From Octopus vulgaris (taxonomy: Eukaryota), in contig OX597814.1 in NCBI GenBank assembly GCA_951406725.2, forward strand, positions 21,948,001 through 22,012,000: a DNA stretch of 64,000 nt, given 5' to 3'. Positions 1 through 64,000 of the stretch are shown here, one piece after another (within the stretch, counting starts at the first letter, position 1; every line of letters begins with the position of its first letter). The translations under genes were made by a program, and so were the position numbers. The notes beneath the pieces were generated by a model. It saw nothing but the letters and a program-made list of their open reading frames with translations, had not been told where the DNA came from and did not search any database.

Positions 1-342
1 TATCATACTCTCAATTTTGGTCAACTTGCACCGCAGGGTCTCAGAGGAGATAGTGTTAGTTGAAGGCTACCAAACCTGCCATACACAGACAACTGCAGCT
101 TTATATATACATAGATGTATTTGAGTTGGCAATTTATATCAATAGGTCTCTTTAATAATATTTCGTATTGGTGTGAAGCGAATGTTTATTTGTCTTGTCA
201 TTAGTCTGTCCTTTGTTTTGATCAATTTGTATATCATATTTGTCTATTTTGTCAACAGTCTGACATATAGGACATCCTCTTTTCTTTTTAAAATTGAATT
301 TATTGACTTTACAAATATTCCTAAATCTCTTTTAAACATGCA

Positions 343-505
343 AGCACAGGCATGTCTGTGTGGTAAGAAATTTGCTTCCCAACCACATGGTTCTGGATTC
401 AGTCCCACTGCATAGCACTTTGGCAAATATCTTGTACTATAACCAGAGGCCAACCAAAGCCTTGTGAGTGGATTTGGTAGATGGAAACTGAAAAAGCCCC
501 CATAT
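343..505 (+). mobile_element. tRNA-derived SINE, family A (5' part)
   Basis: Head GCACAGGCATGTCTGTGTGGTAAGAAATTTGCTTCCCAACCACATGGTTCTGGATTCAGTCCC with A/B-box-like motifs; the same body recurs many times in the window. Confidence 0.75.
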
Positions 506-1894
506 ATATATATATTAAATTCAGACACAGTAGGGTATTTAAATACCACTTGTTATAAAAGGAGCCATCGCTCCTAAACCACCAATAATTCACTATTAAA
601 ATTCACACGGGCAATGCAACGAACATATCAGAAAGAGGCTTACCTTCCTTGGAATACAGAAATAAGGTGTAAACTTACTATATATTATCATTATTATTAT
701 TAATAACGGTAATAATACTTCTTTGATTTATATATATATAAAATAAAATACAAAATGGGACAAGAACGCAAAACATCTGGACAACTAGGTGATACAAAAA
801 GGGACTACAAAACATCCAGATAAACAATACAAAAAAATCATGGATGGGTCATTCAAAGCCTTTTAGTTGCCATATTTCATTTATTAAAGAATTAGATGAA
901 ATCTGAAAACTATTGAGACATCATAGTGGTGAGATACAAAGATATATGTTATAATACATTTAGCTCATATCAGCATGGAAAAAGTTTATAATGATGAATT
1001 GCTGAAAATTTACAGGCTGGCATAAGAACGGGCATCCAGCTGCAGAAACCATGTCAAAGCAGACATTGGAGCTTGGAACAGTTCTCTAGTTTACATGCTC
1101 CTTTGAAATGTCCAACCCAACATGGAAAACGGGTATTAAACAATGATGATAAGGAGGAGGAGGATTTTTAAGTATCATGATAAATTATATTCTCCTTCAA
1201 CTTTCAAATCACTCTTTACTGACAATGGGTAGGAATTCTGCTGCTGAGAATATATGTTACAAGAAAACATTGAGTTAACCTTATATATATACAACATTCA
1301 TATCTACAATTAAAAGACAAACCATACCATGGACATTAACATATAACTAGAGACACAAGTATTGATGTCTGCAATGCCCAGAGAGCCTTATGTTGTAAGA
1401 TAGCAAATGACTGACCTCCCGACCTTATACTTAAGAGAGAATTTTACAGAAGTTGATTCAGTGACAGTAATGACATCAGTTCTTGCTATTTTTACATGTT
1501 TGTATTGCATAACTGCTTTCTTTTGCAACTTTGGATTTGTGTATTATTAGAGTATTTTGCAATGGTAGATATAATGTTCCTTGACTAAGAAGACTTCACA
1601 ATGCTTCAAGCAAGAATTCATCTTAAAATCCTGTGTTCAGTTCTCTTGCATTGTAGCCTCTTATTTATTATAGTCCTTATGGAGAGGTGAGGCTGGTTTG
1701 CATATGGGTGACTGCTGGTCTTCCACAAATCAACCTTGCCCGGTCTTGTGCCTCAGAAGGATCTTCACCCCTTTTGCTCTGTAGCTAGACGGATACATGT
1801 GTTCTACATTTTGAGAAGTTATGAACTGTTTCATGAGTCTTCGTCACACTGGTGTCCTTATTTTGACACCACTCTGACTAATTTTTCTTCTTTT

Positions 1895-2310
1895 CTTTAT
1901 GCCTTTAACCCTCCAACACGGAGTATAGGCCACTTATAGTTGAATTCCATGTCGCATAATTTTTGGCTTCTGTACTAATACTCTGCCATGAATGTCCCCC
2001 CTTCTCTAGTTCCTTTTGTGTTGATCTCCGCCACGAGTTCTTAGGCCTACCTCTCCTTCTATATACATCCGGTTTCCACTGTAAAGCACTTTTCACTACA
2101 TTTGGTATGTTTTTTCTAATTATGCTACCAATCCACTTCCACTTTTTCTTAAATATTTGCTCCCTAATCGAAACTTCATTTGTTCTTTGCCATAGCTCTA
2201 TATTGCTTATGTGTTCAGTCTAATTTTAAGTATCTGTTGATGAATGATTGTATTTGCTTATTTGACTTAACTGTTGTTCGCCATGTTTCAGCCCCATACA
2301 ATAACACTGC
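1895..2310 (-). mobile_element. RTE-clade LINE, 3' end of ORF (degenerate)
   Basis: Minus-strand translations AVLLYGAETWRTTVKSNKQIQSFINRYLK and ALQWKPDVYRRRGRPKNSWRRST match the RTE post-RT domain (LLYG.ETW; R.RGRP..TW). Confidence 0.8.
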
Positions 2311-2425
2311 TTTGAATAATTCAAAACTTATAAAATTCCTCATCTCAGAAATACAGAAATGTGTTTCTCGTGTTCTTTTGTCATAAATAATAATGTAAAA
2401 ATTCTCCACCTCTTTATTTTCTCAG

Positions 2426-2521
2426 AGTAACTCTGACATATCTGCTTATACCTATGAACGAACCCTTATGATGGAACAAAGAACAGAACTGCTGAGTAAT
2501 ATGAGACTGCAGAAAGAAACG
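2426..2521 (+). CDS. KCC: K-Cl cotransporter (SLC12A4-7 type) internal exon: [32 protein letters not shown]
   Basis: ttttctcag acceptor, gttagt donor, 96 nt phase 0/0; [16 protein letters not shown] is the KCC C-terminal signature. Confidence 0.95.
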
Positions 2522-3140
2522 GTTAGTTTTCTTTCTTCTAATTTGCTAATTTGCCTCTAAATAAACTTAATCATCGTTTATCTTTCTCTCATTATATTTT
2601 CTGATGCTGCTAGTTAGCAGAAGAAAGCATATTTAACCCATTATTATTCAGATTTCTCTGTCGAATGTAATGCTTATTTGTTCACATTGATAAAAAAATT
2701 AATCATACATTACATTGTAGCTTTGAGATTTCAGTGATGTGATTGCTTATTTTTAGAATAATATTCTAGGGTAAGTGTGAGAGGACAGCTCTGGTAGAAT
2801 ATTTGGACCAGATATGACTGGCTTAAATGCTAAAGGCTTAATTTCTGTATTGAAACAATTCTTAGTTGTAAGAATCATAATATAATGGATTTCAGCTAAA
2901 TTTAAACAGAATGTCCACACATCATGTATTTATTAGAAAATATGCTTTTTGTTTCTAAAACCATTCATTTTGAAATTGACCATATCATCTAAAGAAGGTA
3001 ATGAGAAATGGCTGCATACCTTACTGAAGCTAAAATATTCTACTGCTCTTTCTCTATTTTACCATATTTGTACTCAATTTTACTATATTTTTTTATGTGC
3101 AATGCACATTATTCTTCTTCTTCTTATTATTATTATTATT

Positions 3141-3697
3141 GAGTGAGAGAGAAGTTCATGCCATCAAAGTGACACTGGGGTAAAATATACGAAGCCCAAT
3201 ATACCAATCATGACTCCCCGTCTGATAAGGGTACACCAGGCACATGCATCACAACCATATGTGCGCGACATGGTGATCTCATATCAAGATAAACAGCACA
3301 TGACCTTGCAGGTGGGGCCCAGTTAGAATTTTCTTCAGGTTGAGTAGCCCATCCCGCTCAAAAGGTCCCTGAATAAGGGTTGTTTAAGGATGTTGAAAGA
3401 ACCACCCATGTTTCTAGAGGTGAATTATTCAAACCCCAAAGAATCCCTCTCAACACATGGCTATGATGCTCCCCCACTACTTCTGCTCATGATCAGAGAT
3501 GCACATATCAGCAGCCACTAAGGGACATGCTCAACTGGTTAAGGTCAAACAACTGACAAGCAAATCTGTGGTATTGAGCAGAATATTTGCTGTAGCCCAT
3601 CTTTTATACCAAGACAAAACAATGTATATGATAACACTTCCAATCAGTTAAGATCAGAAGCCATGAGAGCCACTGCCTGGTACTGCAATAGGGCATT
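3141..3697 (-). mobile_element. Interspersed repeat embedded in (ATT)n, probably 3' region of a (TAA)n-associated non-LTR element
   Basis: Flanked on both sides by ATT repeats; near-identical second copy at ~42427-42742, also abutting (ATT)n. Confidence 0.65.
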
Positions 3698-3867
3698 TAT
3701 TATTATTTATTATTATTATTATTATTATTATTGTTATTAACATCATCATTATTATTATTATTATTATCATCATTATTATTATTATTATTATTATTATTAC
3801 TACTATTAGGTTCAGACAATTATGTTTGTTCTAACTTCCTGGTGTTTGTTGTATTTTTGTTTTGTAG

Positions 3868-4070
3868 GCTCAGTCTATAATTGATCGTGCTCATAATCCT
3901 ACTTCTCTGGAGTCAAAAGATGCGACATTGGAAACAGTTGTTGAAGAGGCCATTGAATTCAATGATGCTGCCAATTCACTAGAACTTGACCGAAGTCAAT
4001 ACACATTTTCTCCATCAGAAGCAAAATCACTTGGAAAAGAATTAGGGAAAGAACTTTTCCAAATGAAACC
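3868..4070 (+). CDS. KCC: KCC exon: AQSIIDRAHNPTSLESKDATLETVVEEAIEFNDAANSLELDRSQYTFSPSEAKSLGKELGKELFQMKP
   Basis: tttgtag acceptor, gttagt donor, 203 nt open, phase 0/2; begins AQ.I.DR and ends LF.MKP as in KCCs. Confidence 0.9.
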
Positions 4071-4304
4071 GTTAGTATTGAATTATTCTATTTGCTAACT
4101 GAAAATTTTCAAGATTATTTCTTTTTTATAATTTTTGATGATTTCTCTTTAATGATAAACAAATTGTTTATTTTCTTTTGAACTTTAAAACTAATATAAT
4201 TGAACTTGTAAAGTGTCCTCTTTCTCTTTTTACTCATCCTGCTTAATATCAGTGCCAAATTTCCTATGTTGACATCTTTACTATCTTTAAAATGCAGACA
4301 ACGA

Positions 4305-4650
4305 CAAGGTTTTCCAACCACATGGTTCCAGGTTCAATCTCACTGCGTGATACCTTAAGCAATTATTTTCTACTATAGTCTTAGGCCAACCAAAGTCCCG
4401 TGAATGGATTTGGTAAACTGAAAGAAGTGTGTGTGTGTGTGTCTGTCTTTGTTCTTCACCACTGCTTGATTGCTGGTGTTGATATGTTTACATCCCCATA
4501 ACTTAGCAGTTCAGCAAAGGAGACCAATTGAATAAGTTCCAGGCTTTAAAAAATAATAAGTGCTGGGGGTTGATTAATTCGATGAAAAGTTCTTCAAGGC
4601 AGTGCACCAGCATGACCACAGTCTAATGACTGAAACAAGCAGAAGATTGA
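4305..4650 (+). mobile_element. SINE family A copy
   Basis: Same head, internal (TG)n and GCATGACCACAGTCTAATGACTGAAACAAG tail as other copies. Confidence 0.75.
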
Positions 4651-4654
4651 GTGT

Positions 4655-5098
4655 CAATATGAGGACAGAGTAGAAGATTCAGAAAGAGTTGGATGAGTCA
4701 GCTGATGATTATGTAGGTACAGCAGCTCAGGAAACTCACTCTGATCAAACTCTTGAATTTGTTGGTGACATCCAGGCCATGATTGACAACAATCCTTCCA
4801 AGTCAATTAGGCTCATTGTTCAGGACATGAGAGTGTCTGAGTCTCTTATCAGGCAGATAGTGCTCTCTTTTACTCTCTTTTACTTGTTTCAGTCATGTGA
4901 CTGTAGCCATACTAGAGTACCGCCTTTTAGTCAAGCAAATCGACCCCAGGATTTATTCTTTGTAAGCCTAGTACTTATTCTATCGGTCTCTTTTGCCGAA
5001 CGGCTAAGTTACGGGGATGTAAACACACCAGCATCGGTTGTCAAGCAATGTTGGGGGGACAAACACAGACATACAAACATACACACACACATACACAC

Positions 5099-5147
<49 letters not shown>

Positions 5148-5600
5148 TACGACAGGCTTCTTTCAGTTTCTGTCTACCAAATCCACTCACAAGGCTTTGG
5201 TTGGCCCAAGGCTATATAGTAGAAGACACTTGCCCAAAGTGCCATGCAATGGGACTGAACTTGGAACCATGTGGTTGATAAGCAAGCTACTTATCACACT
5301 GCCACTCCTACACCTATGAAGTGCATAAAGACATTCGGTATTCCTCATACAAGATGAGAACAGATCAATTTTTGTCCCAAACCAAGGACAAAAGGAAATA
5401 GGATTTTGTCTGGCAAAAGGACTCTACACCATGCCACCCATGCAGGAAAGCACAGTAATGGCTGTCAGTCAATTTCTGTGACCCCATCACCCCTAAAATC
5501 TGGCCACCTAACTCCCCAGACTGCAACCTCCTTGATTATTATGTGTAGAACACAGTGTTAAAATGAAATGTCAGTGTTATTTTCATTTTTGCATAATTTA
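4655..5600 (+). mobile_element. Tc1/mariner-superfamily transposase remnant, split by a SINE
   Basis: IQAMIDNNPSKSIRLIVQDMRVSESLIRQIV (HTH-like) continues after the SINE as HKDIRYSSYKMR; WPPNSPDCNLLDYYV at ~5501-5546 is the Tc1/maT WP..SPD.NP motif. Confidence 0.75.
4864..5316 (-). mobile_element. SINE family A, full-length, nested in the Tc1/mariner remnant
   Basis: Reverse complement of family A with (GAGTAAAA)-type tail; short AGTGC duplicated at the junctions. Confidence 0.8.
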
Positions 5601-5680
5601 GACAACAATATATATATATATATATGTATATTTTTTTTTTTTTCTTTTTTTCTTTCTTTCCTTCCAACTTCATTTTTAAG

Positions 5681-5695
5681 ACAACAAAGAATTTG
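5681..5695 (+). CDS. KCC: Candidate 15-nt frame-preserving KCC microexon (adds QQRIC after MKP)
   Basis: Long polypyrimidine tract + taag acceptor, perfect TTG|gtaagt donor, 15 nt, phase 2/2, no stop. Confidence 0.6.
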
Positions 5696-6443
5696 GTAAG
5701 TATTCCTTTCTTAATGGATTGGTAAGTGATTTGGTACCATTAACCTTTACCTCAACTCCTTATTTATATTTTTCTTTGTTGTTGTTGTTTATTGGTTGTT
5801 TTCTTTTTTTTTTTAGTTTGCTGTTTGCTAAAAAAAATAATTGTTTTGATATGTCCCTCGAGTTAACATGTCAAATCAACAAATCTGTCTGTGGTCATTG
5901 CTGTCTTAAGTTAACACCTGAAATAATAACTGCTACATAAATGTTTGATAAATTATGTAACAAGCCATATTGTAATTAATAATCATTAATTGGTACATCT
6001 GTTAATAATAATCTAGGTAAATGAGTTAGAGGAAAGAGACAGACACATATCAATAATTCATAAAAATTAGTAATAGTGTTTCAAAGTGGTTATGTTTTCT
6101 GAGGCAAAATGTAGGAATTTGGCATACTGCCATAACCATTTCATTCAACTGTTCTTGTACAAGTGCTAATGAGGGAACATTTATACAGTTGCTTAGTCTA
6201 TTAAAAATAGCAGTCAAATCCCTATTATTGCCTTCCTAAAAATTCAATAACATTGGATAATGTAGTTCTAGATATGAGAAGATTAAACAAAACAAAAAAA
6301 AAAGACCAAGAGGGAATGGTCATGATTGGAATGTCTTTGATCATAAGTGTGCTGAATCAAAGCTGACTCGGGGTTAAGCAACAACCATTTCTGTAAGTAT
6401 CTAAATTTAAAAATCCAGCTAAGTATGCCATCTTAGATATATA

Positions 6444-8425
6444 TATCAGGTTATATAGAAAGTTCTGTTCAACTTTTAGCATTTATTTAAAAGTAAAACC
6501 ATATTTTATACTGCAAATTTAATCATATCTTTTATCTTTTACTTGTTCCAGTCATTAGACTGAGGCCATGCTGGGGCATCACCTTGAACTTTTAGTCAAA
6601 TAAGTCAATGCCAGTACTTATTTTTTAAGCCTGGTACTTATTCTATCATTCTCTTTTGCTGAACTGCTAAGTTACAGGGACACAAACACAGATATATATA
6701 TATACTTACACACATACATACAACAGGCTTCTTTTAGTTTCCATCTATCAAATCCTCTCACAAGGCTTTGGTTGGCCTGAGGCTATGGAAGAAGAGACTT
6801 GCCCAAGGTGACTGAACCTGGAACCATGTGGTTGCAAAGCAAGCTTTTCACATCACTTCTCTTTATGTTTGTAAGTCTTTGAACGCCTGATTTCAAAAAA
6901 TTACTTGAGTTTTGAATGAAAATATTCATTTGATTAATTTTCTGTTTTCCCTGCTGGCCATACTTTGTCTAATTTGTTTTGCTCCAAATAAGTAGAAGTC
7001 TGATGGAGCAAGATCTGTAGAATATGGAGAGTTTAGCATTTTCCCCATATAACCAATTTCAGAACAATTGTAATAACTTGTGCAGTGTGAGATAAAACAT
7101 AATCTTGATGAAAGAGGACCTCTTCTTACAGTTTATTAAGGTGGGATGCTTTCTATCTAAAGCAATTTTTAAACAATGAAATTACTGACACAACATTCAA
7201 ATCACATTCGGAAAATAACTGATTTAGCATATTCTCTTCACATTACACGTCTACATTATAATAAAACTTTCTCACGTTTAACAACTGTATTTACAATGAA
7301 TACAAGGCAACTGAGTTTTATACACCTAGAAAATGATTACAAAATATCTATCATTGGACTGCAAAAATATCTAGTACAGATTCAGGCTTTCAAGGAAACC
7401 AACAAATACAAGAGAGAGAATACAATAACATTAGGACTACAGAATGCTATGATAAAACTGTTTTGAGTAGTGACCATGTTTGAGCTTTTTATTTTTTTTG
7501 CCAGAGTAAAAATAGACAAAGAAAAATCCTAACACTGCTAATTCTTTCCATCCCAAACACTCAATACAAATTTTCTGTAGATGAAGTTCCTCCTCATGGG
7601 TGTGGTACAGGTTTTTTTTATCTGGGTTTAACCACTTTCTGTGGAACTTAATATTGCTGTAAACAAAGGCAGCAAGCTAGTAGAATCATTACCATGCTGG
7701 ACAAAATGCTTAGCAGTATTTTGTCCATTTTTATGTTCTGAGTTCAAATTCTGCCAGGATCGATAAAATACGTACCAGTTGAGCACCGAGGTTGATGAAT
7801 TCAATTTATCCCCTTCCCTGAAATTGCTGGCCTTGTGCCAAAATTTGAAACCAGTGTTGCTGTAAACAATCCATTTCTCATCTCTAGTCATGATATGGTT
7901 TGAAATGGTGCTTAGATGTTGCATGTATGGAGCCTTTATTGACAATTTCCTGCTGGAAGAACATAAAGAACCCAATTTCTGTACTTTAAAACTTTCTTAG
8001 CTCTTTTAAATGATTACGAATGGTTAGAATGCTGATATTAGATTCAGTTAAAAGCTCTTTCACTGTCACAGCAGGATTCCTTGCAAGTGTTGCCTCTAGC
8101 ATTTCAACATCCAATTTTGAAGGCTATCTTGATCTAGGCTCACTAAGCAAATTGAAATTGCCACGTCTGAATTCTTCAGTTATTTATGGTTATTACATTT
8201 GCATTAGAACCTCAATGAAACTCATAAAGAATAATGTAACGAATAGGCTCTTTACTTGGTTCCATGATGAGTTCTTCAAACAGAAAATTAATTTACTAAA
8301 ATATGGTTGTTGCTCTATGGAAATTCTTCATAAAATGATTTTACATCAATGAATGCCATCAGTATTGGTAATCTTTACAAAAATACAGACTTGTAATCAG
8401 ACAGAACTTTCTATACAACCTGATA
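6444..8425 (-). mobile_element. mariner DNA transposon (degenerate, with nested SINEs)
   Basis: 25-bp TIRs TATCAGGTT(A/G)TATAGAAAGTTCTGT at 6444-6468 and 8401-8425 in TA context; minus-strand IMTRDEKWIVYSN and SPYSTDLAPSDFYLF motifs. Confidence 0.85.
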
Positions 8426-9397
8426 TATTAATACGTAAGACCTCTTGAATTCCTCAGTAGCAATGTAGTAATAACAAAATGTTTTATTAAAAATTACAGT
8501 CTTAAAAACGAGGTTGCAGAGGGTGGGACAGGGAGTATTTCTCTTAGCTGTTGACATTTTGGATGCAATATTCCATTGCTTAACTTCCTCAGAAATATTC
8601 CTGTCGTTATCCAACATTTGCATTGGCTCAAATGTCTATCAACAGTTCCTCTCCTGCTTCAGTTCTCAGTGTGTTGGTTGTATTGGGGGGGGGGGCTTTT
8701 TGTTCTTTTCTCCAACTCAAGTTGGAGATGAATATATACTATGCATGTTTTGATTAGTTTTCACTAATTATTATTCTTATTAAACACTAAGGTTTTTTTT
8801 TTTTATATTTTGGTTTGTTGAGGTTGTTGATGCCTTCTATTTGCAATGTTTTGTATTTCGATAGAGAAAAACAGAAAATGGGGAAGGAAAATGTTTCTTT
8901 TAATTTACAAGGCCTTAACACAAAAATAGGAGGGTCCTAGAAAGAATTAAGAAATGTTAATTTTTGGAATATGGTACAACGAAATCAAAAACACCCATTC
9001 TTTGTTGTAACACCAATAAACAATTTCTAACCAAAGGTTAAAGGCCGCTAATTCACAGGGCCAGGTTATGGATTCCAGAGTGAGAAAAAAAAATTAAGCT
9101 ACCCCTAGTGAAATTTGAACTTAAAATGTAAAGGAATGTTAATAAAAACTTCATTTCCAATGCTCTAATGAATCTGCAAGGTCAGCAATTTTGAAGGGAT
9201 GGGGTTAATTGATGCCATCAACTTCAGTACTTAGCTGGTACTATTTGTTACCAAACCCAGGTGGAATGTAAAGAGCTGGAACATATACCACACTACATTT
9301 ATTCCAGCACTCTAACAATTCTGCTACCTTGCCACATTTAATAATAATAATAATATTTTCTACTAAAGGCACAAGGGCTGAAATTTTATGGGAGGGA

Positions 9398-9398
<1 letters not shown>

Positions 9399-9447
<49 letters not shown>

Positions 9448-9757
9448 TTTCAGCTTCGCCTCGTATTGCATATTATTTCTCCATACAGGGTTTTTTTTCA
9501 ATGGCGGCCCATTTTCGCGGGGTTCCACTATTCCCTTCTCTCTCTCCCTCTTTTACGTTGTCTGCCATCCCCCCTCTTCCTTTGCTAAGAGCATTTTTAA
9601 GCCAGCCCGTCATATTCCCGTGTCAGGCCGAAGAACGAAATGTTCCCAAGATAAGAGAGTCTTTCTAATCTAATGTTGTGTGGTTGAGCTGTTTATTATT
9701 TATTATTATTACTATTATTATTAGTATTGTCCCTTTGATCCTCGGTCGAAAGTTTGC

Positions 9758-9830
<73 letters not shown>

Positions 9831-10003
9831 TTTCAGCTTCGCCTTGTATTGCATATTATTTCTCCATACAGGGTTTTTTTTCAATGGCGGCCCATTTTCG
9901 CGGGGTTCCACTATTCCCTTCTCTCTCTCCCTCTTTTACGTTGTCTGCCATCTCCCCTCTTCCTTTGCTAAGAGCATTTTTAAGCCAGCCCGTCATATTC
10001 CCG
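9399..10003. repeat. Direct duplication of ~177 bp (9444-9620 and 9827-10003), each copy preceded by (ATT)n
   Basis: Direct comparison shows only two substitutions between the copies. Confidence 0.9.
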
Positions 10004-10254
10004 GTGCACCCGCCCTTGCCCACCCCCACCACCAATACCGGATATCTCTATATTTTTGCTCCATCTATAACGGATGTCGCTTCTCCCACCACCATTATAG
10101 GTGTCTACTCTTCGAACCCCCTCTTCAATACGCTATTTCACCATGCATTACCCCTCTCTTGATATCCTACGTTCTACTTGCCTAGAACCTGTCATCATTT
10201 CTCTGAACCACCCCTCCCCACTGGTGCTCCCCTATATTTCTGCACCCCCCCCCA

Positions 10255-10500
10255 CATAAAAAGCACCATCCGAACGTGGCCGATGCCAGACCCCTCTGGC
10301 ACCTGTGCAGGTGGCACGTAAAAAACACCCACTACACTCGCGGAGTGGTTGGCGTTAGGAAGGGCATCCAGCTGTAGAAACACTGCCAGACTAGACTGGA
10401 GCCTGGGGCAGTCCCTAGCTCCCCAGACCCCGGTCAAAACCGTCCAACCCGTGCTAGCGCGGAAAACGGACGTTAAACGATGATGATGATGATGATGATG

Positions 10501-10502
<2 letters not shown>
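10255..10502 (+). mobile_element. Short retroposon with RTE-like 3' end and (GAT)n tail, family C
   Basis: CACCCACTACACTC..GGAGTGGTTGGCGTTAGGAAGGGCATCCAGCTGTAGAAAC...GGACGTTAAACGATGATG. Other copies near 11240-11520(-), 26525-26883(+), 31915-32342(+), 32360-32585(+), 38755-39100(-), 46143-46650(-), 53770-54002(+). Confidence 0.8.
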
Positions 10503-10539
<37 letters not shown>

Positions 10540-10543
<4 letters not shown>

Positions 10544-10770
10544 TCTTTACTACCCACATGGGGCTAAACACAGAGGGGACAAACAAGGACAGACAAACGG
10601 ATTAAGTCGATTACATTGACTCCAGTGCATAACTGGTACTTAATTTATCAACGCTGAAAGGATGAAAGGCAAAGTTGACCTCGGCGGAATTTGAACTCAA
10701 AACGTAACGCAGACGAAATACGGCTACACATTTTGCCCGGCATGCTAACATTTCTGCCAGCTCGCCACCA
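10540..10770 (-). mobile_element. tRNA-derived SINE, family B
   Basis: Reverse complement of GGCGAGCTGGCAGAAATGTTAGCA...GAGTTCAAATTCCGCCGAGGTC...CCCCTCTGTGTTTAGCCCC..GTGGG..TAAAGAAATA. Other copies at ~39700-39950 and 62675-63094. Confidence 0.8.
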
Positions 10771-12007
10771 TAAAATTTTCATCATTATTTAATGTCTACT
10801 TTTCCATGCTTGCATGAGTCATACGAAATTTGTTGACAGATTTTCTATGGCTAAATGTCCTTCCTATCACCAACCCTTATGCAAAATTGTGATGCAGCTA
10901 GTAGCATATTAATGAGAGTTAGATGGCATGTTAAAATATGGTCGATCAAAGTAGTTTAACCTTTATATGTAGAGTCATGAATCGTGCCTCAACTAGTGAT
11001 AGGAGGTAAGGTAAAGCAGAGAGTTAAATAACAACAAGAGTACTGAAAAATATAAACAGTTGTCCAAGGGAATGTATCACCATTTAGATTATGGGGTTAA
11101 TGAGTAAAGACAACATATGCAAAAGGCAGGTTATTGGAATAAAATAACCCAGACTATAAAAGAAAAACAATAAAGGTTAAATTGGTAAAAGAAGAATAAA
11201 AATGTAAGAATTATGAAATACAAAGGAGACATCATTACCATTTAACATCCGTTTTCCATGCTGGCATGGGTTGGACGGTTTGACTGAAAACTGGGGAGAT
11301 GCACCAGGTTCCTATCTGATTTGGCATGGTTCCTACTGTTGGCTGCCCCTTCTAACACCAACCACTCTAAGAGTGTAGTGAGTGCTTTTTACATGTCATG
11401 CGCATGGGTGCCAGTTATGAAACACTGGCATTGGCCACGACTACAATCTCACTTGGCTTGACAGGTCTTCTCAAGCACAGTACATTGCCAAAGGTCTTGG
11501 TCACTTGTCACTGTTTCCATGAGGCCATAAGTTCAACTGTTGTTATTTTTCAAACTGTGATATAAGTTTTATGCCACGAGGGAAAAGAGATGACCAACAT
11601 ATTGGACACTTGTCCTTGTTTGGTGAAAGAAAAAAATATGATTGTCTTATCACTCAGCTGCAAGATTGTAAACAATTCATTTTGCTGTGACTCTCAATGG
11701 TACAACACATCTTTTATTTATTAAATTAATGATGCAGCACAGAATTTTGTCAGTGAATAGGTTGCGGTCTCAAAGCGCCGAAAATATTTTGACAAATTAA
11801 ATTTAAATGTTGAAGTGTGTTTCTTAAATGGCTTATAAACACCTTCCACGCTGCAATTGTTTTCGTTCCAGCACACGATCTCAGATCAGGTCACTTGCTA
11901 TGCAAGTACATCTCCATAATAAATTAATTTTATTTTCTTCTTAATTTGTTTCTATTTTTGATGTGTTTTTGTTTATTTTTTTGTTTTTTTAATTTTTTCT
12001 GAAATAG

Positions 12008-12141
12008 TGATAAAAAGAATGTACGAAGAATGCACACAGCAGTAAAACTGAATGAAGTAATTGTTGAGAAATCCCATGAAGCACAGCTTGTCATATTAAA
12101 CCTACCAACACCTCCCAGGTCTGAATCTGGAGAACAAAACT
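12008..12141 (+). CDS. KCC: KCC exon: [44 protein letters not shown]
   Basis: aatag acceptor after a long T tract; 134 nt phase 2/1; [16 protein letters not shown] is KCC-diagnostic. Confidence 0.97.
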
Positions 12142-12563
12142 GTATCCTTTCTTTAAAACCACTTTTATCTTTCTGTCTTTGAAATTTCAATTCATATTCT
12201 AAATATATTTCAACTGGGATAACCACAAAACCAGGCTCATTAAGTGCAGCTTAGTGTTTCAAATGCAAAAATAGAATTTTTTTTACAACCAGCGATAAAA
12301 GACAAAATTGACTTCAGAGGGATTTGAACACAGAACATAGCAGGCCATAACAAATATCACTTAGTATTTTGTTTGACACTGACTAAATTACCATGCAGTC
12401 TATTGGTTGAAATCAGTTAAAGAATAAAAGAACATCATACTTGCAATCCTTCCAACTCTTATCTAACAACACCATCCACCTCTCTTTTTTCACTCTGATA
12501 GTTTACTTGCACTACATTAACACACAGTAATGAAAATAAGATAATCATAAAATATATCAGATG

Positions 12564-12791
12564 ATTCTGTTGTGTCTGGGGAGAGTCATTTTCTTTTTGT
12601 GCCTTATAGTGTAACACACTCACCAGTAAAATTTCCACTTATTTCTTAGAGTCAAGACTATTGAAAAGGTTGCAAGACGCAAAGAAAATTTTAGGAAAAA
12701 ATAAATAAGAAATAAGTGGAAATTTTACCGGTGAGTGTGTTACATTATAAGGCACAAAAAAAAAAATGACTCTCTCCAGACACAACAGAAT
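12564..12791. repeat. Long inverted repeat (arms 12564-12648 / 12706-12791)
   Basis: ~85-bp arms are reverse complements with few mismatches; ~57-bp loop. Confidence 0.9.
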
Positions 12792-13520
12792 ATGCTTCAA
12801 CACACGAACTCATATAAAGAATCTTGCAAACCAAATCCAAAAACGAAATATCAGATGATGAGAACTGACAAATTATAATCCTCAAATATACACAGGAGCT
12901 GTGACAGCACTGTGCACTGAGGGACTTTGATGTTATAGACTGTGAAAAAGGAATAGGAGTGTACAGTGTGTATGCTTGACAATGTACAATATGACTTTTA
13001 CCATGATGCAGCAATCTTTATTGCAGTTTACTATTTCTAATCAAATCCTTTGTCAAATACATACAAGAAAGAATAGATTACATCCACTCTAGGTGAATTT
13101 ACACAGTACAACCTATAACAACAACTAAAGCTTTATTGTCTATTGTCTCTCACACTCTTCTGATTACTTAGCTGCAAAGACATTATATTCACACTTTAAA
13201 CATGTTTCTTCAAGTACACCACTGCATAACATTACTTTCTTTTAGTCTCACACACACACATATATATGTGTTTATTCCATTACCACAGATCCAACAAAAT
13301 ACATTCTCTTTCACTTATGAACTTGTCAGCTGCCCCAATTGATTCCATGAGCAAAAGCCATAGACTTTGTTTGACTAATGGTGGTTATGGATTAAATGTG
13401 CTGACACTCAAACATCTGAGTTTTTCTTCTAAGTGGCCTGCCCATATTTCTATGAAGTTTTCATCACACTTGTCACACACATGCACACACACAGACACAC
13501 ACACACACATATATATATAT

Positions 13521-13770
13521 GGAGGCACGTGGCTTAGTGGTTAGGGTGTCAGCACCATGATCGTAAGATTGTGGTTTTGATGCCTGCACCAGGCAACGCG
13601 TTGTGTTCTTGAGCAAAACACTTAATTTCATGTTGCTCCAGTCCACTCAGTTGGGAAAAATGAATAACGCTGCAATGGATTGGCATACCATCCAGCTGGG
13701 GAACACATATGCCATAGAAACCAGGAAACCGGGCCCATGAGCCTGGTTAGGCTTTAAAAAAGTGCGCATT
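13521..13770 (+). mobile_element. tRNA-derived SINE, family D
   Basis: GGAGGCACGTGGCTTAGTGGTTAGGGTG head (A box) followed by TGTGTTCTTGAGCAAAACACTT central domain; related head at ~47070. Confidence 0.65.
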
Positions 13771-14171
13771 TATATATATATATATATACATATGTATGGA
13801 TGTATATATATGTATGTATATGTATGGATGTATATATATGTATGTATATATATGTATATATATATATGTATGTAAATATATGTATATATATATGTATGTA
13901 TGTATATATATGTATATATATATATGTATGTATATATGTGTATATATATATGTATGTATGTATATATATGTATATATATATGTATGTATGTATATATATG
14001 TATATATATATGTATATATATATGTATATATATATGTATATATATGTATATATATATGTATATATATGTATATATATGTATATATATATGTATATATATA
14101 TGTATATATATATATGTATATATATGTATATATTATTTTTATTTTATCGCAATTTGATTTGTTTATATATG

Positions 14172-14206
<35 letters not shown>

Positions 14207-14807
14207 GTATATGTATATGTATATATATATGTATATATATATGTATATATATATATATATGTATATGTATATGTATATATATATGTATATATATATGTAT
14301 ATATATATGTATATATATGTATATATATGTATATATATGTATGTATATATATATGTATGTATATATATATGTATGTATATATATATGTATATATATGTAT
14401 ATATATGTATATATATATGTATGTATATATATATGTATATATATGTATGTATATATATATGTATATATATGTATATATATATGTATATATATATGTGTAT
14501 ATATATATGTATGTATGTATATATATATGTATGTATATATATATGTATATATATATGTGTATATATATATGTATATATATATGTGTATATATATATGTGT
14601 ATATATATAAGTGTATATATATAAGTGTGTATATATATATGTGTATATATATATGTGTATATATATATGTGTATATATATATGTGTATATATATATGTGT
14701 ATATATATATGTATATATATATGTATATGTATATATGTATATATGTATATATGTATATGTGTATATGTATATGTGTATGTGTATATATATATATATATAT
14801 ATGTGTG

Positions 14808-14863
<56 letters not shown>

Positions 14864-14881
14864 CATATATATATATATATA
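13770..14881. repeat. ~1.1 kb complex (TA)n/(TATG)n microsatellite
   Basis: Seen directly; source of the Y/I/M-rich pseudo-ORFs. Confidence 0.97.
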
Positions 14882-15153
14882 ATGATTTCACTTAAGCATA
14901 GCCATACTAATAACCAGTTGTTGAAATTCAAAATGCTTCTGTTTTAGAGTAAAATGCCCAGGAAATACAAAGCATAATATCAATTAATGAATGACAAATG
15001 AGCAGGGGTTATATAAAGATCTTCTTGTGCAACACCCTAGAGCTTCCTAAAGCCATTAAAATGAAATATATGCTTATTTCAGAAAGTGTTATATATATAA
15101 TTAACTACTGATTAAATGATTCTTGATGTTGTTCCTTAATAAATTTTCTACAG

Positions 15154-15245
15154 ATATGGAATTCTTAGAAGTTCTCACGGAAGGTCTGGATCGTGTAGTA
15201 ATGGTGCGTGGCAGTGGTCGGGAAGTCGTCACAATATATTCTTAA
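15154..15245 (+). CDS. KCC: KCC terminal coding exon: (Y)[29 protein letters not shown]
   Basis: Canonical KCC C-terminus [25 protein letters not shown]; stop TAA 15243-15245. Confidence 0.97.
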
Positions 15246-16844
15246 TCAAGAAATACAGCTGCTGAAATGGACTCCAGATTTGTTGTAAACTGAAGCTCAT
15301 TTTTCCTCCCACCCACCTATTCTTTCCCATTTACCACCTCCTCTCTTGTACTGCTGACACTGAAGTTGAACACGAACAAAAATTGCTGATTAACAAAACT
15401 AGCTGTTGTTTCTTAATTAGAAATGTCTAAAATAGATAGATCCTGAATTCCTATGAATATGGAACTAACAGGAATGTATTTTTGGCAGTGACTGACATAC
15501 AATGTTGAAAAAGGAAGTTATACTCTAATTATTACCTCCCTTGTCTCTGTATACATCACATATATGAGACAAACCCAACAGCAATAGTGTTTGATATGGT
15601 GAGAGGATTAAAAATGAATTTTGACAAAAAAAAAATGTATCAGTTAACTTTCCCCTATTGGAGTATTTTTTAAAAGGAATTGCTGTCTATGATTTTTTAA
15701 TCACGATTTTACTTTGTTTATTTTTTATTGTTTTTTTTTTTTTTGTTTTTGTTTTAATCCACCTTTCTGTTAACGTGTTATTTTAATGGAAAGGTTTCTG
15801 CTGATCAGATAATCCTGACTGGTGGTTAATTATTGCTGCAAAACTTTTAAAATCATTTTTGTTGGGTTGTATTTATATTTTATTTTTCAATTTTAAGTGT
15901 TTATAATTCATTTCTTTTTCTAAATTATTTTTTCCTCTCCTTTTTGTCTTCAGAAATAATTTAAAATGTTTATTTTGTTACCAAAGAAATAGACAAATCT
16001 GATTTAATAGCAATACCAAACATGGTTTTTATCCTAACATTTTTTTTTTTATTTTGCTGCCATATGGTCATTTATAAACTCACCGAGAAACCAAATTTGT
16101 TTATTTAAATGGAATTATTCTAAATGTGATACCTCTCCAACACTTTATCCATAAATAAAGAAAACCCAAGACTATCAGGTGTCATATTATTTTTTAAAAG
16201 AACCTTCTGTAGGAGCCACTGTACATTGATTGTCTTTATTCTGTACAGGGTACCATTTAAGATAGCAAAATCTTTTTCTTCATTAACTTCTCAATCTTAA
16301 AGAATCCTCTATAAGAGAAGAAATATCCCAACATTCTAAATTCTATTTTTTGACTACTAGGATACGCATTTTGTTGGAAAAAAATTCTGTGTACTGACAC
16401 AAGCATATTCTTTCATTTATTGGCAGCTATTCTAGGGATAATTATTTAAATATTGTGATACACACTTGTAGGAATTTTTTATAGCCATCTCTTCTTTCTC
16501 TCCACATGCACATGCATTTTTTTTTTTAAATGTGCCATAAGTCCTTGTATGTATGAAGAAACATTACTTTTGGTCCGATGCTATTTCTTCAATTTCATAT
16601 TAGGAACTTATCCGATATGTTAGTCAATGAAACCTGTTTATTATCTGTTCTCTATCAATACTATAAAAACCCTCCTCAAACATCTCTAGGTCATTGGTAG
16701 TATAGTAATACTGCTTTGATACTGTTTCAACTTTGAATAACCTCTTGATAGTTTCCTTTTAGTATTTTAATTCTTAATAAACAATAATAAAATAAGAAAC
16801 TGCATTACACATTTAAGGTGCTTGACAAAAACTGATGGCTTTAG

Positions 16845-16891
<47 letters not shown>

Positions 16892-18049
16892 TAATAATAA
16901 CAATAATAATGTTCAATAAAAGTTTTTTACACTTTTTTTACATATCCTTTTGACCGATCTTATAGAAACACTTTAAAACTGCTAGATCTTAAATTTATAG
17001 TATAAACAAAAGTCTAAAACTGCCAGTGCTTAGCTTTATATCAGCAAAAACTATGATACAAATTGCTTAAGAAAAGTTTTTGGAATTGTAGCTTTTCTCC
17101 TTACCTTTGATTTTGTAATGTTGATATAAAAAAAACTGTCACATTTTGATTTTATATATGTATATATATAATAGGGTCTTTGTTTTCTTATTTTACTTTG
17201 TGCTGCATTTTAGCTTCTGTTGTTTTTGCCCCATTTGCATAAAACAATTTTTTCAACCCTTTTATCAACATCTGTTCTCTTTTAGTTCCTATGGGTTTTA
17301 AATACATCGATTTATAAGAGAGATGGCGGGTGGGGGTATAAGACTTTAATAAAAAGCCATTACAAATCACTGCTGATTAAGTTAATCAATGATACAAAAA
17401 CATAGATGAGTATAACAATAGTGTTGTCTGATCAGTTACAAGATGATGAACTGTGATCAAAATAAAATATGTACAAAGATAACATCATTTCTTTTTCTCT
17501 TTAATAAAACTCACACATTAGAGATGAATGTTATATTGAAACTGAATTTCATCATTTATCATTTGTCTTGCCATTTTTCCTCTTAATCCACCGTCTAAAA
17601 TTGAATTCACAATTAGTATATTGATATGCCAATCAGGGAAAAATATCTCAGATGGTTTCTTTATGTGCTCTAGTTACAATGCAAACTTATTGATGATGGT
17701 ATATACAGAAACATTACAACCAGCACTGTTTGCTTAAGCATCTGAGAAAAATAGACAGAGAAAGAGACAAACATTATTGTCCAAAACTATATAAGAAAAC
17801 AAAGCAAAATACCTGAACATACATAAACTAGTAATATTTTTTTACTTTTCCATTTATTTTTCACATAAAGATTTCTTGTGACATCGAAAACTCTCAAATC
17901 ACATTGATTCTAAAGGTTTTAGTCTTATTTATTTGCATTGCTATCATTGAGATATCTAATTTAACTGTTTCATACATCTACAAAGTGTACTATACCATAT
18001 TTATCGTTATATGTTTCTTTTCCTTAACATCAATAATTTCATTCATATT

Positions 18050-18680
18050 CTAACATATTTCTACCACATATTAGTAACATTTCTACATGTTTTTGCCACT
18101 TGACGCAAATGTTTACATATTTTTGCCCTTTGGCAGAAGCAGCTCTTCACATTTATGTCATCTGGAAGAAACAGCATTATACATATCTATCATGTGGTGG
18201 AAATATTTCTAAATATTTCTGCTACTTCATAGTAACAGCTCTACACATTTATCACTTGGGTAGAAACAACTCTATACATGTCTACTACAATGTAGAAACA
18301 ACTCTACACATTTCTATTACTTTGTAGAAATAACTCTACACATTTTTATCATTTGGTAGAAACAGCTCTCAACATTTCTACTACTTTGTACAAATAGCTC
18401 TTTACATTTCTATCAGTTGGTAGAAATAATCCGTACATTTCTGTCATCTGGTTGAAATAACTCAACATGTTTCTGTCCTATGGTTCGAAACAACTCTTCA
18501 CAATTCTGTCACTAAACAGAAGCATTTCTACATGTTTCTATCATTTGGAAACAACAGCTCTACATATTTCCATCAGCTTGTAGCAACATCTTTATACATG
18601 TCTACTCCTTGGTAGCAATGTTCCAAAACAAAGCAATGCAACAAACATGTTTCTACCACTTTGTAACAGCTCAAAATGTA
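18050..18680. repeat. Degenerate 32-bp minisatellite, consensus ~GTAGAAACAACTCTACACATTTCTATCATTTG
   Basis: Successive units at 32-nt spacing are clearest at 18292-18420 and decay outward. Confidence 0.85.
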
Positions 18681-21600
18681 ACATCAGATATTTTCTGCCA
18701 CTGATAAATAAACATCTCTGTATGTATATTCAGCACATTATCAGCTCTTGGTAATTATGAATTTTAGACTTGTTCTTTACTACATTTCTACATTTTAGTC
18801 ATAAAGGTCTGTTACTGTGTAGATCTAAGTCTTTTTGTTCTGTGAGTTATCTTTCCTTTTTCATTTTTCTGTGCTTTTTCGTGAAATCAAAATACAATTT
18901 TTTGTATTGTTTCTCTGTCTACACAAAAGAAATCAAAACAAATGGAATTGTTCCAGAAATCTCTATGTGGTTGTTGCTACTGTGATCCAAAATGTTACTC
19001 AGCTGTAAAAACAGAGGTAAGCAGTTGAGCCATTGATTCCCAAATTCCCCCTCCCAATATATACATACACACATACAAACTTATTTTATTCTAATCAGTA
19101 GTTATTGGAGAAAGAATTTTCACTAAATATTTGTTGAAGGAAAACTACGATAGGGCCATTCTTTAAAAGATTTCTACATATTCTTACACACCAAAAATTA
19201 AAAAAAAAAGGCAGTAGACTAAATTTCTTAAAGTATTTAGGTTTATCCTTCTACATTCTGTATTCAACTCTCATAAGGACTGATTTCATCTCTCATTTCT
19301 CCAACGTCAATAAAATAAATAATTATAGTACATAAATAATATTTACTCACCTTGATTCTAAACAGATTTTTATATGGAGACAATGTTAGAAATTTTTATT
19401 ATTCTTACAAAAAAGAAAGCAGGAAGGAAAAATTACAAAATACATAGGAAATGAATAATATAAGGTTATTTTACAATTTGAAAACAAACTTATTATAATA
19501 TTTGAAAATTTTCATATTACTTAATTTCTACCATTGAGAATGGCATGAATATCACTCACTCTCATTTCTTTTTCTCTGGAAAAGTGAAGATTTAAGCCAA
19601 TATAAAATTATTTTGATACAAATATATAGTAAAGGAATGTACTGAACAGAGATATTTAAGTTTGAAACTGTTATTGATAGGAATAAAATATCTTGAACAT
19701 GGTTTTTTTCTTTTATTCTCTCTCCTGACATAATTTGTTTTTCCTTTCTTCCTTGATAATTAAAACTATGGTGGAGTCTTCCTTGGTACATTCATTGACA
19801 ATATTTTAAAACCAAAGTGAAGTAAGGTTTAATAACGGTTCCTTGTAAGAATTTGATGTAAAATTAGTGATTTATAATAGGTTGTCAAAGTGATTTTGTA
19901 TTTACTTTCCTATTTCGCTCTGATCCTCTTTTGAATTTTAGCATAAACATTTGGATGGTAGACTTGATCTGTCACTTGGTTTAACAACCACAACCTGGTC
20001 CTTTGGTACCTTTGCCAGAAACCACACTATTGCAGTCATTCAGGCCAAGTGTCCAGATTGAAGATAATTTCCTTCCACCAATCCAGTCTGCTCAGAATAG
20101 TATCATAGGCATTACCCTTTCTTTTCTGACTAAGCCATTGAAAAAAAACACCTCAAATTTTCTTCATGAAATTCAATTTCTATATACTATTTCTTCATTT
20201 CCTTTTCTTTATTTTATGACCAAAATATTTTCTTAGAATTTTATTTACACATAAACTATTCTATTATTAATTTGCATGTGTGTTTGCATTTGTTTCCGAG
20301 TTTGTGCTTCTTTTTCAACAGTGAGAAACTCTATCAAGAAATGTTGCTGCACAGGGGCAGTTAGATCTATTAAGACTAAAACCAGTGTGCCAACATAAAA
20401 TGAAGCTTAATTTAACCATTAGAAAACTACTGTCTGTCAAAAAGAAATATCGATTCTCTAGATGCTAGATTTAAAAATTAAGTTATTTCCTTCTTAGTAC
20501 ATTTACCTACATCTTTTGATATCATGTCTCAGTTCTCCAAACTGCTGATTATTATTATTTTTTATTGATATGTGATACATCATTTATTGAAGAGTTCTAG
20601 CATCCATTAGATGAAATCTTTTGGATTTATCCCATCTTTTATCTACTGGGAAACATTTGCTGCTGACTATACATAAAATGTGATTCTTTAAAAATCTATA
20701 TCTGTTGATATTTAGTTTTTAAATTTAAAAAAAAATTCAAGATTGATTTGATTTCAAATATACTTGCTCTTCCATGCTACAAATACCATTCTTTTTATGG
20801 GGTTATTCAACTTCAGTCCAAACTGCAACTTCTGAATTTGTATGCCACATTCTGGATATACAGTGTCAGTATGTTAATTGGAATTTTTATTACATTTCTA
20901 TTTGATACATTAGTATGTTTAAAACGAAGTTTTAGTGAAATAATTTAAAAAGATTTCTCCAAACTGAACTGCTTGTTCCAGTTGGTTTTTCCACTTTATC
21001 AGTCTGTATTTAGTCGTCAGTCTGTTAAAAAAATAATGTCCCTTCCAATCATTGTCGTCTGACATTTATCACTTTGGAACATAGTTGGTTGTATAAATTA
21101 CATTCCTTTCCCCCAAAATATTAGTTCACTTGTAGTCCTTATTCACATTTAGCCCATCCTCCTTAGCAATATCTAAACACTGCACACCATATGTTGAAGC
21201 AAATTGCTAGCTTGTTTTTACACTAAGATAATTTATAAATATTTTCTTCATATAATAAATAATATTGGTCATAGAAATTGACATTTTAAAAAAGAATTGA
21301 CTTTTCAATTTTTAGTCTTTGAAATTAGATTAATAGTTTAATTACGCCAATCTTTAAACTGAATGGTATTAACTCAATGTACTATATCTTTTATTATTCA
21401 TTTATTTTTTATCTATAGTATATTTTAGTCTATATTGTAGTTCTGTAAAAATAGTAGGGAATAGAAGAGGCTAGCTATATAGCTCCACATCAGGTATCTA
21501 TTACCTGTAATGTCATTAAATGAATTAATAGCTAAAAAAAACAGTAAAATTCTTTTTCTCTAATCACTGTATTTATTATTGTCATGTGACAAAAAAAATT

Positions 21601-21848
21601 ATACATAACACTCATCTCTTTCAATTGACTCATTGTTGTCAAATTATTTCCATTAGGATTGAAGTTTACTGTTTATTCTGATCTGGAGCTGGTCTGTTTA
21701 CCTTTCTTCTCTTCCCAAACTTCATCATATATCTATTTATACATGATTTCAGACTGGCCAAAAGGTATAAATTGAAATTTTTCTATGTTAGCTATATAAT
21801 GATAATAAGACATACTTGTTTATATCAATTGGATGTCCTGACATTTAC

Positions 21849-21879
<31 letters not shown>

Positions 21880-22121
21880 AATATATATATAATGAATCTA
21901 ATGTATTTATTTCATGAGAATTGATCACCTTATGTCAAACAACCTTAAAGCATAAGTTGCCTGTGTCCTTTATATGACAGTTGACTAAAATACACTTGTT
22001 GCTGCTGTTATATGTAGTTTTTTTGTTTTTGTTTTTCTTCTCTTCACCGTATGGTTTTAAAGGAACCGGTGCTACTGAAACAAAGACTGAAAGGTTACAC
22101 GATTTTTTTATGCATATATAC

Positions 22122-22158
<37 letters not shown>

Positions 22159-22233
22159 AATATATGTATGCATATATGTATACTTACATATATATATATA
22201 TATATATATATACATAAATATATGTATACTTAC

Positions 22234-22305
<72 letters not shown>

Positions 22306-23018
22306 ATAACTAAATTCAAATTTTCACACCTTGTAACTTTCAAACAATTCTGGCTGTGGCATGGGTAGAAAATATCATCTCTTTTTTTAATTTCTCTTTT
22401 TACCAGCCATTGTTTTTCCTGGACATTAATATGTAACATGGATCATTGGATAATGAAGGAAGACACCTATTCAAATCATGTCCTCTCTTTAGGTTTTCCA
22501 TTCCATTTAAAATCTCCTTATACTACTGTTTAGTCATGAAAAAGTTTCTTTCATTTAGAACTGGAGTTGATATTATATATGCATGCATTCTTTTATTTTT
22601 TCTGCTGGTTTCCTAGCTGTTTACTATACTGCTCTATAATCATATCATTTTCCCCTCTCATTGGTTACTGGATAGTATCTCTCAGCACTAAGGAGCAATG
22701 TTTTTAAACATGATCTTTTATTATGCTTCTTACAGTAGTCAAATTTCTCTTTAAGGACTGTGGCAAGATTCTGTTTGGCATCTTTATATTATGGTTATAA
22801 TGACTATATCCTTGAAAACCTAACTGCACTATTACTTTAACAAGAGAATTCAAAAATACATCATGACTTTTTAAACACAAATGAAAAGATAAGTATTAAA
22901 TAAAAAGCATATGATATGAACCATTTCAAGTTTGCACTATGAAAGATGGTTAAACATTTTGTAGACCAGAAATATATATATATATATATGTAAGTGTGTA
23001 TATATATGTGTGTGTATG

Positions 23019-23055
<37 letters not shown>

Positions 23056-23569
23056 TAACTGTATTATATGTTTAATAAATTCATGTATATATAATATATA
23101 TGATAAATATATATATATTAGATATATATGTATATTTATCAAATATATAATATATACATATATAAATTTATCATATACGTAAGATTTATATCATGTATAT
23201 GATAAATAAATATATATATATATAATGTGTATGTATGTATGCACATAAATGTATGCATGTGTAGATATGTATATTTGTGCATGTGTATATATGTATATAT
23301 ATGTGTGTTTATATAATTTGTATGCATATGTATACATACGCACATTATATATATATATATATATTGTTTATATGTCAAAATATATATAAAAACAATTTAA
23401 CATTAAACTGAAGGGTTACGTGATACTTTCCAATAGAGCATATGTTTATTAAATTGTTGCAAGGAAAAAGTTGACAGTGACTTTGAAGTTTGTGGCTTAC
23501 TCACCTTTAGCAGCCTTCAAAATCATTGTCAACTATTTTCTTGTAAAAGTTTAATAAATAAACACAGAC

Positions 23570-23603
<34 letters not shown>

Positions 23604-24610
23604 ATATATATATATATATATATATATAATGATGTATAAAACTTAAGTTCTAGTTAAACTTGTGTTGTATAACAGGATCTCTTTACAAAACTAAAAGCCA
23701 TCAAAAGCTTTTGCTATTCTAAAATAATCTCGGTGATTTTCTTAGTCTTCCTATAGCTTTAAATAATTAGCGTAAATTCTTTTAAGAACCACATTTTCTA
23801 TTTTTTCATATTCTATGTTAACTGCTACATTTTGGAAATGATAATTTTAAAAGAAAATTTTCTAACTATTAAAAATGAAGATTACATACATTTTATAGCA
23901 AATGTCTTTATTTTTTATGCAATTGGAACAACTTAAAGGGAAAAGTTATATATTTAATTGCTAACAAAATATCTTTGAATATTGGCTAATGGCTAATTTT
24001 CTGGTCTACGTATTTATTGCTCTTTGCTAATGTAAAAAAAAACAAAAAAAACTGTCAGCAATACCAATCAAGGTAAAATTTCAATTTGAAAACCATGCTC
24101 CGTATCTGAACAAACTGCCAACCAATAAGACAAACAACTTACCTTCATCAATTTACTTACCTATCCATGATCCATGTTTTAGATCATCATCCCCCCAATG
24201 CAATCTAATGTATGTGTGTGATATAATGAAACCACATATCTCATTTCAAATTTTCTTGATATAGAGTCTAAATTGGTTGAAAATATATTTAAGTGTTTTA
24301 GAAATTTCAGAGTACCAATGATTTCTATTTTAATGGAATGTTATATTTCCTATGTTGAAAGTCTGTTGTAAACAAGTATGTCACTACACTTCCAGAATCC
24401 CCATTTTTATTATTTGGTAACAGTACCATGACACCTATCATGCTAAGGGCATGCAGTTACCATGACACAGCTGGACATTGTTCAGGATGTTTTAGGATCC
24501 TTAAATTCTCAAAATAATTGCTGTGTTACAAGTTATACTTGTTTTTATAAGTTGCTGGATATTTTATACATAGCCCAAAATATTGTATCCTTTCTATTTG
24601 AGAATGAGAC

Positions 24611-24616
24611 AATAAA
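24611..24616 (+). promoter_or_regulatory. Candidate distal polyadenylation signal of KCC
   Basis: AATAAA followed ~25-55 nt later by a U/GU-rich tract; lies at the end of the repeat-poor zone. Confidence 0.45.
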
Positions 24617-25779
24617 AGTCCCCTAAAACAAAATTTGATGTTTTTATGTTCATTCATTTTTTGTGTTATTTATAGAACAATACAATGTTGTTCTATTCAT
24701 TTGAGACTAACAAGCAGAAATTAGAAACTCAAAGACTGTGGTAAGTATAATCAGATTCTACAAAAAAGATTACCTGCCAGTGCTGATGACTTCCAACATC
24801 ATCATCAGCATCATCACCAGTATCACTGCCATCATTATCATCATCACTACTACCACCATCATCATCACCACCACCACCACCATCACCATGTCCATATATG
24901 TATTTTATTTACTGAGTAGAAAAATAAGCATGGTGAACTGACCGAGTTATTAGACAATCAGATTTTGGGGAATTTGTTCTGATTCACATTAAGTTCAAAT
25001 CCTGCTAGCATAAACTTTGCCTTTCATCGTTTTGGGGTCAGTATTAAAGTACCAATCCAAGGCAGTGGATTGGCAAAGCTGTTTGAGGATCAAGCAAGAT
25101 GCCTTGCAGCATTTGTTCCAGTTCTTTGTGTTCTGACAACACCTATAGTGATACTAGTGCCAAGCTGTATTGGCCCAAGTCAGTGGCCTATCGATTTGTT
25201 AAACGTGAGATGCAGGTGTGTTTGTGTGGTAAGAAGTTTGATTCTCAACCACATGTTTGTGTGTCCCTTGTGTAGCACCTTGGGCAAGTGTCTTCCACTA
25301 TAGTCTCAAGCCAACCAAACTCTTGTATGTGGATATGGTAGACAGAAGCTGGAAGAAGGCCATCATATATATATTTTTATTTTTTTACTATATATTTATA
25401 TTTTTTACTGCCCAGTGAAGCATGCACAGGATTACCCATCTGAAGAATTCAAGGAGTGACTAGCAACAAAATGGTAGATACAGATATTAAATGCTGACTA
25501 AAGTGGTTAGCTATTAACTGGAACTGGAACTCATTGCTGTTTTAGCCAGGAGACCAAATTGATAGTTTGGTAACCCACTAAAATAAACATTAAAAAAATC
25601 GCAAGAAAATAAACAGCTTTGCAAGAGGTGTGAAATTTAAGAAGTGACTTGTTGGAATATATATGTCTGTGAGGAGACATAACAAGAACAGCAAAAATCT
25701 ACTATACCAAAATAACTAGTAATACATACATTACAAGTGTTCCATGAAGAGAACATAAGATTGCTGCATAATTCATCAT

Positions 25780-25950
25780 GAATGTGAAACATCGTACAAG
25801 GTAAATGAAGGTTTCTGTAGGAACACTAAGTCATATTCACTTAGTGAGTTTAGATGCGCAAGGATGAATAATGTTGCTGTTGTTGTTGACGCTAGATGCA
25901 GCAAGAGCTGAGAGCGGTGATATTGGCGGTGAGGAATTTCATTGTGTTGT
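25780..25950 (-). mobile_element. Possible L1-type APE endonuclease N-terminus remnant
   Basis: Minus-strand MKFLTANI... and frameshifted EYDLVFLQ[E]TF resemble APE motifs I-II. Confidence 0.35.
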
Positions 25951-26960
25951 AACGTGGAGAAAGCAAGCAAATTAGCTTCCTGGTGCAAACTAGACACCCT
26001 AAGCAGAGAAAACCTTATCTATTTAAGGAAATTGCTGGGCTCTTTTGCAATAGGTAGAAACACCAAATAATATAAAATATGGCCCGGATCGTGATTACCA
26101 GCATGAACGTTGTAATGAAAGTCCTAATCATATACCCCACTAACAAGTGTTATTGCATGCCATGTAAAGGACAGGAAAAACCCAAGTACTTCAAACTATT
26201 GGTTGTTAAAGCCACCCTTTTTGGAACCACTATAATATCAGTAAATGAATTTAAACATTTCTGAAAGTGATCTTTCTTTTATTTTTATCATTTTTTAAAA
26301 CAATTTTTGTTTTAAATTTGAGTAGATTTATACAAGTAACTATTTTTCTAAGTGTTTTTACACAACTTATCATCTTTACTAACAAACAAGCAACATTATT
26401 GCATTTCATTATAAAGGATTGAGTTTATGCAGAGCAATTCCATAATGATTATAATGATGATAATGATATTAAATACTAATAAGGGATACTCACAATCCTT
26501 TACATCAGTTATAATAAACAAGTATCATGATCGTTGCCAGAGCGGCTAACTGGCATTCGTGCCGGTGGCACATAAAAAGCACCATTTGAGTGTGATCATT
26601 ACTAATGTCGCCTTACTGGCACTTGTGCCAGTGTGCAGGTGACATGTAAAAAAAAAAAAAACACAAATTTTTCATGGCCGTTGCCAGTACTGCCTGACTG
26701 GCACGTAAAAGCACCCACTACACTCTCGGAGTGGTTGGCATTAGGAAGGGCATCCAGCTGTAAAAACTCTGCCAGATCAAGATTGGAGCCTGGTGCAGCC
26801 ATCTGGTTCGCCAGTCCTCAGTCAAATCGTCCAACCCATGCTAGCATGGAAAGCAGACGTTAAATGATGATGATGATGATGAAGTAATGAATGAAACAAT
26901 TCACAAGTTGAAAAGACAGAACAACAAAAATAATTATATTTGTACTGAAATAGCAATATC

Positions 26961-26966
26961 TTTATT
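26961..26966 (-). promoter_or_regulatory. Candidate polyadenylation signal of HAL
   Basis: AATAAA on - strand followed by TTTTTGTTGTTCTGTCTTTT (GU/U-rich); proximal alternatives near 29402 and 30079. Confidence 0.4.
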
Positions 26967-28599
26967 CACAAAAAATGTTGAGCAAATATTTTACCGAAGT
27001 TTTAAAGATAAACATTAAAATTATATATTCAGCAATATGTTTTAATAAAAAAAGATTCCTATCACATAAATTCTGTTATTTGATCAAAAGCTGTAAGCAT
27101 ATGTTATTGATTTCTAACATCAGTGTAAGTTAAAGTGACCCAAAATTTGACTTGTTATTATTTTACCAAGCTTAAGAAAGATGAATGCTAAGTCATATTC
27201 AGCAAATAAGATGTATAATATTCAGTTTCGATCTGTGACTTAGTGAAAGAATTTTAAGTAACTGTCCTGCTGATCAAAATGCAGGTAACTATTGATTTTG
27301 TCGGCTATTAATCAAAAACAAGAACCTTTCACTGAGAAAAACTGTAAATATTATTCCAGGCAATCAAGTTTCAATTAGTATCATTTGTGGTTTACTATTG
27401 GAATTAAGGATGACATCTCTGTATATAATCTTACAATAAACTAAAATGGACAGAAGCATAAATAATTCATTAGAAGGATTAAAAAAGTTTCAAAAATCCA
27501 AATTCTTAGAACTATCCAAATTATACAATCATGACAAATATATAAAACTTTGTGTTTGTGTGTATGTAGTCTAGGCAACTATGTGGCTAAATACATACAA
27601 TTTACCATGGATATTCAACATAGATACATATGATTGTACTTTTGCATGTACAGTTGAGTTTGTTTTGTATGTGTTTGTGTGTGAGTGTGTGTGCATGTGA
27701 ATGTGAGTGAGTGTGAATGTGTGTGTGGGTGGGTGGGTGGGTGTGTGTATGCATTCATGTATGTGTTTACATGGGTGTGTGGATGTTTGTGTGTATCTGT
27801 TTGCATGACTATGTGCATTTGTATGTATTTGTCTTTATGAAAGTCTAAGTATTTTGTGAGAGTTAGAAAGTGTATAGATTATGTATGTTAATTATTTCAG
27901 CATGTTGGTAGACAAATAAAAATGTTGCCTAATTTCACAGTATGTAAAATTTTACACCTCTTCTATGTTCTAAGTTTAACAATCACAATTTTGGCCTAGA
28001 AGTAAAGTGAAACTGACAGAATATTTCGCAGAAGCATGTAACCTTAGAACAATTCTTCTGCTGATCAGCCACCTAACAATAGTCAGCAAAAGCAATAACT
28101 TATGAGAAAAATGTAACACTATTCTGATGATGTGTTTACAGGTACTCATAACTGAAGAGTTTAAAGTTCTGAGTTAGAAAGTTCTGAGTTAAGAAAGTTC
28201 TTGCACGGCATCTTAAACAAATATCTTCAGCCATAGTATTAAGTCAACTCAAACCTTGTGAATGAAATTTGGTAGATGGGAACTGTGCAGAAGCCAATCA
28301 AATAAATTGTATTTGTAACTCAAAGATCTGTGTCAAGGTAATTCTGTCTTAGAATTATATTATGGATACATGAGCTTGTGAAATACTCAGTCACTTTCAT
28401 GCTAATTTGATGGGTAGGTAATTCAGTTCTGTGAACAACTGAATAGATATTGCTTAAACTGACTGAAATCTATTTACTTAACTAAACATTTAGAATAGAA
28501 ACTTTCATCAAAACTTATTTGAAAGTATCAATGACTTTACAGCTTGCTTTTCAACAAATAAGCTACAAGAATTAAGCATAATCATTTGTTTGTTTGTTT

Positions 28600-29090
28600 G
28601 CATACAAGTATTTATGCATATATGTATGTACATATGTATGCATGTTGGCATATGTATATGTGTATGTATGTATGTATGTATGTATAAACATAAAGTGTAA
28701 ATGTATATGTACTTATATGTATGTATATATGCATGTATGCATGCATGTATGTATGCATGTATGTATCTATGCATGCATACATGTATGTATGTATGTATGC
28801 ATACATGTATGTATGTATGCATGCATACATGTATGTATGCATGCATACATGTATGTATGTATGCATACATGTATGTATGTATGTATGCATGCATGTATGT
28901 ATGTATGTATGCATGCATACATGTATGTATGCATGCATACATGTATGTATGCATGCATACATGTATGTATGTATGTATGTATGTATGCATACATGTATGT
29001 ATGTATGTATTTATGCATGCATACTTGTATGTATGTATGTATGTACTTTGTATGTATGTATGTATGTATGTATGTATGTATGTATGTATG
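28600..29090. repeat. (TATG/CATG)n compound microsatellite
   Basis: Seen directly. Confidence 0.95.
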
Positions 29091-29983
29091 AGTACATATT
29101 TTTCCTGCCTTTGTATTGTGTTTTTCATGTATGTGCTAGGTAAAAAGAAAAACTGCACTACACAAAAAGATCCACCTCAGAAGATTTTCCTCCAGGCTGA
29201 ACCAGTGAAAATGGAAAACAAAAAAATTTGAAATTAGAGATTCATTATTTAAATTCACTGTAAACCAAATATCAAATGTAAAAATTAAATATCCAAAGTA
29301 CTGATTCAACTCATTATTAAAGATATTATGCTTATTTTTAGAATATAAATTTGTATCTGTATGTATCATTGGCTTGGTGATCTCCAATCATCACCGGGTG
29401 TTTTATTCCTGAATAAAGAATAAATACATATGAAAAATGAAGGTTATAAAAGCAAGAGGAGAGTGCTCAAAATAAATGGAACATGTGGAGAAGGAGGCCC
29501 GTTTTGTTGACAATGACTTATGGAGTTTGGTGGGTTTCTTCAGACTGTAAGATGAAAACTTGCAGGTAGGCTTAGATAGCATTGCTTACCACTAAATGCT
29601 GGAGGTTGATAGAAATGGTCAAAAACTTGGCACAACTGATTATAGGAAAGAATTCAAGTGATCAGAATTTAATTAGGAAATGAAGGTATAGAAAAATAGT
29701 TAGTAGTGGAGCAGGTAATGTCGATACTAAAATAGGTGTTATGGTAGTTATAGAAGTTTAGATGTAAGGAAGTATCATATATCAAATATACATGATTAAA
29801 TGAATATAATAAATCAACATGGATATGGGATTTTCAGTTTAAATTAGCCAGTACCGGGCAAACTTGAAGGTCATAGTGAGCAAAAAAATTATGATTTCTT
29901 CCGTTCAGATTTTAAGTTTTTTCTTCAGTGATTGTTTATTGTCATTTATGCATCTAAAAGCACGTGTTTTTTTGCATCATACA

Positions 29984-30020
<37 letters not shown>

Positions 30021-30207
30021 ATGCACATGTGTGCACACGTGTATGTGTGTGTATACAGGGAGACAGACAGAGTGATAAGTTTATTTTATAATTCTTAATA
30101 AGCAAAAAATTGTAAAAGAAACTCAGAAGCTGATTAAAACCAATGAAAAATAGGTGTGTATATACTCATATTATAGAATTCTATTTCTTCTGTTTGTTCT
30201 AACAAAC

Positions 30208-30254
<47 letters not shown>

Positions 30255-30269
30255 ATGAATCAGTTTCAT

Positions 30270-30338
30270 TTAAGCACTTGTATTTTGTGGATGAGAACTT
30301 TCATACTCGTCCATGTAAGGCTTTACAGTATTCCACAC
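30270..30338 (-). CDS. HAL: HAL terminal coding exon: VWNTVKPYMDEYESSHPQNTSA*
   Basis: ttttcttcag acceptor; aligns to vertebrate HAL VWEVAAPYIEKY; TAA at 30270-30272. Confidence 0.9.
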   Translation of the reverse strand: MWNTVKPYMDEYESSHPQNTSA

Positions 30339-32991
30339 CTGAAGAAAATAAATATTACATGTAACTTAGTGATTTTTTTAAAAAACATATCTATGTTTAT
30401 ACATGCATATACAAACATATATGAATATGAAATACAATGGTTTTATTAAAGCATGGCAATGCCATAGTCATTTTTGACCATTTTCTCATTCAAACATGTA
30501 AGCTACATACAATACTGTTGTTGTTGTCATCATTGTCCTATCAACAAATAATCTGCTTGCTTCACATCTTCAAAGAGATGTATGTAACAGTTCCCTTTCT
30601 TGGAAAATAGGTAAGGCTTAGCAACAGGAAGAGTATCCATCTGTAAAGCAATACCTCAATGATCTATTTGTCTGAACCTAAGCTAACATCATAAAATGGA
30701 CATGAAACAAATGAAAATACATACATACATTTATGCATGTCTGTATGTGTGTGTGTGTGTGTATATATATAAGGAAAATGGAGAGTGTGAAGACAGAAAA
30801 ATACTAATATATGACAAGTGAGTAGGGATAAGAGTGGCAGCCAGCCTCTAACAAAAAAAAAAAACAGATCTAAATCTATTAAGGGGAATAGTAATATGAC
30901 CTAGTTCTTCAGCACTGCAACTAGCCATTGACTACTGTGGTCGTAGTTTAGCCTCTAGCTATTTTTAGAACAGAATCCAAAGACACACATGCTTACACAC
31001 ACACACATGCTGCTATTCAGTCAGTAAGGAACTTTCCATCCTTTCAGATGTAAATGAATATATGTAATTTTTGCCATGAAGAGATTTTTCCCTTTTAAAT
31101 TCATAATGCAATTTTAATTGTAAAATATGAATGAAGGCAAGAAATTGAAATGCTCACAGATCCCTAGTTTTAAATATTGTTATTAGAAGGTGGCTGACTA
31201 TAGGATCCTGGAAACATGAGTACGTTAAATAATTAGAAGGATGCGCTTGTTTACATTTAAGATGTTTAATACGTCACGAAATTGGTGGTCGAGACGGAGT
31301 AAATAAAATAAAGCCGAATGACGGAATATCATTGGTTAAAATTCTAATTATTAAACAACGTTAAACTTAGAAGTTACAATTCCGTTTTCATTCTGGTTTA
31401 CAATTAAGTTTACTTTTGACACATTCTACCAGTATACGAAGTTTCAAATTGTTTGGTTCAGTAGGAAAAATTTGAAAAAACTGGCTTCAGAATAGAAAAG
31501 ATCCCAGGTGACATGAAATTGACTATTAAAACTTCTCTTATATTTTCAAATAACCGTTATAGCCTTTAGTTTTAGTTAATACCTAACTGGATTCCCACAT
31601 ATCTTTCTTTCGCATAAAGATAAATATGAATCTCCTAGATCCTATTCTGCTTTTCCTTTTCTCAAGTCCTTTGTATAAATTCTGTTTATACTTCTTGCAC
31701 TGAAGAGTACAGTGATATATAATTAATTTAATTTAATCTAATTAATCTAATTAATTTAATTAATTCTATTCAACCATGAATTTGCATAATTTTTATATTG
31801 CTGTACGAAACGATCGTCTGCATGAATTAAAATTCTCTTACATATTTTAACATCTCCTCTCCATTTTTATCCAAATTTTTTAGTTTTATGGGATTTCTTT
31901 CTATAAATTCACAACACACGTTAAAAGCACATCCGAGCATGATTGTTGCCAGGGCCAAGGATTGGCTCCCGTGCCATGTGGCACGTAAAAAGCACCATTT
32001 GAGCATGATCGTTCCCAGTGTCGCCTTACCGGCACATGTGCCAGTGGCTCGTGAAAAACAACATTTGAGCATGGTTGTTACTAATGCCGCCAGTCTGGCT
32101 GCCATGCAGGTAGCATGCAAAAAAGATCTTTTGAGTGTGCTCATTGCCAGAACCGCCTGACTGGCATGTAAAAGCACCCACTACACTCTTGGAACGGTTG
32201 GCATTAGGAAGGGCATCCAGCTGTAGAAACTTTGCCAGATCAGATTGAGCCTGGTGCAGCCTTCTGGCTCACCAGTCCTCAGTCAAACCGTCCATCCCAT
32301 GCCAGCATGGAAAGTGGATGTTAAACAAAGATGATGATGATGATATATATATATATATTCATGGCTCCTGTGCCGGTGGCTCGTAAAAAGCACCATCTGA
32401 ACATGGTCATTGCCAGAGCTGCCTGACTGGCTCCCATGCCAGTGGCACGTAAAAAGCCCCCACTACACTCTTGGAGTGGTTGGTGTTAGGAAGGGCATCC
32501 AGCTGCAGAAACCTTGCCAGCCCTCAGTCAAACCGTCCAACCCATACCAGCATGGAAAACGGACGTTAAACAATGATGATGCTGATATATATATATATAT
32601 ATATATATATGAATGCAAGCATATGTCTGTATAAGCATTATGTGTGTGTGTGTGTGTGCATGTCTAAGTGTGTATCTTTGTATATGTATCTGTGTGTGTT
32701 CATGTTACCCATAATAGACCATTATTCTGTATAGCGCAATATCTATATTCCATCTACTTAATAATAAATACTTAATAGTAAGTGCTTTCTCAAACTAAAT
32801 ACTCTAAAGTATTTAGTAGTACCAATTTACCTTCTAAGTTTATATCCCAACCAGGTTCATTATACCTTTCATAAGTTTGTGATTAATAAAATAAGTGCCA
32901 TTTAAGACCTAGAAATGGGCATATAATTGATTGTGTTACAGCCTAATCACTTAAACCAGTAAGAGAAAAAGACAATGAAAGCAATCATTAC

Positions 32992-33061
32992 CTTTTCTTC
33001 TTTCAGCAACTTGGTAACAGCATCAATATCAGGTGCCATATAACGGTCTCTGTCCCATGGT
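32992..33061 (-). CDS. HAL: HAL exon: PWDRDRYMAPDIDAVTKLLKEEK
   Basis: ag/gt bounded, 70 nt, phase 2/0; DR.MAPDI motif. Confidence 0.95.
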
Positions 33062-34029
33062 CTGTAATATGAAATCAAACTTTATTTTAGAAAGAATGTT
33101 AAAATGACAGTTATTTTTCAGACTGGAAAACCACGTTTGGAAATCCTCCAAAGAGAAACTCTATGACAATAACAATCCCCATAGCTTGTACTACATCTCA
33201 AATTACCCCTTTTTCTTGGAGCCAGAAATACTTCATCAACCCGCAAAATTTTTGAAACTCTACAGACCTCAAGTGAGGCCCACAAAGAACTACCCCCATA
33301 TCTGTGATGGTGTTGTCACACATACACAGACATCTTTGAATACATCCAGAGAAAAACCACTTGACTGGTTGGCATAAAAATCTTTCACAGATGCACTCCA
33401 GTCTCTCTGTCTCCTACAATGGCTTCTGCTTTTTTAGCCTAGCTTATTCCATGCCTCCTCCTCCACTTAGGTGCTCTTTGCATCAATAGTGCATTGATAA
33501 GATGACTCACAGAATTTATTCTGCTTCTCTGCATCCTGAGTCAGCTTTGCCTTTTATCCTTTTGAAGATGAAAATAAAGTACCAATCCAGAGCATCGGAT
33601 TGACAGAACTGTTCAAGGTGTAGGTAAGAGAAGCTTTGTGATATCTGTTTGATTCATTACACTCTGACAGAACACCTGTGAGGACATTCGTTTCATGTTG
33701 TATTGGCCCAAGTCAGCAGCCTTTTCCATGGATAAAAATTGATGTTGTGTGGAAGGAAGACTTACATCTATGGGCAACTGCCAGTCTTGTTCGAAAAATC
33801 ATGTTCAAGCTTGTATACACATGTGCTGAAATATGATCTGCTTTGACCAACAGGTGCACTATTAATATTTAATTGCTAATATTGTACATAACAATAAGTC
33901 AATATATATATATATATATACTATACTGGGATTGGTTTGTTTGGCTTAACCCTTCAAGGCAATGTTGCAGTCCAACAACAGAAACAAGTAAAAAATAAAA
34001 AAGTAAATGATAAATAATTGATTATCAAG

Positions 34030-34184
34030 TGCAGGCATGGTTCTGTGGTTAGAAGTTTGCTTCTCAATCACATGATTCAGAGCTCACTGCATGACATCTT
34101 GAATGAATGTCTCCTACTACAGCCCTGAGCTGCCCAAAAGCCTTGTGAGTATATTTGATAGATGGAAACTGAAAGAAACCCATG

Positions 34185-34238
<54 letters not shown>

Positions 34239-34472
34239 CTCTCTCTCTCTCTCTCTCTTTTTCTCTTTGTGTGTTTGTATTTGTTCCCCACCACCACTCG
34301 ACAACCGGTGTTGTTGTGTTTATGACCCCATAACTTAGCAAAATAGATTAATAGAATAAGTACCAGGCTTAGAGAAAAACATGTATTGGGGTTGATTCAT
34401 TTAACTAAATTTATACAAGGCAGTGCCCCAGCATGGCCACAGTCTAATGATTGATACAAGTAAAAGGTAAAA
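34030..34472 (+). mobile_element. SINE family A copy with internal (TG)n(CT)n
   Basis: Matches other family A copies. Confidence 0.75.
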
Positions 34473-34503
34473 GGCATATCTAGAAACCATAAACTGTACT
34501 TAC

Positions 34504-34612
34504 GCTGCAACACTGCGAACAAGCTTATAAACTTCCTCAAGAGGCTTTGTAGGTTTCAATGGTTTCAGGAATTCCAGACCTTGACATGCACACAACAGTT
34601 CAATAGCTAAAA
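34504..34612 (-). CDS. HAL: HAL exon: (V)[36 protein letters not shown]
   Basis: 109 nt, phase 1/2, gtaagt donor; VLAIELL.ACQG motif. Confidence 0.95.
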
Positions 34613-34958
34613 CTGTAATGAGACAATACAATACAGATAGTAACACAATGATTTAAGGCACAATAAAAATTATATATCTAAAATCTGTAGAGAAATGAAT
34701 GATGTTATAAGAAAATTTTAATTTTAAACACTGTGTAGTAAGAAGTAAACTTTTAAAGTGTTTAGTCCTCTAGTAAGTTTTGATTCTTAAGTCCCTTTAA
34801 GTCATTTTTGATGTATATGTCCTTGGAAAAGTTAGATGTTGAATTTTACTACTTTTCTCTCATTCACTTTGTCAAAAAAAAAACTCAGCTTATTTTGTCG
34901 TGGTTCAAATCATAAGCAGAAACAGGATCCCCTACTGAAGAGGGTCAATAATGTATAG

Positions 34959-35294
34959 CTGTGGTTCTCAACTATTTTGTATTTATGGATCCTTTTGATT
35001 AATAAATTTATTCTGGTGGACCCCTATAGCCATTTGATACTTAAAAACTACTTTTATTGATACTTCTTTCAAAATTCCTATTTTGTTTTTCACACTTTTA
35101 ACTTGTATAGTTTGTACTATGTAAAATGTTAGAGAAAGAAACTCAGCTGTTTCTTGCAATAAATTCATCTAAAGCAAAATTATTTCATAGGTCCTTAGAA
35201 TAATTGGGTAACCAATTAACTATTTTGCTTGTATGGACCACCAAAATCTTACATGGAACCCCAGGATTCATACAGACCTGGTTGAGAACTTCTG
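34959..35294. mobile_element. hAT-type MITE remnant
   Basis: Imperfect TIRs CTGTGGTTCTCAAC ... GTTGAGAACTTCTG, resembling the Charlie-type CAGTGGTTCTCAAC terminus. Confidence 0.55.
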
Positions 35295-35971
35295 ATCAAT
35301 ACCAACAGTTCACAACAGTATGTCTCAAGATACAGCTAGATGTCATATAAAAATAATTAAATTTTATTTTTAAAAAAGTGAAAAATACAAAGTGTTTTTC
35401 TACACTTTATTTATTGAATAAAGACCAAAAACCTAATAATTTTTATGGCTTAAATAATTTGTGCTTATGGGCTAAAATATATAAATTCTTTTATTTGATC
35501 TAAAGTGTGTCATGAGTAAAAAAGAATATTAGGAAATTACTCGTCTGTATAAACAAAGCACAAATTCTAAACATGCATTATCATTTGTTTCATTAATTTC
35601 ATCATTACCACCACCACCACTATCATCATCATCATCATCATCATCATCATATATCCACCTTTCATACTGGTTTTGGTTGGATGGGTCACATCACGAAACT
35701 CACCAAACAGTATTTATGTACAAAAATTTAAATACCATAAAAGTAGTACTTATCAACTCATCATATGCTATATGAGTTGATGGGTAGCATATTCTAGTGT
35801 CACTAATAAAAGGATATTTAAAATGACTTTACTTTATGAAGCAATATTTTTTCTATATTTCCCCTTCAGATAAGGTCAATCAAATATGTTTTCTTTCCAC
35901 AAAGAAACTTATTATTTGATGCAGAAATTAAGATCAACTATTCAAAAAATAATTTTTTTAATTATTGTTAC

Positions 35972-36106
35972 CGTATTCTACATTTTCAACAACATTCAGT
36001 GCTTTTCTTGCAGCAAATCCTCCCATGGAGACATGGTCTTCAGTTCCTGCACTGGTTGTCTGTGAGTCAACAGAAGCAGGATGGCAAAGAACTTTATTTT
36101 CGGACA
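35972..36106 (-). CDS. HAL: HAL exon: (V)[44 protein letters not shown]
   Basis: 135 nt, phase 1/1; EDHVSMG motif. Confidence 0.97.
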
Positions 36107-36319
36107 CTAAAAATAAAAACAAATTTGAAGTGTCAAAAAAATAAACAATTAAGTAACTTTGAAGTATCTTACTACATTTTAATACTTTCATCATCACCAA
36201 CGTATTTATATATTACATTAGTCAATATCATTTAAAGATAAACTTCTACACTGTCTAAGATACTAGGCTTCTAATATTAAGTCAATACTAAAACATTAGG
36301 ATATGTATTTATATATATA

Positions 36320-37588
36320 TAGGGGGAAAATACACAAAAAAAACCAAAAGATGAAGCCTGGTGGTGTAGACAACAATCAGATGCATTTGTTTAATGCTCA
36401 AGAAGTGAAAAAGTCTTTAACGTTTCGAGCCTTCGCTCTTCCACAGAAAGGAACACGGAAAGAAACAAGGAGAGAAAATAAAGAATGTGTAGTGGCTAGC
36501 AATCTATCATGGCAAATGCCAGACAGAGGGGTCGCACAGGAGAGCTAGGAAGAAGGGGAGATAATAAAGTAGTGGTGATCCCAAAATGAAGGTGCGTACG
36601 TATGAGAGCATTATGTGCGTGTGGAAGAGGGCTGGTGATCTTGATGTGTGCAAGTATAGGTGTGTGAATGATGGTGTGGGGCTGGGAAGTGGTCTGTGCT
36701 AGTGTGTGTTGGTGTGATGTGATGTGGTATTGTGTGGTATTGTGGTGTGGTGGTGTGGTGGTGTGTGGTGTGGTGGTGTTGGGATGTGGGGGAAGCAAGA
36801 GTGGGGAAAGCAAGGGTGGGGTGTGGGTTAGGCTGAGGGAGGGGGTAGAGGTGGTGTATGTGGAATGGGGTGTAAGGAATGGGGTGGGGTGGGATAGGAT
36901 GGATAGGGAAGGTGGGGTTGGATTGTGTAGAGCTGGGAGGGAGAGGGGGAAGGTGGGTAGAAGTGAAGAGAAGTGAGAAGAAGTGTAGGAATGAAGAAAA
37001 GAAGTAGGAGTCGGAGCAAGAGAGGAGAGGTGGGTGGGAGGAAGTAGGTGTGAGAGGAAAGGGGAAGAGGGTTAGATGAAGAGGGGAGGAGAGTTGAGCC
37101 CATGTGGCGCAAAGGAGTGAAGAGAGAAGATTAATCCCTGTTCACAAGGAAGATGGAAGTCCGGATGGCCTGATGCAAGGACAATCTCCAAACACAGAGA
37201 GGTGCTGCAAAGAGTGACTGGTAGAGTGGAAATGGTGAGAGACTGGGGTGTCATTGCTGAGTCGGATGTCTTGGAGGTGTTCTGCGAACAGGTCAGCCAA
37301 GCAGCATCCCGTTTACCTGATATATAGAGAAGGGCAGAGAAAGCAGGAGAAGCAGTAGATGACATTGCTAGAAGTGCAGGTAAAGGAGTTGGTGATATGT
37401 TAGGGTCGATAATGGGTGCTGGTGAGGAGGGTGGTGTTGGAGAGGTAAGGTCAAGTGCAGCAATGTGGATGGAGCAGAGGAACGAGGTGAGTTGGGAGGT
37501 TGGGTTAGGTAAGAAGCTGTGGAACAAGAGGTCTCATAGGTTGTAGGCTCGTTTAAAGGAGGGGAAGGGTTGGTTAGGGAAGATATGC
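36320..37588 (-). mobile_element. Penelope-like element 3' fragment: decayed GIY-YIG endonuclease (37072-37588) plus terminal repeat region
   Basis: Minus-strand FTCTSSNVIYCFSCFLCPSLYIR*TGCCLADLFAEHLQDIR...PVSHHF and EQGLIFSLHSFAPHGLN; contains stops and frameshifts. Confidence 0.9.
36415..36450 (-). ncRNA. Minimal type I hammerhead ribozyme-like motif (core variant)
   Basis: CTTT-CTGTGGA-A-GAGC(GAAG)GCTC-GAAACGTT-AAAG: stems I and II, palindromic stem III; core position A6 is T. Confidence 0.6.
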
Positions 37589-38056
37589 TTACATATATAT
37601 ATATGTGTGTGTGTGTATGTATGTATGTATGCACACATATAAGCACATACATATATATATATATATTATGCAAACATATATTCTCATACATATATATACA
37701 TGTACATAGATATATATATATATGTGTACATACATATATATATGTGTGTATATATATATGTGTATATATATATATGTGTATATATATATATATATACACA
37801 AATATATACAAATATATATCAAAAAAGCAACAGGATATCAAGTATTAATGTAGTACAACCATTTCAAGCGGCTTCATTTAATTGAACAGTGTAATCATTA
37901 CGTCAATTTAAATAGGTAGGATACATTAATATACTTTTTATTAAATAGTTTAACAGAGTAAGAAGATGGAAGAAATTCAAGTTGTCACTATAACCACATG
38001 TGAATCGTTAGTGATTTGTTTTCCCTCCGTCTTCCTTTTCTATTGGACTTTCCTCT

Positions 38057-38091
38057 GTTTCTGAAGAAGAGCTTTGCTCAAAACATTAAAC
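38057..38091 (+). ncRNA. Decayed minimal hammerhead motif in a second Penelope-type terminal unit (~37970-38180)
   Basis: GTTT-CTGAAGA-A-GAGC(TTT)GCTC-AAAACATT-AAAC; two CpG-type G>A changes relative to GAAACGTT. Confidence 0.55.
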
Positions 38092-38178
38092 CACCTCTCT
38101 TTCCTTCCCTGAATGTCTGCTAATACTTTACATGTACCACATACTCACGTTGTTGTTTTGTTTTTGTGTTTGTTCTCG

Positions 38179-38236
<58 letters not shown>

Positions 38237-38362
38237 GTGTGTGTGTGTGTGTGTGTACATAATTGAGGATAAGAATTATTAAAAATTAATGATTTTATCA
38301 GTGGCCATCATATAATAAAAACCATACAGGTAACATCAATATATTAATATATCATTACATTG

Positions 38363-38720
38363 ATATAATTATAATCGAGGGCATTGAAGGAACAGCACCT
38401 ATATGTTAGAAATAGGTGTCAAATGACTCTAAACTACTTTGATTTTGCTTCATATACACGTGTAAATATATATATATATTTGTATTTATAAGTGTGTATT
38501 TGCATGGGTATATATATGTATTTTTATTTTTGTATGTTCTGATGAAGGCAGAGTATTTATTACTAAACCTGAAATCTGAAGGTTTAGGGTTAACCATAAT
38601 AATTTACAGACTCTTTTTTTGTCCATTTTTCTTGCATTCAACCTAGTAGTTTAGAGTCATTTGACATCTATTTCTAGCATATAGGTACTATTCTTTCAGT
38701 GCCCTTAATTATAATTATAT
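38363..38720. repeat. Inverted repeat (arms 38363-38438 / 38645-38720)
   Basis: ~75-bp reverse-complementary arms, e.g. GTCAAATGACTCTAAACTACT / AGTAGTTTAGAGTCATTTGAC. Confidence 0.9.
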
Positions 38721-38752
38721 CTATATAATTATGAATTTATGTGTGTGTATAT

Positions 38753-38784
<32 letters not shown>

Positions 38785-39099
38785 TTAACGTCCGCTTTCC
38801 ATGCTGGCATGGGTTGGACGGTTCAACTGGGGTCTGGGAAGCCGGAAGGCTGCACCAGGCCCAGTCTGATCTTGCAGTGTTACTACAGCTGGATGCCCTT
38901 CCTAACGCCAACCACTCCATGTGTGTAGTGGGTGCTTTTTACGTGCCAGACGGGGCTGGCAGACGGCCACGATCGGATGGTGCTTTTTACGTGCCACCGG
39001 CTCGGGGACCAGACGAAACTGGCAATGGCCACGGTCGGATGGTGCTTTTTACGTGCCACCGGCACGGAGGCCAGTCAGGCAGCGCTGGCTACGGCCACG

Positions 39100-39146
<47 letters not shown>

Positions 39147-40075
39147 TATATATATACACATATATATAAAGAGGGATATAAAGAATCAACACATCACTCA
39201 CAGTAAGCACTTTGCAGATAGTTCTTTATGTTTCTTTATAATGTGTGTCTCTGAAATCTAAAATTTATTCCATCCACCCTTATATAGAACAAATCTAGCT
39301 TTATGCTGAAGAGTTAAATATTTATAGCCTATAAAATGTTCTGATGATTATTTCTAATCAATGCTTCATTATGATATTGCATTTGTTTGTATTCCTATGT
39401 ATGCATGTACGTAAAGCGTTGTCAAGTAATGAAGTATTCGTACTAATTTTCAGCTTTAATATCTGATAAATTAAATTCATTACAACCTGCTGAATGATTC
39501 TTACTCTAGGTACCACAAATCCTCAATATTCCCTCTGAATCACCATCATCATTTAACATCCGTTTTCCATGCTGGCATGGGTTGGATGCTTTCACAGGAG
39601 CTGGCCAACTGTAGAGTTACCCAGGCTGCATGTCCGTTCTGGCATGGTTCCTATGGCTCGATGCCCTCCTAATGCTAACCACTTTACAGTGTGTACTGCT
39701 AGATGGCAGAAATGTTAGCATGCCAAGCTGGCAAAAACGTTAGCACGCCGGCTGAAATGCCTAGTAGTATTTCGTCTCCTGTTACGTTCTGAGTTCAAGT
39801 TCCACTGAAGTCGACTCTGCCTTTCATCCTTTCGGGGTCGATAAATTAAGTACCAGTTATGCACTGGGGTCGATGTAATCGACTTAATCCCTTTGTCTGT
39901 CCTTGTTTGTCCCCTCTATGTTTAGCCCCTTGTGGGCAATAAAGAAATAAGTGTGTACTGCTAGGAGTTTTGGTCCTTTGTCATCCCCTCTGTGATGCCC
40001 AACATCTGAATATATTCAAAAAGAAATTAACAGAAATACAACAAAATGCAAAAGTGTCATATATTTAACACTTAC

Positions 40076-40162
40076 CTAGGGCTGCAGCTGTGCAATGTGC
40101 AATCATAAAGCCAGAATTGAGTCCACCATTTTCAGTCAAGAAAGGAGGCAAATTCCCAAGAG
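40076..40162 (-). CDS. HAL: HAL exon: (P)[28 protein letters not shown]
   Basis: 87 nt, phase 1/1; [16 protein letters not shown] motif. Confidence 0.97.
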
Positions 40163-41972
40163 CTGTAATAGAATATGTAATATTGACCATCATTATCATC
40201 ATCATCATCATCATCATAGGCGCTGGAGTGACTGTGTGGTAAGTAGCTTGCTTACCAACCACATGGTTCCGGGTTCAGTCCCACTGCAGGGCACCTTAAG
40301 CAAGTGTCTTCTACTATAGCCCTGGGCCAATCTAAGCCTTGTGAGTGGATTTGGTAGGCGGAAACTGAAAGAAGCCCATCATATACGTGTGTGTGTGTGT
40401 GTGTATGTTTGTCCCCCGACATCACTTGACAACTGATGCTGGTACATTTACATCCCCAAAACTTAGTCATATTTCAGTATTAAATATACAGCTAAAGTGG
40501 TGAGCTGACAGAATCATTATTGTTTTGGGTAAAATGCTTAGTGGCATTTCATCTGTATTTATGTACTGAGATCAAATTCTGCTGAGGTCGACCTTGCCTT
40601 TCATCCTTTTGGGGTCAATAGAATAAGTAGCAGTTGAGTACTGGGGTCAATGTAATTGACTTACAGCCCCAAAGTTTCTGTGCTAAAATTTGAAACCAGT
40701 ATTAAATATATAGCCAAGATTATAATCTACATACTTTGTTTTTTCTTGAAATTCTCACCTTTTCTATCCCAGAGAAATTAATACTCAAGCAACCCAGATA
40801 AACATTCTACAAAAGATTTAAAGAGCAATGGAATTTCAAAGAAAATAAACAAAACAGCCAAGCATCCTTCAGTTTTTATTTATGGTAATTTAAATAATAT
40901 ACTAATGATATTTTTGATACTTTTTCTTAAATCTTTTTATATAAATGAAGAAATTGGGTGACTTAAAATATACATATATTATCAACATATCAGCACTTCA
41001 ATAATGTTTGATTTACAGAGAGAAAGAGAAATTGAGACCAATATCAGCATTTGTTCAAAGTAAGATTTTAACATTTTTTAATTGACTCAAATTTACTATT
41101 CTCTATTTTGAAAATAGTCATCTATATATCATACTTAATCTAACTACATCAATGAAAGGCAACCAGATGCATTTCAGTGTCATTGTGCTTTATCAATGGC
41201 ATGCACTCACAGTCAATCTCATTGAAGCATTTGACTGGCTGTAAGCATATGCCATTGATAAAGCCCAACAATGCAAAAATGCATCAGGAATTCTTACTAG
41301 CCACTGCTGGGATCGTTTGTGTTCCCGCCCACATATACATTATTTTTAAACACAGAACTTTCATAAGAGATGTTATCTCACAATGAATACTACAGTAAAT
41401 TGCCTTTCACTGATGTTTTTACTTTAAGTATGATATATAGATGGCTATTATAACCTAATAATGATTCTATTGCACATAACAGATCTTCAGTTTTATTTTT
41501 TAATTGATAAAAAGAAACATATCATTAAATACCTGAGAGCAATTAACTGACTTCATATCAAATGTTAATTCTAATTATTAAAAACCAATTAACTATTAAA
41601 CTTATAAAATCAATCAACCAAAACTTCATGAAGTCTCTGTAAAGACTATATGATATGCATGCAATACACACACACACACACACACAAACTTTTTTCCATT
41701 TCAATATACCAAATATACTAACAAGACTTTGGTCAGCCCTAGGCTAGCATAGAAAACATTTGTTCAAGGTGCCACACAGTGGGATTGAACTTGAGACTAT
41801 GTGGTTAGAAAGCAAACTTCTAAACCACACAGCCATGCTTGCACACCTACATTATATTAAGGATTTGATATACAATGCATGTCAATACATATATAAGAAG
41901 ACACAGAACTGTAAACGTGATTTATCTATTTCCGAGCTGAATATTTGAAATTCAATAGTAATGCATACATAC

Positions 41973-42051
41973 GCTTATTTACGAGGCGTTCAATTCGTCT
42001 TTCACTTATATTTGCCAGTTCATGAACTCCAATTGCAAGATAATCATTTGC
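41973..42051 (-). CDS. HAL: HAL exon: ANDYLAIGVHELANISERRIERLVNK
   Basis: 79 nt, phase 0/1, gtatgt donor; ISERRIERL motif. Confidence 0.95.
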
Positions 42052-42385
42052 CTGAAAGGAAATATTTAATAACAGAAAGTCATACATCTTAAATTTTCCA
42101 AGAAAAATCTCAGGTAAAGAAAATTTATGGACAGTGAGAATATAGAGTATTCTTAATGTTTTACTCCTTAAACCCTTTTGTTACCATATTTCTGTTGTAA
42201 TACACAGTCTTTAATTCAATAAATTTTGAAAAATAATGAAAAAATTTATTAAAATATATTTAAATATTTGTTTTATAAGATTCTTGATGTGAAATTGTGT
42301 GTTGAAACAAATATTGTTATACTTGGGATGGTCATATTTTCACCAATTAACCACACATTCCTATATACTCATTATCCAGTTCAGC

Positions 42386-42427
<42 letters not shown>

Positions 42428-43170
42428 GAGTGAGAGAGCAGTGCATGACATCAAAGTGACACTGGGGTAAAATATATGAAGCCCAGTGTACCCATCATGA
42501 CTACCCGTCTGATAAGAGTATACCAGGCACATGCATCACAACCATGGTGATCTCATATCAAGATAAACAGCACATGACCTTGCAGATGGGGCCCAGTTAG
42601 AATTTTCTTCTGGTCGAGTAGCCCATCCTGCTCAAAATGTCCCTGAATAAGGATTGTTTAAGGATGTTGAATGAAACACCCATGTTTCCAGAGGTGAATT
42701 ATTCAAACCCCAAAGAATCCCTTTCAACACATGGCTATGATTCTGGTGCCTCAACCTAAGTACCATATTAATCTGAATATATATATATATATATATATGA
42801 TACTTTTGAATAAGTTATATGTTTACACAAAAATGTCTCTTAGAAATAGGCAATAATGCCTTTTTACTGAAAAAGGTTTTGAGGGTAAGAATAAACATAT
42901 TGTTTCGTCATTTTATTTAATAAAGTCTCCTTCATCCTTAATAACAGCTTCTATGCGAGGTCTAAATTGCCTACATGCTAGGATCAAGTGGTCTGTGTTC
43001 ATATTGAACATTGCTATGACTATGGAAGCTTTTAGGGATTCTTTGGTGTTATGAGGATGCTCTTTGACCTCTTTCTCAATTACGCTCCATACAATGTCTT
43101 GTACTATAGCCTCAGGTCAACCAAATCCTTGAAAGTGGATTTGGCAGATGGAAACTGAAAGAAGCCCATC

Positions 43171-43210
<40 letters not shown>

Positions 43211-43690
43211 ATGTATGTATGTATGTATGTATGTATGTGTGTATGTATGTATGTATGTATGTATGTATGTATGTATGTATGTATGTATATGTTTGTGTGT
43301 CTATGTTTGTCCCCCTTGACAACCAATGTTGGTGTTTTTACATCCCTGTAACTTAGCAATTCAAAATTCAAAATCACTAGTGATCTGGCTGTCTGCTAGG
43401 GAGCTTATCTCCCCTTGTCAGTCATTAAGATAGTGCTTTTGTGGCTATTGCATGATTTTGACTCTTATTTCTAGCAGTACTGGTACTACATAGTACCCTC
43501 TGTCACTTTAGTGATATCATATATGTATGTGTGTATGTGTATATATAGTTATGTTATATTCTGTTAAGAACATTGTAGAGTACAGTATAAAGCTTGTCCA
43601 CCCTCAGATTTCATCCAGTGCTATCTAGAAGTAGTATTATATGTACTGCTAGATTTGTATTGGGGCTTCTGTAGTGTCTGAACAGATAAC

Positions 43691-44038
43691 TGAATAAATT
43701 GGAGCCAACAAGGAATACAGTTGGACATTTATTTGTTATCACTATATTGTTTCCACATAATGTAGTTCTCCAGGCTTGCAGGTATTTGGTTATGTACACT
43801 CATTAGCTGCTACTACCTTGCAGGCCACAACAGGCAGAGGGGATGCACTTGAAGCCAAGAATTTGAGTTTATGGAGACAGTATTTATATATCACCTGAGG
43901 AAACACAACTAAATCTTGTAATGCAGGAAAATGGTTACAAAACCTGCAAGCCTGAAGAACTACTTTGCGGGGAAACAATTGTAGTGATTACAAATATATG
44001 TCCAACTGTACTACTTCTTGCTGACTCCAAATTATTCA
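43691..44038. repeat. Diverged inverted repeat (arms ~43691-43788 / ~43937-44038), MITE-like
   Basis: e.g. CAGGCTTGCAGGT/ACCTGCAAGCCTG and TACAGTTGGACAT/ATGTCCAACTGTA. Confidence 0.8.
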
Positions 44039-45007
44039 ATTGTATATCTATATATATATATATACACACACACACACGCACACACATTCAATTATGAATT
44101 CTTTACTGATCCTTTCCAGTATTTCTTCCGGATGTTGGTCCAGCCAGAACTGAATTGCCTCTAGCCCAACACAGACAAAGTCCTAAAACTCAAAAGACTA
44201 TTGAACAGCGTCAACCCAAACACACACACTCACACACACATAGACACATATGTATATATATACAATGAGTTTATTTCAGTTTCTGTCTACCAGATCTACT
44301 CACAAGGCTTTGTTCAACCTGGGGTTATAGTAGAAGACACTTACCCAAGGTGCCACACAATAGGACTGAACCCAAGACTATGTGGTAGGAAAGCAAGCTT
44401 CTTATCACACAACCACACCTACACATATGATATCCAGTGTGATACCATAAATATAGATACTGACAAATAGGAGTGTATAAATAGGAGACTGAAAGACATC
44501 GGAAGACGAGGTCAACTGATAAGGATGTAGAAACTTGAAAGATAAATGTAAATGTCCTACATGAATCATTTAACCTACTGGAAATATGTAGCCACACTAA
44601 GCTTCATTAAATTACACCTTGTTGTCATAGTCTTAGATATGTAAAGCTCCTGAAAAAGAAAATACATAGTAATGATGCCTGGAACATGTTTGGTCATAAA
44701 ATCAGAGCCAACACTGTAGCTAGACAATGATAGTGACAACCACTAAAAAATTAATGAATAACTGCTTTCAAATTTATTCTTAAAAAAGGTTATAGTCTAC
44801 TGGTATATTTCGGAATGGTTTTTTTTTTTTCACACATCTGTGACCTCTTCAGCGACTCTTCCATCTGAGTGTATGCTCCTGTTCTGATTAGTTCATAGAA
44901 TGGACTAAAAAAAAAAATGACCATCCCAAAATTTAACAATATCTGTTTCAACACACAAATTCATATCAGGAATCTTGCAAAACAAATTCACAAACATTAT
45001 GGTATAC

Positions 45008-45073
45008 CTTAGCTGGGTATTCTCCATGGAAATTTCCTCCACTTAGTATTTCACCACGTTCAGCAAACACCAT
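45008..45073 (-). CDS. HAL: HAL exon: MVFAERGEILSGGNFHGEYPAK
   Basis: 66 nt, phase 0/0; SGGNFHG motif. Confidence 0.97.
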
Positions 45074-46730
45074 CTTGGAGACTGTCAAGGAACTGGATTT
45101 TTCAAAATAAAAGCATTTATGAATTCACAAAAATAAATTGTTACAGCTCATTGACATTTTTATTTTGTGGATATGTGAAATATGGATTTGGGATTTCACA
45201 AACTATTTTCATTATCATCATCATCATCATTATTATTATCATCATTATCTCACATTACCATCATTTTCATCATTATCAATGTCTTCATCATCATCGTCAC
45301 CGTCATCATCGTTATCATCATCATTATCATCATCATTGTTATCATCATCGTCATCATCATCATCGTTATCATCATCGTCGTCATCATCATCGTCGTCATC
45401 GTCATCGTCATCATCATCGTCATCATCATCATCGTCATCATCATCATCATCATCAGTGTCATTGTTACCAAGGTTATTAGCCTTATCATCATCATCACAA
45501 TGGTCATTTTTACAGTCTTCCGTACAAAACTTTATAGGATGATATATGCAATGTAACACATTTGTGTTGAATATATACAGAGATGTATATGCATATGTAG
45601 TATAGTGTATACAGTATTACATATTCATGCTTCAAACCTTATCTTTCACTGATGTATTTAGTGACATGATTGACCATTAGTGAGCTGAATGGCTAAGTAG
45701 TATTTCAAATGCTTTGTAATGTACAGAGACAATTAATTCATACAAGAACAAGACGAAAAGGGAACAGAATAGGATTTTAGGAGAGAACAACAGTTAAAAA
45801 AAAAAAAATTAGAAGCTTAGATAAAGATATAGGATTTTAAGAAAGAAAAATATTTCTAGGTAGGACAAAGATATAGTTAAACCTTATGAGAGTAAAATAA
45901 GACAGAAAGAAGAAATGTGTGAGAGACGAGATTTTAAGAAGTGTTCAGCAATATAGTTAAACTTTTATCATCTGTTAAAAGTACATAGTTGAGGTGTCAC
46001 ACCTCCACTCTAAAACCAAGACTATGCACATAACTTGTGAATGTTTTTGCTGGTGATTACACCCTTGTCTTTCATAGTGAGAGGATATACAGAACCTAGT
46101 AGATGATTCTGACAGAGCAGACATAAATGTGAGCTTGTGTCTCATCATCATCATCATCGTTTAACGTCCGTTTTCCATGCTAGCATGGGTTGGAAGCCAG
46201 GAGGCTGTGCCAGGCTCCAGTCTGATCTGGCACTGTTTCTACAGCTGGATGCCCTTCCTAACGCCAACCACTTCATGAGTGTAGTGGGTGCTTTTTATCT
46301 GCCACCGGCACAGGGGCCAGAGGAGGCTGGCAAACGGCCACGATCCATTGGTGCTTTTTACGTGTTACCAACATGGACACCAATTAGGCGGCGCTGGCAT
46401 CAGCCACGTTGAGATGGTGCATTTTATGTGCCACCGGCATGAGTATCATAACTACAATTTCCATTTGATTTTTATTTTGATGTTGACGTACTTGACTCAG
46501 TGGGTTTCCTCAAACACAGCGGGTCACTCCACGATCCAAGGTTAGCACAGCAGGCCATCCTGCGAGCCATGAACTCACTTCATTTGTCAAGTCTTCGCAG
46601 TCACAGTACATCTCAGAGGTCTCAGCACAGGTATCGCAACTACAATATCCATTTTATTTTTATTAAAATGTGTATTAATGTAATTAAAATGATTTGTTTT
46701 AAATTTCTGTAAAATATAAACAAAGGATAC
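45074..46730 (-). other. U12-type GT-AG intron in HAL
   Basis: Donor GTATCCTTTG (46730-46721); branch site TTCCTTGAC (45092-45084) close to an AAG acceptor with no polypyrimidine tract. Confidence 0.92.
45205..45500. repeat. (CAT/CGT)n trinucleotide array
   Basis: Seen directly; yields poly-S/H/I/D/M pseudo-ORFs. Confidence 0.95.
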
Positions 46731-46811
46731 AGGGTTATCTCCTGCACTGTTGAGCTCTGTAGCAAGGATAGTTCGAACAAAAGCATTGGTATCATTAACT
46801 ACTCCGTGAAC
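46731..46811 (-). CDS. HAL: HAL exon: VHGVVNDTNAFVRTILATELNSAGDNP
   Basis: 81 nt, phase 0/0; TELNSA.DNP motif. Confidence 0.97.
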
Positions 46812-47895
46812 CTGTAAGATTTAAGGAAGTGTTTGTTAGTTGCTTGAAAATCAGAGAGATTATAATCATTATTACTGTATCATCATACCAGAAGCAAGTA
46901 CAGCAGCAACAGTAACCATATCAACAAGATCGTCTTCATCACAGTCATCATCAACATCAACATTATCTTCATTCCCAATATTACTAAACTTACTGAAATG
47001 TTGAAATCATTTAAAAAAAAGTTATTATTTCTATGCTGTGCTTGCATACATTAAACATGTGAATGAATATGGCTTAGTGGTTCAGGTGTTGCACCTATGA
47101 CTGCTAGATCATGGGTTTGATTCTTAGGCTGGGTAGTGTGTTATGTTTTGGAACAAAACACTTCATTTCACATTGCTCTGTAGGTGGGAGAATGGTAGAA
47201 TCATTGGCACACTGGCAGAAATGTCTTATGGTATATTTTCTGGCTCTCTACATTCTGAGTTCAAATCCTACTGGCATGAAGAAAGTAATGGGGAACCACT
47301 CCAGTATCCATCCCAAGTCTAGTCATGGAAACTGAAGTTCCAACAGTCAACAGGTGATAATATGGGCTCTCACAGTTCATATAGTGAGTGCTGGAGTAGG
47401 TTTACATGTACAGGATCTGTCCAAGTGCAGACCACCTCAAGACTAGACTAGATAAATTAAACAGGTTGAAGCCATCTGTTTGTTTTAATCAACTATCATA
47501 TCATCTCAATACCTTCTATAAATCTCTGAACTGAGCTCATCACCCCTTTCCTGATCTGCTTTGATCTATACTTTTACACAAGCTGCCTTTGACCATCAGC
47601 ATTTTTACACACCATTCATTTCTTTTCCTACACCTCTTCTACACATACCATTCAATATTTCATCCAGCCATTTTCTTAACTCAACTATATTATCTCTTTC
47701 ATGCAAATTATTTTCCGGGTCTTCAGTTAATATCAGTTAGACCACTGTTTAAAATATGTTGTTTTTCCAATCATATTTTATTGAACTGGCAAGAGGATAT
47801 TTATAAGTCTTTCCCTAAAACTATTAATGTACACTCATAACATGTGTGATATACACTTATTCATTTGCAACATTATCATAACAGGATCTACTTAC

Positions 47896-47954
47896 TTGTG
47901 GAATACAGCGTAGAGTGTAAGCATCTTGAACCTTGTTATTGGCAAATTCACTTT
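47896..47954 (-). CDS. HAL: HAL exon: (E)SEFANNKVQDAYTLRCIPQ
   Basis: 59 nt, phase 1/0; VQDAY.LRC.PQ catalytic-region motif. Confidence 0.97.
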
Positions 47955-48269
47955 CTAAAATTGAAGAAGGCCATACAACAAATTAATCCTCTGACATAAT
48001 ATAAATACTATAGATATATAAGTAGTAAGCTGGCTTTGCTTGTAAGAGTCATTTATGTATTGTATTGTACAGTATTTTATCATGAGATATTTATTTGTTG
48101 ATCTATATTATATATCGTTAATCAGCATTGCCCTAGAATTAAATTAACCTTTATAATGAGACAAAGATGTGGTTGCTCAACCGTGATAATAGAAGCCAAA
48201 TGTCCTTCAAATCTCACCCTTCTAAAAGGAAAGATACATTGGATATGTGTTTTTTGTTTTAATTGCTGA

Positions 48270-48800
48270 TGTAAATGATAACATCCAGTCTTCATAGGGT
48301 CTCAGAGAATGGAGACATTGATTTTGTTATTGTTCCTCTTGGCCTATTGCAAATTACTAACTGTAGGAAAGACACAAGCATGGAAGGAGTTTCCAGAGTG
48401 CTGGTATTCTGTGAAGAACTGAGTGTAGTGGTAACCATTTGGCTTAGAGATTTCTTTACAAGGGAAATGAGAGGCAAGTAAATGAGTATGTTGGAAGTAG
48501 AGGTGACATGAACCCAGCCAGCTCTGAATGGCTGAGAGAGAGAGAGAGAGAGAGATCAGAAGATCAGAAGCTGAAGTGTCTGTGAGCCAAGAACTACTTT
48601 CCTGCTCACATTCTAGATGGCTATGTATGCAGAAGAAGCACCATCCTAGATGTGGATGCAACACTTCATTGAAGACCTCAGCAAGAATTTTGTCAAGTTT
48701 CAATAAGTGCTGAGGCCTGAAATGTTTTCTGGTTCTGAAGAGAAGGGTCAATTGTTGAATGCAGTGTTTGTTATGTGCCTATAAGAAAGATGAGAATGTT
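48270..48800 (-). mobile_element. Highly decayed CR1/Jockey-group LINE 3' fragment
   Basis: Minus-strand RKHFRPQHLLKL... resembles the post-RT 'F.P..LL.LYK..VRP..EY' segment. Confidence 0.35.
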
Positions 48801-48966
48801 GAGGTACATTTGAACATAGATCCATAAAAGGGAGCCTATCTATGATGGTTGAAAGCTGAACACACAGTGACAACAGATAACTGTACAATAAATCAAAATA
48901 AAATTATATATCTGAAATAATAATAGTAGGCGCAGGAGTGGCTGTGTGGTAAGTAGCTTGCTAACC

Positions 48967-50948
48967 TTCGTCTGAGTTAGACGTGTTATTTTGCTGCTCC
49001 GGATGCCACGTTGTTTCAACGTGAATTGTTGAACTTTCGACTCGACTGCAGGTAGGCGTTTTGTATTTTTGCGGGCGAAGTGAAGTTTTATTACTTGCAT
49101 TAATGTCTTTTAGCACTTAATATTTTTAGCAGATAATAAAGCTCCACTTTGCTCCGGATGTAATTTTTCTGCCTGTTGTCGAGTGTAAAGAGAATTGTAT
49201 TTTTAAAGCGGCGTAGTCCGTCTGCAAAAATTATTTTTGAAATTGTCGTTGTGTTATCCACGGGATTTACCAAGGATTATTTTACCAAGGTGTTTTACCA
49301 ACAGTGTATTTGGCCTGGAATACAATTTTTGGCCGAAAAAGTTAACAAAAAAAAAAGAAAAATTAATTCCTTTGTCTGAATTTGAACTCTCTTTCTCCGT
49401 CTATCATTCATTTGTAAAAAAAAAAAAAGAACTTTTTTTGAACTGCCATTTTAATTTTATTTCTTCCCTTCTGTTGCTTTTTTCATTCTCCTTTCTGTGT
49501 CTAATTTATTTTGTAACATTTTGAACTGTTTTTCTTACATTATGGCAAGGAATTTCACTGTGTGGGAATTGACACCTCCCAAAAAGTACTTAAAGGAGCT
49601 CGAGATCAAAACCGTGGTGTTGAGGACATATTCGAGGTCGCTCGACACCATAATGGTTTTCCCGAAAGCCACCATTATGAACGAGCTGGCAGACTATATG
49701 CCAGCCGTTAAACACATTCAACGGGGAGCCAAATACGCAATGATTTGGTTGCTGTTTGACTCCCCTAAAGCAGCTTGTGATTTCACGAGTAAGCCCATTG
49801 AGGGCGAAGAGATTCTGTTTCTCCCAAGCTATAAGGGGGAAAAATTGATACTATTATGGGTCTGCGGCCTGCCGCCCGGCTTTGAGCCCGAGTGGGTGGA
49901 AGATTCCATCCGCCGGGGTCTGAGTGGTGGTAGCGCCAAGATCCTGAACGTGAGAATGCAGCCTGCGGCTGACTGGGAAGGGGCAAAGGCTACTTTGACT
50001 CTGTGGACCCAGTCGGCCAAGAGTCTGGTTTTGCCGGACTTCTTGAAGATGGCCGGGTCCAAGTATCCGGTGATGCTTGAGGGACGCCCCCCCCCCCAAG
50101 TGTCACCTGTGTTCGGAGACCGGCCACATTAAGAAAAACTGCCCCAGGAACCAGAGTAGGATCCTGGAGAAGTTAATATCAGAGCCTCTCCCTGCCCCAC
50201 TAATGGAGGGAGAGAAACAAAGTGAGGAGGGGGAAAATCCTCCTCCAAAAGAAAAAGAAAAGTGGGGAGCAATGGCGACCCACCAAAGGAACCGGAGGCT
50301 GCGGAAGAAAAAGAGGAGGCACGCCACCAGCGGACTGTAACACCCAGACGGCGTCTCCCATGTGTCCTCCGGCGGTTGTGATGCCGGAGAAATTTTATGT
50401 AGTCCTCTTCCATAAAGGAGGCACTGTAGAAAACGAAATAGGTAAGATGAGGAAGAGAAACCAATGGGAGGGACTTCGGTCCTGCATGGAGTATCCCGAG
50501 TGGCCTTCGCAGCTGGCTGCGGAGGTCCTACTCGAAAATGATATGTGCAGGATCGAGAATTCTTTCCTGGAGGATCTCTTGCAAGTCATACCTGTATGCG
50601 GAAGCCTGACGATGGACGATTGTGTCGTTAAAGCAAGAGAGTTCATCGGTCGGGTAACGTAAAATTGTAATTGTGTTACATTGTGACAGAGGTTTATTGC
50701 CTCTGAAGAGACTTTTAAAAGTGTAAATTGTAAATTGAAATTTTTGTGAAAATTTTTGAATTTTTGTAATTTTTGAAATTTTGTAAATTATTGAAAAAAA
50801 AGAACATTGTTTTAGAGAAGCAAAAGTCGGCGGGCGCTTTCTGACTTCTCCCATCACCATCTTCATCAACCACCACCATCATCCATTAATGTCCTTGTCC
50901 AGCCTGTAGCTACTCTGTGTGCTGCCCTAGTGGCAAATTATTAAAATA
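48967..50948 (+). mobile_element. ORF1-only non-autonomous non-LTR retroelement (L1/Tx1-type ORF1; 'half-L1'-like)
   Basis: 16-bp TSD AAGTAGCTTGCTAACC (48951-48966, 50949-50964); ~575-bp 5' UTR, single coding region, ~290-bp 3' UTR, A-rich end; no EN/RT. Confidence 0.85.
49542..50662 (+). pseudogene. ORF1/gag-like protein (~372 aa if two homopolymer +1 shifts are corrected) with CCHC zinc knuckle CHLCSETGHIKKNC
   Basis: Three overlapping ORFs in successive frames, joinable at C11 (50087-50097) and at an A run near 50308; EGRPPPKCHLC context; GC-rich with CpGs retained. Confidence 0.8.
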
Positions 50949-52218
50949 AAGTAGCTTGCTAACCAACCACATGGTTCTGGGTTCAGTCCCACTGCGTGGC
51001 ATCTTGGGCAAGTGTCTTCTGCTATAGCCCCGGGTCGACCAATACCTTGTGAGTGGATTTGGTAGACAGAAACTGAAAGAAGCCTGTTGTATATATGTAT
51101 ATATATATATATGTGTGTATGTGTGTGTGTCTGTGTTTGTCCCCCTAGCATTGCTTGACAACCGATGCTGGTGTGTTTACGTCCCGTCACTTAGCGGTTT
51201 GGCAAAAGAGACTGATAGAATAAGTACTGGGCTTACAAAGAATAAGTCCCGGGGTCAATTTGCTCGACTAATGGCGGTGCTCCAGCATGGCCGCAGTCAA
51301 ATGACTGAAACAAGTAAAAGAGCAAAGAGAGTAAAATGTTTCCTATGCTATTGCTGTTTCCTACTTTTGCCTTAATTATAAACATAATATAAATGTAAAT
51401 TATGTTTGTATTATGAAGTCTGTTATGTTACATAATAGACTCCAAACCAACAGGGAAGTTTCTATGCAGTTACTAAATATGCTACAAAGAGTAGCTATAT
51501 CTCACCCACATTACATCCTACCATCTCTTAAGGAGGTAAAAACAGAGTAAATAAAGTGGTCCTGAAATTTTCATGTCTGAATAAAAGACAGACTGGATAC
51601 AGTTGGAATGTCTTTGGCTATAAGTCTGCTTGATCAAGGTTTACAGTATATTGTTGTTATTGTTTAGTTCCAGCTAAATTTACACTATTTTATTTTGCAA
51701 AAGAAATGTCGTCTTTATTATAATTTATTATAATATTTGTCACTCTCATCATCCATTCAAGCTGCCTACATGTGGTGGCTTAACCTGATCCAAGTTACCA
51801 TTAAATTTCCTTAAACAAGTATCCTACAAAAAGGAGACATGTTTTAGTCTTAAATCTTAGGATAGCATGCATCATCATAAGAATGGGGTATGTCACAGGG
51901 ATGTAAAGAAGCTAACACCAGTTAGACACACACACATACACACATCATTATCATCAATGTTTTGACAACCACATTTTTATGTTCTCACGCACACACGCAC
52001 AGTTTCCATCTACCAAATTCACTCTTGAAGCATTGGTCAATCTGAGGTTCTAGATGATGACACCTGCCCTAGTGCTAAGCCAAGCAGTGACAAATAGAAC
52101 TTTTTAAAGACACAGTCATGCTTGTACTTTTGTTCACAATAGTTAATGGTTAATGACCAAACCAGCTAAATAAATAAAAGAAACTGAATAAAATAGATAT
52201 TCCCACATTGCTACTAAC

Positions 52219-52314
52219 CTGTAATCTGTGATGGGTATAGATCAGAATGTAGAATGGAACGAAGTCTTGAAGCAACTTTTATTTGACCCAGATGTGGTCG
52301 AGCTTTATGAATAT
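52219..52314 (-). CDS. HAL: HAL exon: (D)[31 protein letters not shown]
   Basis: 96 nt, phase 1/1; RPH.GQ motif. Confidence 0.96.
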
Positions 52315-53010
52315 CTGCAAAGAGAAAAATCGGAAATTGTTTGTTCTAAACATAATAATTATTATCATCACACAGGAGGTTTTAAGCTTTAGTTGAAGCC
52401 AATCTCATTTATATCATTAGTGCCCTTGGGAAAAGAATGACTGACATGACCTTCTACAGATTTGAGATTTTGGTGTTTATGCAAGATGTTAGCTCAATAT
52501 CATTAATTCTGGCTCCGCTGTATTCTTCTTTGCCATCATCACCATTCCTTTTATCATGAATATTCTGTATTTCCAGCGTCAATTTGTACAGTAATGTCTT
52601 CCTTGATACTTCCAGTGCAAAGTCCCTCTTGGTAATGAGGATTGCTAATACCTTTAGAATTCTATAAAGACTCTTTATTTTTATTTGCTGTTCATTAATG
52701 TTTACCGTTTATTCACTGCCTCTGCCTCTTGTGTATACATTGAATAGAGACTTGCCCTACTTTTAATGAAAGATAATCTTGGAACAATAAAATTCTCTGA
52801 TACACCAACATATGCAACTTGCTAGAAAAAGCAGCCAAATTTCCTCAAATCACACCTTACTATCTGGTTCAAATTCTTTATAGTGCTCAACCAGAACTGA
52901 TCTGGAGCAAAACAACAATAGTATCAAACGATTAACCATCAATGGATCTTCACATACAGAAATCAAACATTTCAAATCGACTCACAGTCCAGATGTATTT
53001 ATATTTTTAC

Positions 53011-53106
53011 CTTCATCATATGCTTTTGTTGTTCCTTTCAAAGCTTCAAAACTAACAGCAGCTACAATGTCAGCTTGGCGGGTTATTGCTTCAGCTCTTT
53101 CCAAAG
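53011..53106 (-). CDS. HAL: HAL exon: (A)LERAEAITRQADIVAAVSFEALKGTTKAYDE
   Basis: 96 nt, phase 1/1; RQADIVAA...LKGTTKA. Confidence 0.96.
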
Positions 53107-53996
53107 CTGGAAAGAAAATAGGATTCATTATATACAAAAATACGTACGTGTGTACATACCAATGCATACATGTAATTGTGTATGTTATAAAATATTATGA
53201 TTCCATATCCAACTATAAGAAAGTTATAATCTTAATACACACAAATAATGTATACACAAACACACACACACACACACACACTATGATATACAGATAAAAA
53301 AAAACAAAAATCAACTAAGATACATCATATGTAAAACTAAGTCAAGAAATCTACCAGGTAAAATTTTAAGCATCAATCTGGACATTGCAAACATTATCAA
53401 GGCTAGTGATGCACTTAAGTTTTACATTTGAATATACAGGAAAATTAGGTGTTGCTTAAAGAGGCAAATAAAAAACAGAGATTGTATAAATATACAATCT
53501 AAATTTACATATCTAGATTAATTTATGGCTTAACAATGACACAGAATAATCTAAGAAATTGATAAATGTAGTGGCGCCGGGATTAGTAGATAAAGTCATC
53601 AAAACCTGAGAAAATTTATACTCAGTTATAGGGGACATGTCAAGGAGTTCACCAACTACCAACATCAAACACGAAACGGTCATCAACCTAAACTCCTTCC
53701 TATTCGTACATACACTCGATTGCTACACACACACACACACACACACACACGCGCGCGCATATATATATAGGGGTGGCACGTAAAAAGCATCAACTGATCG
53801 TGGCCGTTGCCAGCCTCCCCTGACACCTGTGTCGGTGGCACGTAAAATGCACCCACTACATTCACGGAGTGGTTGGCGTTAGGAAGGGCATCCAGCTGTA
53901 GAAACACTGCCTGACCTGACTGGAGCGTGGTGCAGCCTCCTGGTTTCCCAGACCTCGGTCGAACCGTCCAACCCATGCTAGCATGGAAAACGGACG

Positions 53997-54053
<57 letters not shown>

Positions 54054-54301
54054 GATGTACACATATCACAGTACATATAAACATATAAATTGTTATAAAT
54101 ATCCACATTTCTATTCTTCCATGTAAACATGTCCAGCTATGGGGAAATATTACTTGCTGGGAAAGAAGTTAAGGTTGGTATCAAGGAAGGGCATCCAGTC
54201 AGAAATCCTTGCTACAATGAATTCCATTCAAGCCATTCAAGCAAGAAAAGTAGACATTAAAATGAAGATGATAATGAAGTGTTTTAGTCATCTTAAATTA
54301 T

Positions 54302-54984
54302 AACAAGAGCACTCAGAGAGCGCAAACGTCTGCCAAGGCAACACCAACATCCTCTCAACGATTAGCGAGAGATGATTTTTAAAATGAGAATATCTGAAAT
54401 AAACTCGACTGCTTGCTTTCACAAACGAGAATACTAAAAATGAACCCGACCACTCTCAAACGGAAAAATAATCGAAATATATATATTGAGTAAGAGGTGA
54501 AGAGAGAGGAGATGAAATATTAATACAGTGAAGGAGAAGTAGTGAGAATAATAGTCATGACTGAGAGGGGGTGAGAGAAAGTAATGACAATGAGAAAGAC
54601 CAAACGAAATGGCAAAGAGAGCGTCGTATGAATGAGAAAGGAAGGGGCGATAGATGAATAACGAAGGAAGGAGTGAAAAAGCCGATAAACGGCGTTTGAT
54701 GTGTATGTGTGTTTAAAAGAGAGGTATGTTTGCGTGTGTGTGTATGTACGTGCGTGTACAAGAGAACTGTGAAATTCGACATATAAAAAAAACGGAAAAA
54801 CAATCCAGAATCCTTGTCTGATACTGGATCGATCCCAAAATCTAATGAGACCATGCCAGTCATAAGGCCAAACAGCTCTGAAAGTTTCATCCGAATTCAC
54901 CCAGTGGTTCTTGAGATATCTTGTCCACGGACAAACAAACACGACTGAAAACAATACCACTGCCTTCACTAAGACGGAGGTAAT
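54302..54984 (+). mobile_element. Helentron-associated non-autonomous element (HINE/DINE-like)
   Basis: 5' AACAAGAGCACTCAGAGAGCGCAAACGTCTGCCAAGG and 3' GACGGAGGTAA (imperfect subterminal IR); AAAGTTTCAT..AAT and (ACAA)n microsatellite near the end. Confidence 0.6.
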
Positions 54985-56375
54985 AATGATTTAATTATAT
55001 AAAACTAAAACACTTGTTTTTATAGACTTATTCTATTGCCAAGCACTTGTAACATGTATGTGAAAGCTGTCAAAGCCAAGTATGACAGTACTTAAAGTTC
55101 GGTTAGGATCAAATGGGTGTCTAACTGAAAATCTACCAAAATTCATAACTCAACTGATAGCTTGTTTATCCTAATCATTATGGCATTGACACAGGACATC
55201 AAGAATGGGCGCCAATGTTATACTGTAAGGGTAAGGCACTGCGTTTTGCATGAATCAGCGCAGTAAAAGTTCATTTTATTTTTAGAGGTTAGACGAAATA
55301 AGAGGAGTTGGGGGGGGGGGTTCCAGGTCTGCAAACAAGTTCTCCAACAAACATACAGGTTTTGTAATTTATGGTGACTTCATGAAATTTAATATAAAAT
55401 TTTAAATCATGGAATGGCATGCATTTTATGTATCACACGCATACGCACACATGTACAAACATGCACACACAAGCACGCGCACGTACACACACGCGCTCAC
55501 AGAGACAAACAAATAATCACACACAGTTTATTCCTTTTTCTTGCGTATAAATTATATATTTGTTGAAAGGAATATCATAGTAGAAAGGAATATCATTATT
55601 AGCAGAAGGGATTAGCTTTGCATGAAAGGCAGGAAAATTGTTTCGACCATTCTGATTGAAGAATCCTTTTAGCTCAGGGCTGAGCTTCAACCAAGGAAAA
55701 TTCATTGATGTAAAGGGCACTTTGCTTGTGCTTCTAAAGTGCCACTCCCTCCAATTTGCTGACATGCATTGTGCTTATAAAACCACAAAAATGCAGGAAC
55801 TAGTGGAACTAAAAAGAACATTCTCTAATATGGGGCTATATTCCAGCAAGTTGATTGGTTAATAACCAGAACACATCAGTTAGGTAGAGAACCTGGTTAT
55901 TAAAGTTGTGAGCTTTTGATCGTAGGCCTCGTTACATAATGTACACCATTTATTGAGGACTCCTTTCGTTTTTCATCGAGAAATTGTAAAATTTTAATGT
56001 GTGTGTTTGTGTTGTGTGTTAGTGTTGTGTGTTTGTGTTGTGTGCTTGTGCGTATATGCATGTGTGCGTGCGCGCGTGCGTTTGTGTGTGTGTAAGAAAG
56101 AGTGAGAGAATTTGAGTATATATGTAGAGTGAGTGAGTGTGTGAGAGAGAGAGAGATAGAGAGAGAGAGAAAAAAAGAGTGTGTGTGTGTGTAGATTTTC
56201 ACATAAATGCATGTTTTTCTGAATAATTAGAAACATAAAAACCAATGGGACTACTCTCTCAACTCCCAGAACCATTAGAACTCTCAAAAAATATTTTTGT
56301 CCCAAAAATATTTTATTGTAGTTTCCAGTGTTTTCTTTTATATTTTGAATGCTATCAAATGATTTGATGTCTTAC

Positions 56376-56427
56376 CTTCAGATCCAAGGGCAGTGATGAA
56401 CTGAGCACCATTGATCAATGCAAGTCC
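56376..56427 (-). CDS. HAL: HAL exon: GLALINGAQFITALGSE
   Basis: 52 nt, phase 0/1; EGLALING motif. Confidence 0.96.
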
Positions 56428-56695
56428 CTGAAATAAATTTACCACAAGATCATAAATCTTTGTTCCTATTCACATACATAAATACATAGATATGCAGAAA
56501 CGGTTTAACTTAAACCAATCGATTCCAAATGTCCAGTCATTAATAGAAATATCATTGACAGAGAGGATAACTCAATTAGCAATACTGTTATAAACGAAGC
56601 TTGCGTTCTCTTGGACGAGATTTTATATAAGAATGGCTTAAAATTCATGGAAGAAGGAACACTAAAACAATTTAGACCGTGTCTAATGATTAAAT

Positions 56696-56903
56696 ACTCT
56701 TTTACTCTTTTACTTGTTTCAGTCATTTGACTGTGGCCATGCTGGAGCACCGCCTTTAATCGAACAAATTGACCCTAGGACTTATTCTTTGTATCAGTCT
56801 CTTTTGCCGAACCGCTAAGGTACGGGGACGTAAACACACCAGCATCGGTTGTCAAGCGATGTTGGGGGACAAACACAGACACACAAGCATACACACACAC
56901 ACA

Positions 56904-56981
<78 letters not shown>

Positions 56982-57190
56982 CATGTATACGACGGGCTTC
57001 TTTCAGTTTCCGTCTACCAAATCCACTCACAAAGCTTTGGTCGGCCCGAGGCTATAGTAGAAGACACTTGCCCATGGTGCCACGCAGTGGGACTGAAGCC
57101 GGAACCATGTGGTTGGTAAGCAGTCTACCTACCACACAGCCACTCCTACGCCTATAGCTACTTACCACACAGCCGCTCCTACGCCTACGA
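56696..57190 (-). mobile_element. SINE family A, full-length, with tandem-duplicated ~33-nt head
   Basis: Reverse complement of family A; CTAC(C/T)TACCACACAGCC(A/G)CTCCTACGCCTA occurs twice at ~57125-57188. Confidence 0.85.
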
Positions 57191-57606
57191 ATACTTTAAA
57201 GACTCGACATTAATGATTTTTTTTTTTTGCTATGTAGTTTCCTGGTGGTATGTGCTTTCAAAATAGGCACGTTTTGTCTACTTTAACAATTTAGGTGCTA
57301 GTGTAACAAAGTTTACTCAAATCGGTGTTATCAAATGTTATCCCTCTGCCTCGAAACCTCAACTTGTCAATCTCCTGAAATTTTTGGGAATATATGATAA
57401 TAATAATATAGCTGACTATAATTTAGATATCGTTATGCACGCTTGGAAGCCACCACTCTTCGATAATAATTCTGCCTAAGTTGAAAAAGGTCAAACCCCT
57501 CAAGTTATTTCTTTGGCAGTATGTGGTCTTTGAAAGCGTAGAGATAAATGAACTTGATGGTTAACACATGCATACATAATACATACATACATGTGCATAT
57601 ACACAC

Positions 57607-57836
<230 letters not shown>

Positions 57837-57930
57837 ATATCTTGCTATCGAATGTATAAACATCTTCAAAAGCACACATTGTCTGTTATATGAATAGATA
57901 ATATATAAAATTAAGTTAGTTTGACCTTAC

Positions 57931-57978
57931 CTCTTTAGGACCAAGTTTAATTGGTTGCAGATTGTAAGTTTTTAACAC
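57931..57978 (-). CDS. HAL: HAL exon: VLKTYNLQPIKLGPKE
   Basis: 48 nt, phase 0/0, tttttcag / gtaagg. Confidence 0.93.
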
Positions 57979-58091
57979 CTGAAAAATAATTTCATAGCTC
58001 ATTAGTACGAGTCACGAATAATCGACCCATTTGATAAAAATTCCAAAATTTGAAAATAGAATTAACAGAACAAAAGTCGGTGAGTACTTAC

Positions 58092-58231
58092 ATCTTTTGC
58101 GTCGGCCCATCCAGTCCTTGGACTCCACATGGTACCTTCACCCATCATCCCTAATGCAAGGTGAGATAAGGGTGCCAAATCTCCACTTGCCCCAACAGTT
58201 CCTTTTTCCGGAACCCATGGCAAAAGGGAAT
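58092..58231 (-). CDS. HAL: HAL exon with MIO triad: (N)[46 protein letters not shown]
   Basis: 140 nt, phase 1/0; [12 protein letters not shown] is the HAL/PAL MIO signature. Confidence 0.98.
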
Positions 58232-59019
58232 CTAATAAACAAAAACATGGATTAAATAACTAGAAATGTAAATTACAATCTCTGGTGCATTGTATTCTTC
58301 CACTTCTGTTTCTTCAACTGCTCCTACAATGATTCTTGCTCTTTTGAAGTAACCAGCTATGCATGACTCCGGTTAGAGTTTAAGCAGAGTTTTCTGCTTC
58401 TCTACCTTACCTTTTCCAGTAAATCTTGACCATCACTCAATATTTCTTTGTAAATAATGCAACTGGAAATTCCCTCCCTACCCATGTCTCCTCAGGCAAC
58501 AATGTCAAAAGTTCAAGCAAAGAGAACCAACAAACGCTGATAATACTGACCTATTTCCTCAGACTAAACTGTAATTTCTAACTTTGTCATAGAGACACAA
58601 ATTTAAGAAATAGGTTGTTAACCATGGGGATGAGTGAAAAGCGGTGAACATTGCTAGGATTTGAATACAATAATATATGGGATATTTATTACAAGTCATT
58701 TAGTTCATCACCATACTGTATTTTCCCGTTTGTTCTTTCTGAGACACTCGAATTTTTCAAAAGCTATTCAACAATAATGCCGTACACGAGTAGACGATTT
58801 TAATAGTGTTGTCGAGGGCGTGTTTGTATTTGAACAATCAATACAAGAGAAAGCTTTCTGCAAAAGCCAAACATTATGATTATCTAAATTTGGACTCAAT
58901 AAACAAAGCAGACCTGCTCAGCTTAGAAATCAAAGAGGATCATGTTACTTCTAAAAGCCTGAGACTTCCTCAAAGTAAATTTATCTTCTAGATATTTTAT
59001 TTACAAATATGAATCAAGA

Positions 59020-59050
<31 letters not shown>

Positions 59051-59137
59051 TGTATGTATGTATGTATGTATGTATGTATGTATGTATGTATGTATGTATG
59101 CATGTATGCATGTATGCATGTATGTATGTATGTATGT

Positions 59138-59930
59138 CAGGTCACTTTCGAGTGCTACTGGTAACATGTAACTCAGTACAACCTGTTGCATGGTCGGGTC
59201 GTCGGCGGCTAAACAGGCAAACCCCACCAAGCTTGCTTGGTGAGGAGGGTGTTTATTGGACACCCTGCGAGATGAAAAACAAAACCCATCAAAGGGCGGA
59301 GGAACTCTTGAGAGTCAACGGCCATCCAATAAATGTCTTAAGGCTGTATCATGCGCGGGAACATAGAAATAATCGGACTGAATACCCGACCGCGCGGTTA
59401 AACCATTGGGAGTGAAGGACTCCTAGCCTTTGTTAGGGCATCCTTCTAGGAGAAGGTAATTCAGGTAACTGGGATAACTCCAACATAAAACCTGCGGCTC
59501 AGTGGTTACCGATGATGTTGACTTGTTCTCCTTTTCGGATTATGGCTGCTGTTGCTTAGAGAGTGGGAGTGACTCAGCACACAGCCTTTCCTCACTTTAA
59601 AAAAAAAATCTTGCACAGGCATTGCACGATAACAACATTGATTAAGCTTCGTGCAATGGCCATACTCGATAACAAGGGGGCAGCCACCAAGTATGTATGT
59701 ATGTATGTATGTATGTATGTATGTATGTATGTATGTATGTATGTATGTATGTATGTATGTATGTGTTAGGTCATTCTTCTGTCTACCGGTAACATGTAAT
59801 CCAGTACAACTAGTTGCAGGGTCAAACCAAGTATTGTTGGTAAGGAGGAGAGTTTTTGTTTGGACACCCAGCAGGACGAAAATGAAATCCTGTCAAAGGG
59901 CAGATGAACTCAGTTGAGTCAACATACATT
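59138..59930 (+). mobile_element. Non-coding retroposon unit (59138-59690) between (TATG)n arrays, followed by an older partial copy (~59767-59930)
   Basis: Both copies start AGGTCA...AC(T/C)GGTAACATGTAA..CAGTACAAC; GGGCA..CTAGGAGAAGG resembles an RTE 5' UTR motif; perfect 10-bp hairpin at 59620-59658. Confidence 0.65.
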
Positions 59931-60158
59931 CAACAACCCTGGTCTTTGCTTATACATTTCTCTGGAAGGAAATTCCAAAATAACACCCTCCTCATTGCGA
60001 AACCGGAGATCTTGCACGTACTTGTTCCTGGACTACTTGGTTATGCAGGGCAGAATCTTTAGCGGCGTTGGGCAAAATGTTATTGACTTTAAAGTTCAAC
60101 ACAAGTGTTGTTGAGAGCCATTGTCTTTAGTAGGATAATAATATGAATGTATACTTAC

Positions 60159-60284
60159 TATTGAATGCGTTGACATATTTCTTGAGATTTTCGAGAGAAA
60201 TACCGCTGTATCCTTTAGCAAGAACATTAATCCTCAAGGCCAACAGCATCCTGATTCTTTCAAGTGTTATAGACTCACCAACAC
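60159..60284 (-). CDS. HAL: HAL exon: (G)[41 protein letters not shown]
   Basis: 126 nt, phase 1/1; [17 protein letters not shown]. Confidence 0.97.
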
Positions 60285-61142
60285 CTACAGTAAAGGATAG
60301 TATGTTTTAAAAAGACGTCTTATTATTATTTGTTAAATACATTGTCACGTGTATATGTAGCCGCATAATTGTCTCTAACATAAAGCAGTTATCTTTATTT
60401 AACGTCTGACTTCCATGCAGTCTTGGATTGGATGGTTTGTTAGAGCCTGTAAGTCAGAGGACTTCATCCATGCACCAGTGTCTACTTTGGCCCGATTTCT
60501 ACGGTTGATGCTCTTCCTAACACCAACTATTTTCAGAATGCTCCTAATGCTATTTTTGCGGCACCATCACTAGCGATGATCGCATCATAATTTTAAAAGT
60601 TAAGGGTTTAAAGAGGCCCATATAACTGGGAGAGGACAGAAGAAAGAGTGAGATATGCGGAGTAAAGTAGAGGTAGGATAGGCGGTAAGTAAGAATAGAG
60701 GACGGAGAAGTAGGCAGAAAACACTGAGGAGGATACGATTAATTATAAGGATCGAGAAAAGGGGAAAGATAGAGCTGTAAAGATGTTAAAGTAGAGTTGG
60801 CTGGTACTTGTTTTATCTACTCCAGAAGAATGAAAAGCAAGGTTACTTCCAGTGGGACTTCCAGCGGGGTTTTATTTCAGGATGTAAAGAAATGCTGGCT
60901 ATTCACACCTTTCTGTATACACATAATGAATACACAAGGTAACGATGGAATCTCTGTGCGATTAATAGAATTATATAAATGGCAGACAAATTGTCCTCAT
61001 ATTACATGTTAACGTCTTGAATGAAGAAAGGACCCGTTAGATAATAGAGTCCTACATAAAACCCCCGCCCTCCAAAAGAGTGGAATTACCATATGCTGAG
61101 GGGAGGGGATGACAAAGAGAAGGAGAAAAATTATTACTTTAC

Positions 61143-61180
61143 CTGCAGAGTGGGATCTGATCAAATTTTCCTGTAATTCT
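61143..61180 (-). CDS. HAL: HAL exon: ELQENLIRSHSA
   Basis: 38 nt, phase 2/1, ttccag / gtaaag; LQ.NL.RSH substrate-specificity motif. Confidence 0.95.
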
Positions 61181-61249
61181 CTGGAAATACAAAATATATT
61201 CGACCGTTGACAAAAGGCATTTTTAAAAATTAACAAACAAATGACAAAT

Positions 61250-62150
61250 GCGAGTGAATATTTTAGAAGACACGAAGAAATCTTCAAAGAAGAGTGTAAA
61301 AACTGGTGTGACGAGAAGAAGTTGCAACTGCTTTTAAGAAAGTTATCCCCTGCCGATCGCGAAAAATACTGCAACAATATTCTACCGAAGAAACCAGGTG
61401 AGTTTTGTTTCGATGAAACAGTCAATTTGTTATCGAAAATTTTCAGTGAAAGAAGTACTCATTGGCAATGTTTAAATTTAGTTAAAAAAGATGATGAAGA
61501 TTTCGTCACCTATGCAGAGAATGTGAAAAGTTCAAATTAAATTAACTCTGGATTTGTTCAAATGTTTAATTGTTGTTCAAGGCTTAACAGCAAGAAAAGA
61601 TGCTGATATATGTTCCCATATACTAACAAAATTAGAACAGGACCAAAAATTAACTCTACAGGAAGTGGCTGAAGAATGCCAGAGGATTATAAATTTAAGA
61701 GATGACGCGGAAAAATTGAAGAAGGAGATTGCTCCCAGATACATGTGTGTCGACTTGAAACGGATAATAAAAAAGAAAAACGAACGTCAAGACAAAATCC
61801 ATTCTATGGGTGCAGAGGTTTACATTTTAAAAGTAATTGTTCTTTTAAAAATCGTAAATGTTTTGATTGTGGCAAAATCGGACATGAAAGCTCACATTGT
61901 ATAGCGAAACAGAAAATAGAGTGAAACAAAAAAAAATCCTAGAAAGAACGTATTTTAAAAAAAAATTCTAAGCGAGGCTCAGAAAAAAAATTGTGTCCAT
62001 AAAAATGAATAATGTGAATATTAAGTTACAATTGGACACGGGCAGTGATATCACGATAATTAATACAGATACATGGAGAAAATAGGGAAAATCTGGATTA
62101 AAGGAAGCTTCGAAAATTGCGCAAAGTGTTTCAGGAAAAGCTTAGACACT
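61250..62150 (+). mobile_element. Ty3/Gypsy (Mag / K02A2.6-like) gag-protease remnant
   Basis: KKLQLLLRKL...ILPKKP.E..FDETV..LSKIF gag; zinc knuckle CFDCGKIGHESSHC (~61858-61899); protease LQLDTGSDITII (~62026-62061); frameshifted. Confidence 0.85.
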
Positions 62151-62159
62151 GAAGCTTAT

Positions 62160-63258
62160 TTTCGTGGACTAAGAAAGGAACCAAGTAGAACGACTCGCGC
62201 GGACAGCCCAGGTCTGTCGCTGAAGTAAACCGAGTTTAAAAACAGAAAAAAAAACAAGTGGTATATGGTCACATATGCGAAAAGTACGGCAATCAAGCGG
62301 AAGATTACGAAGTTTAAATCAGTTATAAGAGTAAGGTTACCACTGGAGAAATATTCAGAAGAAACCAAGTGATTAATTATTGACAGGGATAGATATGAGA
62401 AATTGAAAGAACTGTTCGGAAATAGTATAGACCTATTAGGGGTAGAAATTGAATTCGACGAATTGCCACCGGTCGTGGAGTTTAAAGATTTAAAGCCCTT
62501 TATGAACTGTTAAAAAGAGTAAAGTAAGCAAAAATTTTAAAAGAGAGAAAAAATAGACTTTCCCAAGAAAAAATGGAAAAAAGGAAAAGAACGATGCTAA
62601 AAGAAAAAAAAACTGTAAGAAAGAAATGTTAATTTGTATAATTTAACTGTTAAATGGTACTGCTTGAGAGCGGGTAAGGCGGCGAGCTGGCAGAATTTCG
62701 TTAGGACGGTGGGCGAAATGCTTAGCGGTATTTCGTCTGCGTTACGTTGTGAGTTCAAATTCCGCCGAGGTCGACTTTGCCTTTCATCCTTTCGGAGTCG
62801 ATAAATTAAGTACCAGTTACACATTGGGGTCGATGTAATCGACTTAATACCTATGTCTGTCCTTGTTTGTCCCCTCTGTGTTTAGCCCCTTGTGGGTAAT
62901 AAAGAAATAGGTATTTCGTCTGCCGTTACGTTCTGAGTTCAAATCCCGCCGAGGTCAACTTTGCCCTTCATCCTTTCGGGGTCGATAAATTAAGTACCAG
63001 TTACGCACTGGGGGTCGATGTAATCAACTTAATACCTATGTCTGTCCTTGTTTGTCCCCTCTGTGTTTAGCCCCTTGTGGGTAATAAAGAAATAGGTACT
63101 GCTTGAGAGCGGGGTTCAATGCAGCAATCCCACCATCATTTAATCTTTATACATGATTCATTTTTCATTCGCTTCATATTTTTGTCCCCACTGTGGTGTT
63201 CTGTCTGTCCTTGTGCTGCCCTCTCTGTGTATGAGCCTGAGTGCTTAATAGAGAAATA
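62160..63258 (+). mobile_element. 5'-truncated relative of the ORF1-only element (C-terminal coding remnant to TAA 62511-62513 plus 3' UTR), interrupted by a SINE dimer
   Basis: KWYMVTYAKSTAIKRKITKFK aligns by eye to KFYVVLFHKGGTVENEIGKMR of the 49542-50662 product; similar 3' UTR motifs. Confidence 0.5.
62675..63094 (+). mobile_element. SINE family B head-to-tail dimer (second unit 5'-truncated, from ~62911)
   Basis: 19-bp TSD GGTACTGCTTGAGAGCGGG at 62656-62674 and 63095-63113. Confidence 0.92.
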
Positions 63259-64000
63259 TAGAGAGCGCTTGGTAGTCTCACAAGTACGTCGTGTGAACAC
63301 ATTGATTAACTTCCATTTCGTTAAGTTATATATCCAACGTGTGTTAAGGATATGAAATATATGTACGTGTGTATATCATATATATATATATTATAATAAA
63401 AGCCACAAAGTGTCTTGTGAAATACATTTACCATGGGTTTCCTGACCGAAATATTAATTCATTTCGTCATTTATCATGTTGGTAAAAACAAGGCAGTTTA
63501 GTAACTGTATTCGATGCAATTGAGGTTTGAATGAGCACACGTATTTAGAAAAAGGCGGAGAGCAATTAAGGGGTGATAAATAACTACATAGAAGATATAA
63601 CCAGTATTTTACGAGTGTTAAAAAAATGACATAAACCAATACCAATACTGAAATGGATTATCGGGAATCTGCTGGTTTATTCTTAATCCTGTATTTACCT
63701 GCATCCGTATCACTTTCGTGCATCCAGTATTTTTGTTATTTCTTGTAACTGTGTTGAAAAAATGCGCCTTTCAAAGTGGGAGCTAATATCCCAGTTATTG
63801 GTCCAACATAGACTACTTTGGCTATCTATTTTACTGTTACTTCCTGGCTTTCTGGCAACATAACAATAAATAATCTTCTCTTGATATGCATACAGAAATA
63901 CATTCGATGATCTGTTGCAGAAGTGTTGTACAACTCTGGTTGCGAAAGGATGTGCCGCTCAGGTAACTGGGATTTGAGCAAACCGAAAAGATGCTACCAT

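Follow-up and report, generated by a model that had tools for sequence, protein, structure and literature searches.

A multicopy ORF1-only retroelement, probably a non-autonomous LINE derivative, at a fixed site in the SINE heads of Octopus vulgaris

The insert in the window and its ORF1 protein

The window analyzed here is a stretch of 64,000 nucleotides of the Octopus vulgaris genome (assembly GCA_951406725.2, contig OX597814.1, positions 21,948,001 to 22,012,000 of the forward strand). An insert of 1,982 bp (48967-50948), flanked by two identical 16-mers, splits a short interspersed element (SINE) in this window (Table 1). The host SINE carries motifs that resemble the A and B boxes of tRNAs, and the insertion between them that had been proposed from the letters of the window (the sequence-only reading) was confirmed. 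No tRNA was detected in the window by ARAGORN, and an Rfam scan returned matches at chance level, with no ribozyme among them. Further copies of the same SINE are found in the window at 372, 4314, 4875-5316, 6528, 25246, 34051, 40217, 43095, 44222, and 56701, and a long tract rich in (TA)/(TG) microsatellites lies at 13770-14870.

The sequence-only reading had described one coding region of about 372 codons. The span itself and its zf-CCHC domain, which scores above the cut-off, were recovered, but the frame is not open in the window copy: when compared to five relatives, it is disrupted near 50087 (4 bases gained in a poly-C run), near 50233 (one base lost), and near 50317 (about 70 bases lost). 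Assembly errors are one option for the homopolymer changes. The coding region is 97-98% identical to the nearest three of the five compared copies, so that calling the insert young was fair. Both hairpins described in the 3' UTR are present, and of the A-rich end, an AATAAA remains at the 3' junction but no poly(A) tail. The two monomers proposed in the 5' UTR share only words of 10-11 bases (self-BLAST E 0.14-0.49) and were not retained. The 5' UTR is a likely candidate for an internal Pol II promoter. Contigs from four runs span the element with loose ends at 48927-48928, and such contigs cannot reveal transcription.

Table 1. Features of the insert and of its host SINE (positions in the window).
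Feature	Positions	Strand
Host SINE head, 5' part (tRNA-derived), with A-box-like motif at 48939-48949	48927..48950	+
Left 16-bp target repeat; about 9 first bases target-derived, last 6-7 probably borne by the element RNA	48951..48966	+
Element 5' UTR; differs between sister families	48967..49541	+
ORF1 coding span, disrupted in this copy (~50087, ~50233, ~50317)	49542..50662	+
CCHC zinc knuckle, PF00098, 21.8 bits (cut-off 20.8)	50101..50142	+
C-terminal domain of ~90 aa, predicted fold confident (pLDDT 81)	50390..50659	+
GC-rich motif/hairpin in the 3' UTR	50824..50847	+
Antisense target copy AGCTACT (complement of AGTAGCT)	50908..50914	+
Terminal 4-bp hairpin, common to the element and its autonomous partner, with compensatory changes	50923..50935	+
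AATAAA straddling the 3' junction, overlapping the first bases of the right repeat	50945..50950	+
Right target copy, target-derived	50949..50964	+
Remaining host SINE: B-box-like motif at 50980-50990, internal (TA)n/(TG)n tract, 3' tail; end approximate	50965..51333	+

In intact relatives, ORF1 encodes a protein of 393-402 aa with a predicted RRM-like alpha/beta region, a CCHC knuckle, a basic linker, and a C-terminal domain. For the full-length model (pLDDT 55), Foldseek returned nothing at E<=0.001. Ferredoxin-like folds, a common arrangement, match residues 97-185 with Z up to 8.7, and the N-terminal half is predicted to be alpha/beta with a ferredoxin/RRM-like fold in this segment. In the Atlas, ORF1 resembles CCHC and ZCCHC3-type proteins, and its closest named proteins come from Octopus and Argonauta. 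No Pfam domain beyond zf-CCHC was found in the element, and no L1 ORF1 Pfam family. The C-terminal domain of about 90 aa, which had been noted as unrecognised, has indeed no clear relative in structure or sequence comparisons: it gave no Foldseek or Atlas match, did not align with the C-terminus of the partner ORF1 described below, and reached at best a Z of 4.5, which does not establish a new fold.

An ORF1-only family and its autonomous partner

A DNA search of the 2.8-Gb genome with the coding region yielded 1,726 first-look candidates, which is not a copy number; 40 of them were scored and 30 fetched. Most of these 30 relatives align over the entire element (~2.05 kb) and stop at the same 3' endpoint, and seven retain open frames of 393-402 codons. 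The family is multicopy, with a unit of ~2.0-2.3 kb and a LINE ORF1 protein as its sole product. Many sister families, 1.9-2.3 kb long and with differing 5' UTRs, came to light when occupied sites were sampled.

The sequence-only reading had considered that other copies might continue into ORF2, or that the frame might come from a processed host gene. The frameshifts of the window copy and the ORF2 that follows one relative (L021) could indeed suggest a one-off deleted LINE or a host gene. However, no copy examined has an ORF2 of its own downstream; the ORF2 at L021 and L031 belongs to an unrelated LINE nested, with an overlap of ~22 bp, within the element, which resumes beyond it. The constant length and common 3' end at many loci, the homology of ORF1 to LINE ORF1s (27% over 195 aa, E 5e-19), and the age and diversity of families under purifying selection leave the one-off and host-gene readings a negligible probability, and the view of an ORF1-only family stood.

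The dN/dS ratio, a check suggested earlier, was 0.10-0.33 in 21 ORF1-only pairs. In a tree built from 42 of the 61 rows (the 19 without class or motif were left out, and only six were autonomous), the ORF1-only cores fell on one side of a long, fully supported branch, with the six autonomous rows on the other. These cores are 58-97% identical to each other and 23-30% identical to autonomous ORF1s. These results indicate that the ORF1-only families represent an old lineage whose ORF1 is under purifying selection. Its parent was not found among the sampled autonomous elements, since the partner ORF1s reach only the 23-30% identity given above.

Four copies (L024, L035, L093, and L010) are chimeric, their N-terminal half deriving from one family and their C-terminal domain or tail from a second, which suggests recombination or template switching between families. 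True tandem 5' units, two or three of ~200-220 bp, occur in 5 of the 30 relatives (L018, L025, L026, L028, and L029) and resemble the promoter monomers of rodent L1. The 5' ends of sister families start with short palindromic or promoter-like words (GCGCATGCG, TTCCGG, and GACGTG), and some families show serial 5' additions containing a second target-like CTTACC. A fixed Inr-DPE spacing across the 5' junction was considered and dropped, as the spacing differs among 5' types.

An ORF2 lies upstream in 6 of 30 junction loci. Full-length units of ~5.45-5.5 kb with the same target bounds were found at five loci (L071, L072, L096, L117, and L126), and five partner copies are mutually 96-99% identical. 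They encode an ORF1 with a CCHC knuckle (PF00098, 24.8 bits) and an ORF2 with an apurinic-type endonuclease, a reverse transcriptase (RT), and a C-terminal zf-RVT; none of the sampled copies has a fully open ORF2. The best solved relative of this ORF2 is human L1 ORF2p (E 3e-48). ORF1 proteins of the Tx1 clade carry a CCHC knuckle, and the partner shows the architecture of that clade, with endonuclease, RT, and C-terminal zinc domain in ORF2. This architecture and the targeting would place the partner in Tx1 rather than in L1; no named Tx1 reference was present among the 120 matches listed for its RT. The main partner subfamily accounts for 81 5' junctions at the site, its copies having been retrieved through the site itself.

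The ORF1-only element and the partner have almost no DNA similarity besides the tail that they share. At 59 occupied sites, 39 tails were of the ORF1-only type, 15 of the autonomous type, and 5 unclassed. Both types end with a 4-bp hairpin, then ...AAATA, then the target, without poly(A). In the alignment of the hairpin, 91% of cells were paired and 5 showed a two-sided change, a level reached in none of 500 shuffles; this count includes the rows of L126 (wrong coordinates) and L104 (shifted). The GC-rich hairpin of the 3' UTR was found in 22 of 40 ORF1-only tails versus 1 of 15 autonomous-type tails. The shared site and tail suggest that this ~5.45-kb LINE of the L1/Tx1 group is likely the mobiliser of the ORF1-only family. 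Two other LINEs were rejected as partners: that at L031 is nested inside an ORF1-only copy, and that at L033 adjoins an ORF1-only-type 5' end upstream and carries another tail.

Target site, left repeat, and antisense motif

Insertion occurs at a single position of the tRNA-derived SINE, between its A and B boxes. In the loci selected by coding region, the target 16-mer was found at the 3' end in 29 of 30 (at L021 after the nested LINE; at L028 the junction is lost) and at the 5' end in 29 of 30 (L023 not shown). All 30 loci chosen by the 3' UTR alone, an overlapping set that includes the window, also end at the target. Exact patterns counted 659 occupied versus 79,823 empty sites, dispersed, for the occupied ones, over many contigs. 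Elements also insert at the equivalent position of a second SINE subfamily (AAGAAG...TTCCC), with 124 occupied and 4,646 empty sites under a pattern of different strictness; the idea that this subfamily escapes targeting was accordingly rejected. The Tx1-like target preference raised by the sequence-only reading was thus borne out, as strict sequence specificity with an autonomous partner at the same site; more than 20% of copies in one flank type is the threshold for target preference given for Tx1 elements (PMC4494074), and the ORF1-only family exceeds it. The family extends sequence-specific LINE targeting to SINE heads, which offer ~80,000 harmless and renewable sites. By parting the two boxes, these elements may also act as brakes on the dominant SINE. 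In its main subtype the target reads GGTAAG...CTTACC, nearly a palindrome (48944-48966 in the window); both strands thus present CTT/ACC, and symmetric nicking could occur.

Copies occur alone or in head-to-tail arrays of mixed families. Passive amplification of a composite unit (SINE, element, SINE) instead of repeated insertion would fit the predominance of one SINE subtype among the youngest copies and the inheritance of the left repeat with the element. We consider it very improbable: within a single element family, the right copies are as varied as empty sites, the units of mixed-family arrays are separated by a single target copy with no SINE head between them, and 5'-truncated copies at the target site show independent insertion.

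The exact 16-bp direct repeat of the window is real, but its reading as a pure target duplication did not hold for the family. In one sister family, 50 of 60 5' junctions share a left-repeat variant of 15 bases, one shorter than the target, that occurs in none of the first 100 empty sites listed and in none of the first 100 listed 3' junctions. Right ends were examined for 40 of the 60 junctions. Of 30 loci bearing the variant, 28 had a findable right end and 25 ran into the SINE body, with the right copy equal to the left in 0 of 25; the 10 loci with other left copies comprised 3 true duplications, 4 differing pairs, and 3 without a right end in range. Left copies of the partner end in AACC in 77 of 81 cases versus 37 of the 100 empty sites listed, and are one base longer in 26 of 81 versus 0 of 100 (both counted by eye); L071 and L072 have AACC on the left and TACC on the right. 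In the subfamily of the window copy itself, 20 of 20 left copies end in TAACC and 6 of 20 are one base longer, and in another family the figure is 85 of 87. The heterogeneity of the left repeat is centred on positions 8-10.

A plain duplication, with each family preferring one target variant, would agree with the equality of left and right in the window copy and several young relatives and with the three true duplications among the 60 junctions, but it is contradicted in the families tested by the junction counts above, and we give it very little chance. These junctions indicate instead that the repeat is composite, with ~9 target bases followed by 6-7 left bases that follow the lineage of the element. 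The simplest explanation is that these bases travel with the element because transcription starts inside the left repeat. The perfect identity of the two repeats in the window reflects the subtype of the target. Joining at ~9 bases into the target is not uniform, given the true duplications and some truncated copies that keep 15-17 target bases. Across the genome, the junctions naturally document how the second strand is joined in a LINE of the endonuclease type, in which a look-alike duplication would be partly RNA-borne.

A motif complementary to the target, AGCT(A/T)C, lies ~41-48 bases before the junction in ORF1-only tails and ~80 bases before it in partner tails. It was scored in 59 AAGTAG-site and 60 AAGAAG-site loci, from which 6 were dropped for their shortness and 33 because no motif could be called (8 of 59 and 25 of 60, respectively). 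The variable base was A in 50 and T in 0 AAGTAG targets, and A in 7 and T in 23 AAGAAG targets (Fisher p 3e-14, loci being non-independent); autonomous tails had 14 A in AAGTAG targets and 2 T in AAGAAG targets. The ORF1 tree and the tail tree, from which rows without class or motif were likewise left out and the second of which was built without the diagnostic base, each require at least three switches of this base, and one additional switch occurred in the partner. In predicted read-through RNA, the mean probability of pairing between motif and target was 0.66-0.81 for the matching target and 0.06-0.28 for the other; the fold-back energy is unexceptional (window copy z 0.05; partner tails z -2.0 and -1.8). 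In the simplest reading, the motif would be a stem of the read-through transcript.

Alternatively, the motif may pair with the displaced target DNA strand during priming, so that specificity would be partly written in RNA and co-evolve with the SINE. This reading would account for a motif complementary to the target at the very base that separates the two SINE subfamilies, in both tail types and at differing spacings, and for its repeated switches; in addition, the partner motif extends as ...CTTCACC, near the complement of the upstream GGT, which read-through RNA would lack. On the other hand, 7 of the 30 scored AAGAAG-site insertions carry a non-matching motif (six from one subfamily), so that insertion can proceed without a match to the recipient, pairing inside the read-through RNA molecule accounts for the same covariation, and the age of elements is confounded with that of the SINEs. 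We therefore regard displaced-strand pairing as rather unlikely. The covarying motif provides a direct test of RNA-target pairing in the site choice of a LINE, which is relevant to retrotransposon-based gene insertion tools. The composite repeat, the arrays, the many sister families, and the antisense motif were all absent from the sequence-only reading. A further tail type at the same site (L121, L273, L274, L278, and L281) has the hairpin and lacks the antisense motif.

Proposed mechanism and related elements

We propose, with a probability of roughly 0.8, that the insert is a non-autonomous ORF1-only LINE derivative at a fixed SINE-head site, likely copied by target-primed reverse transcription using the endonuclease-RT of the partner. 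Both transcript ends are inferred from DNA alone. With a start inside the left target copy, as is likely, the RNA would carry the last 6-7 bases of that copy; the junction AATAAA would place the poly(A) site downstream, and the RNA would probably end in the target stretch. This stretch is predicted to fold onto the antisense motif and so to close off a 3' domain that contains the terminal hairpin and to which the partner ORF2p would bind, and the element's own ORF1p likely chaperones the RNA. After a nick by the partner endonuclease at GGT^AAG, priming would take place there with the RNA end that is identical to the target, which would leave 3' junctions exact to the base and free of a tail. 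The end of the cDNA would then join the upstream strand ~9 bases into the target and rebuild a target-like 16-mer; because this 16-mer can be struck again, arrays would arise. By parting the A and B boxes, the insertion would silence the SINE copy that is hit.

More tentatively, the octopus may harbour parasites in three tiers, with a LINE and, riding along with it, an old ORF1-only clade using a SINE as a self-renewing pad, and an RNA that reads the target by both ends and by a re-tuned antisense segment. This wider picture is possible, though we lean against it; if true, it would amount to a naturally occurring retrotransposon of the endonuclease type with partial RNA programming, adjusted in parallel lineages to a changing SINE.

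L1 elements have a poly(A) tail and insert at dispersed positions, whereas the octopus element has tail-less junctions at one site. With an ORF1p lacking endonuclease and RT, homology to LINE ORF1s together with selection, and a 3' end in common with an autonomous partner, the element corresponds to an ORF1-only non-autonomous LINE. Such elements include HAL1 (half-L1) from the mammalian L1 clade, HeT-A from Jockey, and Ag-Sponge from CR1 (PMC5753468, PMC5786205), which it resembles in its sole product ORF1p, its LINE-type 5' and 3' parts, and its probable dependence on an autonomous LINE. As described in these papers, none of the three comes from an L1/Tx1 LINE with sequence-specific insertion into a SINE, the affiliation proposed for the octopus element; it also differs from them by the lack of a poly(A) tail and the extra C-terminal domain. 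It is not a HAL1 proper, as its ORF1 is of the CCHC type without an L1 ORF1 Pfam family and its named close relatives are octopod.

The sequence-specific LINEs of the Tx1 clade, as described in the part of the source consulted (PMC4494074), include Xenopus Tx1 in Tx1D, Keno (U2), Kibi/Koshi, and crocodilian Tx1-Mar with its SINEU cargo. The octopus system shares with them a multicopy or mobile-element target, non-autonomous cargo with the same target, tandem insertions that sandwich one target copy, and truncated copies that prove independent insertion. It differs by a tRNA-derived SINE head as target and a protein-coding cargo, and the composite left repeat and covarying antisense motif are not among the features described there (PMC4494074). 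In other clades and at other targets (rDNA, telomere), transcripts of R1, R2, and SART1 have been proposed to carry adjacent target sequence, whose annealing to the cut site yields precise junctions, and Drosophila R1/R2 and silkworm SART1 show non-templated bases at 5' junctions (PMC2718515, PMC7265360); the octopus system parallels them in both respects. The target-like words of the SART1 3' UTR are described there as sense and priming internally, whereas the octopus motif is antisense and stays upstream of the junction. Dada DNA transposons, which target small RNA genes and have a transposase gene and DNA-transposon ends, are also distinct from the octopus element, with zf-CCHC as its only domain, no terminal inverted repeat, and 5' truncations.

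HeT-A and TART form arrays at telomeres. As in that system, the ORF1-only element outnumbers its RT-bearing partner (39 versus 15 tails at the 59 sites), forms head-to-tail arrays, and has a fixed target. HeT-A is reported as ORF1-only (PMC5786205). In contrast to that Jockey-clade, telomere-targeted system, the octopus element has no telomere role, an endonuclease-defined site in dispersed SINEs, and a partner that resembles L1 ORF2p. The octopus family thus combines known kinds, a HAL1/HeT-A-like cargo and Tx1-like targeting, and adds an ORF1-only lineage of the L1/Tx1 group; since selection has kept its protein across deep divergence, the question of why non-autonomous elements retain ORF1 becomes testable. 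Among the papers listed by full-text literature searches, none concerned a SINE-targeting LINE or ORF1-only family in cephalopods, and a prior deposition of this family, for instance in Repbase, is possible. The main text of two octopus transposable element papers does not contain "Tx1", and a mollusc SINE paper names it once in another context.

Several loci showed further arrangements. A dense array of ORF1-only copies at the SINE site (G000:C7:13476000-13505999, L031-L033) includes complete LINEs from other L1/Tx1-like families, either nested in the copies or adjacent to them; these LINEs have another tail, and their ORF1s share 25-30% identity with the ORF1-only protein. Three identical 5' junctions ~12.5 kb apart (G000:C23:13055955-13081080, L188-L190) likely reflect a segmental tandem repeat carrying the element. 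Finally, tail-only insertions of 50-160 bp, possibly the seeds of a non-coding family, were observed at L047, L062, L110, L113, L233, L235, L237, and L239, that at L047 being a 5' end fused to a tail.
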